Source: Anaeromyxobacteraceae bacterium (GTDB lineage: Bacteria; Myxococcota; Myxococcia; Myxococcales; Anaeromyxobacteraceae). Taken from it: DNA of 64,000 bases. Positions 1-64,000 of this stretch are shown piece by piece. The stretch is from assembly GCA_047602405.1 (NCBI GenBank), contig JASGHJ010000002.1, positions 3,616,001 to 3,680,000 on the forward strand, given 5' to 3'. A program made the position numbers and the translations under genes. Within the stretch, counting starts at the first letter, position 1; each line of letters starts with the position of its first letter. Under the pieces are notes generated by a model. It was not told the DNA's origin. It did no database searches and saw only the letters and a list, made by a program, of their open reading frames with translations.

Positions 1-7
1 GCTCGCG

Positions 8-598
8 GTGATCCTCGGCTACGCGAAGCTCCTCGAGCGGAAGGCCGACCCGGCAGCCGCGAAGGACCTCAAGGTCATCGAGGACGAGACGCTCCGCGCG
101 AAGCAGATCGTGGACGGCCTCCTCGAGCTCGCGCGGCCGCGCGAGGCGGAGCCCGAGCCGGTGGACCTCCGCGCGCTCTGCGACGAGGCCATCGGCCGGC
201 TGCGCGAGACCGGGCTCCTCGACCGCGTGAAGGTCGAGGTCTCCGGCGCGGGCGCCGTGCGCGGCCAGCCGTACAAGCTGCGCCAGGTTGTCTTGAACCT
301 CGTGCGGAACGCCGCCGAGGCCGCCGGCGCGGGAGGCCGGGTCGAGGTCGCGGTCGCGGACGGCGCCGCGGGCGCGGTGCTCACCGTGCGCGACTCCGGC
401 GCGGGCCTGCCCGACGACGCCCGCGCGAGGCTCTTCGAGCCCTTCTTCACGACGAAGGCCAGCGGCACCGGCCTCGGCCTCGCCGTGTCGCAGGGCATCG
501 TGCAGGCCCACGGCGGAGCGATCGAGGCCGCCTCGCCGCCGGGCGGCGGCACCACCTTCACCGTGCGCCTTCCGGCGAGCCCGCCGGGGAGGGTCTAG
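8..598 (+). CDS. Sensor histidine kinase, C-terminal part (5'-truncated by window edge)
   Basis: HATPase motifs LRQVVLNLVRNA, DSGAG, LFEPFFTTK, GTGLGL; directly upstream of a sigma54 response regulator. Confidence 0.93.
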   Translation: MILGYAKLLERKADPAAAKDLKVIEDETLRAKQIVDGLLELARPREAEPEPVDLRALCDEAIGRLRETGLLDRVKVEVSGAGAVRGQPYKLRQVVLNLVRNAAEAAGAGGRVEVAVADGAAGAVLTVRDSGAGLPDDARARLFEPFFTTKASGTGLGLAVSQGIVQAHGGAIEAASPPGGGTTFTVRLPASPPGRV

Positions 599-601
599 CC
601 C

Positions 602-2011
602 TTGGCCGTGCGCCCCCGCGTCCTCGTCGTCGACGACAAGGAGAACCTGAGGAACCTCCTCGTGCGCGTGCTCGGCGAGACCTGCGAGGTCACCGCCGCC
701 GAGGACGGCGCCCGCGCGCTCGCGCTGCTGGCGAGCGCGGAGTTCGACGTGGTGCTCACCGACCTGCGCATGCCCGGCGCCGACGGCTTCGACGTGCTCC
801 GCGCGGCGGCGGCGCGCCCGGCCGCGCCGGAGGTCGTGATGATGACCGCCTACGCCACCGTCGGCGACGCGGTCCGCGCGATGAAGCTCGGCGCGTACGA
901 CTACCTCGAGAAGCCGTTCGACCCCGACGACGCGGCCCTCGTGGTCGCGCGCGCGGCCGAGCGGCGCAGGTCGCGGGAGCCGGCTGCCTCGACGGCGCCG
1001 TCGCCGGGCTCGGCGCCCGTGGGCCCCCCCGGGGGCCTCGTCGGCGACGGCCCGGAGCTGCGGGAGGTGCACCGCCTGCTCGCCCAGGCCGCCGCCGCGG
1101 ATCTCACGGTGCTCCTCACCGGCGAGACCGGCACCGGGAAGGAGCTCGCCGCCCGCGCGATCCACCAGGGCTCCGCGCGGCAGGCGAGGCGCTTCGTCCC
1201 CGTGAACTGCGGCGCGCTGCCGGCCGAGCTCGTCGAGAGCGAGCTCTTCGGCCACGCGCGTGGCGCGTTCACCGGCGCCGCGGGACCGCGACCGGGCCTC
1301 TTCGAGGAGGCCGACGGCGGCACCCTCTTCCTGGACGAGATCGGCGACCTCCCGCTGCCGGTGCAGGTGAAGCTCAACCGGGCGCTCCAGGAGAAGGAGA
1401 TCCGGCGCGTCGGCGACAACCGGGCGACCACGGTCGACGTCCGGGTGGTCGCCGCCACGCACCGCGACCTCCAGGCCGAGGTCGCCGCCGGGCGGTTCCG
1501 CGAGGACCTCTATTACCGGCTCGCCGTCTTCCCCGTCCGCCTGCCCCCGCTCCGCGAGCGCACCGGCGACGTGCCCGCGCTCGCCGCACACCTCCTCGCG
1601 AAGCACGCCCGCGCGCACCGCAAGGCGCTCGACGGCCTCGAGCCCGACGCGCTCCGCGCGCTCGAGGCGCAGCCGTGGCCCGGCAACGTCCGGCAGCTCG
1701 AGAACGCGATCGAGCGCGCCGTCGCCGTCGCGGGCGGGCGCACCGTGACGCTCGCCGACCTCGGCCCCGAGCTCCGCGCGCCGCCCACCACCACCCCCGC
1801 GACGCCCGCCCCCGCCGAGACCCGCCTCCCCTACAAGGAGGCCGTCGAGAACGCGCGCGAGCGCGCGTCGAAGGAGTACCTCGCCGCGATCCTGCGCGAG
1901 CACGACGGAAACGTGACCCGCGCCGCCGAGGCCGCCGGCATGGAGCGCGAGAGCCTGCACCGGCTCATGAAGCGGTACGGGCTCAGGGCGGAGGAGTTCA
2001 GGCGGAGGTAG
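602..2011 (+). CDS. Sigma54-dependent response regulator (NtrC/AtoC family: REC-AAA+-HTH)
   Basis: REC (VLVVDD, DLRMPGADG), Walker A GETGTGKE, ESELFGH, GAFTGA, FREDLYYRL, WPGNVRQLEN, C-terminal Fis-type HTH. Confidence 0.96.
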   Translation: MAVRPRVLVVDDKENLRNLLVRVLGETCEVTAAEDGARALALLASAEFDVVLTDLRMPGADGFDVLRAAAARPAAPEVVMMTAYATVGDAVRAMKLGAYDYLEKPFDPDDAALVVARAAERRRSREPAASTAPSPGSAPVGPPGGLVGDGPELREVHRLLAQAAAADLTVLLTGETGTGKELAARAIHQGSARQARRFVPVNCGALPAELVESELFGHARGAFTGAAGPRPGLFEEADGGTLFLDEIGDLPLPVQVKLNRALQEKEIRRVGDNRATTVDVRVVAATHRDLQAEVAAGRFREDLYYRLAVFPVRLPPLRERTGDVPALAAHLLAKHARAHRKALDGLEPDALRALEAQPWPGNVRQLENAIERAVAVAGGRTVTLADLGPELRAPPTTTPATPAPAETRLPYKEAVENARERASKEYLAAILREHDGNVTRAAEAAGMERESLHRLMKRYGLRAEEFRRR

Positions 2012-2026
2012 GTCGGCCGCCCTGGC

Positions 2027-2340
2027 TCATCCATCCCGCCTCTTCTCGCCGCCTGGCGGATTCAACCACTCCGGCAGCTTCTTTAGCCACGCCTCGAAGG
2101 TGGGCGCGTACTCCTCTGCAACCCCTCGATCGTGGGCCCAATACAAGACGGGGGACTCCTCCGCGGCGCGCGCGTCGAGTGCGAAGTAGTCCCCGTTGCC
2201 GATTCCGTAGATCAAGGCGTGGGCGTCTCGCCATTCACCCGCGGAGAAGCGTACACCGCTCGAAGACGGCCGTCCCGATGCTGGCCCCCACATCGAGTCT
2301 GGTTCAAGCGCTTGAACCGCCGAATTATCCCGCGTAACCC
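2027..2340 (-). pseudogene. SMI1/KNR4 (SUKH)-like immunity protein, C-terminal fragment
   Basis: Frame reads IYGIGNGDYFALD...SPVLYWAHD...YAPTFEAWL, typical of the SUKH C-terminal half; visibly lower GC than flanks; no convincing start. Confidence 0.55.
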
Positions 2341-2434
2341 TCCGTGACTGCACGGATTGCCTGGTTGGCAAATCCCGCGCTGTTCGCCTCGCCGACGGTC
2401 CCGCCCCGGCACCACTCCAGCGCCCGAGCCCCCC

Positions 2435-2800
2435 ATGATGATCCTGATCGCCGGTCCCTACCGCTCCGGCACCCGCGACGACCCCGCCCTGATCGCCGCC
2501 AACGTGCAGGCGATGGTGGACATGTCGCTGCGCGTCTTCCGCGCCGGCCACCTGCCCGTGATGGGCGAGTGGTTCGCGCTGCCGCTGATCGAGGCCGCGG
2601 GCTCGAAGCGCATCGGCGACGCGATCTTCGACGAGATCTTCCACCCCATCTCGCGGGAGCTCGTGGCGCGCTGCGACGCCTGCCTCCGCATCGGCGGACC
2701 GTCGTCGGGCGCCGACGAGATGGTCGCGCTGGCGCGGCAGGCCGGGAAGCAGGTGTTCCTGCGCTTCGAGGACCTCCCCCGGGGCGCGAGGGGAACGTAG
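2435..2800 (+). CDS. DUF4406-like / nucleoside deoxyribosyltransferase-fold small protein
   Basis: MMILIAGPYRSG...CDACLRIGGPSSGADEM pattern; GC3-rich codon usage. Confidence 0.75.
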   Translation: MMILIAGPYRSGTRDDPALIAANVQAMVDMSLRVFRAGHLPVMGEWFALPLIEAAGSKRIGDAIFDEIFHPISRELVARCDACLRIGGPSSGADEMVALARQAGKQVFLRFEDLPRGARGT

Positions 2801-2842
2801 CGGCGCCGGTCATGGAGTCGTGCGCGGACGTCTGCGCGACGA

Positions 2843-2892
2843 CGCCCCTCGTCTCCGCCCGCCTGCGGCGGGCTACGCTCGGGGCGAACGGG
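2843..2892 (-). repeat. Single copy of a REP-like structured element homologous to the unit of the 60.0-61.0 kb array
   Basis: Reverse complement CCCGTTCGCCCCGAGCGTAGCCCGCCGCAGGCGGGCGGAGACGAGGGGCG aligns with array CCCGTTCGTCCCGAGCGTAGGGCCGCGAAGCGGCCCGGAGACGAGGGACG. Confidence 0.8.
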
Positions 2893-3673
2893 CTCGCGGA
2901 ACGTCTCCCTTCACGGAGTGGGCGCCGGGCTCGAGGGAGGCGGCCGACGTGGCCGCGACCTGGTCCTTCTCCGCGTTCCCCCGCGCGACCTTCGCCTTCG
3001 CCTTCGCCCTCGCCTTCGCCTTCGCCTTCGGCTTCGCCGCCGCGGCCGCGGCCTTCCTCTTTGCCCCAACCCCGCGCACCGCCTTCGGCAGCCGGTCCGG
3101 ATGCGGCACCACCCCGCGCGCGAGCTCGTCGACGAACCGCTCGACCTTCCTCGCCCGCAGCTCCGGCTTCTTCGTGAGCATGAGCCGGTGGAGGATCGCG
3201 TAGCGGTTCGCCCCGTCGAGCTTTCCGAAGAGCGCCTTCGCGCGCGGGGCACGCGAGAGGGCCTTCGCGAGGTCGGGAGGCACCGTGGCGTTCTTCGGCG
3301 AGTCGTAGGCCGCGTCCCACCGGCCGTCCGCCTTCGCGCGCTCGACCTCGGCGAGCCCGGGCGGGCTCATGCGGCCGGCCGCGATCAGCGCGGCGACCTT
3401 CTCGCGGTTCACCTTCGACCAGGTGCTCTTCGGCCGCCGCGGCACGAAGCGCTGCTTCCAGGTGCGCGCGTCGAGGCCCTGGCTGCGCGCGTCGATCCAG
3501 CCCCAGCACAGCGCCACCTCGACGGCCTCGAGGTAGGTCACGCGCCGGAGCGGGACCCCCTTCTTCGCGAACTCGAGCCAGACCCCGTCCGGCGAGGTCG
3601 CGTGGTGCTTCGACAGCCACCGCTCCCACGCGGCGGGGGTCTCGCAGACGAGGAGCGGTCCAGGGTCGGCCAT
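2873..3673 (-). CDS. YdeI/OmpD-associated family protein with Lys/Ala-rich tail
   Basis: WERWLSKHH, EAVEVALCWGWID, FVPRRPKSTWSKVN, ADGRWDAAY, ANRYAILHRL motifs. Confidence 0.88.
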   Translation of the reverse strand: MADPGPLLVCETPAAWERWLSKHHATSPDGVWLEFAKKGVPLRRVTYLEAVEVALCWGWIDARSQGLDARTWKQRFVPRRPKSTWSKVNREKVAALIAAGRMSPPGLAEVERAKADGRWDAAYDSPKNATVPPDLAKALSRAPRAKALFGKLDGANRYAILHRLMLTKKPELRARKVERFVDELARGVVPHPDRLPKAVRGVGAKRKAAAAAAKPKAKAKARAKAKAKVARGNAEKDQVAATSAASLEPGAHSVKGDVPRARSPRA

Positions 3674-3931
3674 GACGAGGGGCGAAGGAGAACCGGTTCG
3701 CGGGGTTCTGACCCGGCCAAATCGACCATACAACGCTCGGTTCAACGCTTGACCTCCAGTTCTGTCGGAGGATCCCCCTACAGGGCCGTCGGACGGGACC
3801 CCGACGGCCTGCAAGCACCGGGGACGACACGTCTTTCACGATCGGCCCGACTCTGGGTCATCCGACGTCGAGCGTACGGTCGGTCTCGTGAACGGCCGGA
3901 CCGCCAGACCTCCCAGCCACCCGGTGCGTGC

Positions 3932-4402
3932 ATGAGCGCGGGCCCGCTGCTCTCGGTCCTCGAGCCGGACGCCCGCGCGGACGCGCTCCGGTTCGCCGAA
4001 GCGCTCGAGGCGCTCCCGGGCTCGGCCTGCCTGCTCGGACCCGGCGGCGAGATCCTGTACGTCAACGACGGCTGGGACCGCTTCGCGCGCGAGAACGGCG
4101 GCGCACCCGGCGCGCTCGGGGAGCACCTCCTCGGCAAGCGCTACGCGTCCTACGTCGGTGGCCGCGAGCCGCGCAGCTTCTTCGAGGGGCTCTGGCTCCG
4201 CGTCGTGGGCGGCCAGCCGGTCTCTTACCGCGACGGGTGCGACTCCGCGCTCGTGCACCGCAAGGTGTTCACCTCCTTCACGCCGGTGCGGCTCGGCGCG
4301 AGCTTCGGCGCGCTGGTCGTGCACGCGCTCGATGGCGCCGATGTCGCGCCACCGCTGCGCGAGCCGTCCGGTGCTCGCCCGGAGGCCTCGTGGACGCGGT
4401 GA
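3932..4402 (+). CDS. PAS-domain protein
   Basis: ACLLGPGGEILYVNDGWDRFARENG PAS-like motif; GTGA overlap with next gene. Confidence 0.7.
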   Translation: MSAGPLLSVLEPDARADALRFAEALEALPGSACLLGPGGEILYVNDGWDRFARENGGAPGALGEHLLGKRYASYVGGREPRSFFEGLWLRVVGGQPVSYRDGCDSALVHRKVFTSFTPVRLGASFGALVVHALDGADVAPPLREPSGARPEASWTR

Positions 4403-5019
4403 GGCAGCCCGCGCTGGACGGCGCCGGCGCGCGTCCGGGCGGCGCGCTCGTGCTCGGGCCGCTCGAGCAGCAGCTCTTCGACGGCGGACCGTCCGCGATG
4501 CTCATCCTGGACGCGCACGCCCGCGTGCTCGCGGCGAACCGCGCCGCCCACGCGCTGCTCGGGCCGGACCGCGACTGGCTCCTGCGCCCGAGCGGGGACG
4601 CGCTCCACTGCCTCAACGCCGAGCCCGCCGGCTGCGGCCGGGCGCCCGCCTGCACCGACTGCCTCATCCGCTCGACGGTCGCCCGCGTGCTCGCGAACGG
4701 CCACGTGGCCCGCGAGCGCACCGCGCTCGCGCTCCGGAACGGCCGGGGGCTGCGCGAGCTCTGGATGCTCGTCTCCGGGGCGCCGCTCGATCACGCCGGG
4801 GACCGCCTCGCGCTCGTGACGCTCGAGGACGTCACCGCCCTCGTGCGGGCCCGCGCGCTCCTGCCGATGTGCGCCCACTGCCGGCGCCCGCGGAGCGACG
4901 ATCATTTCTGGACGTCGGTGAAGGAGTACCTCGAGCAGCACCACGACGAGGACGTGAGCCAGGGGTTGTGCCTGGACTGCGCCCGCGACGTGCACGGCCT
5001 CACCTGGAGCGGGGAATGA
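4399..5019 (+). CDS. PAS-domain protein with C-terminal Cys-rich (CxxC...CxxC) domain
   Basis: MLILDAHARVLAANRAA PAS; internal HC..CG...C..C; C-terminal LPMCAHCRR..DDHFW...EY...SQGLCLDC. Confidence 0.75.
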   Translation: MRQPALDGAGARPGGALVLGPLEQQLFDGGPSAMLILDAHARVLAANRAAHALLGPDRDWLLRPSGDALHCLNAEPAGCGRAPACTDCLIRSTVARVLANGHVARERTALALRNGRGLRELWMLVSGAPLDHAGDRLALVTLEDVTALVRARALLPMCAHCRRPRSDDHFWTSVKEYLEQHHDEDVSQGLCLDCARDVHGLTWSGE

Positions 5020-5336
5020 CCCCCGGGCCGGCCGAGGCGAAGCAGGACGGAAGCGGTCTCCCCAGGGGAGACCAGGAGGTCGTCGTGGTCACGCTGGACA
5101 GGAAGCAGGTGTTGCGCTCGCTGGGCACGCAGGTCCGCAAGGTGCGCCTCGAGCGTGGGATGCGGCAGGAGGACCTCGCGATCGCGCTCGGGCTCTCGGT
5201 CGCCTACGTGAGCCTCATCGAGCGCGGACGCCGGAACCCGCCGATCACCACGGTGCTGGCGCTCGCGGAGGCGTTGAACGCCAACCCCACCGACCTCCTC
5301 GTGCGGGAGAGCCCGCTCGCCGAGGTCGCGGCGTAG
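5016..5336 (+). CDS. XRE-family HTH transcriptional regulator
   Basis: LGTQVRKVRLERGMRQEDLA...SVAYVSLIERGRRNP; ATGA overlap with upstream gene. Confidence 0.9.
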   Translation: MTPGPAEAKQDGSGLPRGDQEVVVVTLDRKQVLRSLGTQVRKVRLERGMRQEDLAIALGLSVAYVSLIERGRRNPPITTVLALAEALNANPTDLLVRESPLAEVAA

Positions 5337-5345
5337 CACGCGCGG

Positions 5346-6582
5346 CTAGACGAGCCCCGCGGCGCGCTCGGCGAGCAGGATGCCGAGCGCCGCCGCGAGC
5401 GTGGCGAGCGTCACCACCGCGCCGATCCGCAGGAACCGCCAGAAGCCGATCCGCCCGCGCGAGCCGGCGAGCTCGAGCACGATCACGTTCGCGACCGAGC
5501 CGACGATGGTGAGGTTGCCGGCGAGCGTCGAGGCGAGCGCGGTGGCGAGCCAGAGCAGGCGCGGCTCCGACAGGCGCGGGATCCACTCGCCGGCCAGGAT
5601 CACGAACGGCACGTTCGAGACCACCTGCGAGGCGACGACGGAGAACCCGGAGAACGCGAGCACCTGGCGGGTGATCCCCTCGCCGAGGAGCGGCGCCACC
5701 CGGTCGTACATCGCGCCGGCGAGCCCCGCCCGCGCGGCGCCCGCCACCACCACGAAGAGCCCCGCGAAGAAGACGAGCAGCGGCCAGTCCACCTTCGCGA
5801 GCGCCTCCCGCGGCGCGCGGCCGGAGATGGCCATCGCGAGCCCCGCCGCGAGCAGCGCGGTCCAGGAGAGCGGGTAGCCGAGCAGGAACCCCAGGAGCGC
5901 GACGCCCGTGGCGAGGAGCGCCCGGGCGAGGAGCGGCCGATCGAGGGCGGGGGCGGCCCCCCGCGGCGCGAGCCGGACGCGCGGCAGCTCCTTGCGGAAG
6001 AGCAGGACCAGGATCGCGGCCACGATCGCGAGCGCGGCGAGCGCCGGCAGGAGGAGCGCGCCCGCGAAGGCGCGGTACGGGATCCCCGACAGCGTCCCGA
6101 CGATCATGTTCTGGGGGTTGCCGGTGAGCGTCGCGGCGCTGCCGGCGTTCGCGCCGAACGCGACGGCGAGGAGGTACGGGAGCGGCGGCAGCTCGGCGTC
6201 CTCGACCATCGCGAGCACGAGCGGCGTCATCATCAGGCAGACGGTGTCGTTGACGAGGAGCGCCGACAGCACGCCCGCGACGGCGACCACGCCGGCGAGA
6301 AGCGTGCGCGGCGTGCCGGCCGTCGAGAGGAATCCGGTGGCTCGCCCACCGGAAGAAGCCGGCCTCGGCGAGGTACGCGGAGAGCACCATCGTGCCGAGC
6401 AGGAGCCCGAGCGTGTCGCCGTTCACGGCGGCGGAGGCCTCGGCGGGCGCGAGCACGCCGGTCGCGACCATGGCGACCGCGCCGATGAGCGCCGCGGCGG
6501 GCCGGTCCACCGAGAGGAACGGGAAGCGCCCCGCCGCGATGGCGACGTAGGTGAGCGCGAAGACGAGGGCGGCGGTGAGCAC
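5346..6582 (-). CDS. ArsB/NhaD (SLC13/CitMHS-like) anion permease; +1 frameshift at ~6332, probably a sequencing error
   Basis: N-terminus in ORF 5245..6582 and remainder in 5346..6290; LSALLVND, TLTGNPQN, SNVPFV, STLAGNLTIVGSVAN motifs. Confidence 0.85.
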
Positions 6583-6591
6583 CGTCGCCGG

Positions 6592-7431
6592 CTACCGCTC
6601 GCCCCAGCGCAGCTTCGCGCGGAGGATGCCGAAGAAGTCGATGCGCGGGTTCCGCACGAGGAGCACCGGGTTCGGCGCGGCCTGCACGCGGACCCGGTCG
6701 CCGCGCTCGAGCCGCAGGCCCGTCTGGCCGTCGAGCGTCAGGTAGACCTCGGAGTCGTTGACGAGCAGCACCTCGATGTTCTTGTCGTCGGGGGCGACGA
6801 TCGGGCGCTGGGTCAGGGTGTGCGGGCAGATCGGGCTCACGATGAGCCCCTTCATCGTGGGGAAGACGATGGGGCCGTTCGCGGCGAGGGAGTACGCGGT
6901 CGACCCGGTGGGCGTCGCCACGATGAGGCCGTCGCCCTTGTAGGTGGCGACCCACTGCCCGGAGCACCGCAGGTCGAGCTCGGCCATCTTCGCGAGCGCG
7001 CCCTTGCCGATCACCGCGTCGTTCAGGACCTCGGCGTTCACGACCGGCTCGGCGCTCGCCGCGCGGAACAGGTTCACCTGGAGCTTCATGCGCTCCGAGA
7101 CGATCGCGTGGCCGGCGAGCACCGACTCGAGGGCCGCGTACAGCTCGCTCTGCGGCACCTCGGTCAGGAAGCCCAGGCTCCCCATGTTGACGCCCAGGAT
7201 GGGCACCGGGCGGCCGCCGAGCAGGCGGGCGGCGTGGATGAGGGTGCCGTCGCCCCCGAGCACGACGAGGAGGTCGGCCGTGCGGCCGGCGTCCGGCTCG
7301 TCGGCCGCGACGGCCACGCCCTTCTGCGCGAGGAACGCCGCGACGAGCTTCGCCGTCTCCGTCGCACCCGGCGACCCGACCTTGTGTACGATCCCGACCC
7401 GCCTCGGGATCGGACACGGCTTGCCGTCCAT
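6592..7431 (-). CDS. nadK: NAD kinase
   Basis: GGDGT, GSLGFL, LND, DGLIVATPTGSTAYSL, PICPH motifs. Confidence 0.95.
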   Translation of the reverse strand: MDGKPCPIPRRVGIVHKVGSPGATETAKLVAAFLAQKGVAVAADEPDAGRTADLLVVLGGDGTLIHAARLLGGRPVPILGVNMGSLGFLTEVPQSELYAALESVLAGHAIVSERMKLQVNLFRAASAEPVVNAEVLNDAVIGKGALAKMAELDLRCSGQWVATYKGDGLIVATPTGSTAYSLAANGPIVFPTMKGLIVSPICPHTLTQRPIVAPDDKNIEVLLVNDSEVYLTLDGQTGLRLERGDRVRVQAAPNPVLLVRNPRIDFFGILRAKLRWGER

Positions 7432-7456
7432 GCCGGCATAATATCAGGGACTCCGC

Positions 7457-8785
7457 ATGGACCTCTTCGATCGTGCAGCCGAGCAGGACCCCGCCGCGCG
7501 CCCCCTGGCCGAGCGCATGCGCCCCAGGCGCATCCAGGACCTCGTGGGGCAGGAGCACGTGCTCGGGACGGGCACCGCGCTGCGGCGCGCCATCGAGGCC
7601 GACCGCCTGCCCTCGCTCGTCCTGTGGGGCCCGCCCGGGACGGGCAAGACCACGCTCGCCCGGGTCATCGCCGGGACCACCGGCGCCGAGTTCGTGGCCT
7701 TCAGCGCGCTCCTCGGCGGCGTGAAGGAGATCCGCGAGATCGTCGCGGCGGCGAAGGACCGCCGCAAGATGCACCGGAAGCGCACCGTGCTCTTCGTGGA
7801 CGAGATCCACCGCTTCACGAAGGCGCAGCAGGACGCGTTCCTCCCGCACGTCGAGGACGGGACGCTGGTGCTCATCGGCGCGACCACCGAGAACCCCTCC
7901 TTCCACGTCAACGCCGCCCTCCTCTCCCGGTGCCGCGTCATCTCGCTCCGGCCCCTCGGCGAGGAGGAGCTCGGGGCGCTGCTCGAGCGGGCCGTGAAGG
8001 CTCCGGAGGGGCTCGCCGGGACGGTGACCCTCGCCGACGACGCGCGCGAGGCCATCGCCCGCCACGCGTTCGGCGACGCCCGGCGCGCGCTCAACGCGCT
8101 CGAGGCCGCGGCGTCGAACGCGCTGCTGGCGGGGCGGAAGCTCGTCGAGCGCGCGGACGCCGAGGAGGCGCTCCAGGCGCGCACGCTGCTCTACGACAAG
8201 GCGGGCGAGGAGCACTACAACGTCGTCTCCGCGTTCATCAAGTCGATGCGCGGCTCGGACCCCGACGCCGCCGTCTACTACCTCGTGCGCATGCTCGAGG
8301 CCGGAGAGGAGCCGCGGTTCCTCCTGCGCCGGATGGTGATCTTCGCCTCCGAGGACGTCGGCAACGCCGACCCGCAGGCGCTTGGCGTCGCGGTGAACGC
8401 GCTCCACGCGTTCGAGCTCGTGGGGCTCCCGGAGGGCGTCCTGCCGATGACGCAGGCCGCGACCTACCTCGCGCTCGCGCCGAAGTCGAACACCGCGATC
8501 GCCGCCTACGCGGCCGCGCGCCGGCTCGTGAAGGAGCGCGGGCCGCTGCCGGTGCCGCTCGACCTCAGGAACGCCTCGACCGGGCTCATGGCCGCCATGG
8601 GGTACGGCGAGAACTACAAGTACCCGCACGACTTCGAGGGGAACTACGTCGCCGAGCGCTACCTTCCGGAGGCGATCCGCGCGGAGCGGATCGTGAAGCT
8701 CTCCGGGAACGGCAAGGAGAAGGAGCTCGGGGAGGCGCTCGACGCGCTGCGCGCGCGGAGCGGGAAGCAAGGAGAGAAGGAGTAG
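7457..8785 (+). CDS. rarA: Replication-associated recombination protein A (MgsA/RarA AAA+ ATPase)
   Basis: PLAERMRP, GPPGTGKTT, DEIHRF, GATTENPSF, SAFIKSMRGSDPD, ASEDVGNADP, YKYPH. Confidence 0.96.
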   Translation: MDLFDRAAEQDPAARPLAERMRPRRIQDLVGQEHVLGTGTALRRAIEADRLPSLVLWGPPGTGKTTLARVIAGTTGAEFVAFSALLGGVKEIREIVAAAKDRRKMHRKRTVLFVDEIHRFTKAQQDAFLPHVEDGTLVLIGATTENPSFHVNAALLSRCRVISLRPLGEEELGALLERAVKAPEGLAGTVTLADDAREAIARHAFGDARRALNALEAAASNALLAGRKLVERADAEEALQARTLLYDKAGEEHYNVVSAFIKSMRGSDPDAAVYYLVRMLEAGEEPRFLLRRMVIFASEDVGNADPQALGVAVNALHAFELVGLPEGVLPMTQAATYLALAPKSNTAIAAYAAARRLVKERGPLPVPLDLRNASTGLMAAMGYGENYKYPHDFEGNYVAERYLPEAIRAERIVKLSGNGKEKELGEALDALRARSGKQGEKE

Positions 8786-8847
8786 GCGCCGCGGGCCCAC
8801 GCCCGGGGCCGTGACAGACGGGCGGCACCCGTGGTCAAGTGCGCGCC

Positions 8848-11800
8848 ATGGAAGCATTCCTGGTGCTGCTCGGACTCGCGGTCATCGTGGGCCCGTGGAT
8901 CCTCGCCATCGCCGGCTTCGTCCGCGCGGGGCGGCTCGCGAAGCGGGTGGAGCTGCTCGAGCGGCGAATGGACCCGAGGGCCGCGGCGCGGGGGGCGGTC
9001 GCGACCGCGGAGGTCGGGCAGGCGGAGGTCGCGCAGGCGCCGGTCGAGCGGCCGCTCGAGACCACGATCGCGACCGAGGTCGGCGGCCCCCTCACCCCGG
9101 CCCTCTCCCCCGCTGGCGCCGGGGAGAGGGGGAGCGGTCAGGAAGGTGCGCCAGCCGGAGCGGAGAGGGAGGTGTCGACCCCGGCGGTGGCCCCCTCGGT
9201 CGCGCCGCCCGTGCCCGCGCACGCCGCGCCGCCGGGGACGCTCGAGGAGCGCATCGCGCTCGTGTGGCTCACCCGCGCGGGCGCGCTCGTCGTGCTGCTC
9301 GGCGCGGCCACCTTCTTCAAGTACGCGGTCGACAACGACTGGATCCCGCCGATCCTCCGGGTCGCGCTCGGCGTCCTCGCCGGCGCCGGGGCCATCGCGG
9401 GCGGCGAGCTCCTGCGGCCGCGCGCACGGGTCGTCTGGGTGAACGTGGTCCAGGGCGCCGGCGTGGCCCTCCTCTTCTTCTCCATCTTCGCGGCCGCCGC
9501 GCTGTACGCGCTCCTGCCCTTCGCGCTCGCCTTCGCCGCCATCGCGGTCATCACGGCGGCCGGCTGCGCCCTCGCGCTGCGCGGCAAGAGCGAGGTCGTG
9601 CTCGGCCTCTCGCTCCTCGGCGCCCTCGCGGCGCCGGTGCTGCTCTCGACGGGGCAGGACAACCCCGCCGGCCTCCTCGGCTGGCTGCTCCTCGCCTGCG
9701 GCGCGACGCTCGCCGTCTCCGCGAAGCTCGGGTTCCGGATCGTGCCGTGGTTCGCGCTCGCCGGCACGGCCTTCCTCTTCGGCGGCTGGTACGGGCGGTA
9801 CTTCGAGATCTTCCGCCCCGCCGGCGTCCCTCGATCCGGACCTGCCGGCCGAGGTGCAGCAGGGCGTGTACTGGCCGCTCGGGCGCCGGCTCGTGCCGCT
9901 CGCGCTCGCGCTCGCCCACGTCGGCGCCTGGGCCGGCTTCTGGCTCCGGGCGCGGCGCCCCGGGCCGTCGGCCTGGCCGCGCCTCCTCGGGGACGTCTGG
10001 CTCGGCCTCACGCTCCTCGCCGCGCACGTCGTGCCGTTCATGCTGCTCCACGACCGGCCGGTCGTCGCCGGCGCCTCGATCGCGATCGCGGGCCTCGTCT
10101 CGGCGGTGCTCGCCGGGCGCGCGGAGCGGCCCGCATTCCGCCCCGCCGCCGCGCTGCTCGGCGCGGGCCTCCTCGCCGCCGTCGCCGAGCGGGCCGGCTG
10201 GCCCGGGATCGGCGCCGCCGCGCTGTGGGGCGTCGCCCACCTCGCCGCGTCGGGCCGCACGCTGCTCGCCGTGCGCGACGACCAGGAGCCCGGCGCGGGC
10301 CTCTCGACGGGCGGCGCGACCATCGCCGCGTCGATCGCGGGCCTCGGCTTCGCGGGCCTCGCCGTGCTCGCCACCCGGCCGCAGCAGGAGCTGCTCCGCG
10401 CGGGCCTCGCCGGCGCGGCGGGCGCGGCCGAGCTCGCGCTCGGCGCCCTCACCCTGCCCCGCGGCCGGGCGCGCGCCACGGTGCTCCTCGGCTCGGCGCT
10501 CGGCCTCGTCGCGGCCGCCGCCGCGTTCCTCCTCTCCGGCGCGAGCATCACCGTCGCCTGGGCGGCGCTCGCCGCCGCGGTGGCCGTGGTCGCCGCCCGC
10601 GAGCGCGACCCGTGGTGGCTCGGCGGCGCCGCGGCCATGTTCCTCCTCGCGCTCGGCCGCGCCTTCGACGTCGACCTGCACTCGGTCGAGGCCGCACGCT
10701 CGAGCTTCCTCGCCTCCGACGGCAAGGTGGGCGCGCTCACCTCGCGCTTCCTGCTGAACGCCCGCGGCGCCGGCCTCGCCGGCACCGCCGTCGCGCTCTT
10801 CGTCGCGGCGCGCGCGGTCCTCCGGGCCCACCAGGCCGGCGCGCCGAAGGCCTGGCGCGCGGTGGCGGCCGGGCTCGTGGTCGCCGCGCACGGTGCGCTG
10901 CTGGCGCTCCTCGTCGCGGAGGCCCGCGACCTCATGCTCCACTTCCCGCCCCCGCCGCCCACCGGCGACAGCATCGCCTTCGAGGACTACCGCCAGGCGC
11001 TCTGGGAGGCGATGTCGGGCCAGACCGGCGTCGCCGACACGGCCGCCACCGTGGTCATGGCGCTCTACGCGGCGGTGCTGCTCGTCGTCGGCTTCGTCGC
11101 GCGCGAGGTGCTCCACCGCTGGCTCGGCCTCGGGCTCTTCGCCATCACGCTCGTGAAGGTGCTGCTCTCCGACGTCTGGCGGCTCGGCGCCGGGCTGCGC
11201 ATCCTCGTCTTCATGGCGAGCGGCGTGCTGATGCTCGCGGCCGGGTTCCTCTATGCCCGCTACGGCAGGCGGATCCTCGGGCTCCTCAAGGAGCCGCCGC
11301 CGGGCGCGGGCACCGCCGCGCTGCTCCTCGCCGCCCTCGCGACGGGGGCCGGCTTCGCGGCGGCGCCGGGCCTCGCCCGCGCCGCCGAGCCCGGCCGACC
11401 GCTCGACGTCACCCCCTACGCGACGGAGCGCGCCATCGACGGCATCGCGGCGCCGGGCCTCCACGCGGTCCGCGTCGACGCCCCCCTCTTGCAGGCGACC
11501 CGCGCCCCCGCCGGGCTCGCCGACGTGCGCGTCGCCGGGCCCGACGGCGCCGAGGTGCCCTGGGCGCTCCGCGCCGTGGCGGGCCCCGCGGCCGAGGAGG
11601 AGATCCCGACCGCCCTCGTGGACCCGGTCGCGCTGCCGGACGGCGCCGTCCGCGCCGTGCTCGACAAGGGGAAGCACGGGCTGCGGACCGACGAGCTCCG
11701 GCTCGAGCTCGACGGCGCGGACTTCCTGCGCCGCGCGCGCGTCGAGACGAGCGACGACGGCAGGCGCTGGGGCGTGCTGGTCGACGGCCCCCGCGTGTAC

Positions 11801-12592
11801 GCGGTGCCCGGCGGCGAGGGCCTCGAGGCGGTCCGGCACACCGCCCTCGCCCACCCGCCCAGCGAGACCCGCTGGCTGCGGGTGACGCTCCTCCCCGGCG
11901 CCGGGAAGCCGCGCCTCCTCGGCGCGAGCGCCGTGCGGCGCCCCTCCGCGCCGCCGCCGATCGACACGCTCGCGCTCCCGGTCCCCGCGCGCGCCGACGA
12001 TCCGGCCCGCAAGACCAGCCGCTGGGACGTCGACCTCGGCGCGGGCGGCGTGCCCTTCGAGGCCGTGTCGCTGGCGGTCTCGACGCAGGCGTTCGAGCGT
12101 CGCGTGCGCCTCCTCGGCAGCGACGACGGGAAGACCTGGGTCGGGCTCGGCGGCGGGCTCGTGTTCCGCGTGCCCGGCGACGAGGCGCTGCGGGTGGGCG
12201 CCGTCCGGGCCGCGGGGCGCCGCTGGCTGCGCCTCGAGGTGCGCGACGGCGACGCCGCGCCGCTCGAGCTCACGAAGGTCACGGTGGAGTGGCCCGCTCG
12301 CGAGCTCGTCATCGCCGCGCGGCAGGGGGGCCCGCATCGCCTCCTCACCGGCAGCCCGACCGCCACGCCCCCGGCCTATGACCTCCCCGGCATCCTCGCC
12401 CGCTCGCCCGACGCGCCGGTGACCGCGGCCGCGCTCAGCCCCGCGCGCGCGAACCCGGCCTACGAGCTGGCGGACGCGGAGGTGCCCTTCACCGAGAGGT
12501 ACCGCACGCTGTTCGGGGCGGGGCTCCTCGTCGTGCTCGCGGGCCTCGGGGCGTTCTCGATGCGGCTCATGAAGTCCGGGCAGGGCTCGTAG
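8848..12592 (+). CDS. DUF2339-like polytopic membrane protein fused to a DUF3999-like exported domain; +1 frameshift near 9810
   Basis: LEERIALVWLTRAG..FFKYAVDNDWI and KVLLSDVW (DUF2339-like); ADVRVAGPDGAEVPW and PAYDL (DUF3999-like); two frames join near 9807-9850. Confidence 0.75.
9087..9131 (+). repeat. Palindromic CCCTCACCCCGGCCCTCTCCC...GGGAGAGGG element inside a coding linker
   Basis: CCCTCTCCCC-N-GGGGAGAGGG inverted repeat, translated in frame as PLTPALSPAGAGERG. Confidence 0.55.
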
Positions 12593-13258
12593 GTGCACCT
12601 CTACCTGCACGGCTTCGCCTCGGGCCCCTCGTCGTTCAAGGCCCGCAACCTGAAGGAGCGCTTCGCCCGCGCCGGAGTCGCGCTCGAGACCCCCGACCTC
12701 ACGCCGGGGGCGGACGGCTTCGAGCGCTCGACGCCGCTCACGATGCTCGGCGTCGCGGAGGCGCTGCTCCGCGGCCTGCCCGGCCCGCACGTGCTCATCG
12801 GCAGCTCGCTCGGCGGCTACCTCTCCGCCGTCGCGGCGTCGCGGAACCCCTCGGTCGAGCGCCTCGTGCTGCTCGCGCCCGCGTTCCGGCTGTTCGCGCG
12901 CTGGAGCGCGCGGCTCACGCCGGCCGAGCTCGAGGGCTGGCGCGCGCGCGGGCTCGAGACGCACCACCACGTCACGAACACGCAGCGGCGGATCCCCTGG
13001 GCGTTCCACGAGGACGCGCGGACGCTGCCCGAGTACCCCGAGGTGCGCGTCCCGACGCTCGTGCTCGCGGGCACGAGGGACGAGGTCGTGCCGATCGAGG
13101 ACGTGCGCGCGTGGGTGGCGCGCACGCCCTCCGCACGCCTCGTGGAGCTCGACGACGGCCACGAGCTCGTCGCGAGCATCGACCGGATCTGGGACGAGGC
13201 GCGGGCGTTCCTGGGCGAGCCCGGCCCGGGACGCCAGGGCCCTGCGGCACGCGCCTGA
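12593..13258 (+). CDS. YqiA/YcfP-family alpha/beta hydrolase (esterase)
   Basis: YLHGFASGP, GSSLGG nucleophile elbow, DEVVP, DDGH. Confidence 0.9.
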   Translation: MHLYLHGFASGPSSFKARNLKERFARAGVALETPDLTPGADGFERSTPLTMLGVAEALLRGLPGPHVLIGSSLGGYLSAVAASRNPSVERLVLLAPAFRLFARWSARLTPAELEGWRARGLETHHHVTNTQRRIPWAFHEDARTLPEYPEVRVPTLVLAGTRDEVVPIEDVRAWVARTPSARLVELDDGHELVASIDRIWDEARAFLGEPGPGRQGPAARA

Positions 13259-13267
13259 GCGCCCGGC

Positions 13268-13465
13268 CTACAGCCCCGCGCGCCGCAGGGTCGCGAGCTT
13301 CGCGTCGAGCGCGCGCGACCGGGCCGCGAGCTGCTCGAGCGTCGAGGCCTTCGCGTGGGCGATGCCGCAGGCGCAGCGGTCGGTGGAGCAGATGCCGCCG
13401 TGGGCCGGGTGGTGGCAGGTCTCGCAGAGGTCGGCGGCGTCGGAGCGGTCGTCGATCGGGTTCAC
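13268..13465 (-). CDS. Small Cys/His-rich hypothetical protein (65 aa)
   Basis: GTG start after GAGGA; CETCHHPAHGGICSTDRCAC followed by a helical tail. Confidence 0.55.
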   Translation of the reverse strand: MNPIDDRSDAADLCETCHHPAHGGICSTDRCACGIAHAKASTLEQLAARSRALDAKLATLRRAGL

Positions 13466-13621
13466 GGTGCTTCCTCTCGTCCTTCGGTTGGACGAGCGGT
13501 AGCACGCGACGCGCAGGCCGCGCTTTCGTGTCCTTGCAGCGGGCCGCCCGCTGCCCGGGGTGCCGTCAAGTCGACCCGCGGTCAGCGGTGGGCGCCACGC
13601 CCACCGCACCTCGGGTGCGCG

Positions 13622-14740
13622 CTACCGCGACCCCGACTGGCTCGCCGCCCAGATCGCGAGCGCCGCGAGCGCCGCCCCGATCACCGCGAAGGTGATCTTC
13701 ACCGCGCTCCACGGCCGCTCGCCGTGGACCTCGCCGGTCGTCGCGTTGATGGCGACCCGGTACGAGCGCGCCTGCCAGCGGTAGGCGAGCAGCCAGACCG
13801 GGAGGAGGAGGTGCTTGTAGGTGAGCCCGGCGTACTGCGTCTGCACGTCCTCGATGCGCTGCTCGTCGCCGCCGATCCGCCCGCGCACCTCTTCCTCGAG
13901 CGCGTCCTCGATCCGCTCCCGCGCCGCCTTGAAGCCCTGCGGCAGGTCGAGGTCGTAGGTGTGCGCGAGCTTCCCCGCGAGCGCGGACTCGGTGAAGGGC
14001 ACCGCGCCCTGGAGCGGCCAGGGCTCGAGCTTCACGAGGAGCTCGCCCGGCAGCGAGCGGAACGCGGGCACGAGCACGTCGTCGAAGAAGCGCTGGAACG
14101 CGCCCCACGCCGGCGACCAGCGGACGCGGGTCTCGTTGCGCGTCTGGTTGCCCACCCGCACGGTGACGACGTACCGGTCCCCGCGCTGGCCCCGGTACTG
14201 CGTCGCGGTCATGGCGTCGAAGGTGAAGAACGGGAGGTAGACGCCCTCGAGCTTCCCCTCCACGCCCATCTTCGTGAACGCCGTCGGCGCGAACCAGAGC
14301 CCCTTCACCCACGCGCGCAGCTTCTGGCGGGCGGCCTCGGCGGGCACCGCGAAGGTGAGGAGCCCGTCGACCGGGATGCGCTCCGGCGCGGCGTGCGCCT
14401 TCTCGCGCTGCACGGGCTCGCCGCAGTAGGCGCAGGCGGTGCTCGTGAGCGTGCCCTGGAAGACGACGGTCGCCCCGCATGCCTCGCAGCGCAGCTCCTG
14501 GCGGTCCGGCGGCGCGGGGCTCGCCTCGGCCCGGCGGCGCGCGATGCCCTGCAGCGCCACCTCGAGGTCGTGCTCCTCGATCTCGAGCCCGGGATCGAAC
14601 TCGAGCGGCTTCTCGAAGCCGCAGTGGTCGCAGCGGAGCTTCTGCGCGCCGATGTTGAAGACGAGGTCCGCGCCGCAGCGCTCGCAGGGGAACGTGCGGC
14701 CGCGGGCCTCGACGGGCGGCGGGCTCGACGGGTCGGGCAT
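13622..14740 (-). CDS. Zn-ribbon membrane-anchored protein of the SPFH operon
   Basis: Four CxxC pairs; GVYLPFFTFD, FFDDVLVPA, LLLPVW, NATTGEVHGERP; C-terminal TM. Confidence 0.82.
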   Translation of the reverse strand: MPDPSSPPPVEARGRTFPCERCGADLVFNIGAQKLRCDHCGFEKPLEFDPGLEIEEHDLEVALQGIARRRAEASPAPPDRQELRCEACGATVVFQGTLTSTACAYCGEPVQREKAHAAPERIPVDGLLTFAVPAEAARQKLRAWVKGLWFAPTAFTKMGVEGKLEGVYLPFFTFDAMTATQYRGQRGDRYVVTVRVGNQTRNETRVRWSPAWGAFQRFFDDVLVPAFRSLPGELLVKLEPWPLQGAVPFTESALAGKLAHTYDLDLPQGFKAARERIEDALEEEVRGRIGGDEQRIEDVQTQYAGLTYKHLLLPVWLLAYRWQARSYRVAINATTGEVHGERPWSAVKITFAVIGAALAALAIWAASQSGSR

Positions 14741-14752
14741 GGCGCGCTCGCG

Positions 14753-15841
14753 CTACTTGCCGGGCGGGGGCGGCGGAGGCGGCGGCGCCGCGAAGTACGG
14801 CGAGAGCGCCGGCACCTGGGACGCGGGGGTCCAGGCGGTGAGGCCGCCGCCGTACACGAGGGTCGCGCCCTGCACCTGCCCGGCCTGGATCGCCTGCGCG
14901 ACCTGCGCGAGCGGGAACGGCCCGGTGGTCTGCCCGTTCACCGCCACGTAGAACGGCGGCGCGGGCGGGGGCGGCGGCGGTGCGGCCGCGACGGCCTGGC
15001 CCATCTGCTGGGCCATCGCCATGCCGATGCCGATCCCGGCGCCGGCCGAGCCGAGGCCGCCCGGGTTCTGGGCGCCGGCGAGCATCGCCTGACCGAGCTG
15101 GTACTGCTGGAACCTCTGGAGATCGCCCATGACGCCGATCGAGGAGCGCGTGTCGAGCGCCTTCTCGACCTCGGGCGGCAGGGAGACGTTCACGATGAGG
15201 AGCTGCGGCAGCTCGAGGCCGTACTCGTCGTCGATCTGCGTGGCGACGCGCTTGCGCAGTCCGTCGGAGAGGCTGGTGTAGTTGGCCGCGAGATCGAGCG
15301 CGGCGATCTTCGACTCGCCCACGAGCTGCGCGAACGAGGTCGCGATCATGCCGCGGAGGAGCTCTCCCACCTCGTCCGCCTCGAACACGCCGTCGGTCCC
15401 GACGAGGCCGGTGATGAGCGCCTTCGGATCGGAGGCCTTGAGCGCGTAGGTGCCGAACGCGCGGAGCCGGATTGGCCCGAAGTCGGCGTCGCGCAGCATG
15501 ATCGGCTGCGGGGTGCCCCACTTCAGCCCGGTGATCTGCCGGGTCGAGACGAAGTAGACCTCGCACTTGAACGGGCTGTTGAAGCCGTACTTCCACCCGT
15601 TGAGCGTCGACAGCACCGGCAGGTTCGCGGTGGTGAGCTCGTACATGCCGGGCTGGAAGACGTCGGCGATCTTGCCGCGGTCCACGAAGACCGCCATCTG
15701 CCCCGGGCGCACGATGAGCTGCGCGCCGTTCTTGATCTCGTTCTGGTAGCGCGGGAAGCGCCACACCAGCGTCTGGTTGGTGTCGTCGACCCACTCGACG
15801 ATGTCGACGAGTTCGCCGCGAAGCTTGTCCAGAAGACCCAT
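14753..15841 (-). CDS. SPFH/band-7 domain protein with C-terminal GYF_2-like domain
   Basis: IVEWVDD..LVWRFP, QLIVRPGQMAVF, SPFKCEVYF, KWGTPQP, LRAFGTY; YVAVNGQTTGPF. Confidence 0.9.
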   Translation of the reverse strand: MGLLDKLRGELVDIVEWVDDTNQTLVWRFPRYQNEIKNGAQLIVRPGQMAVFVDRGKIADVFQPGMYELTTANLPVLSTLNGWKYGFNSPFKCEVYFVSTRQITGLKWGTPQPIMLRDADFGPIRLRAFGTYALKASDPKALITGLVGTDGVFEADEVGELLRGMIATSFAQLVGESKIAALDLAANYTSLSDGLRKRVATQIDDEYGLELPQLLIVNVSLPPEVEKALDTRSSIGVMGDLQRFQQYQLGQAMLAGAQNPGGLGSAGAGIGIGMAMAQQMGQAVAAAPPPPPPAPPFYVAVNGQTTGPFPLAQVAQAIQAGQVQGATLVYGGGLTAWTPASQVPALSPYFAAPPPPPPPPGK

Positions 15842-15959
15842 GTCCGTTCGCTCCTCCCCGGGAGTGGAGCGATCGTGCCACGGACGCGCCCGGCGTGAAA
15901 GGGTCCCGCGTCACACCCGCGCTCCTCGGCCGCGGCGGGCGGGCGGGACCCCGAGGCCG

Positions 15960-17315
15960 TCACCGCGCCTTCGCGAACCGGGCGAAGACCATGTCCGGCC
16001 CGGCGACGCACGGCGGCTTCGTCGGGTCCGGGTTCTGGGTCCCGCCGGAGAGGTCGGTGGCCACGTAGGCGACCCGCGGCGCGCCGTCGGCGCCCATCGC
16101 CAGCGTGGGCCGGTCGAGCACCCATGCCGCGACCGTGCAGTTGGGATACGGGATGATCTCGTCCGGCTTCATGTCGCCCGAGCGCTCGACGGCCCTGGGC
16201 GTCCAGCGGTTCCCGTCGGTGCACCCGCCGTCGTCACAGGCCGCGACCATCACGTCGGCGTTGCCGGTGTAGGCGAGCCGCGGCCGCCCGGCCGCGTCGA
16301 GGGCGAGGTCGAGGCCGGCGTCGAGGGCGTCGGACTGGACGAGGACGCCGCCCGAGAACCGCGAGCCGGAGGTGCAGCCGTCGTCGCAGGAGAACCAGGA
16401 GAGGTTGCGCTTCCCGGCCGCGTCCTTCGAGAGCAGCGCGACGCGCGGGTGGCCGTCGGCCGTGAGGGCGAGCGAGACCGCGGGGTCGATGCCCTCGATC
16501 CAGCGGCTCGAGAACGCGCGGAGGAGGCCGGTGCCCTGCCAGCTCGCGGGCGAGCCGCAGTCACCGTCGGAGCACTCGAGGTAGGCGCCGTAGTCGTCGA
16601 GCCCCATGTCGAGGTCGACCTGCGACACGACCGTCGCGAGGTGCGCCACCCCCGCGGCGTCGATCCGCAGCGCGTTCGCCTGCCAGAGCTGGTCGGCGAT
16701 CTTCGCCGCGCCCCAGGAGGCGGGCTCGAGGCAGCCGGCGTCACAGCCCATCGCGAAGGTCTCGGGCGCCCCCTGGCCGATGCCGGCGTAGGTCCGGTAG
16801 GTGTGGAAGAGGAAGCGCGGCGCGCCGTCCGGGGTGAGCGCGAGCGCCTCGCCGCTCACCTCGTACTTGCCGCCGTGCTCGAGCACGGTGGCGGCGTCCC
16901 AGGCGGCGGGCTGCGTGCAGTCGCCGTCGCACGCGAGGTAGTGGACCCGCTGCATCGTCGAGAGGAGCACGCGGGGCTTCCCGGCCTTCGTGAGCGCGAG
17001 GGCCATGTGCGACACCGAGGCCTCGGCCTGGAAGACCACGACCTTCACGTCCGCCGGCGACGCGCACCCCGCGGCGCAGGAGCCGTAGTACGCGAGGCCG
17101 CCGCCGTACGCGCGGTAGATCATGTGCAGGTTGCCCTGCCCGTCCACCTCGACGTGCGGGTCGGTCGTGTTCTCGGGCTCGCCGGTGGGCAGGAAGAACG
17201 CGGAGGAGGCTCCCACGCCGGGCTTGCCGCCGTTGCCGCTGGCGTCGCCGCCGCCGCCGCACGCGCCGAGCGCGGCCGCGACGAGGAGGACGAGGGCGTT
17301 CCTGGAGGAGCGCAT
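15960..17315 (-). CDS. Lipoprotein with repeated C-x3/4-C-x5-W blades (probable beta-propeller)
   Basis: Lipobox LGAC; six repeats such as CDGDCTQPAAW, CDAGCLEPASW, CSDGDCGSPASW. Confidence 0.75.
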   Translation of the reverse strand: MRSSRNALVLLVAAALGACGGGGDASGNGGKPGVGASSAFFLPTGEPENTTDPHVEVDGQGNLHMIYRAYGGGLAYYGSCAAGCASPADVKVVVFQAEASVSHMALALTKAGKPRVLLSTMQRVHYLACDGDCTQPAAWDAATVLEHGGKYEVSGEALALTPDGAPRFLFHTYRTYAGIGQGAPETFAMGCDAGCLEPASWGAAKIADQLWQANALRIDAAGVAHLATVVSQVDLDMGLDDYGAYLECSDGDCGSPASWQGTGLLRAFSSRWIEGIDPAVSLALTADGHPRVALLSKDAAGKRNLSWFSCDDGCTSGSRFSGGVLVQSDALDAGLDLALDAAGRPRLAYTGNADVMVAACDDGGCTDGNRWTPRAVERSGDMKPDEIIPYPNCTVAAWVLDRPTLAMGADGAPRVAYVATDLSGGTQNPDPTKPPCVAGPDMVFARFAKAR

Positions 17316-17325
17316 GGCGGGCTCC

Positions 17326-17895
17326 TCACCGCGCCGCGACCGCGGGGGGCGCGGACGCGGCGGACAGGTCGAGGTGGGCGGTCCAGCGCGCGGGCTCGGT
17401 GCAGTCGCCCGCGCAGGACGCGACGAACGCGCGCCCGGCCGGGACGTCCTCCTCCGCGCGCGGCACGATCCGGAAGGACGCGGCGCCGTCGGCGGCGACC
17501 GCGAGGCCCGCGCCGTCGAGGCCGAAGCGGCCCGAGTGCTCGACCGCGATCAGGCGGACCCAGCCGTCCGGCCGCGTGCAGTCGCCGGTGCAGGCCGCGT
17601 AGTGGACCCGGTTGCGGGTCTCGATGAGGAGCTGCGGCCTCCCGTCCGCGCCGAGCGCGACCGAGAAGCCGCGCGCGGGCGCCTCGAGCTCGAAGGCGAC
17701 CTTCAGCTCGCCGGTGCGCGCGCAGCCGCCGGCGCAGTAGGCGTACTCGGCCGTGAGGCCGACGCCGGTGGCGCGGATCATGTGCACGCCGCCCTTCGCG
17801 TCGATGGCCGCGGCGGCGGGGACGCCGGCGGAGGCGGTGGTGGAGGCAGAGAGCAGGAGGGCGGTGACGAGGGCGCGCTTCGAGATGAGGATCAT
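17326..17895 (-). CDS. Secreted short paralog of the downstream Cys-repeat lipoprotein
   Basis: Signal peptide; IDAKGGVHMI, CAGGC, RVHYAACTGDCTRPDGW, CAGDCTEPARW align with 15960..17315. Confidence 0.7.
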   Translation of the reverse strand: MILISKRALVTALLLSASTTASAGVPAAAAIDAKGGVHMIRATGVGLTAEYAYCAGGCARTGELKVAFELEAPARGFSVALGADGRPQLLIETRNRVHYAACTGDCTRPDGWVRLIAVEHSGRFGLDGAGLAVAADGAASFRIVPRAEEDVPAGRAFVASCAGDCTEPARWTAHLDLSAASAPPAVAAR

Positions 17896-17986
17896 CGGTT
17901 CTTCTCCGTGCGGCCGGCCAGGGGGAGATCGCCGGTGCCGCGGTTTCACGCTGCGGAAGATGCCCGCGGACGTACGGAGGACCAAC

Positions 17987-18045
17987 CTCAGGATTTCCTA
18001 AGGCGCCTTGAGAATTCGCTAAGGGATCCTATGGGGATCCTAAGG
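17987..18045. promoter_or_regulatory. Helically phased direct-repeat operator (CTAAGG-like x6)
   Basis: CTCAGG 17987, CTAAGG 17998, degenerate ~18008, CTAAGG 18019, CTATGG 18029, CTAAGG 18040; 10-11 bp spacing in an AT-richer intergenic region. Confidence 0.6.
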
Positions 18046-18108
18046 TGAGGCGGACGGGGGAGACGGGATGGGGAGGGGAGACGGATTGGGAGACGGGGAC
18101 GTCTCCGA

Positions 18109-19176
18109 CTACCCCCTGACCCTCTCGCTCCCCGCCGCGATCGCGTTCTCGACGTGCTCGCCGGGCTTCACCTCGGTGCCCGGCCACACGATCGCCCTCC
18201 GCACGCACGCGCCCGCGCCGATCCGGGCTCCGGCCCCGATCACCGTGGCGGGCCCGATCTCCGCCCCGCAGTCGATCTCGGCGCCCTCCCCCACGATGAC
18301 CGGCCCGTGCAGCCGCGCGGCCGGATCGATCTGGGTCCCCCGGGCCGCGCAGATCCGCTGCGACGGCTCGGCCCCCGGCGCGAGCTCGCAGCCGGGCCAG
18401 GGGTCCGCGCCGCGGAAACGCGCGAGCGGGACCTTCGCGGACAGGACGTCCGCGGTCGCCTCGAGGTACCGCGCCGGCGTGCCGAGGTCGTTCCAGTAGC
18501 CGGAGACCACGAGCCCCCGGACGGCCCCGGCCTCGAACAGCGGCGGGTACACGTGCCGGTTCACGTCGCACTCGAACGGCTCCGCGGGGATCCGCTCGAG
18601 GAGGCCCGGCGACACCACGTGCACGCCCGAGAAGTGCCAGGGCGCGAGCTTCACCTCGGGGCCCGCGCCCCGGCCCGCGATCCGGCGCACGGCGCCCTCC
18701 CCGTCCACGTCCACCGTCGCGAACCTCGCGCCCGGCGGCATCGGGAGGAGCAGCATCGTCGCGAGCGCGCCCGCCTTCGCGGCCTCGCGGTGGGCCGCGA
18801 GCGCGGCGGCCAGGTTCACGTCGAAGAGCACGTCCCCGTTCACCACCACGACCTCGCTCGCGCCCCCGAGCAGGCTCCGCGCCTCGCGCAGCGCGCCGCC
18901 GGTGCCGGCGATGACGGGCTCGCGCGAGACCGCGACCTCCACGCCCACGGCGCGGCCGGCGGCGACGGCGGCCTCGGCCATCCGGTCCGGGAGGTGGTGC
19001 ACGTTCACGGCGGCGCGGCGCACGCCGGCCCCGGCGAGCAGCGCGAGCGACCAGCGGACGAGCGGCAGGCCGGCGACCGGGATCGCCGGCTTCGGCAGGA
19101 CGTCGGTGAGGGGACGCAGGCGCGTGCCGAGGCCCGCGCAGAGGATCATGCCGACCGGCTCGCCGCCTCGATCCAT
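18109..19176 (-). CDS. NDP-sugar pyrophosphorylase / nucleotidyltransferase with left-handed beta-helix tail
   Basis: ILCAGLGTRLRPLT..PKP, GTGGAL, VVNGD, YWNDLGTP, hexapeptide repeats. Confidence 0.9.
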   Translation of the reverse strand: MDRGGEPVGMILCAGLGTRLRPLTDVLPKPAIPVAGLPLVRWSLALLAGAGVRRAAVNVHHLPDRMAEAAVAAGRAVGVEVAVSREPVIAGTGGALREARSLLGGASEVVVVNGDVLFDVNLAAALAAHREAAKAGALATMLLLPMPPGARFATVDVDGEGAVRRIAGRGAGPEVKLAPWHFSGVHVVSPGLLERIPAEPFECDVNRHVYPPLFEAGAVRGLVVSGYWNDLGTPARYLEATADVLSAKVPLARFRGADPWPGCELAPGAEPSQRICAARGTQIDPAARLHGPVIVGEGAEIDCGAEIGPATVIGAGARIGAGACVRRAIVWPGTEVKPGEHVENAIAAGSERVRG

Positions 19177-19197
19177 GGTACGGGGTGGTAGCACTTC

Positions 19198-20376
19198 ATG
19201 GTCCCCGCCGCACGCCTTCGCGCCACCTACTTCGTCCTGTACGTCGGGGTCGGGTCCTCCATCCCGTACCTCTCGGCGTACATGCGGGGGCTGGGATTCA
19301 CGGGCGAGCAGATCGGGCTCGCGCAGATGATCCCGCCGGTGCTCGCGCCGGCGGTGGCGCTCGCGTGGGCGGCCTGGTCGGACCGCCACGGCTCGCCGAC
19401 GAACGGCCTGAAGCGCGCGGCGGTCATCGCCGCGGCGGCGGGGCTCGCGCTGCCCTTCGCGCGCACCCCGGTCGCGCTCGGGCTCGCGCTCGCGGCGGTG
19501 GCGCTCGGCGACCGTGCCATCATCCCGCTCCTCGACGCGGTCTCGCTCGAGGCGAGCCGCCGGGGCGGCCCGCCCTACGCCTCGATCCGGCTGTGGGGCT
19601 CGGTCGGCTTCTGCGTCTCCGCGCTCGCGGTCGGCCGGGCGCTGGCGGCGCGCGGCGAGCAGCCCGGCGATCCGCTCGTGCCGGCGGTGATGTCGGCGGC
19701 GTTCGTCGGGTACGCGGCGCTCCTCTGGTCGCTCCCCCGCACCGCCCCGCCGGAGCACGCCGCGCGCCCCGGACGGCGGGATCTCCTGGCGCTCGCGCGC
19801 GACCGGACCCTGCTCCTCTTCTTCCTGGCGTGCCTCGCGCACTGGACCGCCATCGGCCCGTACCACCTCTTCTTCGGCGTGCTCGTCCGGGAGCGGGGCC
19901 TCCCGTCCGACGTCACCGGCCTCGCGATGACCGCCGGCGTCGTCGCGGAGATCCTGGTGATGCTCGCCGCGCCGCGCCTGGAGCGCCGGTGCTCGCCCCG
20001 GGCGCTCCTCGCCACGGCCTTCGCGGTGAGCGCGGCGCGCTGGCTCCTCACCGCGCGCGCGACGGGCGGCACCGCGCTCGTCCTCCTGCAGCTCGGTCAC
20101 GGGCTCACCTTCGGGCTCTTCTGGGCGACCGCGATGGCGAGCCTGGGCGTCCTCGTGCCGGCCCCGCTCCGGGCGACCGGCCAGGCCATCCTGACCGCGG
20201 TGCTCGCGGCCGCGAACGCGATCGCGTTCCTCGCCGCCGGGAAGCTCTACGACCTCGCCGGCTCGGCCGCGCCACTCTTCGGGTGGGCCGCCGCGCTCGA
20301 GGTGGGCGCGGCGCTGGTGGCGCTCGGCGCCCTGGGCACGCTCGCGGGACGCCGCGCGGCCGCGCTCGCCGCGTGA
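19198..20376 (+). CDS. MFS transporter (MFS_1_like/HcaT type)
   Basis: About 12 hydrophobic segments; YASIRLWGSVGF, LQLGHGLTFGL, RATGQ. Confidence 0.88.
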   Translation: MVPAARLRATYFVLYVGVGSSIPYLSAYMRGLGFTGEQIGLAQMIPPVLAPAVALAWAAWSDRHGSPTNGLKRAAVIAAAAGLALPFARTPVALGLALAAVALGDRAIIPLLDAVSLEASRRGGPPYASIRLWGSVGFCVSALAVGRALAARGEQPGDPLVPAVMSAAFVGYAALLWSLPRTAPPEHAARPGRRDLLALARDRTLLLFFLACLAHWTAIGPYHLFFGVLVRERGLPSDVTGLAMTAGVVAEILVMLAAPRLERRCSPRALLATAFAVSAARWLLTARATGGTALVLLQLGHGLTFGLFWATAMASLGVLVPAPLRATGQAILTAVLAAANAIAFLAAGKLYDLAGSAAPLFGWAAALEVGAALVALGALGTLAGRRAAALAA

Positions 20377-20392
20377 GGTCGCGCCGCCGCGC

Positions 20393-21007
20393 TCAGCGCG
20401 CGAGGTCGCGCAGCCGCCGGGCGCCGAGCTTCGCGCGCAGCACGAGGAACAGCTCCGCGGAGGCGAGCGCGTCGGAGAGCGGGTCGTGCGCGGGGTAGTC
20501 GGGCAGCCCGTGCGCCGCGCGGGCCGCCCCGAGCTGCACCACCACGTTCTCGGCGAGCTCGGGCGCGCCGGCCGCCTCGCGGCGCGCGACCCGCTGCACG
20601 AGATCCGCCGTGTCCACGACCGGCACGCCCGGCCAGCGCAGGCCGGTGCGCCGGTACGCCTCGCGCAGGAACGCGACGTCGATGCGGGTGACGTGCACGA
20701 GGAGCGCGCCCTCCCGCATGCGCCGGTCGATTCGTGGCAGCACCGCGTCGAGCTCCGGGGCCGCGGCGAGGTCCGCCGCGACGAGCTGGTGGGCGCGGAT
20801 CGACTCCGGCCGCACGGCGCCCTGCGGGCGCACGAGGCTCTGCCAGGCCTCGCCGAGGCGGATGCGCCCGCCGCGGATGGGCAGCATGCCCACCGAGAGG
20901 ATCGGGTCGCGCAGCGGATCGAGCCCGCCGAGCTCGAGATCGAGCGCCCAGATCGGCACGGCGTCCCAGGCCGGCGAGGAGAAGAGGCCCTGCAGGGCGG
21001 CGAGCAT
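20393..21007 (-). CDS. DEDDh 3'-5' exonuclease (DnaQ-like)
   Basis: ALDLE, DPILSVG, IDVAFL, VVDT, HDPLSDA motifs. Confidence 0.88.
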   Translation of the reverse strand: MLAALQGLFSSPAWDAVPIWALDLELGGLDPLRDPILSVGMLPIRGGRIRLGEAWQSLVRPQGAVRPESIRAHQLVAADLAAAPELDAVLPRIDRRMREGALLVHVTRIDVAFLREAYRRTGLRWPGVPVVDTADLVQRVARREAAGAPELAENVVVQLGAARAAHGLPDYPAHDPLSDALASAELFLVLRAKLGARRLRDLAR

Positions 21008-22812
21008 CAGCCCATCCCCCCGAGCCGGAAGTGGAACTGCGCCGCCTCCTGCAGCGACCGCACGGCCCTCAGGCCGTCCTTGAGCCGCGCGCGCTCGATG
21101 GGCGTGAGGTCCGCGAGCGGGACCTGCGCCGACCCCGGCGTGCCCCGGGCCGCCGCGTCGAGCTGCCGGCGGAGGCGCAGGCCCAGGAGGAACCGGAACG
21201 CCTCCGACGCCGCCTCCGCCACGTCGCGATCGAGGAGCCCGGCCCGCGTGGCGGCCTCCAGCCGCTCGAGCGTGGCGCGCGCGGGCGAGGCCGCCTCGAG
21301 CGCGTAGCACCGCGCGAGGAACACCACCGGCGCGATGGCCTCGCGCTTCAGGTCCACCACCGACGCCTCGCCCCGCAGGCGCAGCACGAGCGCCGACGGC
21401 GGCCGGAAGTCGAGGGCGGAGCGGGCCAGGAAGCGCAGGAACGGCAGGTTGCGGCCGCCCTCCCCGAGCACCGCCTCGAGCGGCGCGAGGTCGAGCGAGC
21501 CCGCCGCGCGGCGGAAGTCCATGAAGACGCCCGACTCGAGGAGCGCCGCCGGGGTCGGCGCGTCGATCCAGGCGCGGAAGCGCTCGAGCCAGGCCGCCCG
21601 CGGCGCGCAGTGGTTCGTCGCCATGTAGCCTCCCGGGCACGGCGGGAACCCGGCGGCGGCGAGGTCCTCGACCACGCGCTCCGCGAGCGCGTGGAACCAG
21701 GCCGGCGCGCGCGCGGCGTCGTCGTAGACGAGGGCGTTGTCCTGGTCGGTGAGGAGCGTCTGCTCGGCGCGGCCCTCGGAGCCGAAGACGATCCAGGCGA
21801 ACGGCGCGGGCGGCGGGCCGAGGTCCGCCTCCGCCCAGCGCAGGATCCGGTGGAGCAAGGCGTCGTTCACCCGCGCGACGAACCCCGCGATGGTGGCCGC
21901 GTCGAGCCCGCCCGCCTGCAGCCCCGAGGCCATGTCGGCGACCGCCGCGCCGTGGCCGCCGAGCCGCTCGCGCGACGGCAGCGCCGCGACGCGCCGCAGG
22001 AGCTCCACCGGCCCTCGCGCGGAGGCGCGGAGCAGGTCGTTCGCGGTGACGACGCCCTCGATCTCGCCCGCGCGCTCGACCGGCAGGTGGTGCACGCCCG
22101 CCTCGAGCAGGATCCGGAACGCCTCGTGGACCGGCGTCTCCGCGGGCACGCTGCGGAGGGGCCGGGTCGTCACCTCCTCGACGGGCGTCTCGGGCGCGCG
22201 GCCCTCGGCGAGCACCCGGCTGCGCAGGTCGCGGTCGGTGACGATGCCCGGGGGCTCCCCGCGCACGAGCACCGACGAGATGCCCCGGTCGCGCATGAGC
22301 GCCGCCGCCTGCCAGACCGGCGTGCCCGCGTCGACCCAGGCGGGCGCGACGCGCACGAGCCGCTCGACCGGCAGCGCGAGGTCGGCGCGCGCCGGCGGGG
22401 CGGTGACCGCGAGGCTCGCCTTGAGCCGGCCCGCGGTGCCGGCCGCGAAGTGGCGCGCGAAGCGCGCGTCGGCGAGGAGCTGGCGGAAGGTCGTCGACGG
22501 GATGCGGTACGCGACGAGGTCCTCCTCGACGACGACGTCGAGGGTGGCCTTGCCGGTGAGGAGCGAGAGGAAGCCGAAGCTCTCGCCCTCCTCGAGGACG
22601 TTGAGCGGCTCGCCGCGGCGCTCGATGCGGATGGCGCCCTTCACGATGACGTAGAGGTGCTCGAAGGGCGGCCCGCCGGCGGTGACGAGCCGTGCGCCCG
22701 CCGCGTGGTAGACGGTCTCGGCGGAGCGCACCGCGGCCTCGAAGAGCGCAGGGGGCAGCTCGGAGAACGGCGCGGTCCCGCGCAGGAACTCGTTCTCGGC
22801 GCGCGCGCCCAC
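21007..22812 (-). CDS. cNMP-CBS-DUF294 nucleotidyltransferase-like protein (copy 1)
   Basis: cNMP N-terminus, GIVTDRDLR CBS, GSEGRAEQTLLTDQDNAL, GFPPCPGGYMATN, VDLKREAIAP. Confidence 0.9.
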   Translation of the reverse strand: MGARAENEFLRGTAPFSELPPALFEAAVRSAETVYHAAGARLVTAGGPPFEHLYVIVKGAIRIERRGEPLNVLEEGESFGFLSLLTGKATLDVVVEEDLVAYRIPSTTFRQLLADARFARHFAAGTAGRLKASLAVTAPPARADLALPVERLVRVAPAWVDAGTPVWQAAALMRDRGISSVLVRGEPPGIVTDRDLRSRVLAEGRAPETPVEEVTTRPLRSVPAETPVHEAFRILLEAGVHHLPVERAGEIEGVVTANDLLRASARGPVELLRRVAALPSRERLGGHGAAVADMASGLQAGGLDAATIAGFVARVNDALLHRILRWAEADLGPPPAPFAWIVFGSEGRAEQTLLTDQDNALVYDDAARAPAWFHALAERVVEDLAAAGFPPCPGGYMATNHCAPRAAWLERFRAWIDAPTPAALLESGVFMDFRRAAGSLDLAPLEAVLGEGGRNLPFLRFLARSALDFRPPSALVLRLRGEASVVDLKREAIAPVVFLARCYALEAASPARATLERLEAATRAGLLDRDVAEAASEAFRFLLGLRLRRQLDAAARGTPGSAQVPLADLTPIERARLKDGLRAVRSLQEAAQFHFRLGGMG

Positions 22813-24569
22813 TAGCCCCGCTCCTTGCGCGCCGCGACGCGCTCCTGCCAGGCGCGGATGGCCCGGAAGGCGTCCTTCAGGTGGGCGCGGTCGCCGGCGT
22901 CGAGCGACGCGGGCTCGACCGCGCTCGAGGGCGGGCGGCCCTCGGCGAGCCGGCGCAGCACGAGCCGGAGGCGGAGCGAGCTCACGAACCGGAACGCGTC
23001 GACGACCGCGCCGCGCCGCTGGGGCGAGAGCCGCCCGGCCGACACGGCGACGTCGAGCCGCTCGAGCGTGCCGCGCGCGCGCGCGCCGGCCGCGAGCGCC
23101 TCGGCGCGGGCGAGGCGGACCACCGGCTCCAGGCCGGCCGCGTCGAGATTGACCGTGAGGTCGCCGAGCTTCGCCGGGGGCGCGTACGAGAGCGCGTCGG
23201 CGAGGAGCCCCCGCCGGAAGGTCGCGCTGCCGGCGAGCATGGCGAGCGCGTCGAGGAGCGGCGCCACGTCGAGCCCGCCCGCGGCGACGCGCAGGTCGAG
23301 CAGCGGCGCCTCGGCGCCGGGACGGCCGGCCGCCCGCGCCACCGTGTCCTTCCAGCCGTCCAGCGTCGCGACGGCCGCCGCCGCGCGGCCGCGCACCGCC
23401 GGGAAGCCCGCCGCCCAGAGATCGCGGTCGAGCGCGGCGGCGAAGCCCTGGTACCACGCGAGGTCGGCGCCCGCGGGCGCGACGACGCCGTGGTCGCGCT
23501 CGGTCACGAGCGGCTGCTCCATCCGGCCCTCGGCCCCGAGCACCACGTAGGCCCAGGGCCCCGGCGGCGGTCCGAGATCCTCCTCGGCCCAGGTCGCGAG
23601 CCGCGCGACGAGGGCGTCCCCGAGCCGCGCCACGAAGCCGCCCACCGCGACGGCGTCGAGGCCGCCCGCGAGCATCGCGTCGGCCATCTCCGCCACCCGC
23701 TCGGCGTGCCCCGGCAGCTCGGCCCGGGAGGTGAGCCGCTCGATGCCGCGCAGGAGCCCGACGGGGCCGGCGACGGTCGCGCGGAGGAGGTCGGTCGAGG
23801 TCACGAGCCCGACGATGGCGCCGTCGCGCACGAGCGGCAGGTGGTGCACGCCGGCGTCGAGGAGCGCCGCCCACGCCGCGTGGATGGGCGCCGCGACGTC
23901 GACGGTGCGGAGCGGCCGGGTGGCGATGGCGCTCACCGGGAGCGCCGCCCCGCGCCGCTCGGCGAGCACCCGGTTGCGGAAGTCGCGGTCGGTCACGATC
24001 GCGGGCGGGTCGGACGAGACGAGCACCGAGGAGATCTTCGCGTCGCGCATCGCGCGGGCGGCCTCGCCCACGCTCGCGTCCTCGCGCACCCAGACCGGCG
24101 CCCGGCGCACGAGCGCCCCCACCTCCCGCGAGAGGTCGAGCTGGAACGCGGGGGGCGCGTTGCGATTGAGGGTGCGGGAGAGGCGCTGCGAGAGGCCGGA
24201 GGCGAAGTGGGCGGCGAAGGCGCCGTCCTGCAGCAGGGCCCGGAACGCCCGCTCGGGCACGAGGTAGGCGAGGAGGTCCTCGTCCACGAGCACGTCGAAG
24301 CTCGCCTCGCCGGTGAGGAGCGAGGTGTACCCGAAGGCCTCGCCGCGCTCGAGCACCTCGACCGTGCGCCGGCCCCTGAGGATGCGGACGGCGCCCTGCC
24401 GGATCACGTGCAGCGCGGTGAGCGGCGCGTTCCCCGCCTTCACGAGCTCGGTGCCCGCCGGCCAGTACGCGACCTCGAGCGCGCTCGCCGCCTCGAGGAA
24501 GCGCTCCGGGGGGAGGGCGTCGAAGGGCGGCGTCGAGCGGAGGAACGCGACGGGGGGGAGCTCGCCCAC
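22812..24569 (-). CDS. cNMP-CBS-DUF294 nucleotidyltransferase-like protein (copy 2, degenerate motif)
   Basis: Same architecture; motif reads GAEGRMEQPLVTERDHG. Confidence 0.87.
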   Translation of the reverse strand: MGELPPVAFLRSTPPFDALPPERFLEAASALEVAYWPAGTELVKAGNAPLTALHVIRQGAVRILRGRRTVEVLERGEAFGYTSLLTGEASFDVLVDEDLLAYLVPERAFRALLQDGAFAAHFASGLSQRLSRTLNRNAPPAFQLDLSREVGALVRRAPVWVREDASVGEAARAMRDAKISSVLVSSDPPAIVTDRDFRNRVLAERRGAALPVSAIATRPLRTVDVAAPIHAAWAALLDAGVHHLPLVRDGAIVGLVTSTDLLRATVAGPVGLLRGIERLTSRAELPGHAERVAEMADAMLAGGLDAVAVGGFVARLGDALVARLATWAEEDLGPPPGPWAYVVLGAEGRMEQPLVTERDHGVVAPAGADLAWYQGFAAALDRDLWAAGFPAVRGRAAAAVATLDGWKDTVARAAGRPGAEAPLLDLRVAAGGLDVAPLLDALAMLAGSATFRRGLLADALSYAPPAKLGDLTVNLDAAGLEPVVRLARAEALAAGARARGTLERLDVAVSAGRLSPQRRGAVVDAFRFVSSLRLRLVLRRLAEGRPPSSAVEPASLDAGDRAHLKDAFRAIRAWQERVAARKERG

Positions 24570-24583
24570 GGAGAGCCCGCGCC

Positions 24584-26290
24584 CTAGCGGCGCGCCTCCC
24601 GCGGGTAGCGCAGCCCCGCGACGAGCGCCTGGACCGCCTCGGGGGGCGGCGGCGTCGCGAGCGAGACCGCGACGTTCACGGCGAGCGCCACGAGCATGCC
24701 GAGCGCGCCGATGCCCTCCGGCGAGATCCCGAACCACCAGGCCGCGGCGTCCGCCCGGGCGGGGTCGAGGAGGCCGAAGCGCGCGACGTAGCCGAGCGTG
24801 AGGAGCGTGCCGGAGAGCATGCCGGCGACGGCGCCCTGCCGCGTGGCCCGGCGCCAGAAGATGCCCAGCACGATGGCGGGGAAGAAGGAGGACGCCGCGA
24901 GCCCGAACGCCCAGGCGACGAGCTGCGCCACGTTGCCCGGCCCCCGCGCGGCGAGCCAGGCGCCCGCGGCCACGGTGGCGGCCGAGGCGACGCGCGCCCA
25001 CCAGAGCTCCGCCCGCTCGCTCATCCGCGGCGCGAACGTCGAGCGCACGAGGTCGTGCGCCAGGCCGGCCGCGATGACGAGCACGAGCCCGGCCGCGGTC
25101 CCCAGGGCCGCGGCGAGCGCGCCCGCCGCCACGAGGCCGATGACCCACGGCGGGAACCCCGCCATCTCCGGGTGCGCGAGGACGAGCACGTCGGGGTCGA
25201 CGTTCACCTCGTTGCGCACGGGATCGCCGGAGAGGCGCATCCGCCCGTCCCCGTCGAGGTCGGTGAACGCGACGAGGCCGGTCTTCTCCCACGCGCCCAC
25301 CCAGGCCGGCGCCTCCGCGCGCGGCCGGCCCTCCAGCGAGCCGAGGAGGTGCGCGCGCGCGAAGACCGCGACCGCGGGGGCGGTGAGGTAGAGCACCGCG
25401 ATGAAGACGAGCGCCCAGGCGGCGGTCGCGCGCGCGTCGCGGATCTTCGGCACCGTGAAGAAGCGGATCACGATGTGCGGCAGGCCGGCCGTGCCGAACA
25501 TGAGCGAGGCGGCGAGCGCCGCGACCTCGAGCAGCGGGCGCCACCCGGCGGTGTAGGGCGGGAAGCCGAGCTCGACGCCGAGGCGGTCCACCGCCGCGAC
25601 GAGGCCGTCGCCGGGGGCGGCGCGCAGGAGCGACGCGCCGGCGGCCGTGAGGGTGCCCGAGAGCCCGACCTGGGGCACCGCGCTCCCGGTGAGGAGCGAC
25701 GAGGAGAGCACCGCCGGCACGAGGAACGCGGCGATGAGGACGACGTACTGCGCGACCGCGGAGGCGGTGATGCCCTTCATGCCGCCCACGAGGACGAAGC
25801 AGAGCGTCACCACCGCGCCCCACGCGATGGCCCCGCCGATCGGCAGCTCGAGGAGGCGCGCGAGCACCACGCCGACGCCGCGGAGCTGTCCGACCACGTA
25901 GAAGAAGGAGACGAGCACCGCGCAGGCGAGCGCCACGAGCCGCGCGGAGCGGGAGTAGTACCGCTCGCCGACGAACTGCGTGACCGTGTACTTCCCGTAC
26001 TTGCGCAGGTACGGGGCGAGCAGCACGGCGAGCAGCACGTAGCCGCCGGTCCAGCCCATGATCCACGCCGCGCCGTCGCGCCCGGAGAGCGCGACCACGC
26101 CGGCCATGGAGAGGAACGAGGCGGCCGAGATCCAGTCCGTCCCGGTGGCCATGCCCTCGAGCGCCGGGCTGGTTCGCCGGCCGGCGACGTAGTAGCTCGC
26201 GCCGCTCCTCACCTTCCAGAGCACGGCGACCGCGAGGTAGAGCGCGAAGGTCGCGAGGACGAGGAGCCAGGTCCAGCCGGTGGAACCCAT
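24584..26290 (-). CDS. Sodium:solute symporter (ActP-like family)
   Basis: DWISAASFLSMAG, GWTGGYVLLA, PYLRKYGKYTV, AVAQY, FGTAGLPH..RFFTVP, AASSFFP. Confidence 0.93.
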   Translation of the reverse strand: MGSTGWTWLLVLATFALYLAVAVLWKVRSGASYYVAGRRTSPALEGMATGTDWISAASFLSMAGVVALSGRDGAAWIMGWTGGYVLLAVLLAPYLRKYGKYTVTQFVGERYYSRSARLVALACAVLVSFFYVVGQLRGVGVVLARLLELPIGGAIAWGAVVTLCFVLVGGMKGITASAVAQYVVLIAAFLVPAVLSSSLLTGSAVPQVGLSGTLTAAGASLLRAAPGDGLVAAVDRLGVELGFPPYTAGWRPLLEVAALAASLMFGTAGLPHIVIRFFTVPKIRDARATAAWALVFIAVLYLTAPAVAVFARAHLLGSLEGRPRAEAPAWVGAWEKTGLVAFTDLDGDGRMRLSGDPVRNEVNVDPDVLVLAHPEMAGFPPWVIGLVAAGALAAALGTAAGLVLVIAAGLAHDLVRSTFAPRMSERAELWWARVASAATVAAGAWLAARGPGNVAQLVAWAFGLAASSFFPAIVLGIFWRRATRQGAVAGMLSGTLLTLGYVARFGLLDPARADAAAWWFGISPEGIGALGMLVALAVNVAVSLATPPPPEAVQALVAGLRYPREARR

Positions 26291-26294
26291 CGCG

Positions 26295-26552
26295 TCAGTC
26301 CTCGTACACGCCGAAGGCCCGGTCGAGGGCGTTCATGAGGACCACGTAGACGGCGACGAGGAGGACGAAGAGGAGGACGGCGCCCTGGTGGCCGAACCAG
26401 AAGCCGAGCGGCATGCCGAGGAAGGAACGCCCCGAGAGGCCGTCGGCGAGGAAGAGGCCTGCCCCGAAGGAGACGGCGAGCCACGCCGCCAGGAGCACGG
26501 CGATGAAGAGCAGGTTGAGCCGCCAGTAGGCCCGCTGCCGTTCCGGGGTCAT
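26295..26552 (-). CDS. DUF4212 small membrane subunit of the solute symporter
   Basis: AYWRLN...PLGFWFGHQG...LDRAFGV; immediately upstream of the symporter. Confidence 0.88.
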   Translation of the reverse strand: MTPERQRAYWRLNLLFIAVLLAAWLAVSFGAGLFLADGLSGRSFLGMPLGFWFGHQGAVLLFVLLVAVYVVLMNALDRAFGVYED

Positions 26553-26837
26553 CGACGCCCTCCGCACCCCGTGGAACCGGGGTCGCTCGGCAAATCCTTC
26601 GCCGCATCGCGGCGAAAGCGCAGACTTTCCATTTTTCAGGAGCCTACACGAAATCCCTGTGGGGTCGAGGCACTTTGACGCTCAGAGAATGACACGGCGC
26701 GTGATCGGCGCACGCTCTGCGCACCCAGGCCCGCAACGTGTGCGCCGATCGTTGCGGTGGTTTTTTGTGTGTGCTACCGGTGATCGCTCATCACCGAGCC
26801 CGAACCCGACACCTCACCTGAGCGGAGGAGCCCCCCC

Positions 26838-28512
26838 ATGGCTTTGGCTTCAAGCCCGGCGAACCCTGGAACCGAGAGCAGCGGCATCACTCGTGACGAG
26901 GTCCGCGTCATCTTCGCGTCCTCCCTCGGCACCGTCTTCGAGTGGTACGACTTCTACCTGTACGGCTCGCTGGCCGCGATCATCGCGAAGCAGTTCTTCT
27001 CCTCCCTCTCCGAGGCGAACGCGTTCATCTTCGCGCTCCTCTCGTTCTCGGCTGGCTTCGCGGTCCGCCCGTTCGGCGCCATCGTGTTCGGGCGCATCGG
27101 CGACCTGATCGGTCGCAAGTACACCTTCCTCGTCACCATCATGATCATGGGCCTCTCGACCACGGTCGTGGGCCTGTTGCCGGGCTACGCGACCATCGGG
27201 ATCGCGGCGCCGATCATCCTCATCGCCCTGCGCCTCCTCCAGGGCCTCGCGCTCGGCGGCGAGTACGGCGGCGCGGCGACCTACGTCGCCGAGCACGCGC
27301 CGCACGGCAAGCGCGGCCTCTTCACCGCGTGGATCCAGACGACCGCGACGGTGGGCCTCTTCATCTCCCTCCTCGTCATCTACGTCTGCCGCGCGACGAT
27401 GGGCCCCAAGTTCGACGAGTGGGGCTGGCGCATCCCGTTCCTCATCTCCCTCCTCCTCCTCATGATCTCCGTCTACATCCGGCTCCAGCTGCAGGAGTCG
27501 CCGGTGTTCAAGCGGATGAAGGCGGAGGGCAAGGGCTCGAAGGCTCCGCTGACCGAGTCGTTCCTCCGGTGGGGCAACCTCAAGATCGTGCTCCTCGTCG
27601 CTCTTCGGCGGCGTCGCCGGCCAGGCGGTGGTCTGGTACACGGGCATGTTCTACGAGCTCTTCTTCCTCACGCAGACCCTCAAGGTCGACGCGCAGACCG
27701 CGAACGTGTGGGTCGTCATCGCGCTCGTCCTCGCGACGCCGTTCTTCATCCTCTTCGGCTGGCTCTCCGACAAGATCGGCCGCAAGTGGATCATCATGGC
27801 GGGCTGCCTCATCGCCGCGCTGTCCTACCACTGGATCTTCCGTGAGCTGACCCACGCGGCGAACCCGGCCATCGAGGAGGCCGCGGCGAAGAACCCGATC
27901 GTCGTGACCGCGGATCCCGCGGAGTGCAGCTTCCAGTTCGACCCGGTCGGCGGCGCGCTGAAGTTCCGCAGCTCGTGCGACGTGGCGAAGACCTGGCTCG
28001 GCAACAAGCGCATCCCCTACGTGAACGCCGCGGCCGCGGCGGGCACGACCGCCTCCGTGAAGATCGGCGAGACGGTCATCTCGTCCTTCGACGGGCGCCC
28101 GATGGCGGGCCCGGACTTCAAGGCGAAGAGCGGCGAGTTCGACAAGGCGATGGCCGGCGCGGTCGCGGCGGCGGGTTACCCCGCGAAGGCGGATCCCACG
28201 CGCTTCAACGCGCCGATGGTGATCTTCCTCCTGTGGGTCCTCGCCGTGTACGTGACCATCGTGTACGGCCCGATCGCCGCCTGGCTCGTCGAGCTCTTCC
28301 CGACGCGCATCCGCTACACGTCGATGTCGCTGCCGTACCACATCGGCAACGGCTGGTTCGGCGGCTTCCTGCCCCCGATCGCGTTCGCCATGGTGGCCGC
28401 GTCCGGCGACATCTACTACGGCCTCTGGTACCCGATCGGCGTCGCGCTCATGACCTTCGTGATCGGCTCGCTGTTCATGCCGGAAACGAAGGACCGCGAC
28501 ATCCACGCGTAG
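26838..28512 (+). CDS. MHS-family MFS transporter; +1 frameshift at ~27598
   Basis: ASSLGTVFEWYDF, RPFGAIVFGRIGD, RLLQGLALGGEYGGA, WGWRIPF; second frame VWYTG, ELFPTRIRYTSMSLPYH. Confidence 0.9.
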
Positions 28513-28547
28513 GTTCGAGCAGGACAGCGGGGCCCTGGACCCGCAAG

Positions 28548-28590
28548 CCGCCCCCGCCCGGAGAGTCCGGGCGGGGGCGGTACTCTTTTG
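28548..28590 (+). terminator. Probable intrinsic terminator
   Basis: 15-bp stem CCGCCCCCGCCCGGA/TCCGGGCGGGGGCGG followed by TACTCTTTT. Confidence 0.7.
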
Positions 28591-28593
28591 GGA

Positions 28594-28820
28594 GGGATCG
28601 GGATCGAGATCGAGATCGGGATCGAGATCGGGATCGGGATCGGGATCGGGATCTGGGATCGGGATCGGGATCGGGATCTGGGATCGGGATCGAGATGGGG
28701 ATCGGGATCGGGAGTCGCGATCTGTCCCACATCCCGACTCCCACATCCCGACTCCCACATCCCGACTCCCACATCCCGACTCCCACATCCCGATCCCAGG
28801 TCCCGATCCCGATCGCGATC
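28594..28820. repeat. Microsatellite block: (GGGATC/GAGATC)n, then (CCCACAT-CCCGACT)n, then (TCCCGA)n
   Basis: Read directly from the sequence. Confidence 0.92.
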
Positions 28821-28850
28821 CGCCTCACGTGGATGAGGGGCTGTCTCCGG

Positions 28851-28983
28851 CCTTTCGATTGGGGGCTGCGTCTGGTGGGACGGCGCACGTTTCGCGCCGG
28901 GCCACCGCTCGTCGCGCTCGACCCTGGGCCCGTCACGAAACCTGCGCCGGGAGGTGGGGCAGACGCAGCCCCCAACCGAAAGG
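28851..28983 (+). ncRNA. Candidate structured 5' leader (rod-like hairpin), copy 1
   Basis: 28851-28874 pairs with 28960-28983 (23/24 bp); inner GGCGCA/TGCGCC, GTTTC/GAAAC, CGGGCC/GGCCCG; homologous to 29738-29871. Confidence 0.65.
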
Positions 28984-28992
28984 AACCTCCCG

Positions 28993-29343
28993 ATGTCTTC
29001 CTCCTCCATCTCCTGCACCCCCACCTTCCACGCCTACGCCGTCGCCATCCAGCTCGCGAGAGCCGTGCGTTCCGTCATCCCGCTCGTCGCCCGCCACGAT
29101 CCCTCGCTCGCAGACCAGCTCCGCCGTGCGGTCACCTCCGTTCCGCTGAACGTCGCCGAGGGCAACCGCCGCGCGGGTAAGGACCGCCCTCACCACTTCC
29201 GCGTCGCGCTCGGGTCGGCCTCCGAGGTCCAGGCGTGCCTCGACGTGGCCGAGGCACTCGGGTATCTCGCCTGCGAGGCCGTGCAGCCGGCCCTCGCGCC
29301 CGCGGATCGCGTGCAGCGGCTGCTCCGCGGGCTCACCCGGTGA
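28993..29343 (+). CDS. Four helix bundle protein (23S rRNA IVP / TIGR02436-like)
   Basis: LADQLRRAVTSVPLNVAEG..R...FRVALGSASEV...L..AEALGY; AAGGA RBS. Confidence 0.9.
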   Translation: MSSSSISCTPTFHAYAVAIQLARAVRSVIPLVARHDPSLADQLRRAVTSVPLNVAEGNRRAGKDRPHHFRVALGSASEVQACLDVAEALGYLACEAVQPALAPADRVQRLLRGLTR

Positions 29344-29350
29344 GGCCGGT

Positions 29351-29379
29351 CCGGGCGGGGCCACCCCGGCCCCGCCCGG
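29351..29379. terminator. GC hairpin between convergent genes
   Basis: Perfect 12-bp stem CCGGGCGGGGCC/GGCCCCGCCCGG. Confidence 0.55.
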
Positions 29380-29386
29380 CAGGCGA

Positions 29387-29728
29387 CTACGCCGCCCGCG
29401 GCGCCGTGAGGCGCCAGAGCATGCCGAGGAGGCGATCGCAGGCGCGGAGGGCAGGCTCCGCGTCGGCGGAGGAAACGTAGCCCCACGCCAGGGCGACGTG
29501 GAGCGCCGCCCGGACCTCGTCCGCGCTGCCGGCGGCGATGCGGAAGGAGTGGAGGCGATCCTTGCCCACGCGCCGGTTGCCCTCCGCGAGGTTGAGCGGG
29601 ATGGACGACGCCGCGCGGGAGAGCTGATCGGCGAGCGAGGCGTCGCGCCGCGCGAGCGCGCCGCGAAGGTCGCGGAGAGAGGCGATGACGGCGAGGGCGA
29701 CGTCGTACGCGATGAAGGTGGAGGACAT
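29387..29728 (-). CDS. Four helix bundle protein (23S rRNA IVP / TIGR02436-like), paralog
   Basis: LADQLSRAASSIPLNLAEGNRR...FRIAAGSADEV...ALAWGY; AAGGAG RBS. Confidence 0.9.
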   Translation of the reverse strand: MSSTFIAYDVALAVIASLRDLRGALARRDASLADQLSRAASSIPLNLAEGNRRVGKDRLHSFRIAAGSADEVRAALHVALAWGYVSSADAEPALRACDRLLGMLWRLTAPRAA

Positions 29729-29737
29729 GGAGAGGCT

Positions 29738-29871
29738 CCTTTCGGCTGTGGGCTGCGTCTGCCCCCTTCCCGGCGCAGGTTTCATGACGGGCCCCGGGAC
29801 CGAGCGAACGCGAGCGGTGGCCCGGCAGGAAACGTGCGCCGTCCAAGCAGACGCAGCCCACAGCCGCAAGG
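29738..29871 (-). ncRNA. Candidate structured 5' leader (rod-like hairpin), copy 2
   Basis: 24/25-bp outer stem with compensatory changes relative to copy 1; same inner helices. Confidence 0.65.
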
Positions 29872-29962
29872 AGGCCGGCGACCGCCCAATCACAAGAGTG
29901 ACGGCCCCCTCACCCGCCAGCGGGAACATTCACTCCGAGTCGGGCAGTCCGGGTCTGCCCCC

Positions 29963-30051
29963 CCTCCGCCTCCGTCTCCGTCTCCGTCTCCGCCTCCGCC
30001 TCCGCCTCCGCCTCCGCCTCCGCCTCCGCCTCCGCCTCCGCCTCCGTCTCC
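29963..30051. repeat. (CTCCGC/CTCCGT)n hexamer microsatellite
   Basis: About 14 tandem hexamers, read directly. Confidence 0.92.
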
Positions 30052-30057
30052 CCAAGA

Positions 30058-30092
30058 ATGAGAAGCCCGCCCGCTCTCTCGAGCGGACGGGC
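30058..30092 (-). terminator. Probable intrinsic terminator of amtB
   Basis: Minus strand GCCCGTCCGCTC-GAGA-GAGCGGGCGGGC followed by TTCTCATTCTT. Confidence 0.6.
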
Positions 30093-30118
30093 CCCCGACA
30101 CCCGGACTCCGACCTACC

Positions 30119-31522
30119 CTACTGCGCCACCGCAGCCGGCACGCTGGACGCGGCGGCCGAAGGCGCCGCCGCGCCGGTCGAGTCGGAATCCCCCGAGATG
30201 TACGCCCGCTCGCCCGCGTCGACCTGGTCCATGCCCGCCCACTGGTCCTGCTGGTCCGCCGCGAGCGGCGTGATCGCCCCGACGACCTTGTAGAGCCCGA
30301 ACGACAGCACCCCGGAGAAGGCCATCGTCACGACGACCCCCAGGGCCTGCTTCCCGAGGAGCACGAGGGATCCATCCGCCCCGGCCGAGTTGACCGCGGT
30401 GGACGCGAACACCCCGGTGAGGAGCGCGCCGAGCGTGGCCGCGACGCCGTGGACGGCGAAGACGTCGAGCGAGTCGTCGAGCCCGAGCTTCGGGCGGATG
30501 CGGATGGCCGTGAAGGACGCGAGCGCGGCGAGGCCGCCGATGACGAGGCCGGAGGCCGGCTTCACGAAGCCCGCGGCGGGGGTGATGGCGACCATGCCGG
30601 CGACCGCGCCGGAGGCGAGGCCGACGCCGGAGATCTTGCCGTGGAGGAAGAGCTCGGCGAGGCCCCAGGCCGCGGCGGCGGCCGCGGGGGCGAAGAAGGT
30701 GTTCACGAAGGCGGTCGAGGCGAGGCCGTTCGCCGCGAGCGCGGAGCCGCCGTTGAAGCCGAGCCAGCCGAACCAGAGCAGGCCCATGCCGAGGATCGCG
30801 AAGGGCACGTTGTGCGGGAGCACGGTCGGGCTCCGCAGGTTCGCGCGCTTGCCGATCACGATCGCGCCGACGAGGGCGGCGGCGGCGGCGTTGATGTGGA
30901 CGACGGTGCCGCCGGCGAAGTCGAGGACGCCGAGGCCGCGGAGCCAGCCGCCCGGGGCCCAGACCCAGTGCGCGACCGGCGAGTAGACGATGAGGCTCCA
31001 GAGCGCGGTGAAGAGCACGAACGCCTTCGTCCGCACCCGCTCGACGAGGGCGCCGGAGATCAGCGCCGGGGTGATGACCGCGAACATGCCCTGGAAGAGC
31101 ATGAAGGCGGAGTGCGGGATGGTGGCCGAGAGCGAGGCCTCCGGCGCGTCGCCGACGCCGGTGAGGAACGACCAGGAGAGGCCGCCGATGAAGGCGTCGA
31201 GCTTGCCGCCCGGAGAGAACGAGAGGCTGTAGCCGACCACCGCCCACAGCACGCCGATGAAGGCCATGCAGACGATCGAGAGGTTCATCGTCTGGACGGC
31301 GTTCTTCGCGCGCACGAGGCCGCCGTAGAAGAAGGCGAGGCCCGGCGTCATGAGCATCACGAGGCCGGCCGAGACGAGCACGAGGGCCGTGTCGCCCGTG
31401 TCGATCTTCGCGGGCGGCGCGTCCTCGGCGAGGGCGATCAGCGGCGCGGCGAGCGCGAGCCCGCCGAGGGCGAGGCGGGTGGCCCAGGCACGGGCGGTCG
31501 AGGGAGCGGCGGGACGGGTCAT
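30119..31522 (-). CDS. amtB: Ammonium transporter
   Basis: LVMLMTPGLAFFYGG, FQGMFAVITPAL, AHWVW, LDFAGGTVVH, LWFGWLGFN, DDSLDVFAVHG. Confidence 0.96.
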   Translation of the reverse strand: MTRPAAPSTARAWATRLALGGLALAAPLIALAEDAPPAKIDTGDTALVLVSAGLVMLMTPGLAFFYGGLVRAKNAVQTMNLSIVCMAFIGVLWAVVGYSLSFSPGGKLDAFIGGLSWSFLTGVGDAPEASLSATIPHSAFMLFQGMFAVITPALISGALVERVRTKAFVLFTALWSLIVYSPVAHWVWAPGGWLRGLGVLDFAGGTVVHINAAAAALVGAIVIGKRANLRSPTVLPHNVPFAILGMGLLWFGWLGFNGGSALAANGLASTAFVNTFFAPAAAAAAWGLAELFLHGKISGVGLASGAVAGMVAITPAAGFVKPASGLVIGGLAALASFTAIRIRPKLGLDDSLDVFAVHGVAATLGALLTGVFASTAVNSAGADGSLVLLGKQALGVVVTMAFSGVLSFGLYKVVGAITPLAADQQDQWAGMDQVDAGERAYISGDSDSTGAAAPSAAASSVPAAVAQ

Positions 31523-31606
31523 GGACTCCTCGGGGGTGGCGAGCGTGTCTGAAGTTCGGGCGTACTGACCGTCCGCCGTGCAGCGGCCGGCCCGGGAGGG
31601 ACATTC

Positions 31607-31623
31607 TGCACGTGGCATGCCCG
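31607..31623 (-). promoter_or_regulatory. Candidate sigma54 -24/-12 promoter for amtB
   Basis: Minus strand GGGCATGCCACGTGCA (GG-N10-GC) about 85 nt upstream of the start; amtB is classically Ntr/sigma54-controlled. Confidence 0.5.
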
Positions 31624-31796
31624 GCCGTTCTCCGTGCAAGGTGCACGAAAGGCCCGCGTTCGACGTCAGGGAGCCGCCACGTTGCCCGGGATCGAGGCGA
31701 CCGGCTGCCTCGACTTCTGGCACCTGGGGCCGAGCACCTGGGCCGGGGAGACCGGTCGCCTGCCGTGCCGGGCACCGCCCCGCCGGGGGCCCGCGC

Positions 31797-33261
31797 TCAG
31801 GCCGGCCCGCGTGGCCGGACGATCGTGACCGTGCAGGGCGCCTCGGCGGCGACCTTCGTCGACACCGTGCCGAGCGCGCCGAAGAACTTCAGCGCCTCGG
31901 GCATGGCGTCGGGCGACACGTCGGAGGAGACCGAGCCGAGCATGCCCCGCATCTGCGCCCCGCGGGGCGGCGCGCCGATGACCACGTGGTCGACCGCGTT
32001 CATGCGCGCGTAGCGGAGGAGCGCCTCCGCGGTGTCGGCCGACTCGAGCACGTGGAACGAGACCCGCGCGGCGGGCAGCGCGAGGGGCTCGGCCCAGTGG
32101 CGGAGCGCGACGAGCTCCTTGATGCGGTGGCCGGTGGCGTGGTCGTCGAGGCCGCTGCCGCCGAGCTCGGAGGCGGGCCGGATGACCGTGACCGCGGCGA
32201 GCCGCGCCGCCGGGTCGGCCGCCATGTCGCGGCGGGCCACCTCGCGCAGGGCCGTGAGCTGCGCCTCGTCGGCGTGGCCGGTGGCGACGGCGACCATCAC
32301 GATGCTCGCCTGCGAGAGCTGCACCGAGGGGCGCGGGATCGGCGCCGGCTCGTAGCCGGCCGCCTTCACCCAGCGCTTCAGCACCCGCAGCGGCCCCGCC
32401 TGGCGGAGCCGCTTCCCGCGCTCGCCCACCGCGACCTCGTCCGGGTGGGCGAGGTCGAGCGCGAGCTGTGCCGCGGTCGGGTAGCGGGCCCGCCCGTCCA
32501 CCTCGAGGCAGCGCAGGATGATCTCCTGCAGCCAGGGCGGCAGGTCGCGGGCGAGCGCGCGGGGCGGGACCGGATCGCGCCAGAGCCGGCGGCGCAGGCC
32601 GGCCTCGCCGGTGGGGTGCCCGAACGGGAGCCGCCCGGTCGCGAGCTGGTAGAGGATCGCCCCGATCGCGAAGACGTCGCTGCGCGGATCCGAGCGGACG
32701 CCGACGATCTGCTCGGGCGACATGTACGGCGCCGAGCCGATGGGCCGGGTGGTCTCCTCGGCGAGGAGGTCCGGGAAGTGGCCGTGGTGCGCGAGCCCGA
32801 AGTCGACGAGTACCGCCTCCCCGCCCGGCCGCACGAGCACGTTCCCGGGCTTGAGAATCGAGGTGGATCGCCTCCTGCTGGTGGAGGAGGTGCACGGCGG
32901 TCGCGAGCGCGGCGCCGAGGCGGGCCACCTCGTCCGCCGGGAGCGGCGCCCGGTCGGCCCACTCCTGCAGCGGCCGGCCGTCCACGTGCTCCATCACGAT
33001 GTACGGCAGGACCGCGACGTCGCCTGCGGCCACGAAGCGCGGGACGGCCGGCCCCTGGAGCGCCGCCATGACCATCGCCTCGACCTCGTACGAGATGATG
33101 GTCGCGGCCGGCTCGCCGGGGCCGATGCGCGGCACCTTCATCAGGAGCGGGAACCCCTGGTCCTCGCGGCTGACGCGGTGGAGCACCGCCATGCCGCCCT
33201 CGTGGACGGGCGCGCCCACGGTGAAGCCGTCGACGACGCTGCCGGGCTCGACGCGCGGCAC
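31797..33261 (-). CDS. Bifunctional Ser/Thr kinase / universal stress protein; +1 frameshift at ~32857
   Basis: GGMA, MKVP, HLD[LKPGN] split across frames, DFGLA, YMSPEQ, RSDVFA; C-terminal USP-like domain. Confidence 0.88.
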
Positions 33262-33264
33262 GCG

Positions 33265-34008
33265 TCAGCCCCCCCGCTCGAGCCGCTGCGCGAGCAGCTC
33301 CGGGAGGCCCGCGTCGCGCATCTTCCGGGCGACGGTGCGCCAGTCGTAGGGCACGCGGTGGAAGGTGAGCGTGTGCTTCGCGAGGTCGGCCATCGCGTAG
33401 GCCGCGGCGGTGTTGCCGTCGCGCGGCTGGCCGGCCGAGCCGACCACCGCGAGCCACCGGCGGTGGATGGGGGTGGGGATCGGCACGCCCGGCTTCGGGG
33501 AGAACGGCACCGGGCGCCCGTGGGGGCCCTCGAAGTAGAGCGCCTGCTCGTGCACGTGGCCGACGAAGACGAACCGCGCCGTGGAGCGCTCGAAGCAGCG
33601 CTGGGCGCGGTAGGTGTCGTTCACGTAGATCCACTCCTTCGGCGCCTCGGCCGAGGCGTGCACCAGGAGCACGTCGCCCCAGCTCACCGAGAGCGGCAGG
33701 CCGCGCAGGAACTCGCGCTCTCGCTCGCCCAGCTGCTGGCGGGTCCAGCGCACGGCCTCCGCGGCGGGGCCGTTCATGAACTCGGTGTCGCCCTCGAGCG
33801 CGGCCTCGTCGTGGTTGCCGAGGACCACCGCGGCGCCCCGCCTGGCGAACCCCGCCACCCGGTCGATCACCGCGACCGGGTCCGGGCCGTAGCCGACGAG
33901 GTCGCCCAGGAAGGCCCACTGCTCGGCCCCGGCCGCCTGGGCGTGGGCGAGGCAGGCCTCCAGGGCCTCGAGGTTCGCGTGCAGGTCCGAGAGGAGGGCC
34001 AGCCTCAC
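33265..34008 (-). CDS. Metallophosphoesterase (calcineurin-like)
   Basis: SDLHAN, GDLVGYG, GNHD, GHVH, GSAGQPRDG. Confidence 0.93.
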   Translation of the reverse strand: MRLALLSDLHANLEALEACLAHAQAAGAEQWAFLGDLVGYGPDPVAVIDRVAGFARRGAAVVLGNHDEAALEGDTEFMNGPAAEAVRWTRQQLGEREREFLRGLPLSVSWGDVLLVHASAEAPKEWIYVNDTYRAQRCFERSTARFVFVGHVHEQALYFEGPHGRPVPFSPKPGVPIPTPIHRRWLAVVGSAGQPRDGNTAAAYAMADLAKHTLTFHRVPYDWRTVARKMRDAGLPELLAQRLERGG

Positions 34009-34059
34009 GCACCGGAGGATAACACCCGGTGGAGCACCGGCCGCGCCCCAAATGCCGCG

Positions 34060-35394
34060 CTAACGCATGAAGACGAAGGTCACCGCGACGAAGAGCGGGA
34101 CGAGCACGGCGCCGCTCCAGGCCATGTAGCCGAGGAAGCTCGGCATCCGGACGCCGTTCGCCTCGGCGATCGCCTTGACCATGAAGTTGGGGCCGTTCCC
34201 GATGTACGAGTTCGCGCCCATGAGCACCGAGCCGAGCGCGACGGCCTGGAGCAGGCTCGCGCCCCGCGGCGACGCGACGAGCTCGGCGAGCCGGGCCGCG
34301 TCGGTGCCGGCGAGCCCGCTCGCGGCCGAGGCGAACGCGAGGTAGGTGGGCGCGTTGTCGAGGAAGGACGAGAGCGCGCCCGAGGCCCAGAAGAACTGCC
34401 ACGGCTCGGTGAGCCCCAGCGCGGCGCCGCGGGCGTTGAGGATCTCGAGCGCGGGGATCATCGTCGCGAAGATCCCGGCGAAGATCACGGCCACCTCCAC
34501 GATGGGACCCCAGGAGAAGGCGTTCTCCGCCCGGAGCTCCCCCGGCGTCGTGACGAGCGAGAGGCCACCCAGCACGAGCAGCCCGAGCCCCTGCGCCCAG
34601 ACCGGCGCGCCGTACACGCCGCAGACGAGGAGCAGCACCACCACCGCCGCGAGGTAGGCGAGGTTCCGCTTCCCGGCCACGTGGACGGGGAGCACGTGGC
34701 CCACCGCGACCTGGTCGAGGTCCTCGTTCCTGCGTTCGAGGTCCTCCTGCCGGAAGATCTGCGAGTCGACGATGTAGAAGAGGACGAGCAGCGCCGCGTT
34801 CACCATCAGCCACGCCGGGAAAAGCCGCAGCGTCCAGAGGAACGGCACCCCGCGCAGGAACCCCAGGAAGAGCGGCGGATCGCCCAGCGGGGTGAGGAGC
34901 CCGCCCGCGTTCGAGACCACGAAGATGAAGAACACGAACACGTGCGCCTTGCGCCGGCGGATCGAGTTCGCGCGGAGCATCGGACGCACGAGCACCATCG
35001 AGGCGCCGGTCGTGCCGATGACGGAGGCGAGCACCGCGCCGATCGCGAGGAACACCGCGTTCGAGCCGGGCGTGCCGGCGAGCGTGCCGCGGACCACCAC
35101 CCCGCCGGAGATGGTGTAGAGGGTCCCGAGGAGCAGGATGAACGCCGCGTACTCCTCGGCGGTGTGGCGCACGACGTCCGGCTGCAGGAGCGAGATCCAC
35201 GCCAGCACCGGCAGCCCGAGCAGCGCGGAGACGAGCGCCTTGTTCCGGTTGGGCTCCCAGAGGTGGCCGGCCGCGAGCGGCAGGATCGCGATGCAGAGCA
35301 GCATCAGGACGAACGGCAGGACGGCCCAGGCGGGCAGCGCGTGCCCGAGGGCGATCGATTCACCCGGCGTGATGGCGGTCGCGAGCGGCGGCAT
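34060..35394 (-). CDS. Putative sodium:proton antiporter (ion transporter superfamily)
   Basis: IGTTGASM, LTPLGDPPLFLGFL, LSSFLDNAPTY, YIGNGPNFMVK, MPSF. Confidence 0.88.
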   Translation of the reverse strand: MPPLATAITPGESIALGHALPAWAVLPFVLMLLCIAILPLAAGHLWEPNRNKALVSALLGLPVLAWISLLQPDVVRHTAEEYAAFILLLGTLYTISGGVVVRGTLAGTPGSNAVFLAIGAVLASVIGTTGASMVLVRPMLRANSIRRRKAHVFVFFIFVVSNAGGLLTPLGDPPLFLGFLRGVPFLWTLRLFPAWLMVNAALLVLFYIVDSQIFRQEDLERRNEDLDQVAVGHVLPVHVAGKRNLAYLAAVVVLLLVCGVYGAPVWAQGLGLLVLGGLSLVTTPGELRAENAFSWGPIVEVAVIFAGIFATMIPALEILNARGAALGLTEPWQFFWASGALSSFLDNAPTYLAFASAASGLAGTDAARLAELVASPRGASLLQAVALGSVLMGANSYIGNGPNFMVKAIAEANGVRMPSFLGYMAWSGAVLVPLFVAVTFVFMR

Positions 35395-35517
35395 GAGGGT
35401 CCACCGTAGGGAATCGCGCGCGTGCGGGTCAACGCCGGACGCGCGGCGGGGCGAGATTCCCGCTGCCCGGGGGCCGGGCACCTGCCTCCGGGGCGCGCAG
35501 CCGGGCGGGGCGCCGCG

Positions 35518-35547
35518 TTGACGCGGCCGGACGGCCTTGCCTATAAC
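35518..35547 (+). promoter_or_regulatory. Candidate sigma70 promoter for the cystathionine operon
   Basis: TTGACG-18 nt-TATAAC, about 45 nt upstream of ATG 35592. Confidence 0.6.
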
Positions 35548-35591
35548 CGCGAGTCTTCTACCCTTCTCCGGTCCCGGCCGGGAGCGAGCGC

Positions 35592-36972
35592 ATGAGCCAC
35601 CACGAGAACGTCCTGTCGGCGATCGGCCACACCCCGCTCGTCCGCCTCAACAAGGTCGTCGACCCGAACGGCGCGAACGTCCTCGCGAAGCTCGAGTACC
35701 TGAACCCCGGCGGCGCCATCAAGGACCGCATGGCCGTCCACATGATCGAGAAGGCCGAGAAGGCGGGCCTGCTCAGGAAGGGCGGCGTCATCGTCGAGAA
35801 CACGAGCGGCAACACCGGCGTCGGCCTCGCGCTCGCCGCGGCGGTGAAGGGCTACCGCTGCATCTTCACGATGCCGGACAAGATGTCGAAGGAGAAGCAG
35901 GACACGCTGAAGGCCTTCGGCGCGACCGTGGTGGTCACCCCCACGAACGTCCCCGCCGACTCGCCGGAGAGCTACTACTCGGTCGCGAAGCGCATCGCCG
36001 CCGAGACGCCCAACAGCTTCTACGTGAACCAGTACCACTCGCCGGACAACATCGAGGCGCACTACCGCTCGACCGGCCCGGAGATTCTGGGAGCAGTGCG
36101 AGGGGCGCATCGACGCGTTCGTCGCGGGCGTCGGCACCGGCGGGACGATGAGCGGCGCGGGCAAGTTCCTGAAGGAGAAGAACCCGAAGCTCCTGAACGT
36201 CGGCGCCGACCCCATCGGCTCGGTCTACTTCTCGATGTTCAAGACCGGCAAGCTCTCCCAGCCTCACGTCTACAAGGTCGAGGGCATCGGCGAGGACATG
36301 ATGTGCGGCGCGATGGACCTCACGGTCCTCGACGACGTCCGCCAGGTGAACGACGCGCAGGCCTTCGCGATGGCCCGGCGGCTCGCGCGCGAGGAGGGCA
36401 TCTTCGCGGGCGGCTCCTCCGGCGCGGCGGTCCACGTCGCCGTGCAGATCGCGAAGGAGCTCCCGAAGGGCAAGATCGTGGTCGTGCCGCTGCCGGACGG
36501 CGGGCGCGCCTACATCTCGAAGTTCTACTCGGACGAGTGGATGCGCGACAACGGCTTCCCGGTCGAGGGCACCGAGTCGCTCGCGCAGGCCACCGTGAAG
36601 GACGTGCTGTCGGGCCGCCGCGGCGAGGTGTTCAGCGCGAGGCGCACCGACAAGGTCGAGTCGGTCGTGAAGCGCATGCGCGAGCACGACGTCTCGCAGA
36701 TGCCGGTCGTCGACGACGCGGGCCGCGCCATCGGCATGATCCACGAGTACGACCTCCTCAACTTCCTCCTCGAGGGCAAGCACCGCCTCTCCGAGATCGT
36801 GGAGCCGCTGGTGCAGCCGCTGCAGGGCGTCGTCACGCTCGACACCCCGGTCGGCCGCCTGCGCGAGATCTTCAACGACGACAACGTCGCCGTCGTGAAG
36901 GAGGGCGAGAAGGTGACCGGCATCGTCACCAAGATCGACCTCATCGAGTTCCTGGGGGACCGGCTCCGCTGA
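35592..36972 (+). CDS. Cystathionine beta-synthase with C-terminal CBS domains; +1 frameshift at ~36085
   Basis: KLEYLNPGGAIKDR, TSGNTG, GTGGT, YKVEGIG, GGSSG, SQMPV. Confidence 0.9.
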
Positions 36973-37003
36973 CCCGGCGGCCGGAACGGGCGCCGTTCAC
37001 GGC

Positions 37004-37840
37004 ATGCCTCGCCGCCTCTCCGCGCGGGAGCTCGAACGGTCCGCGGCCCGCCGCGCCGCGCCGCGGGAGGCGCCGGCGCCCGGGGTGGGCGAGGCGCTCG
37101 CGATGCTCGTGCGCCGCGGGCTCTCGCCCCGGCTCGCCCGGCCGGACCTCCCCTTCCCGCGCGACCTCGACGAGGCCGCGGCGGACCGGGTCTCGGCGGC
37201 GCTGCGGCGCTACGGGTTCCGGCTGTTCCTGCGCGACGCGATCCTCGCGGACGGGCCCTTCCGGCCGGCCGACGCGAGCCGCTACCTCGAGGGCCTCGAG
37301 GCCGAGCGCGCGGCCGAGGAGCTCGTCGCGCTCGGGCTCGCCGTCCGGCTCCCCGACGCGCGCGTGCGCCTCGTGCACCCGGCGCGGAGCTTCGGCGGCA
37401 CGCTCGAGTGGTGGGTGGCGCGCGAGCTCGGACGCAGGCTCTCCGCGGACGTCGCGGTGGGCGTGCGGTCGGGCTCGCCGGGCGTGGGCGGCGACCTCGA
37501 CGTCGTGCTCGCGCTCGAGGGACGGCTCGCCTACCTCGAGCTGAAGAGCGGACCGCCGAAGCACCTCGTGGCGGGCGAGGTGGAGGCGTTCCTCGCCCGG
37601 GTGCGGGCGCTCAGGCCGCACCTCACCCTGTTCGCGCTCGACACGGCGCTGCGGCTCGAGGACAAGGTGCTGCCGATGCTCGTCGCCGCCACGCGGGGGG
37701 CCGATCCCCTTCCCGTCCGCCGGGGTGTCTGGCGCGTCGCGCCAGGGCTCTACCTCGCCGGCGCGCGCGGCGATCTCGTCGAGAACCTCGCGTCGGCCGT
37801 CGCCCACGGGCTCGCGGCGCTCGCTCCGGCGCCGCCGTGA
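37004..37840 (+). CDS. Hypothetical protein with PD-(D/E)XK nuclease-like motif
   Basis: GGTLEWWV...GDLDVV...YLELKS. Confidence 0.65.
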   Translation: MPRRLSARELERSAARRAAPREAPAPGVGEALAMLVRRGLSPRLARPDLPFPRDLDEAAADRVSAALRRYGFRLFLRDAILADGPFRPADASRYLEGLEAERAAEELVALGLAVRLPDARVRLVHPARSFGGTLEWWVARELGRRLSADVAVGVRSGSPGVGGDLDVVLALEGRLAYLELKSGPPKHLVAGEVEAFLARVRALRPHLTLFALDTALRLEDKVLPMLVAATRGADPLPVRRGVWRVAPGLYLAGARGDLVENLASAVAHGLAALAPAPP

Positions 37841-37913
37841 GCGGCGGAGCCCCTGCCGGGCGCCCTCCCCGGCGTGGCGCTCCGGGCCCGGCAAGGCTAA
37901 CCTCCCGCCCGCC

Positions 37914-39089
37914 ATGGCGACCTCCGACCGCAAGTTCTCGATCGACACGCTCGCGATCCACGCGGGCCAGAAGCCCGACCCCACCACCGGCGCGGTGATG
38001 ACGCCGGTGTACCTCACCTCGACGTACGCGCAGTCGAGCCCGGGCGTGCACAAGGGCTTCGAGTACTCGCGCTCGCACAACCCCACCCGCTTCGCGCTCG
38101 AGGCCTGCCTCGCCGCGCTCGAGGGCGGGAGGCACGGCTTCGCCTTCGCCTCGGGGCTCGCCGCGACGGACTGCGTGCTCCACCTCCTCGACGCGGGCGG
38201 CCACGTGGTGGCGTCCGACGACGTCTACGGCGGGACCTTCCGCATCTTCGACAAGGTCTTCCGCCGGCTGGGGCTCACGTTCGACTACGTCGACATGACC
38301 GATCCCGCGAACGTCGAGCGCGCGATGCGGAAGGACACGCGCCTCGTCTGGATCGAGAGCCCGACCAACCCGATGCTCAAGATCGTGGACCTCGCGGCGG
38401 TCGCCGGGATCGCGAGGGCGCACGGCGCGCGGTCGGTGGTCGACAACACCTTCGCGACGCCCTACTTCCAGCGGCCGCTCGAGCACGGCGTCGACGTCGT
38501 CGTGCACTCGATGACGAAGTACCTGAACGGTCACTCCGACGTGGTGGGCGGCGCGATCGTCACGGCGGACGACGCCCTCGCCGAGAAGATCCGGTTCCTG
38601 CAGAACGCGGTGGGCGGCGTGGCCTCCCCGATGGACAGCTTCCTCGTGCTGCGGGGGCTCAAGACCCTGCACGTCCGCATGGAGCGCCACGCCCAGGGCG
38701 CGATGGCGGTGGCGCGGTTCCTCGAGAAGCACCGGCAGGTCGAGAAGGTGACGTACCCGGGCCTCGAGGGCCACCCGCAGCACGCGCTCGCGAGGCGCCA
38801 GATGCGCGGCTTCGGCGGGATGCTCTCGTTCGTGGTGAAGGGCGGGCTGCCCGCGGCGAAGGCGTTCCTCGAGGCGCTCGAGATCTTCGCCTGCGCCGAG
38901 TCGCTCGGCGGCGTCGAGAGCCTCGCCGAGCACCCGGCCATCATGACGCACGCCTCGGTGCCGAAGGAGACCCGCGAGAAGCTCGGCATCGCCGATGGCT
39001 TCGTGCGGCTCTCGGTCGGCATCGAGGGGACCGAGGACCTCCTCGCGGACCTCGAGCGCGGCCTCGCGGCCGCGGCGCGGGCGGGCTAG
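37914..39089 (+). CDS. Cystathionine gamma-lyase/gamma-synthase (PLP-dependent, Cys/Met metabolism)
   Basis: YSRSHNPTR, FASGLAA, ESPTNP, DNTFATP, HSMTKYLNGHSD, ESLGGVES. Confidence 0.93.
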   Translation: MATSDRKFSIDTLAIHAGQKPDPTTGAVMTPVYLTSTYAQSSPGVHKGFEYSRSHNPTRFALEACLAALEGGRHGFAFASGLAATDCVLHLLDAGGHVVASDDVYGGTFRIFDKVFRRLGLTFDYVDMTDPANVERAMRKDTRLVWIESPTNPMLKIVDLAAVAGIARAHGARSVVDNTFATPYFQRPLEHGVDVVVHSMTKYLNGHSDVVGGAIVTADDALAEKIRFLQNAVGGVASPMDSFLVLRGLKTLHVRMERHAQGAMAVARFLEKHRQVEKVTYPGLEGHPQHALARRQMRGFGGMLSFVVKGGLPAAKAFLEALEIFACAESLGGVESLAEHPAIMTHASVPKETREKLGIADGFVRLSVGIEGTEDLLADLERGLAAAARAG

Positions 39090-40060
39090 AGCCCGAAGAC
39101 CATCTGCTCGAGCAGGGTCTGCATGTCGGCCGTGGTCTGGGCCTCGTCGTGGAACGAGGTGAAGGTCACCCGGCCGGCCCCCGCCGCGAACTGCACCGCG
39201 TACGGCTTCCCCGTGAGCTTGCCGACGTCGTAGGTGTCGACGGGGCCGCTGAGCAGGACGTCGGTGCCGGCGCCCGCGCCGCTCATGACCACCCAGGCGC
39301 CGAGGTCGAAGTTGATCTCCGCGGTGCCCTTGCCGAGCGCCCGGGCGAGCGCCTCGTCCTCGACCTTCGCGGTCTGGGTCCCGTCCACGCCCTGGTACAT
39401 GTCGGGCGAGAGGTACTTCACCTTCCCGTTGAAGTAGGCGTCGACGTAGATGCCCGCGTAGTCGGAGGCGTAGAGCACGCCGCCCGCGTTCACCCAGCCG
39501 GTGAGGGCGGCCTTCGTGGCGGCGTCGGTGACGTACCCCTCGTCGAGGCCGCAGTTGAGCAGCAGGACGTCGTAGGAGGCGAGGTTGGTCGCGGCCTGGG
39601 CCAGGGCGCCCATCGAGAGCGGGGCCGGCGTGAACCCGAGGCCGGCCACGAGCGACTCGATGGAGTCGAAGTCGCCCGGCACGTAGCCGATCTTCACCGA
39701 GGCCGCGTCGATCTTCACCGTCACCGGCGTGCCCGGCGTCGCCGGGCCCGTGCCGTGGAAGTGACCGCGGTCGATGGTGACCGTCGTCGCGTCGGGCGGC
39801 AGGCCGTCGAGCTCGAAGGCGCCGTCGCCCCCGGTGGAGGCGGTGCAGCCCGGGGCGCTCGCGACGGAGACGATGCCGCCCGCGACCGGCACCTCTTCGT
39901 TCGGCGACGTGAAGTGCCCGGTCAGCTTCGCCGTGCCCTTCTTGCAGTCGACCTGCGTGGGCGGGAGCGTGTCGGGCTTCGAGCCGTTCGAGCCGCCGCC
40001 GCCACAGGCGGCGAGCGCGGCCGTGAGGGCGAGCGCGTGGATCAGCGTCAGGCGGGTCAT
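39086..40060 (-). CDS. Lipoprotein with carboxypeptidase-regulatory-like domain and a C-terminal alpha/beta domain
   Basis: Lipobox LAAC; DGAFELDGLP; YDVLLLNCG, GGVLYASD, GRVTFTSFH. Confidence 0.75.
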   Translation of the reverse strand: MTRLTLIHALALTAALAACGGGGSNGSKPDTLPPTQVDCKKGTAKLTGHFTSPNEEVPVAGGIVSVASAPGCTASTGGDGAFELDGLPPDATTVTIDRGHFHGTGPATPGTPVTVKIDAASVKIGYVPGDFDSIESLVAGLGFTPAPLSMGALAQAATNLASYDVLLLNCGLDEGYVTDAATKAALTGWVNAGGVLYASDYAGIYVDAYFNGKVKYLSPDMYQGVDGTQTAKVEDEALARALGKGTAEINFDLGAWVVMSGAGAGTDVLLSGPVDTYDVGKLTGKPYAVQFAAGAGRVTFTSFHDEAQTTADMQTLLEQMVFGL

Positions 40061-40192
40061 CCGGTGTCCTCGGGGAAGGCAGGGGCTCTGGACGCTTGGT
40101 AGCACCCCGGCCCGCCGGGCGCCGTGATCGCTGCACGCCCTGTCGGGGTCACCGCTTCGTCGGTCCCTGGATCCGGATACAGTGCGGCGGCC

Positions 40193-42253
40193 ATGCCGAC
40201 CCTCGCACCCCTCGCCCTCGCGCTGCTCGCCGCCGCCCCCACCCCGCCGCCCGCGCTCTCGCAGCCGGCCGCGCTCACCGTGAAGGCCCTCGTCGCGAAG
40301 CACGGCGAGCCCGAGCGCGCGCGGATCGAGCGCGGCGTCGCCCAGGCGGCCTCGCTCTGGCGGCCGGCCGACGGGGACGGGAAGGCCTTCCAGGCGTTCT
40401 GCGAGGCGCAGTTCCTCCCGAAGGGCCCCGCCCTCGACGCGGGCTTCTCGCGGCTCGAGGCCGCGATCGAGGCGCTCGAGGGGAACGGCCTCGAGATGGG
40501 CCGCACGCTCCGCAGCGGCGCCGACCTCGACCTCGGCCCGCTCCAGCCGCTCGACCCCCTCCTCGCGGCGTTCGACCCGACCGCGCACTTCAACGACGAC
40601 CTCTTCGACCAGAAGATCGCCTTCGCGGTCCTCCTCAACTTCCCGCTCACGACGCTCGACGAGCGCGTGGCGCAGGGCGAGACGTGGACCACGCGGCAGT
40701 GGGCCGAGGCCCGGCTGGCGGATCGCTTCTCGATGCGCGTGCCGGCCGCCGTGATGCAGGGCATCGCGCGCGCGAGCGCCGAGGCCGACGCCTACGTCGC
40801 GGGCTACAACGTGTGGGTCCACCACGTCGTCGACGATCAGGGGGCCCGGCCCTTCCCGAAGGGCAAGCGCCTCCTCTCGCACTGGAACCTCCGCGACGAG
40901 CTGAAGGCCTGGTACGGGCAGCCGGACGGCGTCGTCCGGCAGCGCGCCATCGCGAAGGTGATGGAGCGGATCGTCACGCAGACGATCCCGGCCGCGGTGA
41001 TCGACGATCCGACCGTCGACTGGAACCCGTGGACGAACGCGGTCGCGCCCGCGCCGGCCGCCGAGATCGAGAACGGCAAGCCCCCCCGCGCGAAGGTCGA
41101 CCCCGCCCGCGAGGCCGACGTCCGCTTCGCGCGCATCCTCGGGAACTTCCGCGCCGCGAGGGCGATGGACCCCTACTCGCCGGCCGCGCCGACGCAGATC
41201 GCCCGCGGGTTCCTGATGGACCGCGAGCTCCCGGAGGCGCGGGTCGTCGCGACGCTCGAGGAGGTGCTCGGCGCGCCGGAGATCGCGCGCATCGGGAAGC
41301 TCGTCTCGACCCGCCTCGGTCGCCCGCTCGAGCCGTTCGACGTCTGGTACCCCGGCTTCAAGGCGAAGCCGGCGATGCCCGAGGCGGAGCTCGACAAGAT
41401 CACCCGCGCCCGCTACCCGACGCCCGCCGCGTTCGAGAAGGCGCTCCCGCTGACCCTCCAGAAGCTCGGCTTCACGCCGGAGCGCGCGGCCTTCTTCGCC
41501 GCGCACATCACCGTCGACCCGGCCCGCGGCTCGGGCCACGCGCTCGAGGCCGCCCGGCGCGGGGACAAGCCCCACCTGCGCACCCGGGTGAACGCCGACG
41601 GCATGGACTACAAGGGCTTCAACATCGCGGTCCACGAGCTCGGCCACAACGTCGAGCAGGTGTGCAGCCTCTACCAGGTGGACTCGACGCTGCTCCGGGG
41701 CGTGCCGAACACGGCGTTCACCGAGGCCCTCGCGTTCGTCTTCCAGGCGCGCGATCTCGAGGTGCTGGGCCTCCCGGGCCCGGACGCCGAGGCGCGCCGG
41801 CTCGAGGCGCTCGACCGGCTCTGGAGCACCTTCGAGATCGCCGGCGTCGCGCTCGTCGATCTGAGGATGTGGCACTGGATGTACGACCACCCGAAGGCGA
41901 CGCCTGCGCAGCTCCGCGAGGCGACGGTCGGGATCGCGAAGGAGGTCTGGAACCGGTGGTACGCGCCGGTGCTCGGCGCGAAGGACGTGCCGCTCCTCGC
42001 GATCTACTCGCACATGGTGAACCGCGACCTCTACATCCCCGACTACCCGCTTGGCCACGTCATCGCCGCGCAGATCGAGGCGCACATGGACGCGCGGCCG
42101 GCGAACACGCTCGGCGCCGAGTTCGAGCGCATGGCGAGCGCGGGCCGCCTCTCGCCGGACGTCTGGATGAAGAAGGCGACCGGCCAGCCAGTGACCGCGC
42201 GCCCCATGATCGAGGCCGCCGCGCGCGCGCTCGACGCGGTCGCGGCCCGGTAG
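40193..42253 (+). CDS. Secreted gluzincin-like metallopeptidase (M2/M3-like), hypothetical
   Basis: Signal peptide; HELGH followed by AFTEALA (candidate third ligand). Confidence 0.7.
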   Translation: MPTLAPLALALLAAAPTPPPALSQPAALTVKALVAKHGEPERARIERGVAQAASLWRPADGDGKAFQAFCEAQFLPKGPALDAGFSRLEAAIEALEGNGLEMGRTLRSGADLDLGPLQPLDPLLAAFDPTAHFNDDLFDQKIAFAVLLNFPLTTLDERVAQGETWTTRQWAEARLADRFSMRVPAAVMQGIARASAEADAYVAGYNVWVHHVVDDQGARPFPKGKRLLSHWNLRDELKAWYGQPDGVVRQRAIAKVMERIVTQTIPAAVIDDPTVDWNPWTNAVAPAPAAEIENGKPPRAKVDPAREADVRFARILGNFRAARAMDPYSPAAPTQIARGFLMDRELPEARVVATLEEVLGAPEIARIGKLVSTRLGRPLEPFDVWYPGFKAKPAMPEAELDKITRARYPTPAAFEKALPLTLQKLGFTPERAAFFAAHITVDPARGSGHALEAARRGDKPHLRTRVNADGMDYKGFNIAVHELGHNVEQVCSLYQVDSTLLRGVPNTAFTEALAFVFQARDLEVLGLPGPDAEARRLEALDRLWSTFEIAGVALVDLRMWHWMYDHPKATPAQLREATVGIAKEVWNRWYAPVLGAKDVPLLAIYSHMVNRDLYIPDYPLGHVIAAQIEAHMDARPANTLGAEFERMASAGRLSPDVWMKKATGQPVTARPMIEAAARALDAVAAR

Positions 42254-42261
42254 CTGCCCCG

Positions 42262-42519
42262 CTACAGCCGCTCGGGAGCGCCGCCGCCCCCGGGCTGCGG
42301 CAGCTCGCGGGGCGTCGGGATCTCGGGATCCGGGATGCGCCCCGGGATCTCCGGCTCGCCGCCCGGCCGCGGCACGTGCACGTCCGGCTCGGCCTGGCGG
42401 CCGGGCACCATCGGCTGGTCGGTCGGCATGGGCACGTCCGCGGGTGCGTTCACCCCGCCGGCGGGCACCTCGGGCTGACGGATCCCGGCGCCCTTCCCTT
42501 CGTCGTGTCTCGGGCTCAT
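42262..42519 (-). CDS. Small Pro-rich hypothetical protein
   Basis: MSPRHDEGKG...PEIPGRIPDPEIP; plausible codon usage only. Confidence 0.45.
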   Translation of the reverse strand: MSPRHDEGKGAGIRQPEVPAGGVNAPADVPMPTDQPMVPGRQAEPDVHVPRPGGEPEIPGRIPDPEIPTPRELPQPGGGGAPERL

Positions 42520-42603
42520 GCCTGCACGCTGCGCATCCGGGCGCCCGCGTGCCCTGCCCGGCCCGCCGCCGGTGGGCACCTTCGAGGCTCGAAGGGACCG
42601 CCC

Positions 42604-42957
42604 ATGGCCAGAAGACGCCTCTCCCGCGGGCTCGCCCGCGCGTTCGTCGCGATCGTGGGGTTCGCGGTTCACGTGTTCGTCGCGCGGGCGGCCTTCCGCT
42701 GGCTGATGGGGCCTCGCGTTCGCCCTTCGACCCGCCCGCGGCGAACGCGGTCGAGGAGGGCCGCGCCCGACACGGAGCGAGCCCCCGCCGGCCCGCCCGA
42801 CCGCGACGACACGCACGAGCTCGACGGCGACCTCCGCGACGAGGAGGCGCCCGACGAGACGGCACCGCTCCGGCTCGAGGGGCCTCCGGTCGAGCGGGAT
42901 CTCCTCGGCGTCTCGTGGCAGCCGGACGACGACGCCGGCCGCGGCGACCCGCGGTAG
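42604..42957 (+). CDS. Hypothetical protein with one TM segment and acidic tail
   Basis: AAGGGA RBS; hydrophobic AFVAIVGFAVHVFVA. Confidence 0.5.
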   Translation: MARRRLSRGLARAFVAIVGFAVHVFVARAAFRWLMGPRVRPSTRPRRTRSRRAAPDTERAPAGPPDRDDTHELDGDLRDEEAPDETAPLRLEGPPVERDLLGVSWQPDDDAGRGDPR

Positions 42958-43041
42958 CAGGTCGCAGGGCTCGAACCACGCCGACGGTCGACCTGGCCGG
43001 CAGCCTTGCGCCCGGCCCCCGTCGCGGCCATGAATGCTGCC

Positions 43042-44106
43042 ATGGCCCACCTCTTCGATCACCTCTCCCTCCGCTCCGTCACGCTCCGCAACCGCATCGG
43101 CGTCTCGCCGATGTGCCAGTACTCCGCGAAGGACGGCGTTCCGAACGACTGGCATCTCGTGCACCTCGGCGCGCGCGCGGTGGGTGGGGCCGGCCTCGTT
43201 TTCACCGAGGCGACCGGCGTCGAGGCGCGCGGCCGCATCTCGCCGCAGGATCTGGGGCTCTGGAACGACGCGCAGGCCGAGGCCTTCGCGCGGATCGTCC
43301 ACTTCGTGGAGGCGCACGGCGCCGCGGCGGGCATCCAGCTCGCGCACGCGGGCCGGAAGGCCTCCACCGCCGCCCCGTGGGAAGGCCGCGCCGCGGTGCC
43401 GCCCGCCGAGGGCGGCTGGCAGGTCGTGGGCCCGAGCGCCGTCGACTTCGACGCGGGCTACCCGCACCCGGAGGCGCTCGACGAGGCCGGCATCGCGGCG
43501 GTGATCCGCGCCTTCGCGGAGGCCGCCGGCCGCGCGCGCGAGGCGGGCTTCAAGATCGCCGAGGTCCACGCCGCGCACGGCTACCTCCTCCACCAGTTCC
43601 TCTCGCCGCTCGCGAACCAGCGCACCGACCGGTGGGGCGGCTCGCACGAGAACCGCACCCGCCTCGTGCGCGAGGTGGTCCAGGCCATCCGGAAGGTCTG
43701 GCCGGAGGAGCTGCCGGTGGTGCTGCGCATCTCGGCGACCGACTGGGCAGAGGGCGGCTGGAACGTGGACGAGTCGGTGGAGCTCTGCCGCGCGGTGAAG
43801 CCGCTCGGCGTCGACCTCGTGGACGTCTCCTCGGGCGGCCTCTCCCCGAAGCAGAAGATCCCCGCCGGCCCCGGCTACCAGACGGCCTTCGCCGAGCGCA
43901 TCCGCCGCGAGGCCGGCGTCGCCACGGCCGCCGTCGGCATGCTCACCTCCCCTGAGCAGTGCGATCACGTGGTCCGGTCCGGGCAGGCGGACATGGTCCT
44001 CCTCGCCCGCGAGATGCTGCGGGACCCGAACTTCCCGCTCCGGGCGGCCCACGTCCTGAAGCACGAGGGCCCCTGGCCGAAGCAGTACCTGCGCGGGAAG
44101 TGGTAA
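43042..44106 (+). CDS. NADH:flavin oxidoreductase (old yellow enzyme, YqjM/NamA type)
   Basis: VSPMCQYS, IQLAHAGRKAS, HAAHGYLLHQFLSP, PGYQ, LRDP. Confidence 0.93.
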   Translation: MAHLFDHLSLRSVTLRNRIGVSPMCQYSAKDGVPNDWHLVHLGARAVGGAGLVFTEATGVEARGRISPQDLGLWNDAQAEAFARIVHFVEAHGAAAGIQLAHAGRKASTAAPWEGRAAVPPAEGGWQVVGPSAVDFDAGYPHPEALDEAGIAAVIRAFAEAAGRAREAGFKIAEVHAAHGYLLHQFLSPLANQRTDRWGGSHENRTRLVREVVQAIRKVWPEELPVVLRISATDWAEGGWNVDESVELCRAVKPLGVDLVDVSSGGLSPKQKIPAGPGYQTAFAERIRREAGVATAAVGMLTSPEQCDHVVRSGQADMVLLAREMLRDPNFPLRAAHVLKHEGPWPKQYLRGKW

Positions 44107-44118
44107 GACCTGCCCCCG

Positions 44119-45288
44119 ATGAACACGGAGAAGAAGGTCAAGGTCAGCCGCCGCGGCGCGGACCGGATCGCCGGCGGGCACCCCTGGGTGTACCGCTCGG
44201 ACGTCGAGGCCGACGGCGGGGCGGAGTCCGGCGACGTCGTCGCGGTGGTCGACGGCCGGGGGAAGTTCCTCGGCAAGGCGTTCTGGTCGGCGCGGTCGCA
44301 GATCGCCATCCGGATGGTCACGCGCGAGGACGAGGCCATCGACGAGGCCTTCCTCGCCGCGCGGCTCGCCTCCGCGATCGATCTGAGGCGGCGGACCTTC
44401 GGCGACGAGCCGTTCGTGCGGCTCGTGCACGGCGAGGCGGACCTCCTCCCCGGCCTCGTGGTCGATCGCTACGGCGACGTGGGCGTCATGCAGACCCTCG
44501 TGCCCGCGACCGACCGGCGCAAGCCGCTCCTCGCGGAGCTCCTCGAGCAGGCGCTCGGCCTGCGCACCGTCCTCGAGCGCAACGACGTGCGCGTGCGCGA
44601 GCTCGAGGGGCTCGAGCAGGTGAAGGGCGTGCTCCGCGGGCCGGCGCCCGGCCCGGTCATGCTGCGGGAGGGCGAGGTCCGGATGAAGCTCGACCTCCTC
44701 GCCGGCCAGAAGACGGGCGCGTTCCTCGACCAGCGCGAGAACCACGTGCGCGCGGGCGAGTACGCGCGCGGCGAGTGCCTCGACTGCTTCTCCTACGCCG
44801 GCGGCTTCGCGCTGCAGCTCGCGCGGCGGGCTGCGAAGGTCACCGCGATCGAGATGCAGCCGGTCGCGGCGGCGCTGCTCAGGGAGAACGCGGCCGAGAA
44901 CCGGGCCGCGAACCTCGAGGTCGTCGAGGCAAACGCCTTCGACCACCTGCGCGACCTCGCGGAGAAGGAGCCGGCGTTCGACCTCGTCGTGCTCGACCCG
45001 CCGGCGTTCGCGAAGAACAAGCAGGCCCTGCCGGCGGCGAAGCGCGGGTACAAGGAGATCAACCTGCGCGCCATGCAGGTCCTCAAGCCCGGGGGCGTCC
45101 TCGTGACGGCCTCCTGCAGCTACCACCTCGACGAGGCGTCGCTCGAGGCGCTCGTGCTCGACGCCGCGAACGACGCCGGCCGGAGCGTCCAGCTCCTCGA
45201 ACGGCGCGGCGCGGGCCGGGATCACCCGGTGCTGCTCGGCGCACCCGAGACGCGCTACCTGAAGTGCCTGTTCCTCCGAGTGCTCTGA
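44119..45288 (+). CDS. Class I SAM-dependent rRNA methyltransferase (RlmI family)
   Basis: GHPWVY PUA domain, GEADLLPGLVVDRY, GQKTGAFLDQREN, LDPPAF, SCS, ETRYLK. Confidence 0.92.
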   Translation: MNTEKKVKVSRRGADRIAGGHPWVYRSDVEADGGAESGDVVAVVDGRGKFLGKAFWSARSQIAIRMVTREDEAIDEAFLAARLASAIDLRRRTFGDEPFVRLVHGEADLLPGLVVDRYGDVGVMQTLVPATDRRKPLLAELLEQALGLRTVLERNDVRVRELEGLEQVKGVLRGPAPGPVMLREGEVRMKLDLLAGQKTGAFLDQRENHVRAGEYARGECLDCFSYAGGFALQLARRAAKVTAIEMQPVAAALLRENAAENRAANLEVVEANAFDHLRDLAEKEPAFDLVVLDPPAFAKNKQALPAAKRGYKEINLRAMQVLKPGGVLVTASCSYHLDEASLEALVLDAANDAGRSVQLLERRGAGRDHPVLLGAPETRYLKCLFLRVL

Positions 45289-45448
45289 GCGAGGCCTGCC
45301 CGGGTCGGCGGGCGCGCCTCGCGGCGGTCACGCGCGCGTTTCGTCCATCGCGAGGCACCCCGGGTCCGACCCCACCCGCCGGTATCGGCCCTCCTCTCGC
45401 CCGTTCCAGGGGTTCTGCCCGGCACGGAGATCGCACCGGGATACGCCG

Positions 45449-48041
45449 ATGCGCTCGTCTGCACGGAAGGTCGCCCTGGCGGCGGCGCTGATCGCGCTAT
45501 GTCCTCGCCCCTCGTCGGCGGGGTGGCGCCTGCCGTTCGAGCTCGTCGGACCGGACCAGGGCCTGCCCTCGGGGCAGGCGCTCACGGTGACGCAGACGCC
45601 GGACGGGTTCCTCTGGATCGGGAGCGAGAACGGCGTCGTCCGGTACGAGGGCGGGCGCGTCCGGCGCTTCTCGCGTCAGGAGGGGCTGCCGTCGTCCTAC
45701 GTGCACCGCCTGGTCGCGACCGCGGAGGGCGCCGTCTGGGCCGCGACGGCGCGGGGGCTCGTGCGCATCCACGACGGGAAGGTCGAGCTCGCGCGGCTCG
45801 AGGGCGAGCCCGACGAGGCCTCGATCAGCTTCCTCGACCTCGACGCGCGCGGGCGGCCGTGGGTCGCCACGCGCGACGGGGTCTTCTCGCTCGAAGGCGA
45901 GCTCACGTTCCGTCGCCGGCCGTGGACCGGCGTGCAGGTCACGTCCCTCGCCTCGGGCGAGGGCGGGGTGCTCTACGCGGCGGGCCCCGGGATCATCCGC
46001 GGGTTCTCGCCGGACGGCACGGTGCGGGACCTCGAGCCGGGCCCCGCCGTGCCGGCCGAGGGCGCGCGCATCCTCGCCGAGGACCGGCAGGGCCGGCTCT
46101 GGGCCGGGGCGGGCAACGTCCTCGCGGTGCGCTCGGCGGCCTCGGGACGCTTCGAGGACCGCTCGCGGCTCCTGCCCGGCGCGCTCGCCGCGAACGGGGT
46201 CGCGTTCCGCGACCACGACGGCGCGCTCTGGTTCCCCACCGGCCGCGGGGCGCTCCGCGTGGCGGGCGACGCGACCACCGTGCTCGGGCCGGCCGACGGC
46301 CTGCCGTTCCCCTGGGTCCGCACCGTGTTCCGGGACCGCGAGCGGACGCTCTGGATCGTCGGGCCGACGCTCGCGCGCCTCCTCGGCGAGGGCCGGCTCC
46401 GCGCGCTCGCGCCCGCGTTCGCGACGCAGGGCTCGGTGGTCTGGGCGGTGCACCGCGCCCCCGACGGCAGGCTCCTCCTCGGCAGCGACGAGGGCGCCGC
46501 GTGGCTGGAAGCCCCCGGCTCCGGCGCTCGCGCACCTCGGGACCCCGGGGGCACGCCCGCGATCGAGACGCCGATCCCGGGCACCGAGGGCCGGCGCATC
46601 AAGGCGGTGGCGGTCGACCGCACCGGCCGCACCTGGCTGCTCTCCTCCACCGGCCCGGCGCTCTGGCTCGAGCCCGGCGCCCGGCGCGCGGTCACGGCGC
46701 CCCTCGGGGACCACGGCACGCAGCTCAACGCCGTGCTCGTCGACGCGCACGGCACGGTCTGGGTCTGCCACGCGCTCGACGGCATCCTCCGGTTCGATCC
46801 CGCCCTCCGCGCGCTCGTGCACGAAGGTCCGCCGGAGCTCCGCCAGCCCGGCCGCGCCATCCAGGCGCTCGGCGTGAGCGAGGACTTCGCCGGCCGGCTC
46901 TGGTTCGGCACCTCCGAAGGGCTCGTGGTGCGGGAGGCGGACGGCCGCTGGCGCACGTTCGGCCCCGCCGACGGCCTCCCGCTGAAGCGCGTGCGCGGCG
47001 CGACCACGATGCCCGACGCGAGCGCGTGGCTGTTCTTCGAGGAGCCGGTGGGGCTCGTGCACGTGCAGCTCCGGAACGGCCGCCTCCAGGTCCTCGCCCG
47101 CCGGACGGGGGCCGACGGGCTCCGCTCGAGCCAGAATCTACGCGGCCGCCTCCGACGCGGTGGGCCGGCTCTGGTTCTCCACCGAGCAGGGCTTCGAGCG
47201 CCTCTCGCCGGCGCTCCACGTGGGCCGGCAGCAGGGCATGGTCAACGAGGACTGCTCGCTGCACGCGGTTCTGGTCGAGGGCGAGACGATCTGGGTGGGG
47301 ACCTCCGGGGGGCTCGTCCGCTTCGACGCGTCCGCCTCGGACCGCGACGTCGATCCTCCGGCCGCGCACGTGCTGGAGGCGAACCTCGGCGGCCTGCGCC
47401 GCTACCCGCCGTTCGGCGCCCTCGCCCCGGTCGCCTCCGGGACGCCGACGGCCGAGCTCCGGGTCGGCGCCCCCGCGTACGCCCTCGGGCACACCCTGCG
47501 TTACCAGGTCCGCATGACCGGGCTCGAGGACGAGTGGCGCGACGCGGGCGGCACCTCGCCGCGCTACACCGGGCTGCCGCCCGGGCGCCACCGCTTCGAG
47601 GCGCGCGCGACCTACGATGGCCTTCGCTTCGGCCCGCCGGGCGCGCTCGAGTTCGAGGTGCTCCCCGCCTGGTGGCAGACCTGGTGGGCCCGCGCCGCCG
47701 GCCTGCTCGGGTTCGCGCTCCTGGTCGCCGCGCTCGTCCAGCTGCGGATCGCCTCGCTCCGTCGCGCGAAGCTCGCCCTCGAGGACCTCGTCGAGCAGCG
47801 CACCGCCGAGCTCCGCGATCGCAACCAGGAGCTCTCGACGGCGCTCTCGGAGGTGCGCGAGCTCTCGGGCCTCCTCCCGATCTGCATGCACTGCAAGCGG
47901 ATCCGCGACGACCACGGCTACTGGGAGAAGATCGAGAAGTACGTCTCGGCGCGCACGAAGGCGAGCTTCACGCACGGCCTGTGCCCGGACTGCCTGCCGC
48001 GGTACATGCCGCCGGATGACGAGAAGCCGCGGGCGGGCTAG
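45449..48041 (+). CDS. Periplasmic beta-propeller/Y_Y_Y sensor with TM, coiled coil and Cys-rich cytoplasmic tail; +1 frameshift at ~47136
   Basis: Repeated DGFLWIG/GRLWFGT/GLP blades, YTGLPPGRHRFE, PAWWQTWW, VEQRTAEL, LPICMHCKRIRDDHGYW...HGLCPDC. Confidence 0.85.
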
Positions 48042-48052
48042 GCTCGCCCACG

Positions 48053-50131
48053 ATGGCGGCCCCCGCGCTCCCCGGCCTGCCGGCCCCCACGCTCGAGCGG
48101 CTGCTCGCGCTCGGCGAGCGCGTCGCGCTCCCGCCGGGCGCGCGGGTGCCCGACCGCGACGGCGGCCACCTCTGGCTCGTGCTCGAGGGCGGCGCGACGC
48201 TGCGGCGCGATCCGAACGTCCTCCGCCTCGGCCCGGGCGACGCGTTCGGCGTGACCGCCGGGCTCCCCGCCCCCGCGAAGCCCGCGACCGTCGCCGCCGA
48301 CGGCCCGCTCGCGCTCCTGCGCCTCGGCCCGGGCGCGTTCGAGCGGCTCGAGCGCGAGGACCCCGGGACGGCGCTCGCGCTCGCCCGCGCGCACGCCGGC
48401 ACGCTCGCGCGCGAGCTCGAGGCCTCCGGCCACGCCACCATCCTCCGCGGCCGCTCCACCCCGCGGGCCGAGATCGTCCGGCTCGACGTGGGCGGCGTCC
48501 TGCGCGAGGTGCCGAACGGCGTCCGGCTCGTCGACGTGCTGCCCCGCGAGCTCGACGGGCACCTCGTGGTCGGCGCGCTCCTCGGCCACAAGCCGGTCTC
48601 CCTCGCGACGCCGGTCGTCGGCGACGGGAAGGTCGTGCCGCTCACGGTCGCCGACCTCGAGGGGCGGCGGATCTACGCCGCCACGGTCGGGCTCGCGCTG
48701 CTCGAGGCCGCCCACGCGCTCGCGCCCGGGCTCGAGGTGCGGCTCGGGCCGTCGCGCGGCACCTTGCAGGAGGTCTGGGTGCGCGGCGCGCAGCGGGGCG
48801 AGCCCGCCCGGCTCGCGGCCGCGATCGCGGACGGCATGCGCCGGCTCGCGGAGGAGGACGTGCCGGTCCGGTTCGAGGCCTGGACCACCGAGGAGGCCGC
48901 GGCCTGGTTCAGGGAGCGCGGCTGGACCGAGGCCGCCCAGCTCCTGCGGGTGCGCCGGCAGGCCACCGTGGGACTCGTCTCGTGCGGCGAGGTCTACGCG
49001 CTCGCGACCGGGCCGCTGCTGCCCTCGGCGGGCGCCATCGGCGGCTTCGAGCTCGCGGCGAACGGCGACGACGGCGTGCTGCAGCTCGACCTCGGCAAGC
49101 GCGACCCCCGCCGGCCCTCGTCCCCGCCCCGCGCCGGCAGCGACGCCACCGACATGGTCCGCGAGCACGACGCGTGGCTCTCGGGCATGGGCGTGACCTC
49201 GGTCGGTGCGTTCAACGAGCTCTGCATCACCGGCCAGGTCACCCAGCTCATCCGCGTGGCCGAGGGCTTCCACGAGAAGCGCATCGGCCGCGTGGCCGAC
49301 CGCATCGCGGCCCAGCGCGACCGGATCCGGATCATCGCGGTCGCGGGGCCCTCGTCGTCCGGCAAGACCACCTTCCTGAAGCGGCTCACCGTCCAGCTGC
49401 AGATCGACGGCCTCAACCCGATCGGCCTCTCGCTCGACGACTACTACGTCGACCGGGTGCGGACGCCGCGCGACGCGAAGGGCGAATGGGACTTCGAGGC
49501 CCTCGAGGCGCTCGACCTCCCGATGCTGCACCGGCAGGTGGGCGCGCTCCTGCGCGGCGAGGAGGTCACCCTCGCCCGGTACGACTTCAAGACCGGCACG
49601 AGCCACCCCGCGGGCGGGCCGACGCTGCGCCTCAGGCCCGGCGACGTGCTCATCCTCGAGGGCATCCACGGGCTCAACCCGGCCTTGCTCGGGGACCTCC
49701 CGAAGCCGGGCGAGCTCTTCCGGATCTTCATCCACCCCGCGACCGCGCTGCCGTTCGACCGGCTCTCCCGCACGAGCGCGACCGATCTCCGACTCCTGCG
49801 GCGCATCGTGCGCGACCGGCACCAGCGCGGGTACTCCGCGGCCGAGAACATCCTGCGCTGGCCGTCCGTGCAGGCCGGCGAGCGCGCGCACATCTACCCG
49901 TACCAGGGCGAGGCGGACACCGTGTTCGACTCGGCCCTCGTCTACGAGCCGGCGGTGCTGAAGGTCTTCGCCGAGCGGTACCTCCTCGAGGTCCCGCCCG
50001 ACCACCCGGCGTACCCGACGGCGCACCGACTGCGGTACCTCGTGGACCAGTACGTGTCGATCTACCCGGACCACGTGCCGCCGACGTCGCTCGTGCGCGA
50101 GTTCATCGGGGGGTCAGGGTTCGAGTACTAG
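48053..50131 (+). CDS. Nucleoside (uridine) kinase-like protein with N-terminal cNMP-like and ThrRS-N-like domains
   Basis: AGPSSSGKTTF, SLDDYY, DFEALEALD, EGIHGLN, RLLRRIVRD..RG, SLVREFIGGS. Confidence 0.85.
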   Translation: MAAPALPGLPAPTLERLLALGERVALPPGARVPDRDGGHLWLVLEGGATLRRDPNVLRLGPGDAFGVTAGLPAPAKPATVAADGPLALLRLGPGAFERLEREDPGTALALARAHAGTLARELEASGHATILRGRSTPRAEIVRLDVGGVLREVPNGVRLVDVLPRELDGHLVVGALLGHKPVSLATPVVGDGKVVPLTVADLEGRRIYAATVGLALLEAAHALAPGLEVRLGPSRGTLQEVWVRGAQRGEPARLAAAIADGMRRLAEEDVPVRFEAWTTEEAAAWFRERGWTEAAQLLRVRRQATVGLVSCGEVYALATGPLLPSAGAIGGFELAANGDDGVLQLDLGKRDPRRPSSPPRAGSDATDMVREHDAWLSGMGVTSVGAFNELCITGQVTQLIRVAEGFHEKRIGRVADRIAAQRDRIRIIAVAGPSSSGKTTFLKRLTVQLQIDGLNPIGLSLDDYYVDRVRTPRDAKGEWDFEALEALDLPMLHRQVGALLRGEEVTLARYDFKTGTSHPAGGPTLRLRPGDVLILEGIHGLNPALLGDLPKPGELFRIFIHPATALPFDRLSRTSATDLRLLRRIVRDRHQRGYSAAENILRWPSVQAGERAHIYPYQGEADTVFDSALVYEPAVLKVFAERYLLEVPPDHPAYPTAHRLRYLVDQYVSIYPDHVPPTSLVREFIGGSGFEY

Positions 50132-50162
50132 GGATCCGGATCCGGATCGGGATCCGGATCGG
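50131..50162. repeat. (GGATCC/GGATCG)n hexamer tract between convergent genes
   Basis: About 5 tandem copies. Confidence 0.8.
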
Positions 50163-51182
<1,020 letters not shown>

Positions 51183-51214
51183 GTGGGGCCGTTCATACTA
51201 TGTTCCCCGGCCCG

Positions 51215-51979
51215 ATGCCGGCCCGCCCCCTCATCGCCGTCCACGGCTGGTCCTGCGCCGGGGCCGTGCTCGCCCCGGCCCTCGGCGCCGCCCTCCCCGG
51301 CCGGCGCGTCGTGCCGGTCGACCTGCGCGGCCACGGGGCCTCGCCGTCGGGCGCGCCGTTCGGCCTCGACGACCTCGCGCGCGACCTCGCCGCGATGGCG
51401 GGCGCGGTGGGGCCGGGGCCGATCGATCTCATGGGCTGGTCCCTCGGGGGCCTGGTCGCGCTCGCGGCGCTGCCGGCGCTCGGCGCGCGCGTGGAGCGGC
51501 TGGTGCTCGTCGGCGCCACGCCCCGGTTCACGAACGGTGACGGCTGGGCGCACGGCACCGAGCCTCGCGCGCTCGCGGCGGTCGCGGCCCGCACCCGCCG
51601 CGACGCCGCGCGCGCCGTCGAGGCCTTCTGGGACGGGATGTTCTCCCCCGCCGAGCGGGAGCTCGCGCCGCCGCGCCCCGGCGGCCTGGCGGTGCCGGCA
51701 CAGGCGGACCTCCTCGCCGGCCTCGACGTCCTCGCGGCGGCCGACCTCCGCGCGGCGCTCCCCGCCGTACGCGCGGAGACGCTCGTCGTCCACGGCGAGG
51801 CCGACCCGGTCTGCCCCGCCGGCGCAGGGCGCGCGCTCGCCCAGGCCATCCCCGGCGCGAGGCTCGTCCTCCTCCCCGGCGCGGGCCACGCGCCGTTCCT
51901 CTCGCAGCCCGGCGCCTTCGCCGCGGCGGTCTCGGGTTTCCTCGCGTCGGGGGCGAAGCCCCCGGATGCAGCGCCATGA
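51215..51979 (+). CDS. bioH: BioH-like alpha/beta hydrolase (pimeloyl-ACP methyl ester esterase)
   Basis: HGW, DLRGHG, GWSLGG, ATPRF, GHAPFLS; ATGA-coupled to bioC. Confidence 0.72.
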   Translation: MPARPLIAVHGWSCAGAVLAPALGAALPGRRVVPVDLRGHGASPSGAPFGLDDLARDLAAMAGAVGPGPIDLMGWSLGGLVALAALPALGARVERLVLVGATPRFTNGDGWAHGTEPRALAAVAARTRRDAARAVEAFWDGMFSPAERELAPPRPGGLAVPAQADLLAGLDVLAAADLRAALPAVRAETLVVHGEADPVCPAGAGRALAQAIPGARLVLLPGAGHAPFLSQPGAFAAAVSGFLASGAKPPDAAP

Positions 51980-52740
51980 ACCCGGTCGACAAGCGCCGCG
52001 TCCGGCGCGCGTTCTCCCGCGCCGCGGACCGCTACGAGGAGCACGACGCCGTCCAGGCGCGGGTGCGCGCGCGGGTGCTCGCGTCGCTCCCGGCGGACGC
52101 CCGGCGCGTGCTCGACGTCGGGGCGGGCACGGGGGCGCTGCTCGCCCGGCTCGCCGGCCGCCCCGGCGTCCGCCTCGCCGCCGTCGACCTCGCCCCCGGC
52201 ATGTGCGCGATGGCGCGGCGGGCCGTCCCCGGCGCCGCGGTGGCGGCCGGGGACGCCGAGGCCCTGCCCTTCGGGCCCGGTGCGTTCGACCTCGTCGTCT
52301 CGAGCTCGGCGCTCCAGTGGCTGCCCAGGCTGGACGGCGCGCTCCTCGAGATCGCCCGGGTGCTCGCGCCCGGCGGCGCGGCCTCGATCGCGCTCTTCGG
52401 CGAGCGGACGCTGCACGAGCTCCGCGCGGCCTGGGACGCCGCCGGCGGACCGCGCCGGACGCACCGCTTCGCGTCGAGGAGCGACCTCGCGACGGCCCTC
52501 GACAGGTCCGGTCTCTCGGGGGTGGTGACCGAGGAGGAGCTCGTCCCACGATACCCGGACGCCCGGTCGGTCCTGCGATCCCTGAAGGCCATCGGGGCCC
52601 AGGGAGCCTCACCCGGAACGGGCGGATTGGCCGGTCGATCCGCCACCCACGAGCTGCTCCGGCGCTACGACGCCCTGCGCGACGCCGAGGGCGTCCCGGC
52701 GACCTTCCACGTGCTGCACGCGGTCGCGAAAAAGCCCTGA
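51976..52740 (+). CDS. bioC: BioC-like malonyl-ACP O-methyltransferase
   Basis: DKRRVRRAFSRAA..Y, LDVGAGTG, GDAEALPF, LQW, TLHELR, LRSLKAIGA. Confidence 0.82.
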   Translation: MNPVDKRRVRRAFSRAADRYEEHDAVQARVRARVLASLPADARRVLDVGAGTGALLARLAGRPGVRLAAVDLAPGMCAMARRAVPGAAVAAGDAEALPFGPGAFDLVVSSSALQWLPRLDGALLEIARVLAPGGAASIALFGERTLHELRAAWDAAGGPRRTHRFASRSDLATALDRSGLSGVVTEEELVPRYPDARSVLRSLKAIGAQGASPGTGGLAGRSATHELLRRYDALRDAEGVPATFHVLHAVAKKP

Positions 52741-52796
52741 GCGGACGGGCCCCTCGCCTTGTGGGCCCGGCCACCCCGGGCTAGCATGCCCCCACC

Positions 52797-54539
52797 GTGG
52801 CCGACGCCGCCGCCCCAGACACCGCAGCGAAGGCCGCCGAGTTCAAGCCCCACCTGTTCGGCAAGTTCTTCCTGCTCCAGCAGCTCGCCGTCGGCGGCAT
52901 GGCCGAGATCTACCGCGCGCGCGTCCCCGGCGCGGGCGGGTTCGAGAAGGAGCTCGTCGTCAAGCGCATCCTGAAGTCCAGGGCGCAGGACGAGGGCTTC
53001 GTGAAGATGCTGATCCGCGAGGCGATGCTCACGGTCCAGCTCACCCACTCGAACATCGCGCAGATCTACGAGTGCGGCCTCGTCGACGACACGTACTACA
53101 TCTCGATGGAGCTCGTGAACGGCGTCTCCATGAAGGAGATGATGCAGGCGTTCGCGAGGGCCGGGCAGGCCATCAGCCCGGAGCAGGCCATCTACCTCGT
53201 GCTCCAGCTGCTGCAGGGGCTCGACTACGCGCACCGCAAGGTCGACGCGCAGGGCAACCCGCTCAAGGTGGTGCACTGCGACGTGTCGCCGGACAACGCG
53301 CTCGTCTCGTACGAGGGCGAGGTCAAGGTGCTCGACTTCGGCATCGCGCGCGCGGCGGCCGAGGGCCTGTCGAACTACAAGGAAGGCATGCTGATGGGGA
53401 AGCTCGGGTACGTCGCGCCCGAGCAGGCCTCGCTCGAGAAGCGGTGGGACCACCGCGTCGACATCTTCGCGGCCGGCATCATCCTCTACGAGCTCCTCAC
53501 GAAGCAGAAGCCGTTCCCGAAGGCGACCGACGTCGAGTCGCTCATCCAGGCCCGCAAGGCGAAGGTGGTGCCGCCCACCGCCATCGACCCGCGCCTGCCG
53601 AAGGACATCGACGCCGTGGTCGCGAAGGCGCTCGCCTACGACCCGGAGAAGCGCTACCCGGACGCGCGCTCCTTCGTGAACGCGCTCGTGGACCTGCTCT
53701 TCCCCACGCCGCAGTCGTCCATCCAGGACCTCCTCGGCCAGCAGATGAAGACGGTCTTCGGCGAGAAGATCGCGAAGCAGCGCTCCGGCCGCGCGCACGA
53801 CCCGCTCATCATGAAGGTCCTCTCGAACGCCGCGGCGGCGCAGGCGCACGGGATCGAGGACGAGCCGCGCTACCCGGCCCAGCTGACCCCCAACCCGACC
53901 CCGCTCGACACGCTCTCCTCGCCGGACGTGACCCCGGGGCCGTCGTCGCGGATGCGCTCGGGCCCGGTCACCCAGCGGCCGCGCCCGATCGTGAAGAAGG
54001 GCGTCCCGCTCCCGGTGACCCTCCTCGTCGGCCTCGCCGTCGGCGTGGCGGGCGCGGTCGGCATCCACCTCGGCCAGGTGTGGCTGAGGCCCGGCGTCGT
54101 GATGGTGACCTCCGAGCCGCCCGGCGCCGAGATCTCGCTCGACGGGAAGCCCACGGGCCTGCGCACGCCGGCGGTCGTGGAGGGCGTGCCGCTCGCGAAG
54201 CCGCACGAGGTCTCGCTCGCCGGCGACGGCATGAAGACCTACGTCGCGGGCGTGAGGCCCGAGCCCGGCGCGCTCATGGCGAAGGTCCACGCGAAGCTGC
54301 AGGTCGCGGTGGGCGAGCTCACCGTGGAGAGCGACCCGCCCGGCGCGCGGGTGAAGGTCAACGACCACGAGCTCGCCGGCCGCACCCCGCTGCGCATCAC
54401 CGGCGTGCGGCTCGACGAGCAGCACCGCATCGACCTCGTGCTCGACGGCTACGAGCTCGACCAGTTCGTGATCCGCCCGGAGAAGGACGGCACCCGGTTC
54501 ACCCGCAAGCTCGTGCCGGCCGGGGGAAAGACGCCGTGA
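52797..54539 (+). CDS. Ser/Thr protein kinase with TM and two PEGA domains
   Basis: GGMAEIY, VVKRIL, HCDVSPDN, DFGIA, GKLGYVAPEQ; SEPPGA and SDPPGA. Confidence 0.93.
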   Translation: MADAAAPDTAAKAAEFKPHLFGKFFLLQQLAVGGMAEIYRARVPGAGGFEKELVVKRILKSRAQDEGFVKMLIREAMLTVQLTHSNIAQIYECGLVDDTYYISMELVNGVSMKEMMQAFARAGQAISPEQAIYLVLQLLQGLDYAHRKVDAQGNPLKVVHCDVSPDNALVSYEGEVKVLDFGIARAAAEGLSNYKEGMLMGKLGYVAPEQASLEKRWDHRVDIFAAGIILYELLTKQKPFPKATDVESLIQARKAKVVPPTAIDPRLPKDIDAVVAKALAYDPEKRYPDARSFVNALVDLLFPTPQSSIQDLLGQQMKTVFGEKIAKQRSGRAHDPLIMKVLSNAAAAQAHGIEDEPRYPAQLTPNPTPLDTLSSPDVTPGPSSRMRSGPVTQRPRPIVKKGVPLPVTLLVGLAVGVAGAVGIHLGQVWLRPGVVMVTSEPPGAEISLDGKPTGLRTPAVVEGVPLAKPHEVSLAGDGMKTYVAGVRPEPGALMAKVHAKLQVAVGELTVESDPPGARVKVNDHELAGRTPLRITGVRLDEQHRIDLVLDGYELDQFVIRPEKDGTRFTRKLVPAGGKTP

Positions 54540-54550
54540 CCGGGGCCCCG

Positions 54551-55021
54551 ATGAAGCTCGTCATCGAGGACGAGGCCGGGACGAAGTCGACCGTCCCCTT
54601 CACCGGTACCGAGATCACCGTCGGCCGCGGCGCCGAGGGCATCACCTACCGCCTCGCCGACCGCAACGTCTCGCGCCGTCACGCGCGCTTCTTCCTGCTC
54701 AACGGGGCGGTCTTCGTCGAGGACCTCGGCAGCCTCACCGGCACGCGCGTGAACGGCGACCGGATCGCGGGCCGCAAGAAGGTCCGCGCCGGCGACCTCG
54801 TGCAGATCGGCGACTACGACCTCGTCGTGCAGGGGCAGACCGCCGGCGCGGCCGAGAAGTCGCCGCCGCCGATCCCGGGCACGAGCGCGGGCATGGCCGT
54901 GGGCGCGCCCGCCTCACCGCTGCGCGACCCGGCGCTCGTGCGCCTGGCGGCGGCGGTCGCGGTCGGCGCCCTGGTCCTGGGCGGCGCGCTCGGCTGGGTG
55001 GTGGGGCTCGCTACTCGATGA
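54551..55021 (+). CDS. FHA domain protein with C-terminal TM
   Basis: VGR, NVSRRHA, EDLGSLTGTRVNG, GDLVQIG. Confidence 0.9.
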   Translation: MKLVIEDEAGTKSTVPFTGTEITVGRGAEGITYRLADRNVSRRHARFFLLNGAVFVEDLGSLTGTRVNGDRIAGRKKVRAGDLVQIGDYDLVVQGQTAGAAEKSPPPIPGTSAGMAVGAPASPLRDPALVRLAAAVAVGALVLGGALGWVVGLATR

Positions 55022-55223
55022 CGACCAGCACGTCGCCCTCGGCGACGGACTGGCCTTCCTGACAGCGCACCTCGCGCACGGTCCCGGCACCGGTGGCCTC
55101 GACCATCATCTCCATCTTCATCGACTCGAGGATCACCACGACCTCGCCGGCGGCGACCTTGTCGCCGGGGCGCTTCTCGACCTTCGCGACGGTGCCGGTG
55201 ACGTGGGCTGCGACCTTTTGCAT
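55011..55223 (-). CDS. Stand-alone biotin/lipoyl carrier protein
   Basis: LESMKME motif; 70 aa. Confidence 0.9.
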   Translation of the reverse strand: MQKVAAHVTGTVAKVEKRPGDKVAAGEVVVILESMKMEMMVEATGAGTVREVRCQEGQSVAEGDVLVVIE

Positions 55224-55300
55224 AGCCCGGCAAGATAGATGAAAAGGGTCCGCGGTTGGGCGGACCCTTTGGGACGACCGGGGCTGGTCTCGCCTCCGGT

Positions 55301-56140
55301 CTACCGGCGGATGGCCGGCGTGTCGTTGCCTTGATCTTTGCGCCCTGGGTCCTCGCCCGTCAACCCACCCGATGGCGCTTCCCCGCCGGGGGATGCGGCG
55401 ATCCGCCCGGCCGCCTGGGCGAGGAGCTGCCGCACCGCACCAGCGAGCTCCGCGTAGTTCACCGGCTTGCGCAGGAACGACGAGACGCCGAGCGCGGCCG
55501 CCCGGTCGCGCACCGCGTCGCCGCCCGACGAGATCACCACCGCGGGCGTGCTCGCGAGCGCGGGCTCCGCCCGCATCTTCTCGAGGAGCGTGATGCCGGA
55601 GACCGGCATGAAGACGTCGGTGACGACCACGTCGATGCGGGGCGTCCGCAGCAGCCGGTCGAGGGCCTGGCCGCCGTCGCCCGCGGTCTCGACCACCACC
55701 GGCAGGGGGTCGCCGCCCTCGGACATGCGCCGCAGCGCGGACGCGTACATGGCCGCGACGAGCGCGTTGTCCTCGACGACGAGGACCCGCACCGCGTCGT
55801 CGGGCGCCCTCGCGCCGGAGACGACGTGCGCGACCTCCTGGAGGCGCTCCCGGTCCTGCGGCCGGTCCTCGGGCACGCGCACCGCGACGCCCGCGGGCGT
55901 GTCGGCGGTCGCCGGCCGCATCCGCACCACCTCGACCTCGATCTCGACCGGCTCGAGGAGCTGCGGGAACGAGATCACGAGGGCGACGCGCTCCGCCACG
56001 GCGAACTCGCGCTCGGTGCGGATGAAGAGGCCGGTCGCGGAGAGGTTCTCGGTGTAGTCGAGCACGCTCTCGGCGCCGAGGTACTGCACCGCGAGCACGA
56101 GCGGGAAGCGGGGGTGGATGCGGCGGTCGTCCGAGGACAC
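55301..56140 (-). CDS. PilZ-receiver domain protein
   Basis: RRIHPR and NLSATGLF (PilZ); VLVVEDN, TDVFMP, FLRKP (REC). Confidence 0.88.
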   Translation of the reverse strand: MSSDDRRIHPRFPLVLAVQYLGAESVLDYTENLSATGLFIRTEREFAVAERVALVISFPQLLEPVEIEVEVVRMRPATADTPAGVAVRVPEDRPQDRERLQEVAHVVSGARAPDDAVRVLVVEDNALVAAMYASALRRMSEGGDPLPVVVETAGDGGQALDRLLRTPRIDVVVTDVFMPVSGITLLEKMRAEPALASTPAVVISSGGDAVRDRAAALGVSSFLRKPVNYAELAGAVRQLLAQAAGRIAASPGGEAPSGGLTGEDPGRKDQGNDTPAIRR

Positions 56141-56147
56141 GGGCGCA

Positions 56148-58874
56148 TCATCGCACCGTTCGGCTGTCCGTTGAAATCGCCGCCGGGCCTCGACGCCTCG
56201 GCCCCCCCCCGGGGTTGGCCGGCAGGGTCCGCGGGCCGGCCCGGAGGCGCTTCTCGAGCCCCACCACGGGCAGCACCACGGCGCCGGCGGCCGCGGAGAG
56301 GAGCACCGCCTCGAGGTCCAGGGCCCGGGTGCCGAACACGGCCTGCATGAAGGGCAGGTACACGAACCCGGCCTGGAGGAGGAGCAGGGCGCCGACGCCC
56401 GCGTACACCGCCCGGTTCGAGAACATCCCGAGCCGCCACGCGGGCCCGGAGAGCGAGCGGCAGTCGAACAGGTAGAACGCCTGGAAGAACACGACGGTGG
56501 TGACCGCCATCGTGCGCGCCTCGGCGAGCGCGACGGCGTGGCCCGCGCGCGCGACCTCGCCCGCGTACTCCCACAGGAAGAGGCCGATGGCGCCGGCGGC
56601 CATGACGGAGGCGACGAGGAGCGTGCGCCGCACGACGAACCGCCCGAGGAGCGGCGCCCCGGGCGGCCGCGGCGGGCGGCGCATGACGTCGTGCTCGGCC
56701 ACCTCGAACGCGAGCGGCACCGAGAGCGTGACCGAGGCGACGAGGTTCACCCACAAGAGCTGCGTCGGCAGCACCGGGAGGAGGGGCACGAGCGCGCCGT
56801 CCACCTCGTGCAGCGGGAAGGCGAGCACCGAGGCCGCGAGGATGAGCCCGAGGCCGAGGTTGGCCGGGAGCACGAAGGCGAGCGACTTCACCAGGTTGTC
56901 GTGGATGCGCCGCCCCTCCTCCACGGCGGCGGAGAGGGTCGCGAAGTCGTCGTCGGCGAGCACGACGTCCGCGGCCTCGCGCGACACGGCGGTGCCGGCG
57001 AGCCCCATCGCGACGCCGACGTCCGCCTGCCGGAGCGCGGGCGCGTCGTTCACGCCGTCGCCGGTCATCGCCACGACGTGCCCCCCGGCCTGCAGCGCGC
57101 GCACGAGGCGGAGCTTGTGCTCGGGCGCGACGCGGGCGAACACGTTCGCCTCGCGCGCCGCCCGCCCGAACGCCGCGTCGTCCATCGCGCCGAGCTCGGC
57201 GCCGGTCACCACCCGGTCCCCCTCGCGGCAGAGGCCGAGCCGCTCGCCGATCGCCTCGGCGGTCCCCACGTGGTCGCCGGTGATCATCTTCACCGCGATG
57301 CCGGCCTCGTGACAGGCCGCGACGGCGGCGATCGCCGCGGGCCGGGGCGGATCGAGCATGCCCACGAGGCCGAGGAGCTCGAGCCCGCCCCCCGCGTCCG
57401 CGTCGACCACCTCCGCCGTGCCGGGCGGCAGCCGGCGCGCGGCGACGGCGAGCACCCGCATGCCCCGGCGCGCGAGCGCGCCCGCCCGCGCGAGCGCCCC
57501 GGTCGCGGCGGCCGGCGGGAGCGCCGCGCGCGGCACGATCACCTCCGGCGCGCCCTTCGCGAGGAGCACCGCCTCGCCGTCCGGCGCGCGGTGGAGGGTC
57601 GCCATGAGCCGGCGCTCGGACTCGAACGGGATGGTGTCGAGCCGCGGCCACGCGGCGCGCACCGCCTCGACGGCGACGCCGCCCTCCTCGGCCGCCACGA
57701 GGAGCGCGCCCTCGGTGGGATCGCCCGTCACCGCGAGGCGGCCCCCCGCGCGGACGAGTCCCGCGTCGTTGCAGAGCGCCGCGGCGCGGAGCAGCGCCTC
57801 CCGCCCCGCCCCCTCCGGCACCCAGACCTCCTGCACGGTCAGCTCGTTCCGGGTCAGCGTGCCGGTCTTGTCGCTGCAGATGACGGTGGTCGCGCCGAGG
57901 GTCTCCACCGAGGGCAGGTGGCGGACCACCGCGTGCCGCCGCGCCATGCGCTGCACGCCGACCGCGAGCGCGATGGTGATGACCGCGGGCAGCCCCTCGG
58001 GCACGGCCGCGACGGCGATGGTGATGGCGACCATGAGGCCGTCGGCGAGCGCGTAGCCGCGCAGGAGCGCGATGGCGAGGAGCACGGCGCCGAGGCCGAG
58101 CACCCCGCCCGTCAGCCAGCCGCCCACGGTCGCGAGCGCCCGGGTGAGCGGCGTCTCGAGCGCGGTGACCGCCTCGAGGAGCGCCGAGATCCGGCCGAGC
58201 TCGGTCCCGCGCCCGGTCGCGACCACGACCGCGAGCCCGGTGCCCGCGGTGACGTGCGTCCCGCCGAACACCATGCCGTGCCGGTCGCCGGGCGCGGCGG
58301 CCGCCGGCGAGGGGCCCGCGTGCTTCGCGACGGGCACCGACTCGCCCGTGAGCGCCGCCTCCTGCGCGTGGAGCTGCCGGGCATGGAGCACCCGCGCGTC
58401 GGCGGGCACCCGGTCGCCGGGCGCGAGCGCGACGACGTCCCCGGGCACGAGCGCCGCGGCCGCCACCCCCGTGCGGTGCCCACCGCGGAGCACGGTCGCG
58501 GCTTCGGGCACCATCCGCGAGAGCGCCGCGACCGCCTTCCCGGCCCGGTACTCCTGCAAGAACCCGATGAGCGCGTTCACGAGCACCGCGCCGAGCACCA
58601 CCGCGCCGTCGAGCGCCTTCCCGAGCAGGATGGCGACCACGCCCGCGCCCAGGAGGAGGTGGATGATCGAGCTCGCGAGCTGACGGACGAGCACGCGGAG
58701 CGCGCCGGGGCCTTCGGCTCGGGCGAGGACGTTCGGGCCGTGGCGGGCGAGCCTGCGCGCGGCCTCCTCGTCGGAGAGCCCAGCCTCGGAGGACCCGAGG
58801 CGAGCGAGCACCTCCCCCGCGGGCAGCGCGTGCCACGCGGGCGGCGGGGCGGGGGATTCGAACCGCGCCTCCAT
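56148..58874 (-). CDS. Cation-transporting P-type ATPase (P2 type)
   Basis: LTGES, AVPEGLP, CSDKTGTLT, KGAPE, MITGD, MTGDGVNDAPAL, QLLWVNL. Confidence 0.95.
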   Translation of the reverse strand: MEARFESPAPPPAWHALPAGEVLARLGSSEAGLSDEEAARRLARHGPNVLARAEGPGALRVLVRQLASSIIHLLLGAGVVAILLGKALDGAVVLGAVLVNALIGFLQEYRAGKAVAALSRMVPEAATVLRGGHRTGVAAAALVPGDVVALAPGDRVPADARVLHARQLHAQEAALTGESVPVAKHAGPSPAAAAPGDRHGMVFGGTHVTAGTGLAVVVATGRGTELGRISALLEAVTALETPLTRALATVGGWLTGGVLGLGAVLLAIALLRGYALADGLMVAITIAVAAVPEGLPAVITIALAVGVQRMARRHAVVRHLPSVETLGATTVICSDKTGTLTRNELTVQEVWVPEGAGREALLRAAALCNDAGLVRAGGRLAVTGDPTEGALLVAAEEGGVAVEAVRAAWPRLDTIPFESERRLMATLHRAPDGEAVLLAKGAPEVIVPRAALPPAAATGALARAGALARRGMRVLAVAARRLPPGTAEVVDADAGGGLELLGLVGMLDPPRPAAIAAVAACHEAGIAVKMITGDHVGTAEAIGERLGLCREGDRVVTGAELGAMDDAAFGRAAREANVFARVAPEHKLRLVRALQAGGHVVAMTGDGVNDAPALRQADVGVAMGLAGTAVSREAADVVLADDDFATLSAAVEEGRRIHDNLVKSLAFVLPANLGLGLILAASVLAFPLHEVDGALVPLLPVLPTQLLWVNLVASVTLSVPLAFEVAEHDVMRRPPRPPGAPLLGRFVVRRTLLVASVMAAGAIGLFLWEYAGEVARAGHAVALAEARTMAVTTVVFFQAFYLFDCRSLSGPAWRLGMFSNRAVYAGVGALLLLQAGFVYLPFMQAVFGTRALDLEAVLLSAAAGAVVLPVVGLEKRLRAGPRTLPANPGGGPRRRGPAAISTDSRTVR

Positions 58875-59031
58875 GGATCCAGCTATTCGTCCTGCGGCCC
58901 GGCGCGGCAATCCGTCAGATGGCCGCAGACCACGGGACCGGGCCCGCCCGGGATCCCTTGCGCGCCCGCGCGCACGCCGGTTAGGGTCGCGAGCGGATCG
59001 CGCGCTCCTCGGCGCGCGACGGGAGGACGCC

Positions 59032-59805
59032 GTGAACGGGATCTCCGGGCGGGTCGCGCTGGTCACGGGCGGAGGACGCGGGATCGGGCGGGCGATCGCT
59101 CTCGCGCTCGCGAGGGAGGGCGTGGACGTCGCCGTCACGGCGCGCACGGTGCCGGAGATCGAGGCGGTCGCGGCGGAGGTCGCGGCGCTCGGCCGGCGGA
59201 CGATGTTCCTGCCGCTCGACGTGACCGACCGCGCCGGCATCCTCGGGGCCGTGAAGGAGGTCGCCGGCCGGCTCGGCCCCGTGGACATCCTCGTCAACAA
59301 CGCCGGCATCCACGGCTCGAGCCCGGTGCACAAGCTCGAGGACGCGCAGTGGGACGGGATCCTCGCGGTGAACCTGACCGCGCCGATGGTCCTCGCGCGG
59401 GCCTGCCTGCCGTCGATGTTCGAGCGCGCCTGGGGCCGCATCGTCAACGTCGCCTCGGTGGCGGGGAAGATCGGCCTCAAGTACGGCAGCGCCTACTCGG
59501 CCTCCAAGCACGGCCTCATCGGCTTCACCCGTTCGCTCGCGCTCGAGGCCGCGAAGAAGGGCGTCACCGTGAACGCGCTCTGCCCGAGCTGGGTCGAGAC
59601 GAAGATGCTCGACGACGCCGTCGAGGCCATCGCCGCGGGCAGCGGGCGGCCGGAGGCCGACGTGAAGAAGGCCATCCTCGCGTCGAACCCGCAGGGGCGA
59701 GCGTCCTTGCCGGAGGAGGTCGCCGAGGCGGCCGTGTTCCTCGTGAAGAACGCGGCGATCACCGGGCAGACCGTGCACGTCGACGGTGGAGAGGTGATGT
59801 CGTAG
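59032..59805 (+). CDS. SDR family oxidoreductase
   Basis: TGGGRGIG, NNAG, YSASK; GGAGG RBS. Confidence 0.93.
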   Translation: MNGISGRVALVTGGGRGIGRAIALALAREGVDVAVTARTVPEIEAVAAEVAALGRRTMFLPLDVTDRAGILGAVKEVAGRLGPVDILVNNAGIHGSSPVHKLEDAQWDGILAVNLTAPMVLARACLPSMFERAWGRIVNVASVAGKIGLKYGSAYSASKHGLIGFTRSLALEAAKKGVTVNALCPSWVETKMLDDAVEAIAAGSGRPEADVKKAILASNPQGRASLPEEVAEAAVFLVKNAAITGQTVHVDGGEVMS

Positions 59806-59815
59806 GGCGGGGATG

Positions 59816-60017
59816 GGAGGCGGAGTCGGAGGCGGAGTCGGAGCCGGAGTCGGAGCCGGAGCCGGAGCCGGAGTCGGAGTCGGAGCCGGAGCCGGAGTCG
59901 GAGCCGGAGCCGGAGTCGGAGGCGGAGGCGGAGTCGGAGTCGGAGGCGGAGGCGGAGGCGGAGGCGGAGGCGGAGGCGGAGTCGGAGTCGGAGGCGGAAG
60001 CGGAGTCGGAGTCGGAG
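59816..60017. repeat. (GGAGKC/GGAGCC)n hexamer microsatellite
   Basis: About 33 tandem GGAGTC/GGAGCC/GGAGGC units immediately after the SDR stop. Confidence 0.93.
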
Positions 60018-60037
60018 GGCTGGGCCACACGCGATTT

Positions 60038-61040
60038 CTCGTGTCCTATCCCGTTCGTCCCGAGCGTAGGGCCGCGAAGCGGCCCGGAGACGAGGGACGG
60101 TCCGCGACCGGGGCCGCTCCAGCCCGCCGGGGCGTTCACCATCCGTAACTTGATTCGGCGGACGTTTCTCTTGGAGGACCCGGACCGGGCACGCTCGTGC
60201 CCTATCCCGTTCGTCCCGAGCGTAGGGCCGCGAAGCGGCCCGGAGACGAGGGACGGTCCGCGACCGGGGCCGCTCCAGCCCCGCCGGGGCGTTCACCATC
60301 CGTAACTTGATTCGGCGGACGTTTCTCTTGGAGGACCCGGACCGGGCACGCTCGTGCCCTATCCCGTTCGTCCCGAGCGCAGGGCCGCGAAGCGGCCCGG
60401 AGACGAGGGACGGTCCGCGACCGGGGCCGCTCCAGCCCCGCCGGGACATTCACCATGCGTAACTTGATTCGGCGGACGTTTCTCTTGGAGGCCCCGGACC
60501 GGGCACGCTCGTGCCCTATCCCGTTCGTCCCGAGCGTAGGGCCGCGAAGCGGCCCGGAGACGAGGGACGGTCCGCGACCGGAGCCGCTCCAGCCCCGCCG
60601 GGGCGTTCACCATCCGTAACTTGATTCGGCGGACGTTTCTCTTGGACGACCCGGACCGGGCACGCTCGTGTCCTATCCCGTTCGTCCCGAGCGTAGGGCC
60701 GCGAAGCGGCCCGGAGACGAGGGACGGTCCGCGACCGGAGCCGCTCCAGCCCCGCCGGGGCGTTCACCATCCGTAACTTGATTCGGCGGACGTTTCTCTT
60801 GGAGGACCCGGACCGGGCACGCTCGTGCCCTATCCCGTTCGTCCCGAGCGTAGGGCCGCGAAGCGGCCCGGAGACGAGGGACGGTCCGCGACCGGGGCCG
60901 CTCCAGCCCCGCCGGGGCGTTCACCATCCGTAACTTGATTCGGCGGACGTTTCTCTTGGAGGACCCGGACCGGGCACGCTCGTGTCCTATCCCGTTCGTC
61001 CCGAGCGTAGGGCCGCGAAGCGGCCCGGAGACGAGGGACG
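60038..61040. repeat. Tandem array of a 157-bp unit (6 full copies plus a 62-bp partial)
   Basis: Unit starts at 60038, 60194, 60351, 60508, 60665, 60822, 60979; near-identical with a few substitutions. Confidence 0.97.
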
Positions 61041-61060
61041 CTCAGGGTGAGCGGGGGCAG

Positions 61061-61158
61061 GGCTTCAGCTTCAGCTTCTGCTGCTGCTTCGGCTTCAGCT
61101 ACAGCAACTGCTTCAGCAGCTGCTGCACCTGCAGCCGCACCTGCTCCTGCTCCTGCTC
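61061..61158. repeat. Degenerate (GCTTCA/GCTGCT/GCTCCT)n hexamer tract
   Basis: Read directly; abuts the stop of the minus-strand gene. Confidence 0.75.
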
Positions 61159-62195
61159 TATCCCTTCGTCCACGCCCTCAGGTGATGCCTCGCGAGCGCC
61201 GTCCACGCCGGCGCGTGCAGCGCCTCCGCGGCCCACAGCATCCGCCCGAGCACGTCGTCGAGGTCCACCCCGCGGTGCCGCTGCCAGCCCGCGCGCAGCC
61301 CGAGGGCCCACGCGTCCGCGTGCCGGCCCTCGGCACGGGCGCGGTCACACTCGGCCAGCGCGAACTCCCGGCAGCCCTCCGGGCCCGAGAGCGCCGCCGC
61401 GAGGGACGGCGTGGGCACCGGCTCCCCCGGCTCCCGGCACCGCTCCCAGGCCTTCCCGAGCGCCTCGGTGGCCCGCTCGAGCGGCCGCGCGAAGAGCGGG
61501 AGCGCGAGGTCGAGCGTCGCCCCGAGCGCGAGCAGCGCGGCCGCGTAGTGCCGCGCGGCCTCCGCCGGCCTCCCGGCGGCCTCGGCGTGGAACCCGAGCA
61601 CCGCGCCGGGCCACGCGAGCTCCGGCCGGGCCGCGAGGGCCCGGCCCGCGGCCCACGCGGCGCCGTCCCAGTCCTGCACGAGCAGCGCCGAGTCCGGCTC
61701 GCCGGTCAGCCTGCGCAAGGACGCCCGCGAGGGCTCCGGCACGAGCCGGACGTCGCGGAGCCAGTCGGCGAAGGTGTCGCGCGTGACGCCGAGGTCGGCG
61801 GCGAGCGCGGCGGCGCCGGCCTGCCGCGCGAGCCGCGCGAGGCCGCTGTCGAGCGCGTCCTCGGCGCGGCGGCGCAGGTGGTCGGCCTCCGACGGGAACG
61901 CCTTCACCGCGTCGGACGGGTGCCACGCCGGGCCCGGGCCGGCGCGGATGACCTCGGCCGGCCGCCCCGAGGGGTGGAAGCGCAGCGCGAGCTCGCCACC
62001 GTCGGAGAGGCGCGCGAAGGGGAGCGCGTCGGGGAGGAGCTCGCCGCCGCGCACGACGCCGGCGCGCGGGTCGAGGAGCGACTCCGGCTCGATCGCCGTC
62101 GCGTCGCCGAGCGCACCCGGCGCCCAGAGCGCGCGCGGCAAGCGCACCGACAGCTCGCGCTCGACGAGGCCGAGGGACCGCTCGAGCGAGTCCAC
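61158..62195 (-). CDS. Hypothetical protein (possible SUKH-like N-terminus and helical repeats)
   Basis: Coupled to upstream SDR; LPDALPFARLSDGGELALRF; Ala-rich TPR-like C-terminus. Confidence 0.6.
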   Translation of the reverse strand: MDSLERSLGLVERELSVRLPRALWAPGALGDATAIEPESLLDPRAGVVRGGELLPDALPFARLSDGGELALRFHPSGRPAEVIRAGPGPAWHPSDAVKAFPSEADHLRRRAEDALDSGLARLARQAGAAALAADLGVTRDTFADWLRDVRLVPEPSRASLRRLTGEPDSALLVQDWDGAAWAAGRALAARPELAWPGAVLGFHAEAAGRPAEAARHYAAALLALGATLDLALPLFARPLERATEALGKAWERCREPGEPVPTPSLAAALSGPEGCREFALAECDRARAEGRHADAWALGLRAGWQRHRGVDLDDVLGRMLWAAEALHAPAWTALARHHLRAWTKG

Positions 62196-63023
<828 letters not shown>

Positions 63024-63219
63024 TCCATCCCCCGGTCTTCGCTCGCCGATCCCGAAACCGGCAGGATGCCGGGGGTCCCGTCCGGGAGCAACGACTAGAC
63101 GTGGTGCGTCGACCCTACCCGACGCGTGTGGGACGCCAACCACCCCCAGGGGCTGGGCGATCCCGATGCGATCTCTGAACGGCTGGCCAGCGATCGATAT
63201 CATCCGTCCTTTCCCGGGG

Positions 63220-63285
63220 TTGACTTCACCCGCCGGATCTCCGTAGATCGCGACCAGCCGGTGGGAGGAAGTGGCAAAGAGCGGC
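63220..63285 (+). promoter_or_regulatory. dcw-cluster promoter with MraZ-type repeats
   Basis: TTGACT at 63220 and TAGATC at 63244; GTGGG/GTGGC/GCGGC at 63261/63271/63281 (10-bp period). Confidence 0.65.
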
Positions 63286-63310
63286 TCCCGGCGGCAGGAT
63301 CGACCAGAAC

Positions 63311-63748
63311 GTGTTCTTCGGGACCTTCAACCACGCGATCGACGGCAAGGGGCGCACGAGCCTCCCGGCGAAGTTCCGCGAGGCGCTCGCCTCGGCGGGC
63401 GAGCCGCGGATCGTCCTGATGCAGTACCCGCACTGGAAGGCGGTCCAGGCGCTCCCGCAGTCGGTCTGGAACGAGCTCGTGAAGAAGGTGATGGAGGCCT
63501 CCCCGCTCGATCCCCGCTGGCAGCGCAACGTGCTCAAGTTCGTGTCCTCGGCCCATGAGGTGGACCTCGACGCGAGCGGGCGCGTGCTCGTGCCGCCGCC
63601 GCTGCGCGAGTACGCGGCGCTCGCGAAGGACGTGGTCTGGGTCGGGATGGGGCGGACCATCCACCTCTACGACCGCGCGGCGTACGACGCGCAGATGGCG
63701 GCCGAGATCCCGGCCGGCGACGTGGTGGACTTCTTCGGGAAGGTCTGA
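63311..63748 (+). CDS. mraZ: Division/cell wall cluster transcriptional repressor MraZ
   Basis: MFFGTFNHAIDGKGR..LPAKFR; DASGRVLVP..LREYA. Confidence 0.95.
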   Translation: MFFGTFNHAIDGKGRTSLPAKFREALASAGEPRIVLMQYPHWKAVQALPQSVWNELVKKVMEASPLDPRWQRNVLKFVSSAHEVDLDASGRVLVPPPLREYAALAKDVVWVGMGRTIHLYDRAAYDAQMAAEIPAGDVVDFFGKV

Positions 63749-63823
63749 CCTTCCCCGGGGTGGGGCCCCGACGAGCTTTGCTCGGCGGGGCGGGGGCGGC
63801 CAGCCCCCGGAAACGGAGGCCAT

Positions 63824-64000
63824 ATGTTCGAGGCGCGCGAGCGGGACGACGTGACGGTGATCGTGGGCCAGCAGGAGCTCACGAAGGAGGACCTCGCGGA
63901 GATCGCCCGGATCGCGCGCGCCGCGCGCCACGCCGGCCGCCGCGTGGTCGTCGACCTGAAGCGCGTGGACCACCTGCACTACGCCGGCGCCGCGCTCCTC
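63824..64000 (+). CDS. STAS (anti-sigma factor antagonist)-like protein, 3'-truncated
   Basis: GGAGG RBS; MFEARERDDVTVIVG...RRVVVDLKRVDHLHYAGAALL (not in the supplied ORF track). Confidence 0.75.
   Translation, partial: MFEARERDDVTVIVGQQELTKEDLAEIARIARAARHAGRRVVVDLKRVDHLHYAGAALL

Follow-up and report, generated by a model that had tools for sequence, protein, structure and literature searches.

A mobile cassette of two facing four-helix-bundle genes, each behind a hairpin with split sigma54-like boxes that may act as a promoter on single-stranded DNA

In the window, by which we mean the whole 64,000-nucleotide stretch of Anaeromyxobacteraceae DNA that was analysed, we found that two paralogous genes face each other and that each stands behind a long hairpin (Table 1). 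Both gene products match TIGR02436/PF05635 in two profile searches (E-values of 5.5e-19 and 2.3e-17 in one, 6.3e-19 and 9.7e-17 in the other), score above the curated cut-off and are about 52% identical to each other, which bears out the first-pass annotation of the locus as a facing pair of four-helix-bundle genes. AlphaFold models the product of gene B with the four-helix fold (pLDDT 94.5); by structure comparison this model matches Xcc0516 (2gsc) and BT_0352 (2rld) with TM scores of 0.81-0.85 and DGR Avd with TM scores of 0.73-0.79, with a sequence identity to Avd of 10-12%. The dN/dS values of all gene pairs compared lie between 0.06 and 0.44, so the genes are under purifying selection. 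The available text of earlier reports describes Xcc0516 as a pentamer (PMC4990558), ties PF05635 to Avd (PMC10053308) and records PF05635 in cas loci (PMC3936711).

Table 1. Features of the cassette and its junctions (positions within the window; a point in the strand column marks features given without strand).
Feature	Position	Strand	Basis and remarks
Host-side terminator-like GC hairpin and T run	28548..28589	+	3' of the MFS transporter gene, at the left junction; sequence; kept at the same site in G010
Left hexamer/heptamer tandem-repeat tract (GGGATC; TCCCGAC), partly self-complementary	28594..28812	.	TRF and repeat search; unit and length differ in G010
GGNTGAGGGG motif	28830..28845	+	Remnant of a separate REP-like repeat, outside the hairpin
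Hairpin A, 133 nt	28851..28983	-	Proposed to fold on the template strand of gene A (-)
Hairpin A, outward sigma54-like box CGGCGCG-N4-GTGC	28885..28899	-	GG intact; -22 is G, not A; sequence and tally
Hairpin A, gene-facing sigma54-like box CGTCACG-N4-CTGC	28931..28945	+	GT for GG; +1 predicted near 28957
Shine-Dalgarno-like AAAGGA	28979..28984	+	In the 3' arm of the outer stem; nearly invariant in the leader alignment
Gene A, four-helix-bundle protein (PF05635/TIGR02436), 116 aa	28993..29343	+	Profile matches; dN/dS <0.45 in all pairs
12-bp hairpin between the two stop codons	29351..29379	.	Probably a shared terminator; kept in all four copies and G010
Gene B, four-helix-bundle protein, 113 aa	29387..29728	-	Profile matches; model matches Xcc0516 and DGR Avd
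Hairpin B, 134 nt	29738..29871	+	Proposed to fold on the template strand of gene B (+)
Hairpin B, gene-facing box CGTCATG-N4-CTGC	29775..29789	-	GT for GG; +1 predicted near 29763
Hairpin B, outward box CGGCAGG-N4-GTGC	29823..29837	+	GG intact; -21 off consensus
REP-like repeat (GTGACGGCCCCCTCACCCGCC...)	29899..29940	.	Beside other cassette copies, also on its own
Right hexamer tract (CCTCCG)	29963..30051	.	TRF; G-rich on the - strand

The regions upstream of the two genes are homologous and each folds back on itself, as had been described. A repeat search places the inverted arms of hairpin A at 28851-28874 and 28960-28983 (24 nt) and those of hairpin B at 29736-29762 and 29847-29873 (27 nt), both at 96%, and the two regions fold with z-scores of -4.84 and -7.37, a stability that none of 200 shuffles equalled in either case. 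The annotated inner helices and the Shine-Dalgarno (SD) sequence within the 3' arm are likewise present in the sequence. When 29 leaders from seven genomes were aligned, 97.3% of the 955 cells paired, as compared to 33-49% in slid controls; 80 cells had changed on both sides, 9 of 33 pairs were doubly changed, and 0 of 500 shuffles reached the observed value, a count that gives no true probability because the sequences are related. The claim of a covarying stem is upheld on this larger set, in which G.U pairs on the sense strand are nearly absent (3 of 955 cells). Without exception, the 3' arm extends over the SD or the first codons, and a second clade of the cassette (G023, G022, G014, G012 and others) has a separate perfect hairpin over the SD/ATG. 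No conserved promoter was found upstream of the hairpins in the four copies of this genome and in the related genome G010. The proposed check against Rfam gave no match at the gathering score in the window, and ten hairpin loci searched at E ≤ 0.5 gave only sub-threshold matches to miRNA and tRNA families, none of them meaningful.

The gene pair is real, and it is one of four cassette copies of about 1.05 kb in this genome that are 88-90% identical (C2:3644851-3645873, which is the copy in the window; C2:7576-8636; C1:316531-317547; C1:2167016-2168091). A genome-wide check for the hairpin, proposed in the first-pass annotation, placed all eight members of the family at the eight cassette gene starts and nowhere else, which supports the suggested selection on structure and its tight link to four-helix-bundle genes; a ninth PF05635 gene of this genome has no hairpin. 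The possibility of an ordinary MITE or REP was rejected because of this confinement to eight gene starts. The GGNTGAGGGG motif, which had been taken as an element preceding both leaders, is missing before 2 of the 8 leaders and is found without a cassette near C1:368383, and it is therefore not part of the leader. Tandem-repeat tracts flank all five PF05635 loci of this genome on both sides and are not specific to the cassette, with 70 long tracts found by TRF across the genome.

To place the cassette among its relatives, we compared genomes of the genus and found a PF05635 protein in 24 of 37 and facing pairs, by coordinates, in 13 of 37. Of 30 loci compared at site E3, between a selA-like gene and a response regulator, 21 are empty, those of this genome and G010 are filled, and seven are uninformative. 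In G010, site E4 is clean, with neither cassette nor tracts, and site E2 holds a tract alone; at the positions of this genome that match two G010 insertion sites, there are only short hexamer palindromes. The interval between the MFS gene and amtB, which had been put forward for an empty-site comparison, has this gene order only in this genome and G010 among 30 loci and is uninformative in that respect. With several copies and empty orthologous sites, the gene pair is a mobile cassette, and the suggestion of a small mobile unit is supported. The B genes of this genome are 95.6-97.0% identical to each other and 80-83% identical to the G010 copy at the same site, the flanks of which are 92-95% identical. 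Since the copies are alike within this genome and diverged from the same-site copy in G010, they may have undergone homogenisation or replacement among themselves.

The ends of the cassette copies dissolve into variable hexamer tracts, and neither fixed ends nor a target duplication could be resolved there; no cleavage motif was resolved at the cassette or hairpin sites, and terminal inverted repeats and a transposase are absent from the cassette in the window. Terminal repeats, target duplication and transposase were found together only in a relative in G051, where the same hairpin and one four-helix-bundle gene lie inside a 2.35-kb IS1182-family element with the gene pointing away from the transposase. 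Three copies of such an element with hairpin and passenger were found (G051, L096), and the hairpin sits inside the element, not at its ends. We observed seven RAYT-like genes in this genome. The cassette might be mobilised by the products of these genes, by transposases of the IS1182 type or through recombination from tract to tract. GTAG at junctions, as a mark of RAYT action, occurs at 9 of 20 tract-followed gene ends as compared to 1309 of 5625 gene ends overall, a weak signal given the general G skew. None of the eight RVT_1 matches in the genome falls within the window, in agreement with the annotated absence of a reverse transcriptase nearby, and a DGR or retron was ruled out on this ground.

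We number the boxes with GG at -25/-24 and GC at -13/-12, the conventional sigma54 numbering, from which individual papers differ by one base. Each inner stem consists of two inverted sigma54-like (-24/-12) boxes, and the invariant columns of the alignment spell these boxes. The 3' arm, read towards the gene, is YGTCAYG-N4-CTGC; on the 5' arm, in the outward direction, hairpin A has YGGCGCG-N4-GTGC and hairpin B has YGGCAGG-N4-GTGC. The duplex sigma54 consensus has GG at -25/-24 at a fixed spacing to GC; the gene-facing box has GT instead in 59 of 63 hairpins, and the outward box keeps the GG and is off consensus at -22 (most hairpins), at -21 or in its spacing, with a full consensus in four hairpins. 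Among 63 distinct hairpins that directly precede a four-helix-bundle gene, most of them retrieved with a pattern that fixes GT, the gene-facing and outward cores are GTCA/GGCG in 55, GTCA/GGCA in 4, GGCA/GGCG in 1 and flipped in 3. The asymmetry points at the gene in 60 of these 63; of the flipped hairpins, two belong to a single back-to-back pair and one is directed at another SD/ATG. When we considered the 20 hairpins found by protein or with -24 and -22 left free, 16 had GTCA/GGCG, three GTCA/GGCA and one GGCA/GGCG, none was flipped, and none had the consensus on both arms.

The four-base spacers within the boxes were left free by the search pattern, so their pairing was not imposed. We found that 230 of 312 spacer positions pair (74%), as compared to 34.1 ± 2.5% in 2000 partner shuffles, and that 42 different spacers are represented. 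Hairpins of the second cassette clade are shorter and have the same core or an outward spacer that is one base short, and some of their gene-facing boxes have the consensus GG. A gene-less family of GT-box hairpins, found as facing pairs at about ten loci in this genome, has an outward spacer that is three bases long. Judging by these sequences, the outward box appears to be spoilt in three different ways, each of which would be absorbed on folding as a mismatch or a bulge. Boxes of the form YGGCACG(-N4-TGC) are concentrated in the non-coding DNA of this genome (25 of 45), whereas YGGCGCG boxes are not (20 of 186), both by crude gene calls. A G directly follows GC in 46 of 63 gene-facing boxes and in 3 of 15 ordinary boxes of this genome. 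A G at -15 was considered as a further defect of the outward box and dropped, ordinary boxes having C in six, G in five and T in four cases. Seven of 11 four-helix-bundle genes that lack a hairpin have a plain GG-N10-GC box 12-14 nt before the ATG.

Across 401 genomes of the phylum, a two-arm pattern matched 39 times, in 14 genomes (13 in the family, this genome included, and one outside it), and the reversed control gave none. The same pattern had at least 126 matches in metagenome and viral loci. Among the matches listed, there are 102 distinct environmental hairpins, and the next gene is a four-helix-bundle gene in 15, a DUF559-type gene in 22 and something else in 65; these 65 have no recognised gene behind the hairpin, many of the loci being short. 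Neighbours in this last group include an ArdC-N gene (L293), a DUF2958 gene (L280), IS481 (L306) and ISL3 ends (L278, L300). By their titles, the records with real hairpins include Polyangiaceae, Thermoanaerobaculia and Verrucomicrobiota; in one other phylum, two of 151 genomes have the hairpin, and in one alphaproteobacterial class none of 201 does. None of 25 actinobacterial chance loci passed the pairing filter, the hairpin was found beside 0 of 5 plasmid ardC/DUF2958 genes, and plasmid DNA searches with three hairpin regions returned nothing relevant. A loose one-arm pattern run on all genomes gave mostly chance matches, with at least 17 beside a four-helix-bundle gene in at least 121 loci, and the 1 and 9 stretches matched in viral contigs were mostly chance as well.

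To place a transcription start, we used the leaders of DUF559-type genes. Among the matches listed, the ATG lies 10-13 nt after GC in 22 of 22 of these leaders (5-25 nt were allowed) and there is no SD. In this genome, a start codon lies 10-16 nt beyond 13 of 30 ordinary GG boxes, as compared to 7 of 58 and 6 of 45 in wrong-spacer controls. When this leaderless geometry is applied to the cassette, the predicted +1 lies near 28957 for gene A and near 29763 for gene B, within the 3' arm. The 5' two-thirds of the hairpin would then lie upstream of the transcription start, a position that the first-pass annotation had named as speaking against an RNA leader. Position -22 of a sigma54 box is read on the template strand. 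The genome carries rpoN and 48 PF00158 matches. In the available text of the structural and functional work, wild-type sigma54 favours GG and an R456L mutant favours GT (PMC12096077), and R455 and R456 recognise the non-template sequence CTGGC, a statement that concerns sequence by strand and not mismatched partners (PMC9770992). By the same kind of partial source, sigma54 requires an AAA+ activator, only bypass mutants starting without one and then needing a pre-opened bubble (PMC7057263), and a G after GC gives poor promoter activity (PMC10083551).

To ask which strand folds, we compared mismatches and folding energies. In the 63 outer stems, we counted 14 contexts with an isolated A.C mismatch, which reads as G.T on the other, template strand, and three with G.T (p = 0.013); mutation towards GC and constraint on the 3' arm both confound this test. 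The per-site control (24/274 versus 0/35, p = 0.09) and the spacer count of A.C to G.T (12:5) are not significant, and the separate SD hairpins of the second clade gave 7:4 in the same mismatch count. When folded as DNA, the template strand is better in eight of eight hairpins, by 5.3-9.3 kcal/mol (-58.2 versus -50.4 kcal/mol on the sense strand for hairpin A, -60.8 versus -55.5 kcal/mol for hairpin B), an advantage that is partly due to the fixed mismatches themselves. When folded as RNA, sense and antisense tie at 4:4. The evidence leans towards the template strand as the folding strand, without amounting to proof.

Taken together, these data suggest that the cassette is a transposase-less mobile unit in which each of two paralogous Avd-like genes lies behind a hairpin promoter that sigma54 would read on single-stranded DNA, a reading to which we give a probability of roughly 0.55. 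In duplex DNA, neither box would function well, so the genes would be silent. In read-through RNA from host genes, the outer stem would fold over the SD. When the template is single-stranded and folds, the outward box would supply the non-template GG and the gene-facing box the template side, and the folded strand would present a complete -24/-12 duplex aimed at the gene, followed by an unpaired loop from about -7 to -1. Because the start would lie inside the 3' arm, the transcript made there would lack the 5' arm and its SD would be free; the annotated masking of the SD is thus probably real for read-through RNA and would not apply to the cassette's own transcript. Since the genes face each other, either exposed strand would switch on one gene. 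Exposure is likely to arise during DNA uptake or transfer, at replication gaps, or when the cassette itself passes through a single-stranded intermediate. By its likeness to Avd, the protein may be, most likely, a nucleic-acid-binding ring that helps such intermediates, although this analogy is a weak one.

We counted in favour of this promoter the polarity of the boxes, the pairing of free spacers, the geometry of DUF559-type leaders and ordinary boxes, the presence of rpoN and PF00158 proteins, the strand signals and the ArdC-N, DUF2958 and IS contexts, together with the finding that altered spacing is what spoils the outward box in the second hairpin family of this genome and in the second cassette clade. 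Against it, we counted the activator requirement of sigma54 and, in 46 of 63 boxes, an unfavourable G behind GC, which form the weak link, as well as the confounded strand test, the tie between RNA strands and the four hairpins with a consensus outward box. The SD/ATG hairpin of the second clade would remain inside the predicted transcript, and the hairpin is absent beside the five plasmid genes and in the 201 genomes of another class. The environmental hairpins with no recognised gene (65 of 102 among the matches listed) and the roughly ten gene-less loci in this genome also count against a promoter. These last fit a hairpin that serves the mobility of the unit as a DNA site and is no promoter of its gene. 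At such a site, sigma54-RNA polymerase or another protein would bind or prime the folded strand, or the mismatches would tell a trans-acting transposase or recombinase (RAYT-like or integrase) which strand to select. The hairpins in ISL3, IS481 and IS1182 ends and in cassette-like arrays and the RAYT-like genes agree with such a site, and Frpo, going by a cited title, also primes replication. However, fixed gene-ward polarity and leaderless-start geometry are predictions of a promoter, the hairpin lies inside the IS1182 ends and not at them, and neither a cleavage motif nor a target duplication was resolved; we consider this explanation unlikely. Going by the gene-less pairs, the same kind of hairpin may, beside any promoter role, prime or mark single-stranded intermediates.

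The first-pass annotation had put forward, among other readings, a cis-acting RNA leader or a cognate RNA of the protein. As we would now phrase it, a sense-strand RNA (leader, RNase III substrate or the protein's cognate RNA) would mask the SD, the conserved mismatches would form a protein-binding loop and the likeness to sigma54 boxes would be incidental. The 3' arm does always lie over the SD or first codons, the sense RNA folds strongly, the second clade has its separate SD/ATG hairpin, Avd relatives belong to a ribonucleoprotein (by structure titles) and RNase III cuts the stems of rRNA intervening sequences (available text of PMC4990558). Yet the stems have three G.U cells as compared to 80 double changes in 955, A.C mismatches are in excess (14:3), the same core of sigma54-like boxes precedes unrelated proteins, hairpin-less relatives have an intact box at the same distance from the ATG, and there is no conserved upstream promoter. 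As a main reading, the RNA leader is unsupported, and we regard it as still less likely than a mobile-element site. At the bottom of our ranking, and improbable, is an ordinary sigma54 promoter that was duplicated in inverted orientation and works in duplex DNA, with a weak or orthogonal GT box, an outward box that drives antisense or transposase transcription and a fold that only insulates from read-through. The outward box does aim at the transposase in the IS1182-type element, and a consensus GG occurs in four outward boxes and in some gene-facing boxes of the second clade. Such a promoter would leave unexplained why free spacers are complementary alongside persistent mismatches at -24 and -22, and YGGCGCG boxes lack the enrichment in non-coding DNA, by crude gene calls, that YGGCACG boxes have.

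If promoters that are complete only on a folded template are the right explanation, they may form a widespread unpublished class, hairpin-split and sigma54-dependent, silent as duplex, in small selfish genes (four-helix-bundle, DUF559 and ArdC-type) and IS ends of Myxococcota, Acidobacteriota and Verrucomicrobiota, with the facing pair as a two-strand sensor that expresses an Avd-like protein when the locus is single-stranded. This wider proposal is tentative, and we put it slightly short of an even chance. Our literature search found no description of the hairpin or of a sigma54 single-strand promoter; subscription journals and supplements lay largely outside it, so an entry in a supplementary motif catalogue is possible. 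A sigma54 version would be unexpected, because sigma54 normally cannot start without an activator, and the examples in the available literature have -35/-10 boxes in plasmid leading regions. If the proposal holds, a large orphan family, PF05635, would be tied to single-stranded DNA events, and chromosomal selfish genes would sense the state of a strand. The design allows predictions at the level of single bases (GT to GG, G to A at -22, swapped arms) and offers a first condition under which to seek the expression and function of PF05635 proteins.

When we compared the cassette with known systems, we found that the hairpin and cassette are not an rRNA intervening sequence, a DGR, an IS or an Rfam family. 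ORF-bearing intervening sequences of 23S rRNA (Coxiella S23p; available text of PMC4990558) share the protein family, complementary arms and short tandem repeats near the start; in contrast, the cassette lies outside rRNA, its ORF follows the hairpin and is not in the loop, and its genes are under purifying selection and occur as facing pairs. The four-helix fold of the gene B model is common to DGR Avd (PDB 4dwl, 8ub7) and Xcc0516 (2gsc), but the cassette has no reverse transcriptase in the window and only 10-12% identity to Avd. The IS1182-family element with its passenger (G051, L096) has the same hairpin and a four-helix-bundle gene, whereas the cassette in the window has two genes and neither transposase nor terminal repeats. 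REP, REPtron and TIRtron systems, as far as the available text of PMC3733652 describes them (it names neither Anaeromyxobacter nor Myxococc-), share extragenic palindromes downstream of genes and RAYT-like genes in the genome; the cassette hairpins exceed those palindromes greatly in length, come with promoter boxes and genes, and belong to a family of only eight copies.

Enhancer-dependent sigma54 promoters, in the available text of four papers (PMC9770992, PMC10083551, PMC7057263, PMC12096077), have the same YGGCAC-N5-TGC pattern and strict spacing, and the host has rpoN and many activators. They start about 12 nt after GC, which is where the start of the cassette genes is predicted from the DUF559-type leaders. 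In contrast to those promoters, neither arm of the cassette hairpins normally has the full consensus, and the GG would be supplied only in the folded hybrid. The Frpo/ssi elements of F and ColIb-P9 and of pESBL classes 1-3 (PMC9849209, PMC12672017 and PMC11541004, in the text available) share a long hairpin of imperfect pairing in which promoter boxes are restored once the strand folds; the cassette hairpins show such a restoration on the template strand by sequence only. Both kinds of hairpin also lie upstream of genes that include ArdC-type leading genes, for the hairpins described here at one homologous metagenome locus (L293). They differ in having -35/-10 boxes and a place in conjugative leading regions, whereas the hairpins described here have -24/-12 boxes, measure 40-135 nt, are chromosomal and occupy both strands of one cassette; the cassettes lie between ordinary genes, and 0 of 5 plasmid regions had the hairpin. 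The available text of PMC12672017 does not contain "sigma54" or "rpon", nor that of PMC11541004 "sigma". The hairpin thus resembles Frpo/ssi but lacks two of their features, the leading-region location and the sigma70-type boxes, which we judged absent from the invariant columns that spell -24/-12 boxes. In the part of PMC9849209 available, Frpo folds on single-stranded DNA and is turned off on conversion to duplex, and by analogy the cassette promoter would work in the same way.

A second clade of cassettes buries the Shine-Dalgarno sequence and ATG in a perfect stem of about 20 bp, on which a GGYGAAAGGAG-like loop is conserved. The stems upstream of two genes of other kinds that follow the same hairpin, an ArdC-N gene (L293) and a DUF2958 gene (L280), resemble this Shine-Dalgarno/ATG stem.

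The genome under study also holds a second repeat family that has the same hairpin, with its GT box, and carries no gene. These hairpins mostly occur in pairs, face to face with 300-450 nt between them, and the spacer of the outward box is 7 nt. The same genome has a sigma54-like box upstream of amtB in the window, and plain sigma54-like boxes 13-15 nt upstream of the start in two of the seven RAYT-like Y1 genes and at a hairpin-less four-helix-bundle gene, which has inverted hexamer tracts on both sides and is present at the same site in G010, another genome. Seven reverse-transcriptase matches in the genome under study are identical in score and frame length and are probably a recently spread retroelement.

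Positions of the features discussed (C1 and C2, contigs of the genome under study unless another genome is named; window, positions in the 64,000-nt stretch of C2)
Feature	Sequence	Position	Strand
Second cassette clade	L078, L080, L102-L115		
RAYT-like Y1 genes	C2	3486236, 3137513, 3257163, 2524792, 3727468, 582551	
RAYT-like Y1 gene	C1	2222233	
Reverse-transcriptase matches	C1	439597, 557811, 2073934	
Reverse-transcriptase matches	C2	769786, 1212582, 1713502, 1787451	
Hairpin-less four-helix-bundle gene with plain box	C1	1972306-1973204	
Sigma54-like box GGGCATG-N4-GTGC upstream of amtB	window	31608-31622	-
Gene-less GT-box hairpins	C2	123817-124276, 278193-279529, 639376-639699, 1207793-1208340, 2325534-2325882, 2589616-2590040, 3114827-3115250, 3323162-3323627	
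Gene-less GT-box hairpin	C1	1564586-1564747	
MFS transporter gene	window	26838-28512	
IS1182-family element with hairpin and four-helix-bundle passenger gene	L096 (G051)	1990-4348	
Back-to-back hairpin and gene pair	L369 (G296 C1)	36487-36826	

Where genes of the genome under study end before hexamer tracts (n=20), the coding sequence shows a G skew over its final 60 bases (0.20, against 0.03 overall), and the terminal bases are GTAG in 9 of the 20. In the window, the MFS transporter gene is read as two overlapping frames, a split that is a frameshift or an assembly error. The flanks of two cassette copies in G010 (L032, L035) match widely separated places in the genome under study, which suggests either rearrangement at the cassette or mis-assembly.

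Other arrangements were found at further loci. In G296, two units, each a hairpin plus a four-helix-bundle gene, lie back-to-back, not facing, around a hexamer tract. Two copies of the G051 element, of the IS1182 family, lie back to back with a 2-kb insert between them. At four loci (L243, L268, L273, L292), small genes flank the hairpin in arrays that look like cassettes, and one of these has an attC-like end.
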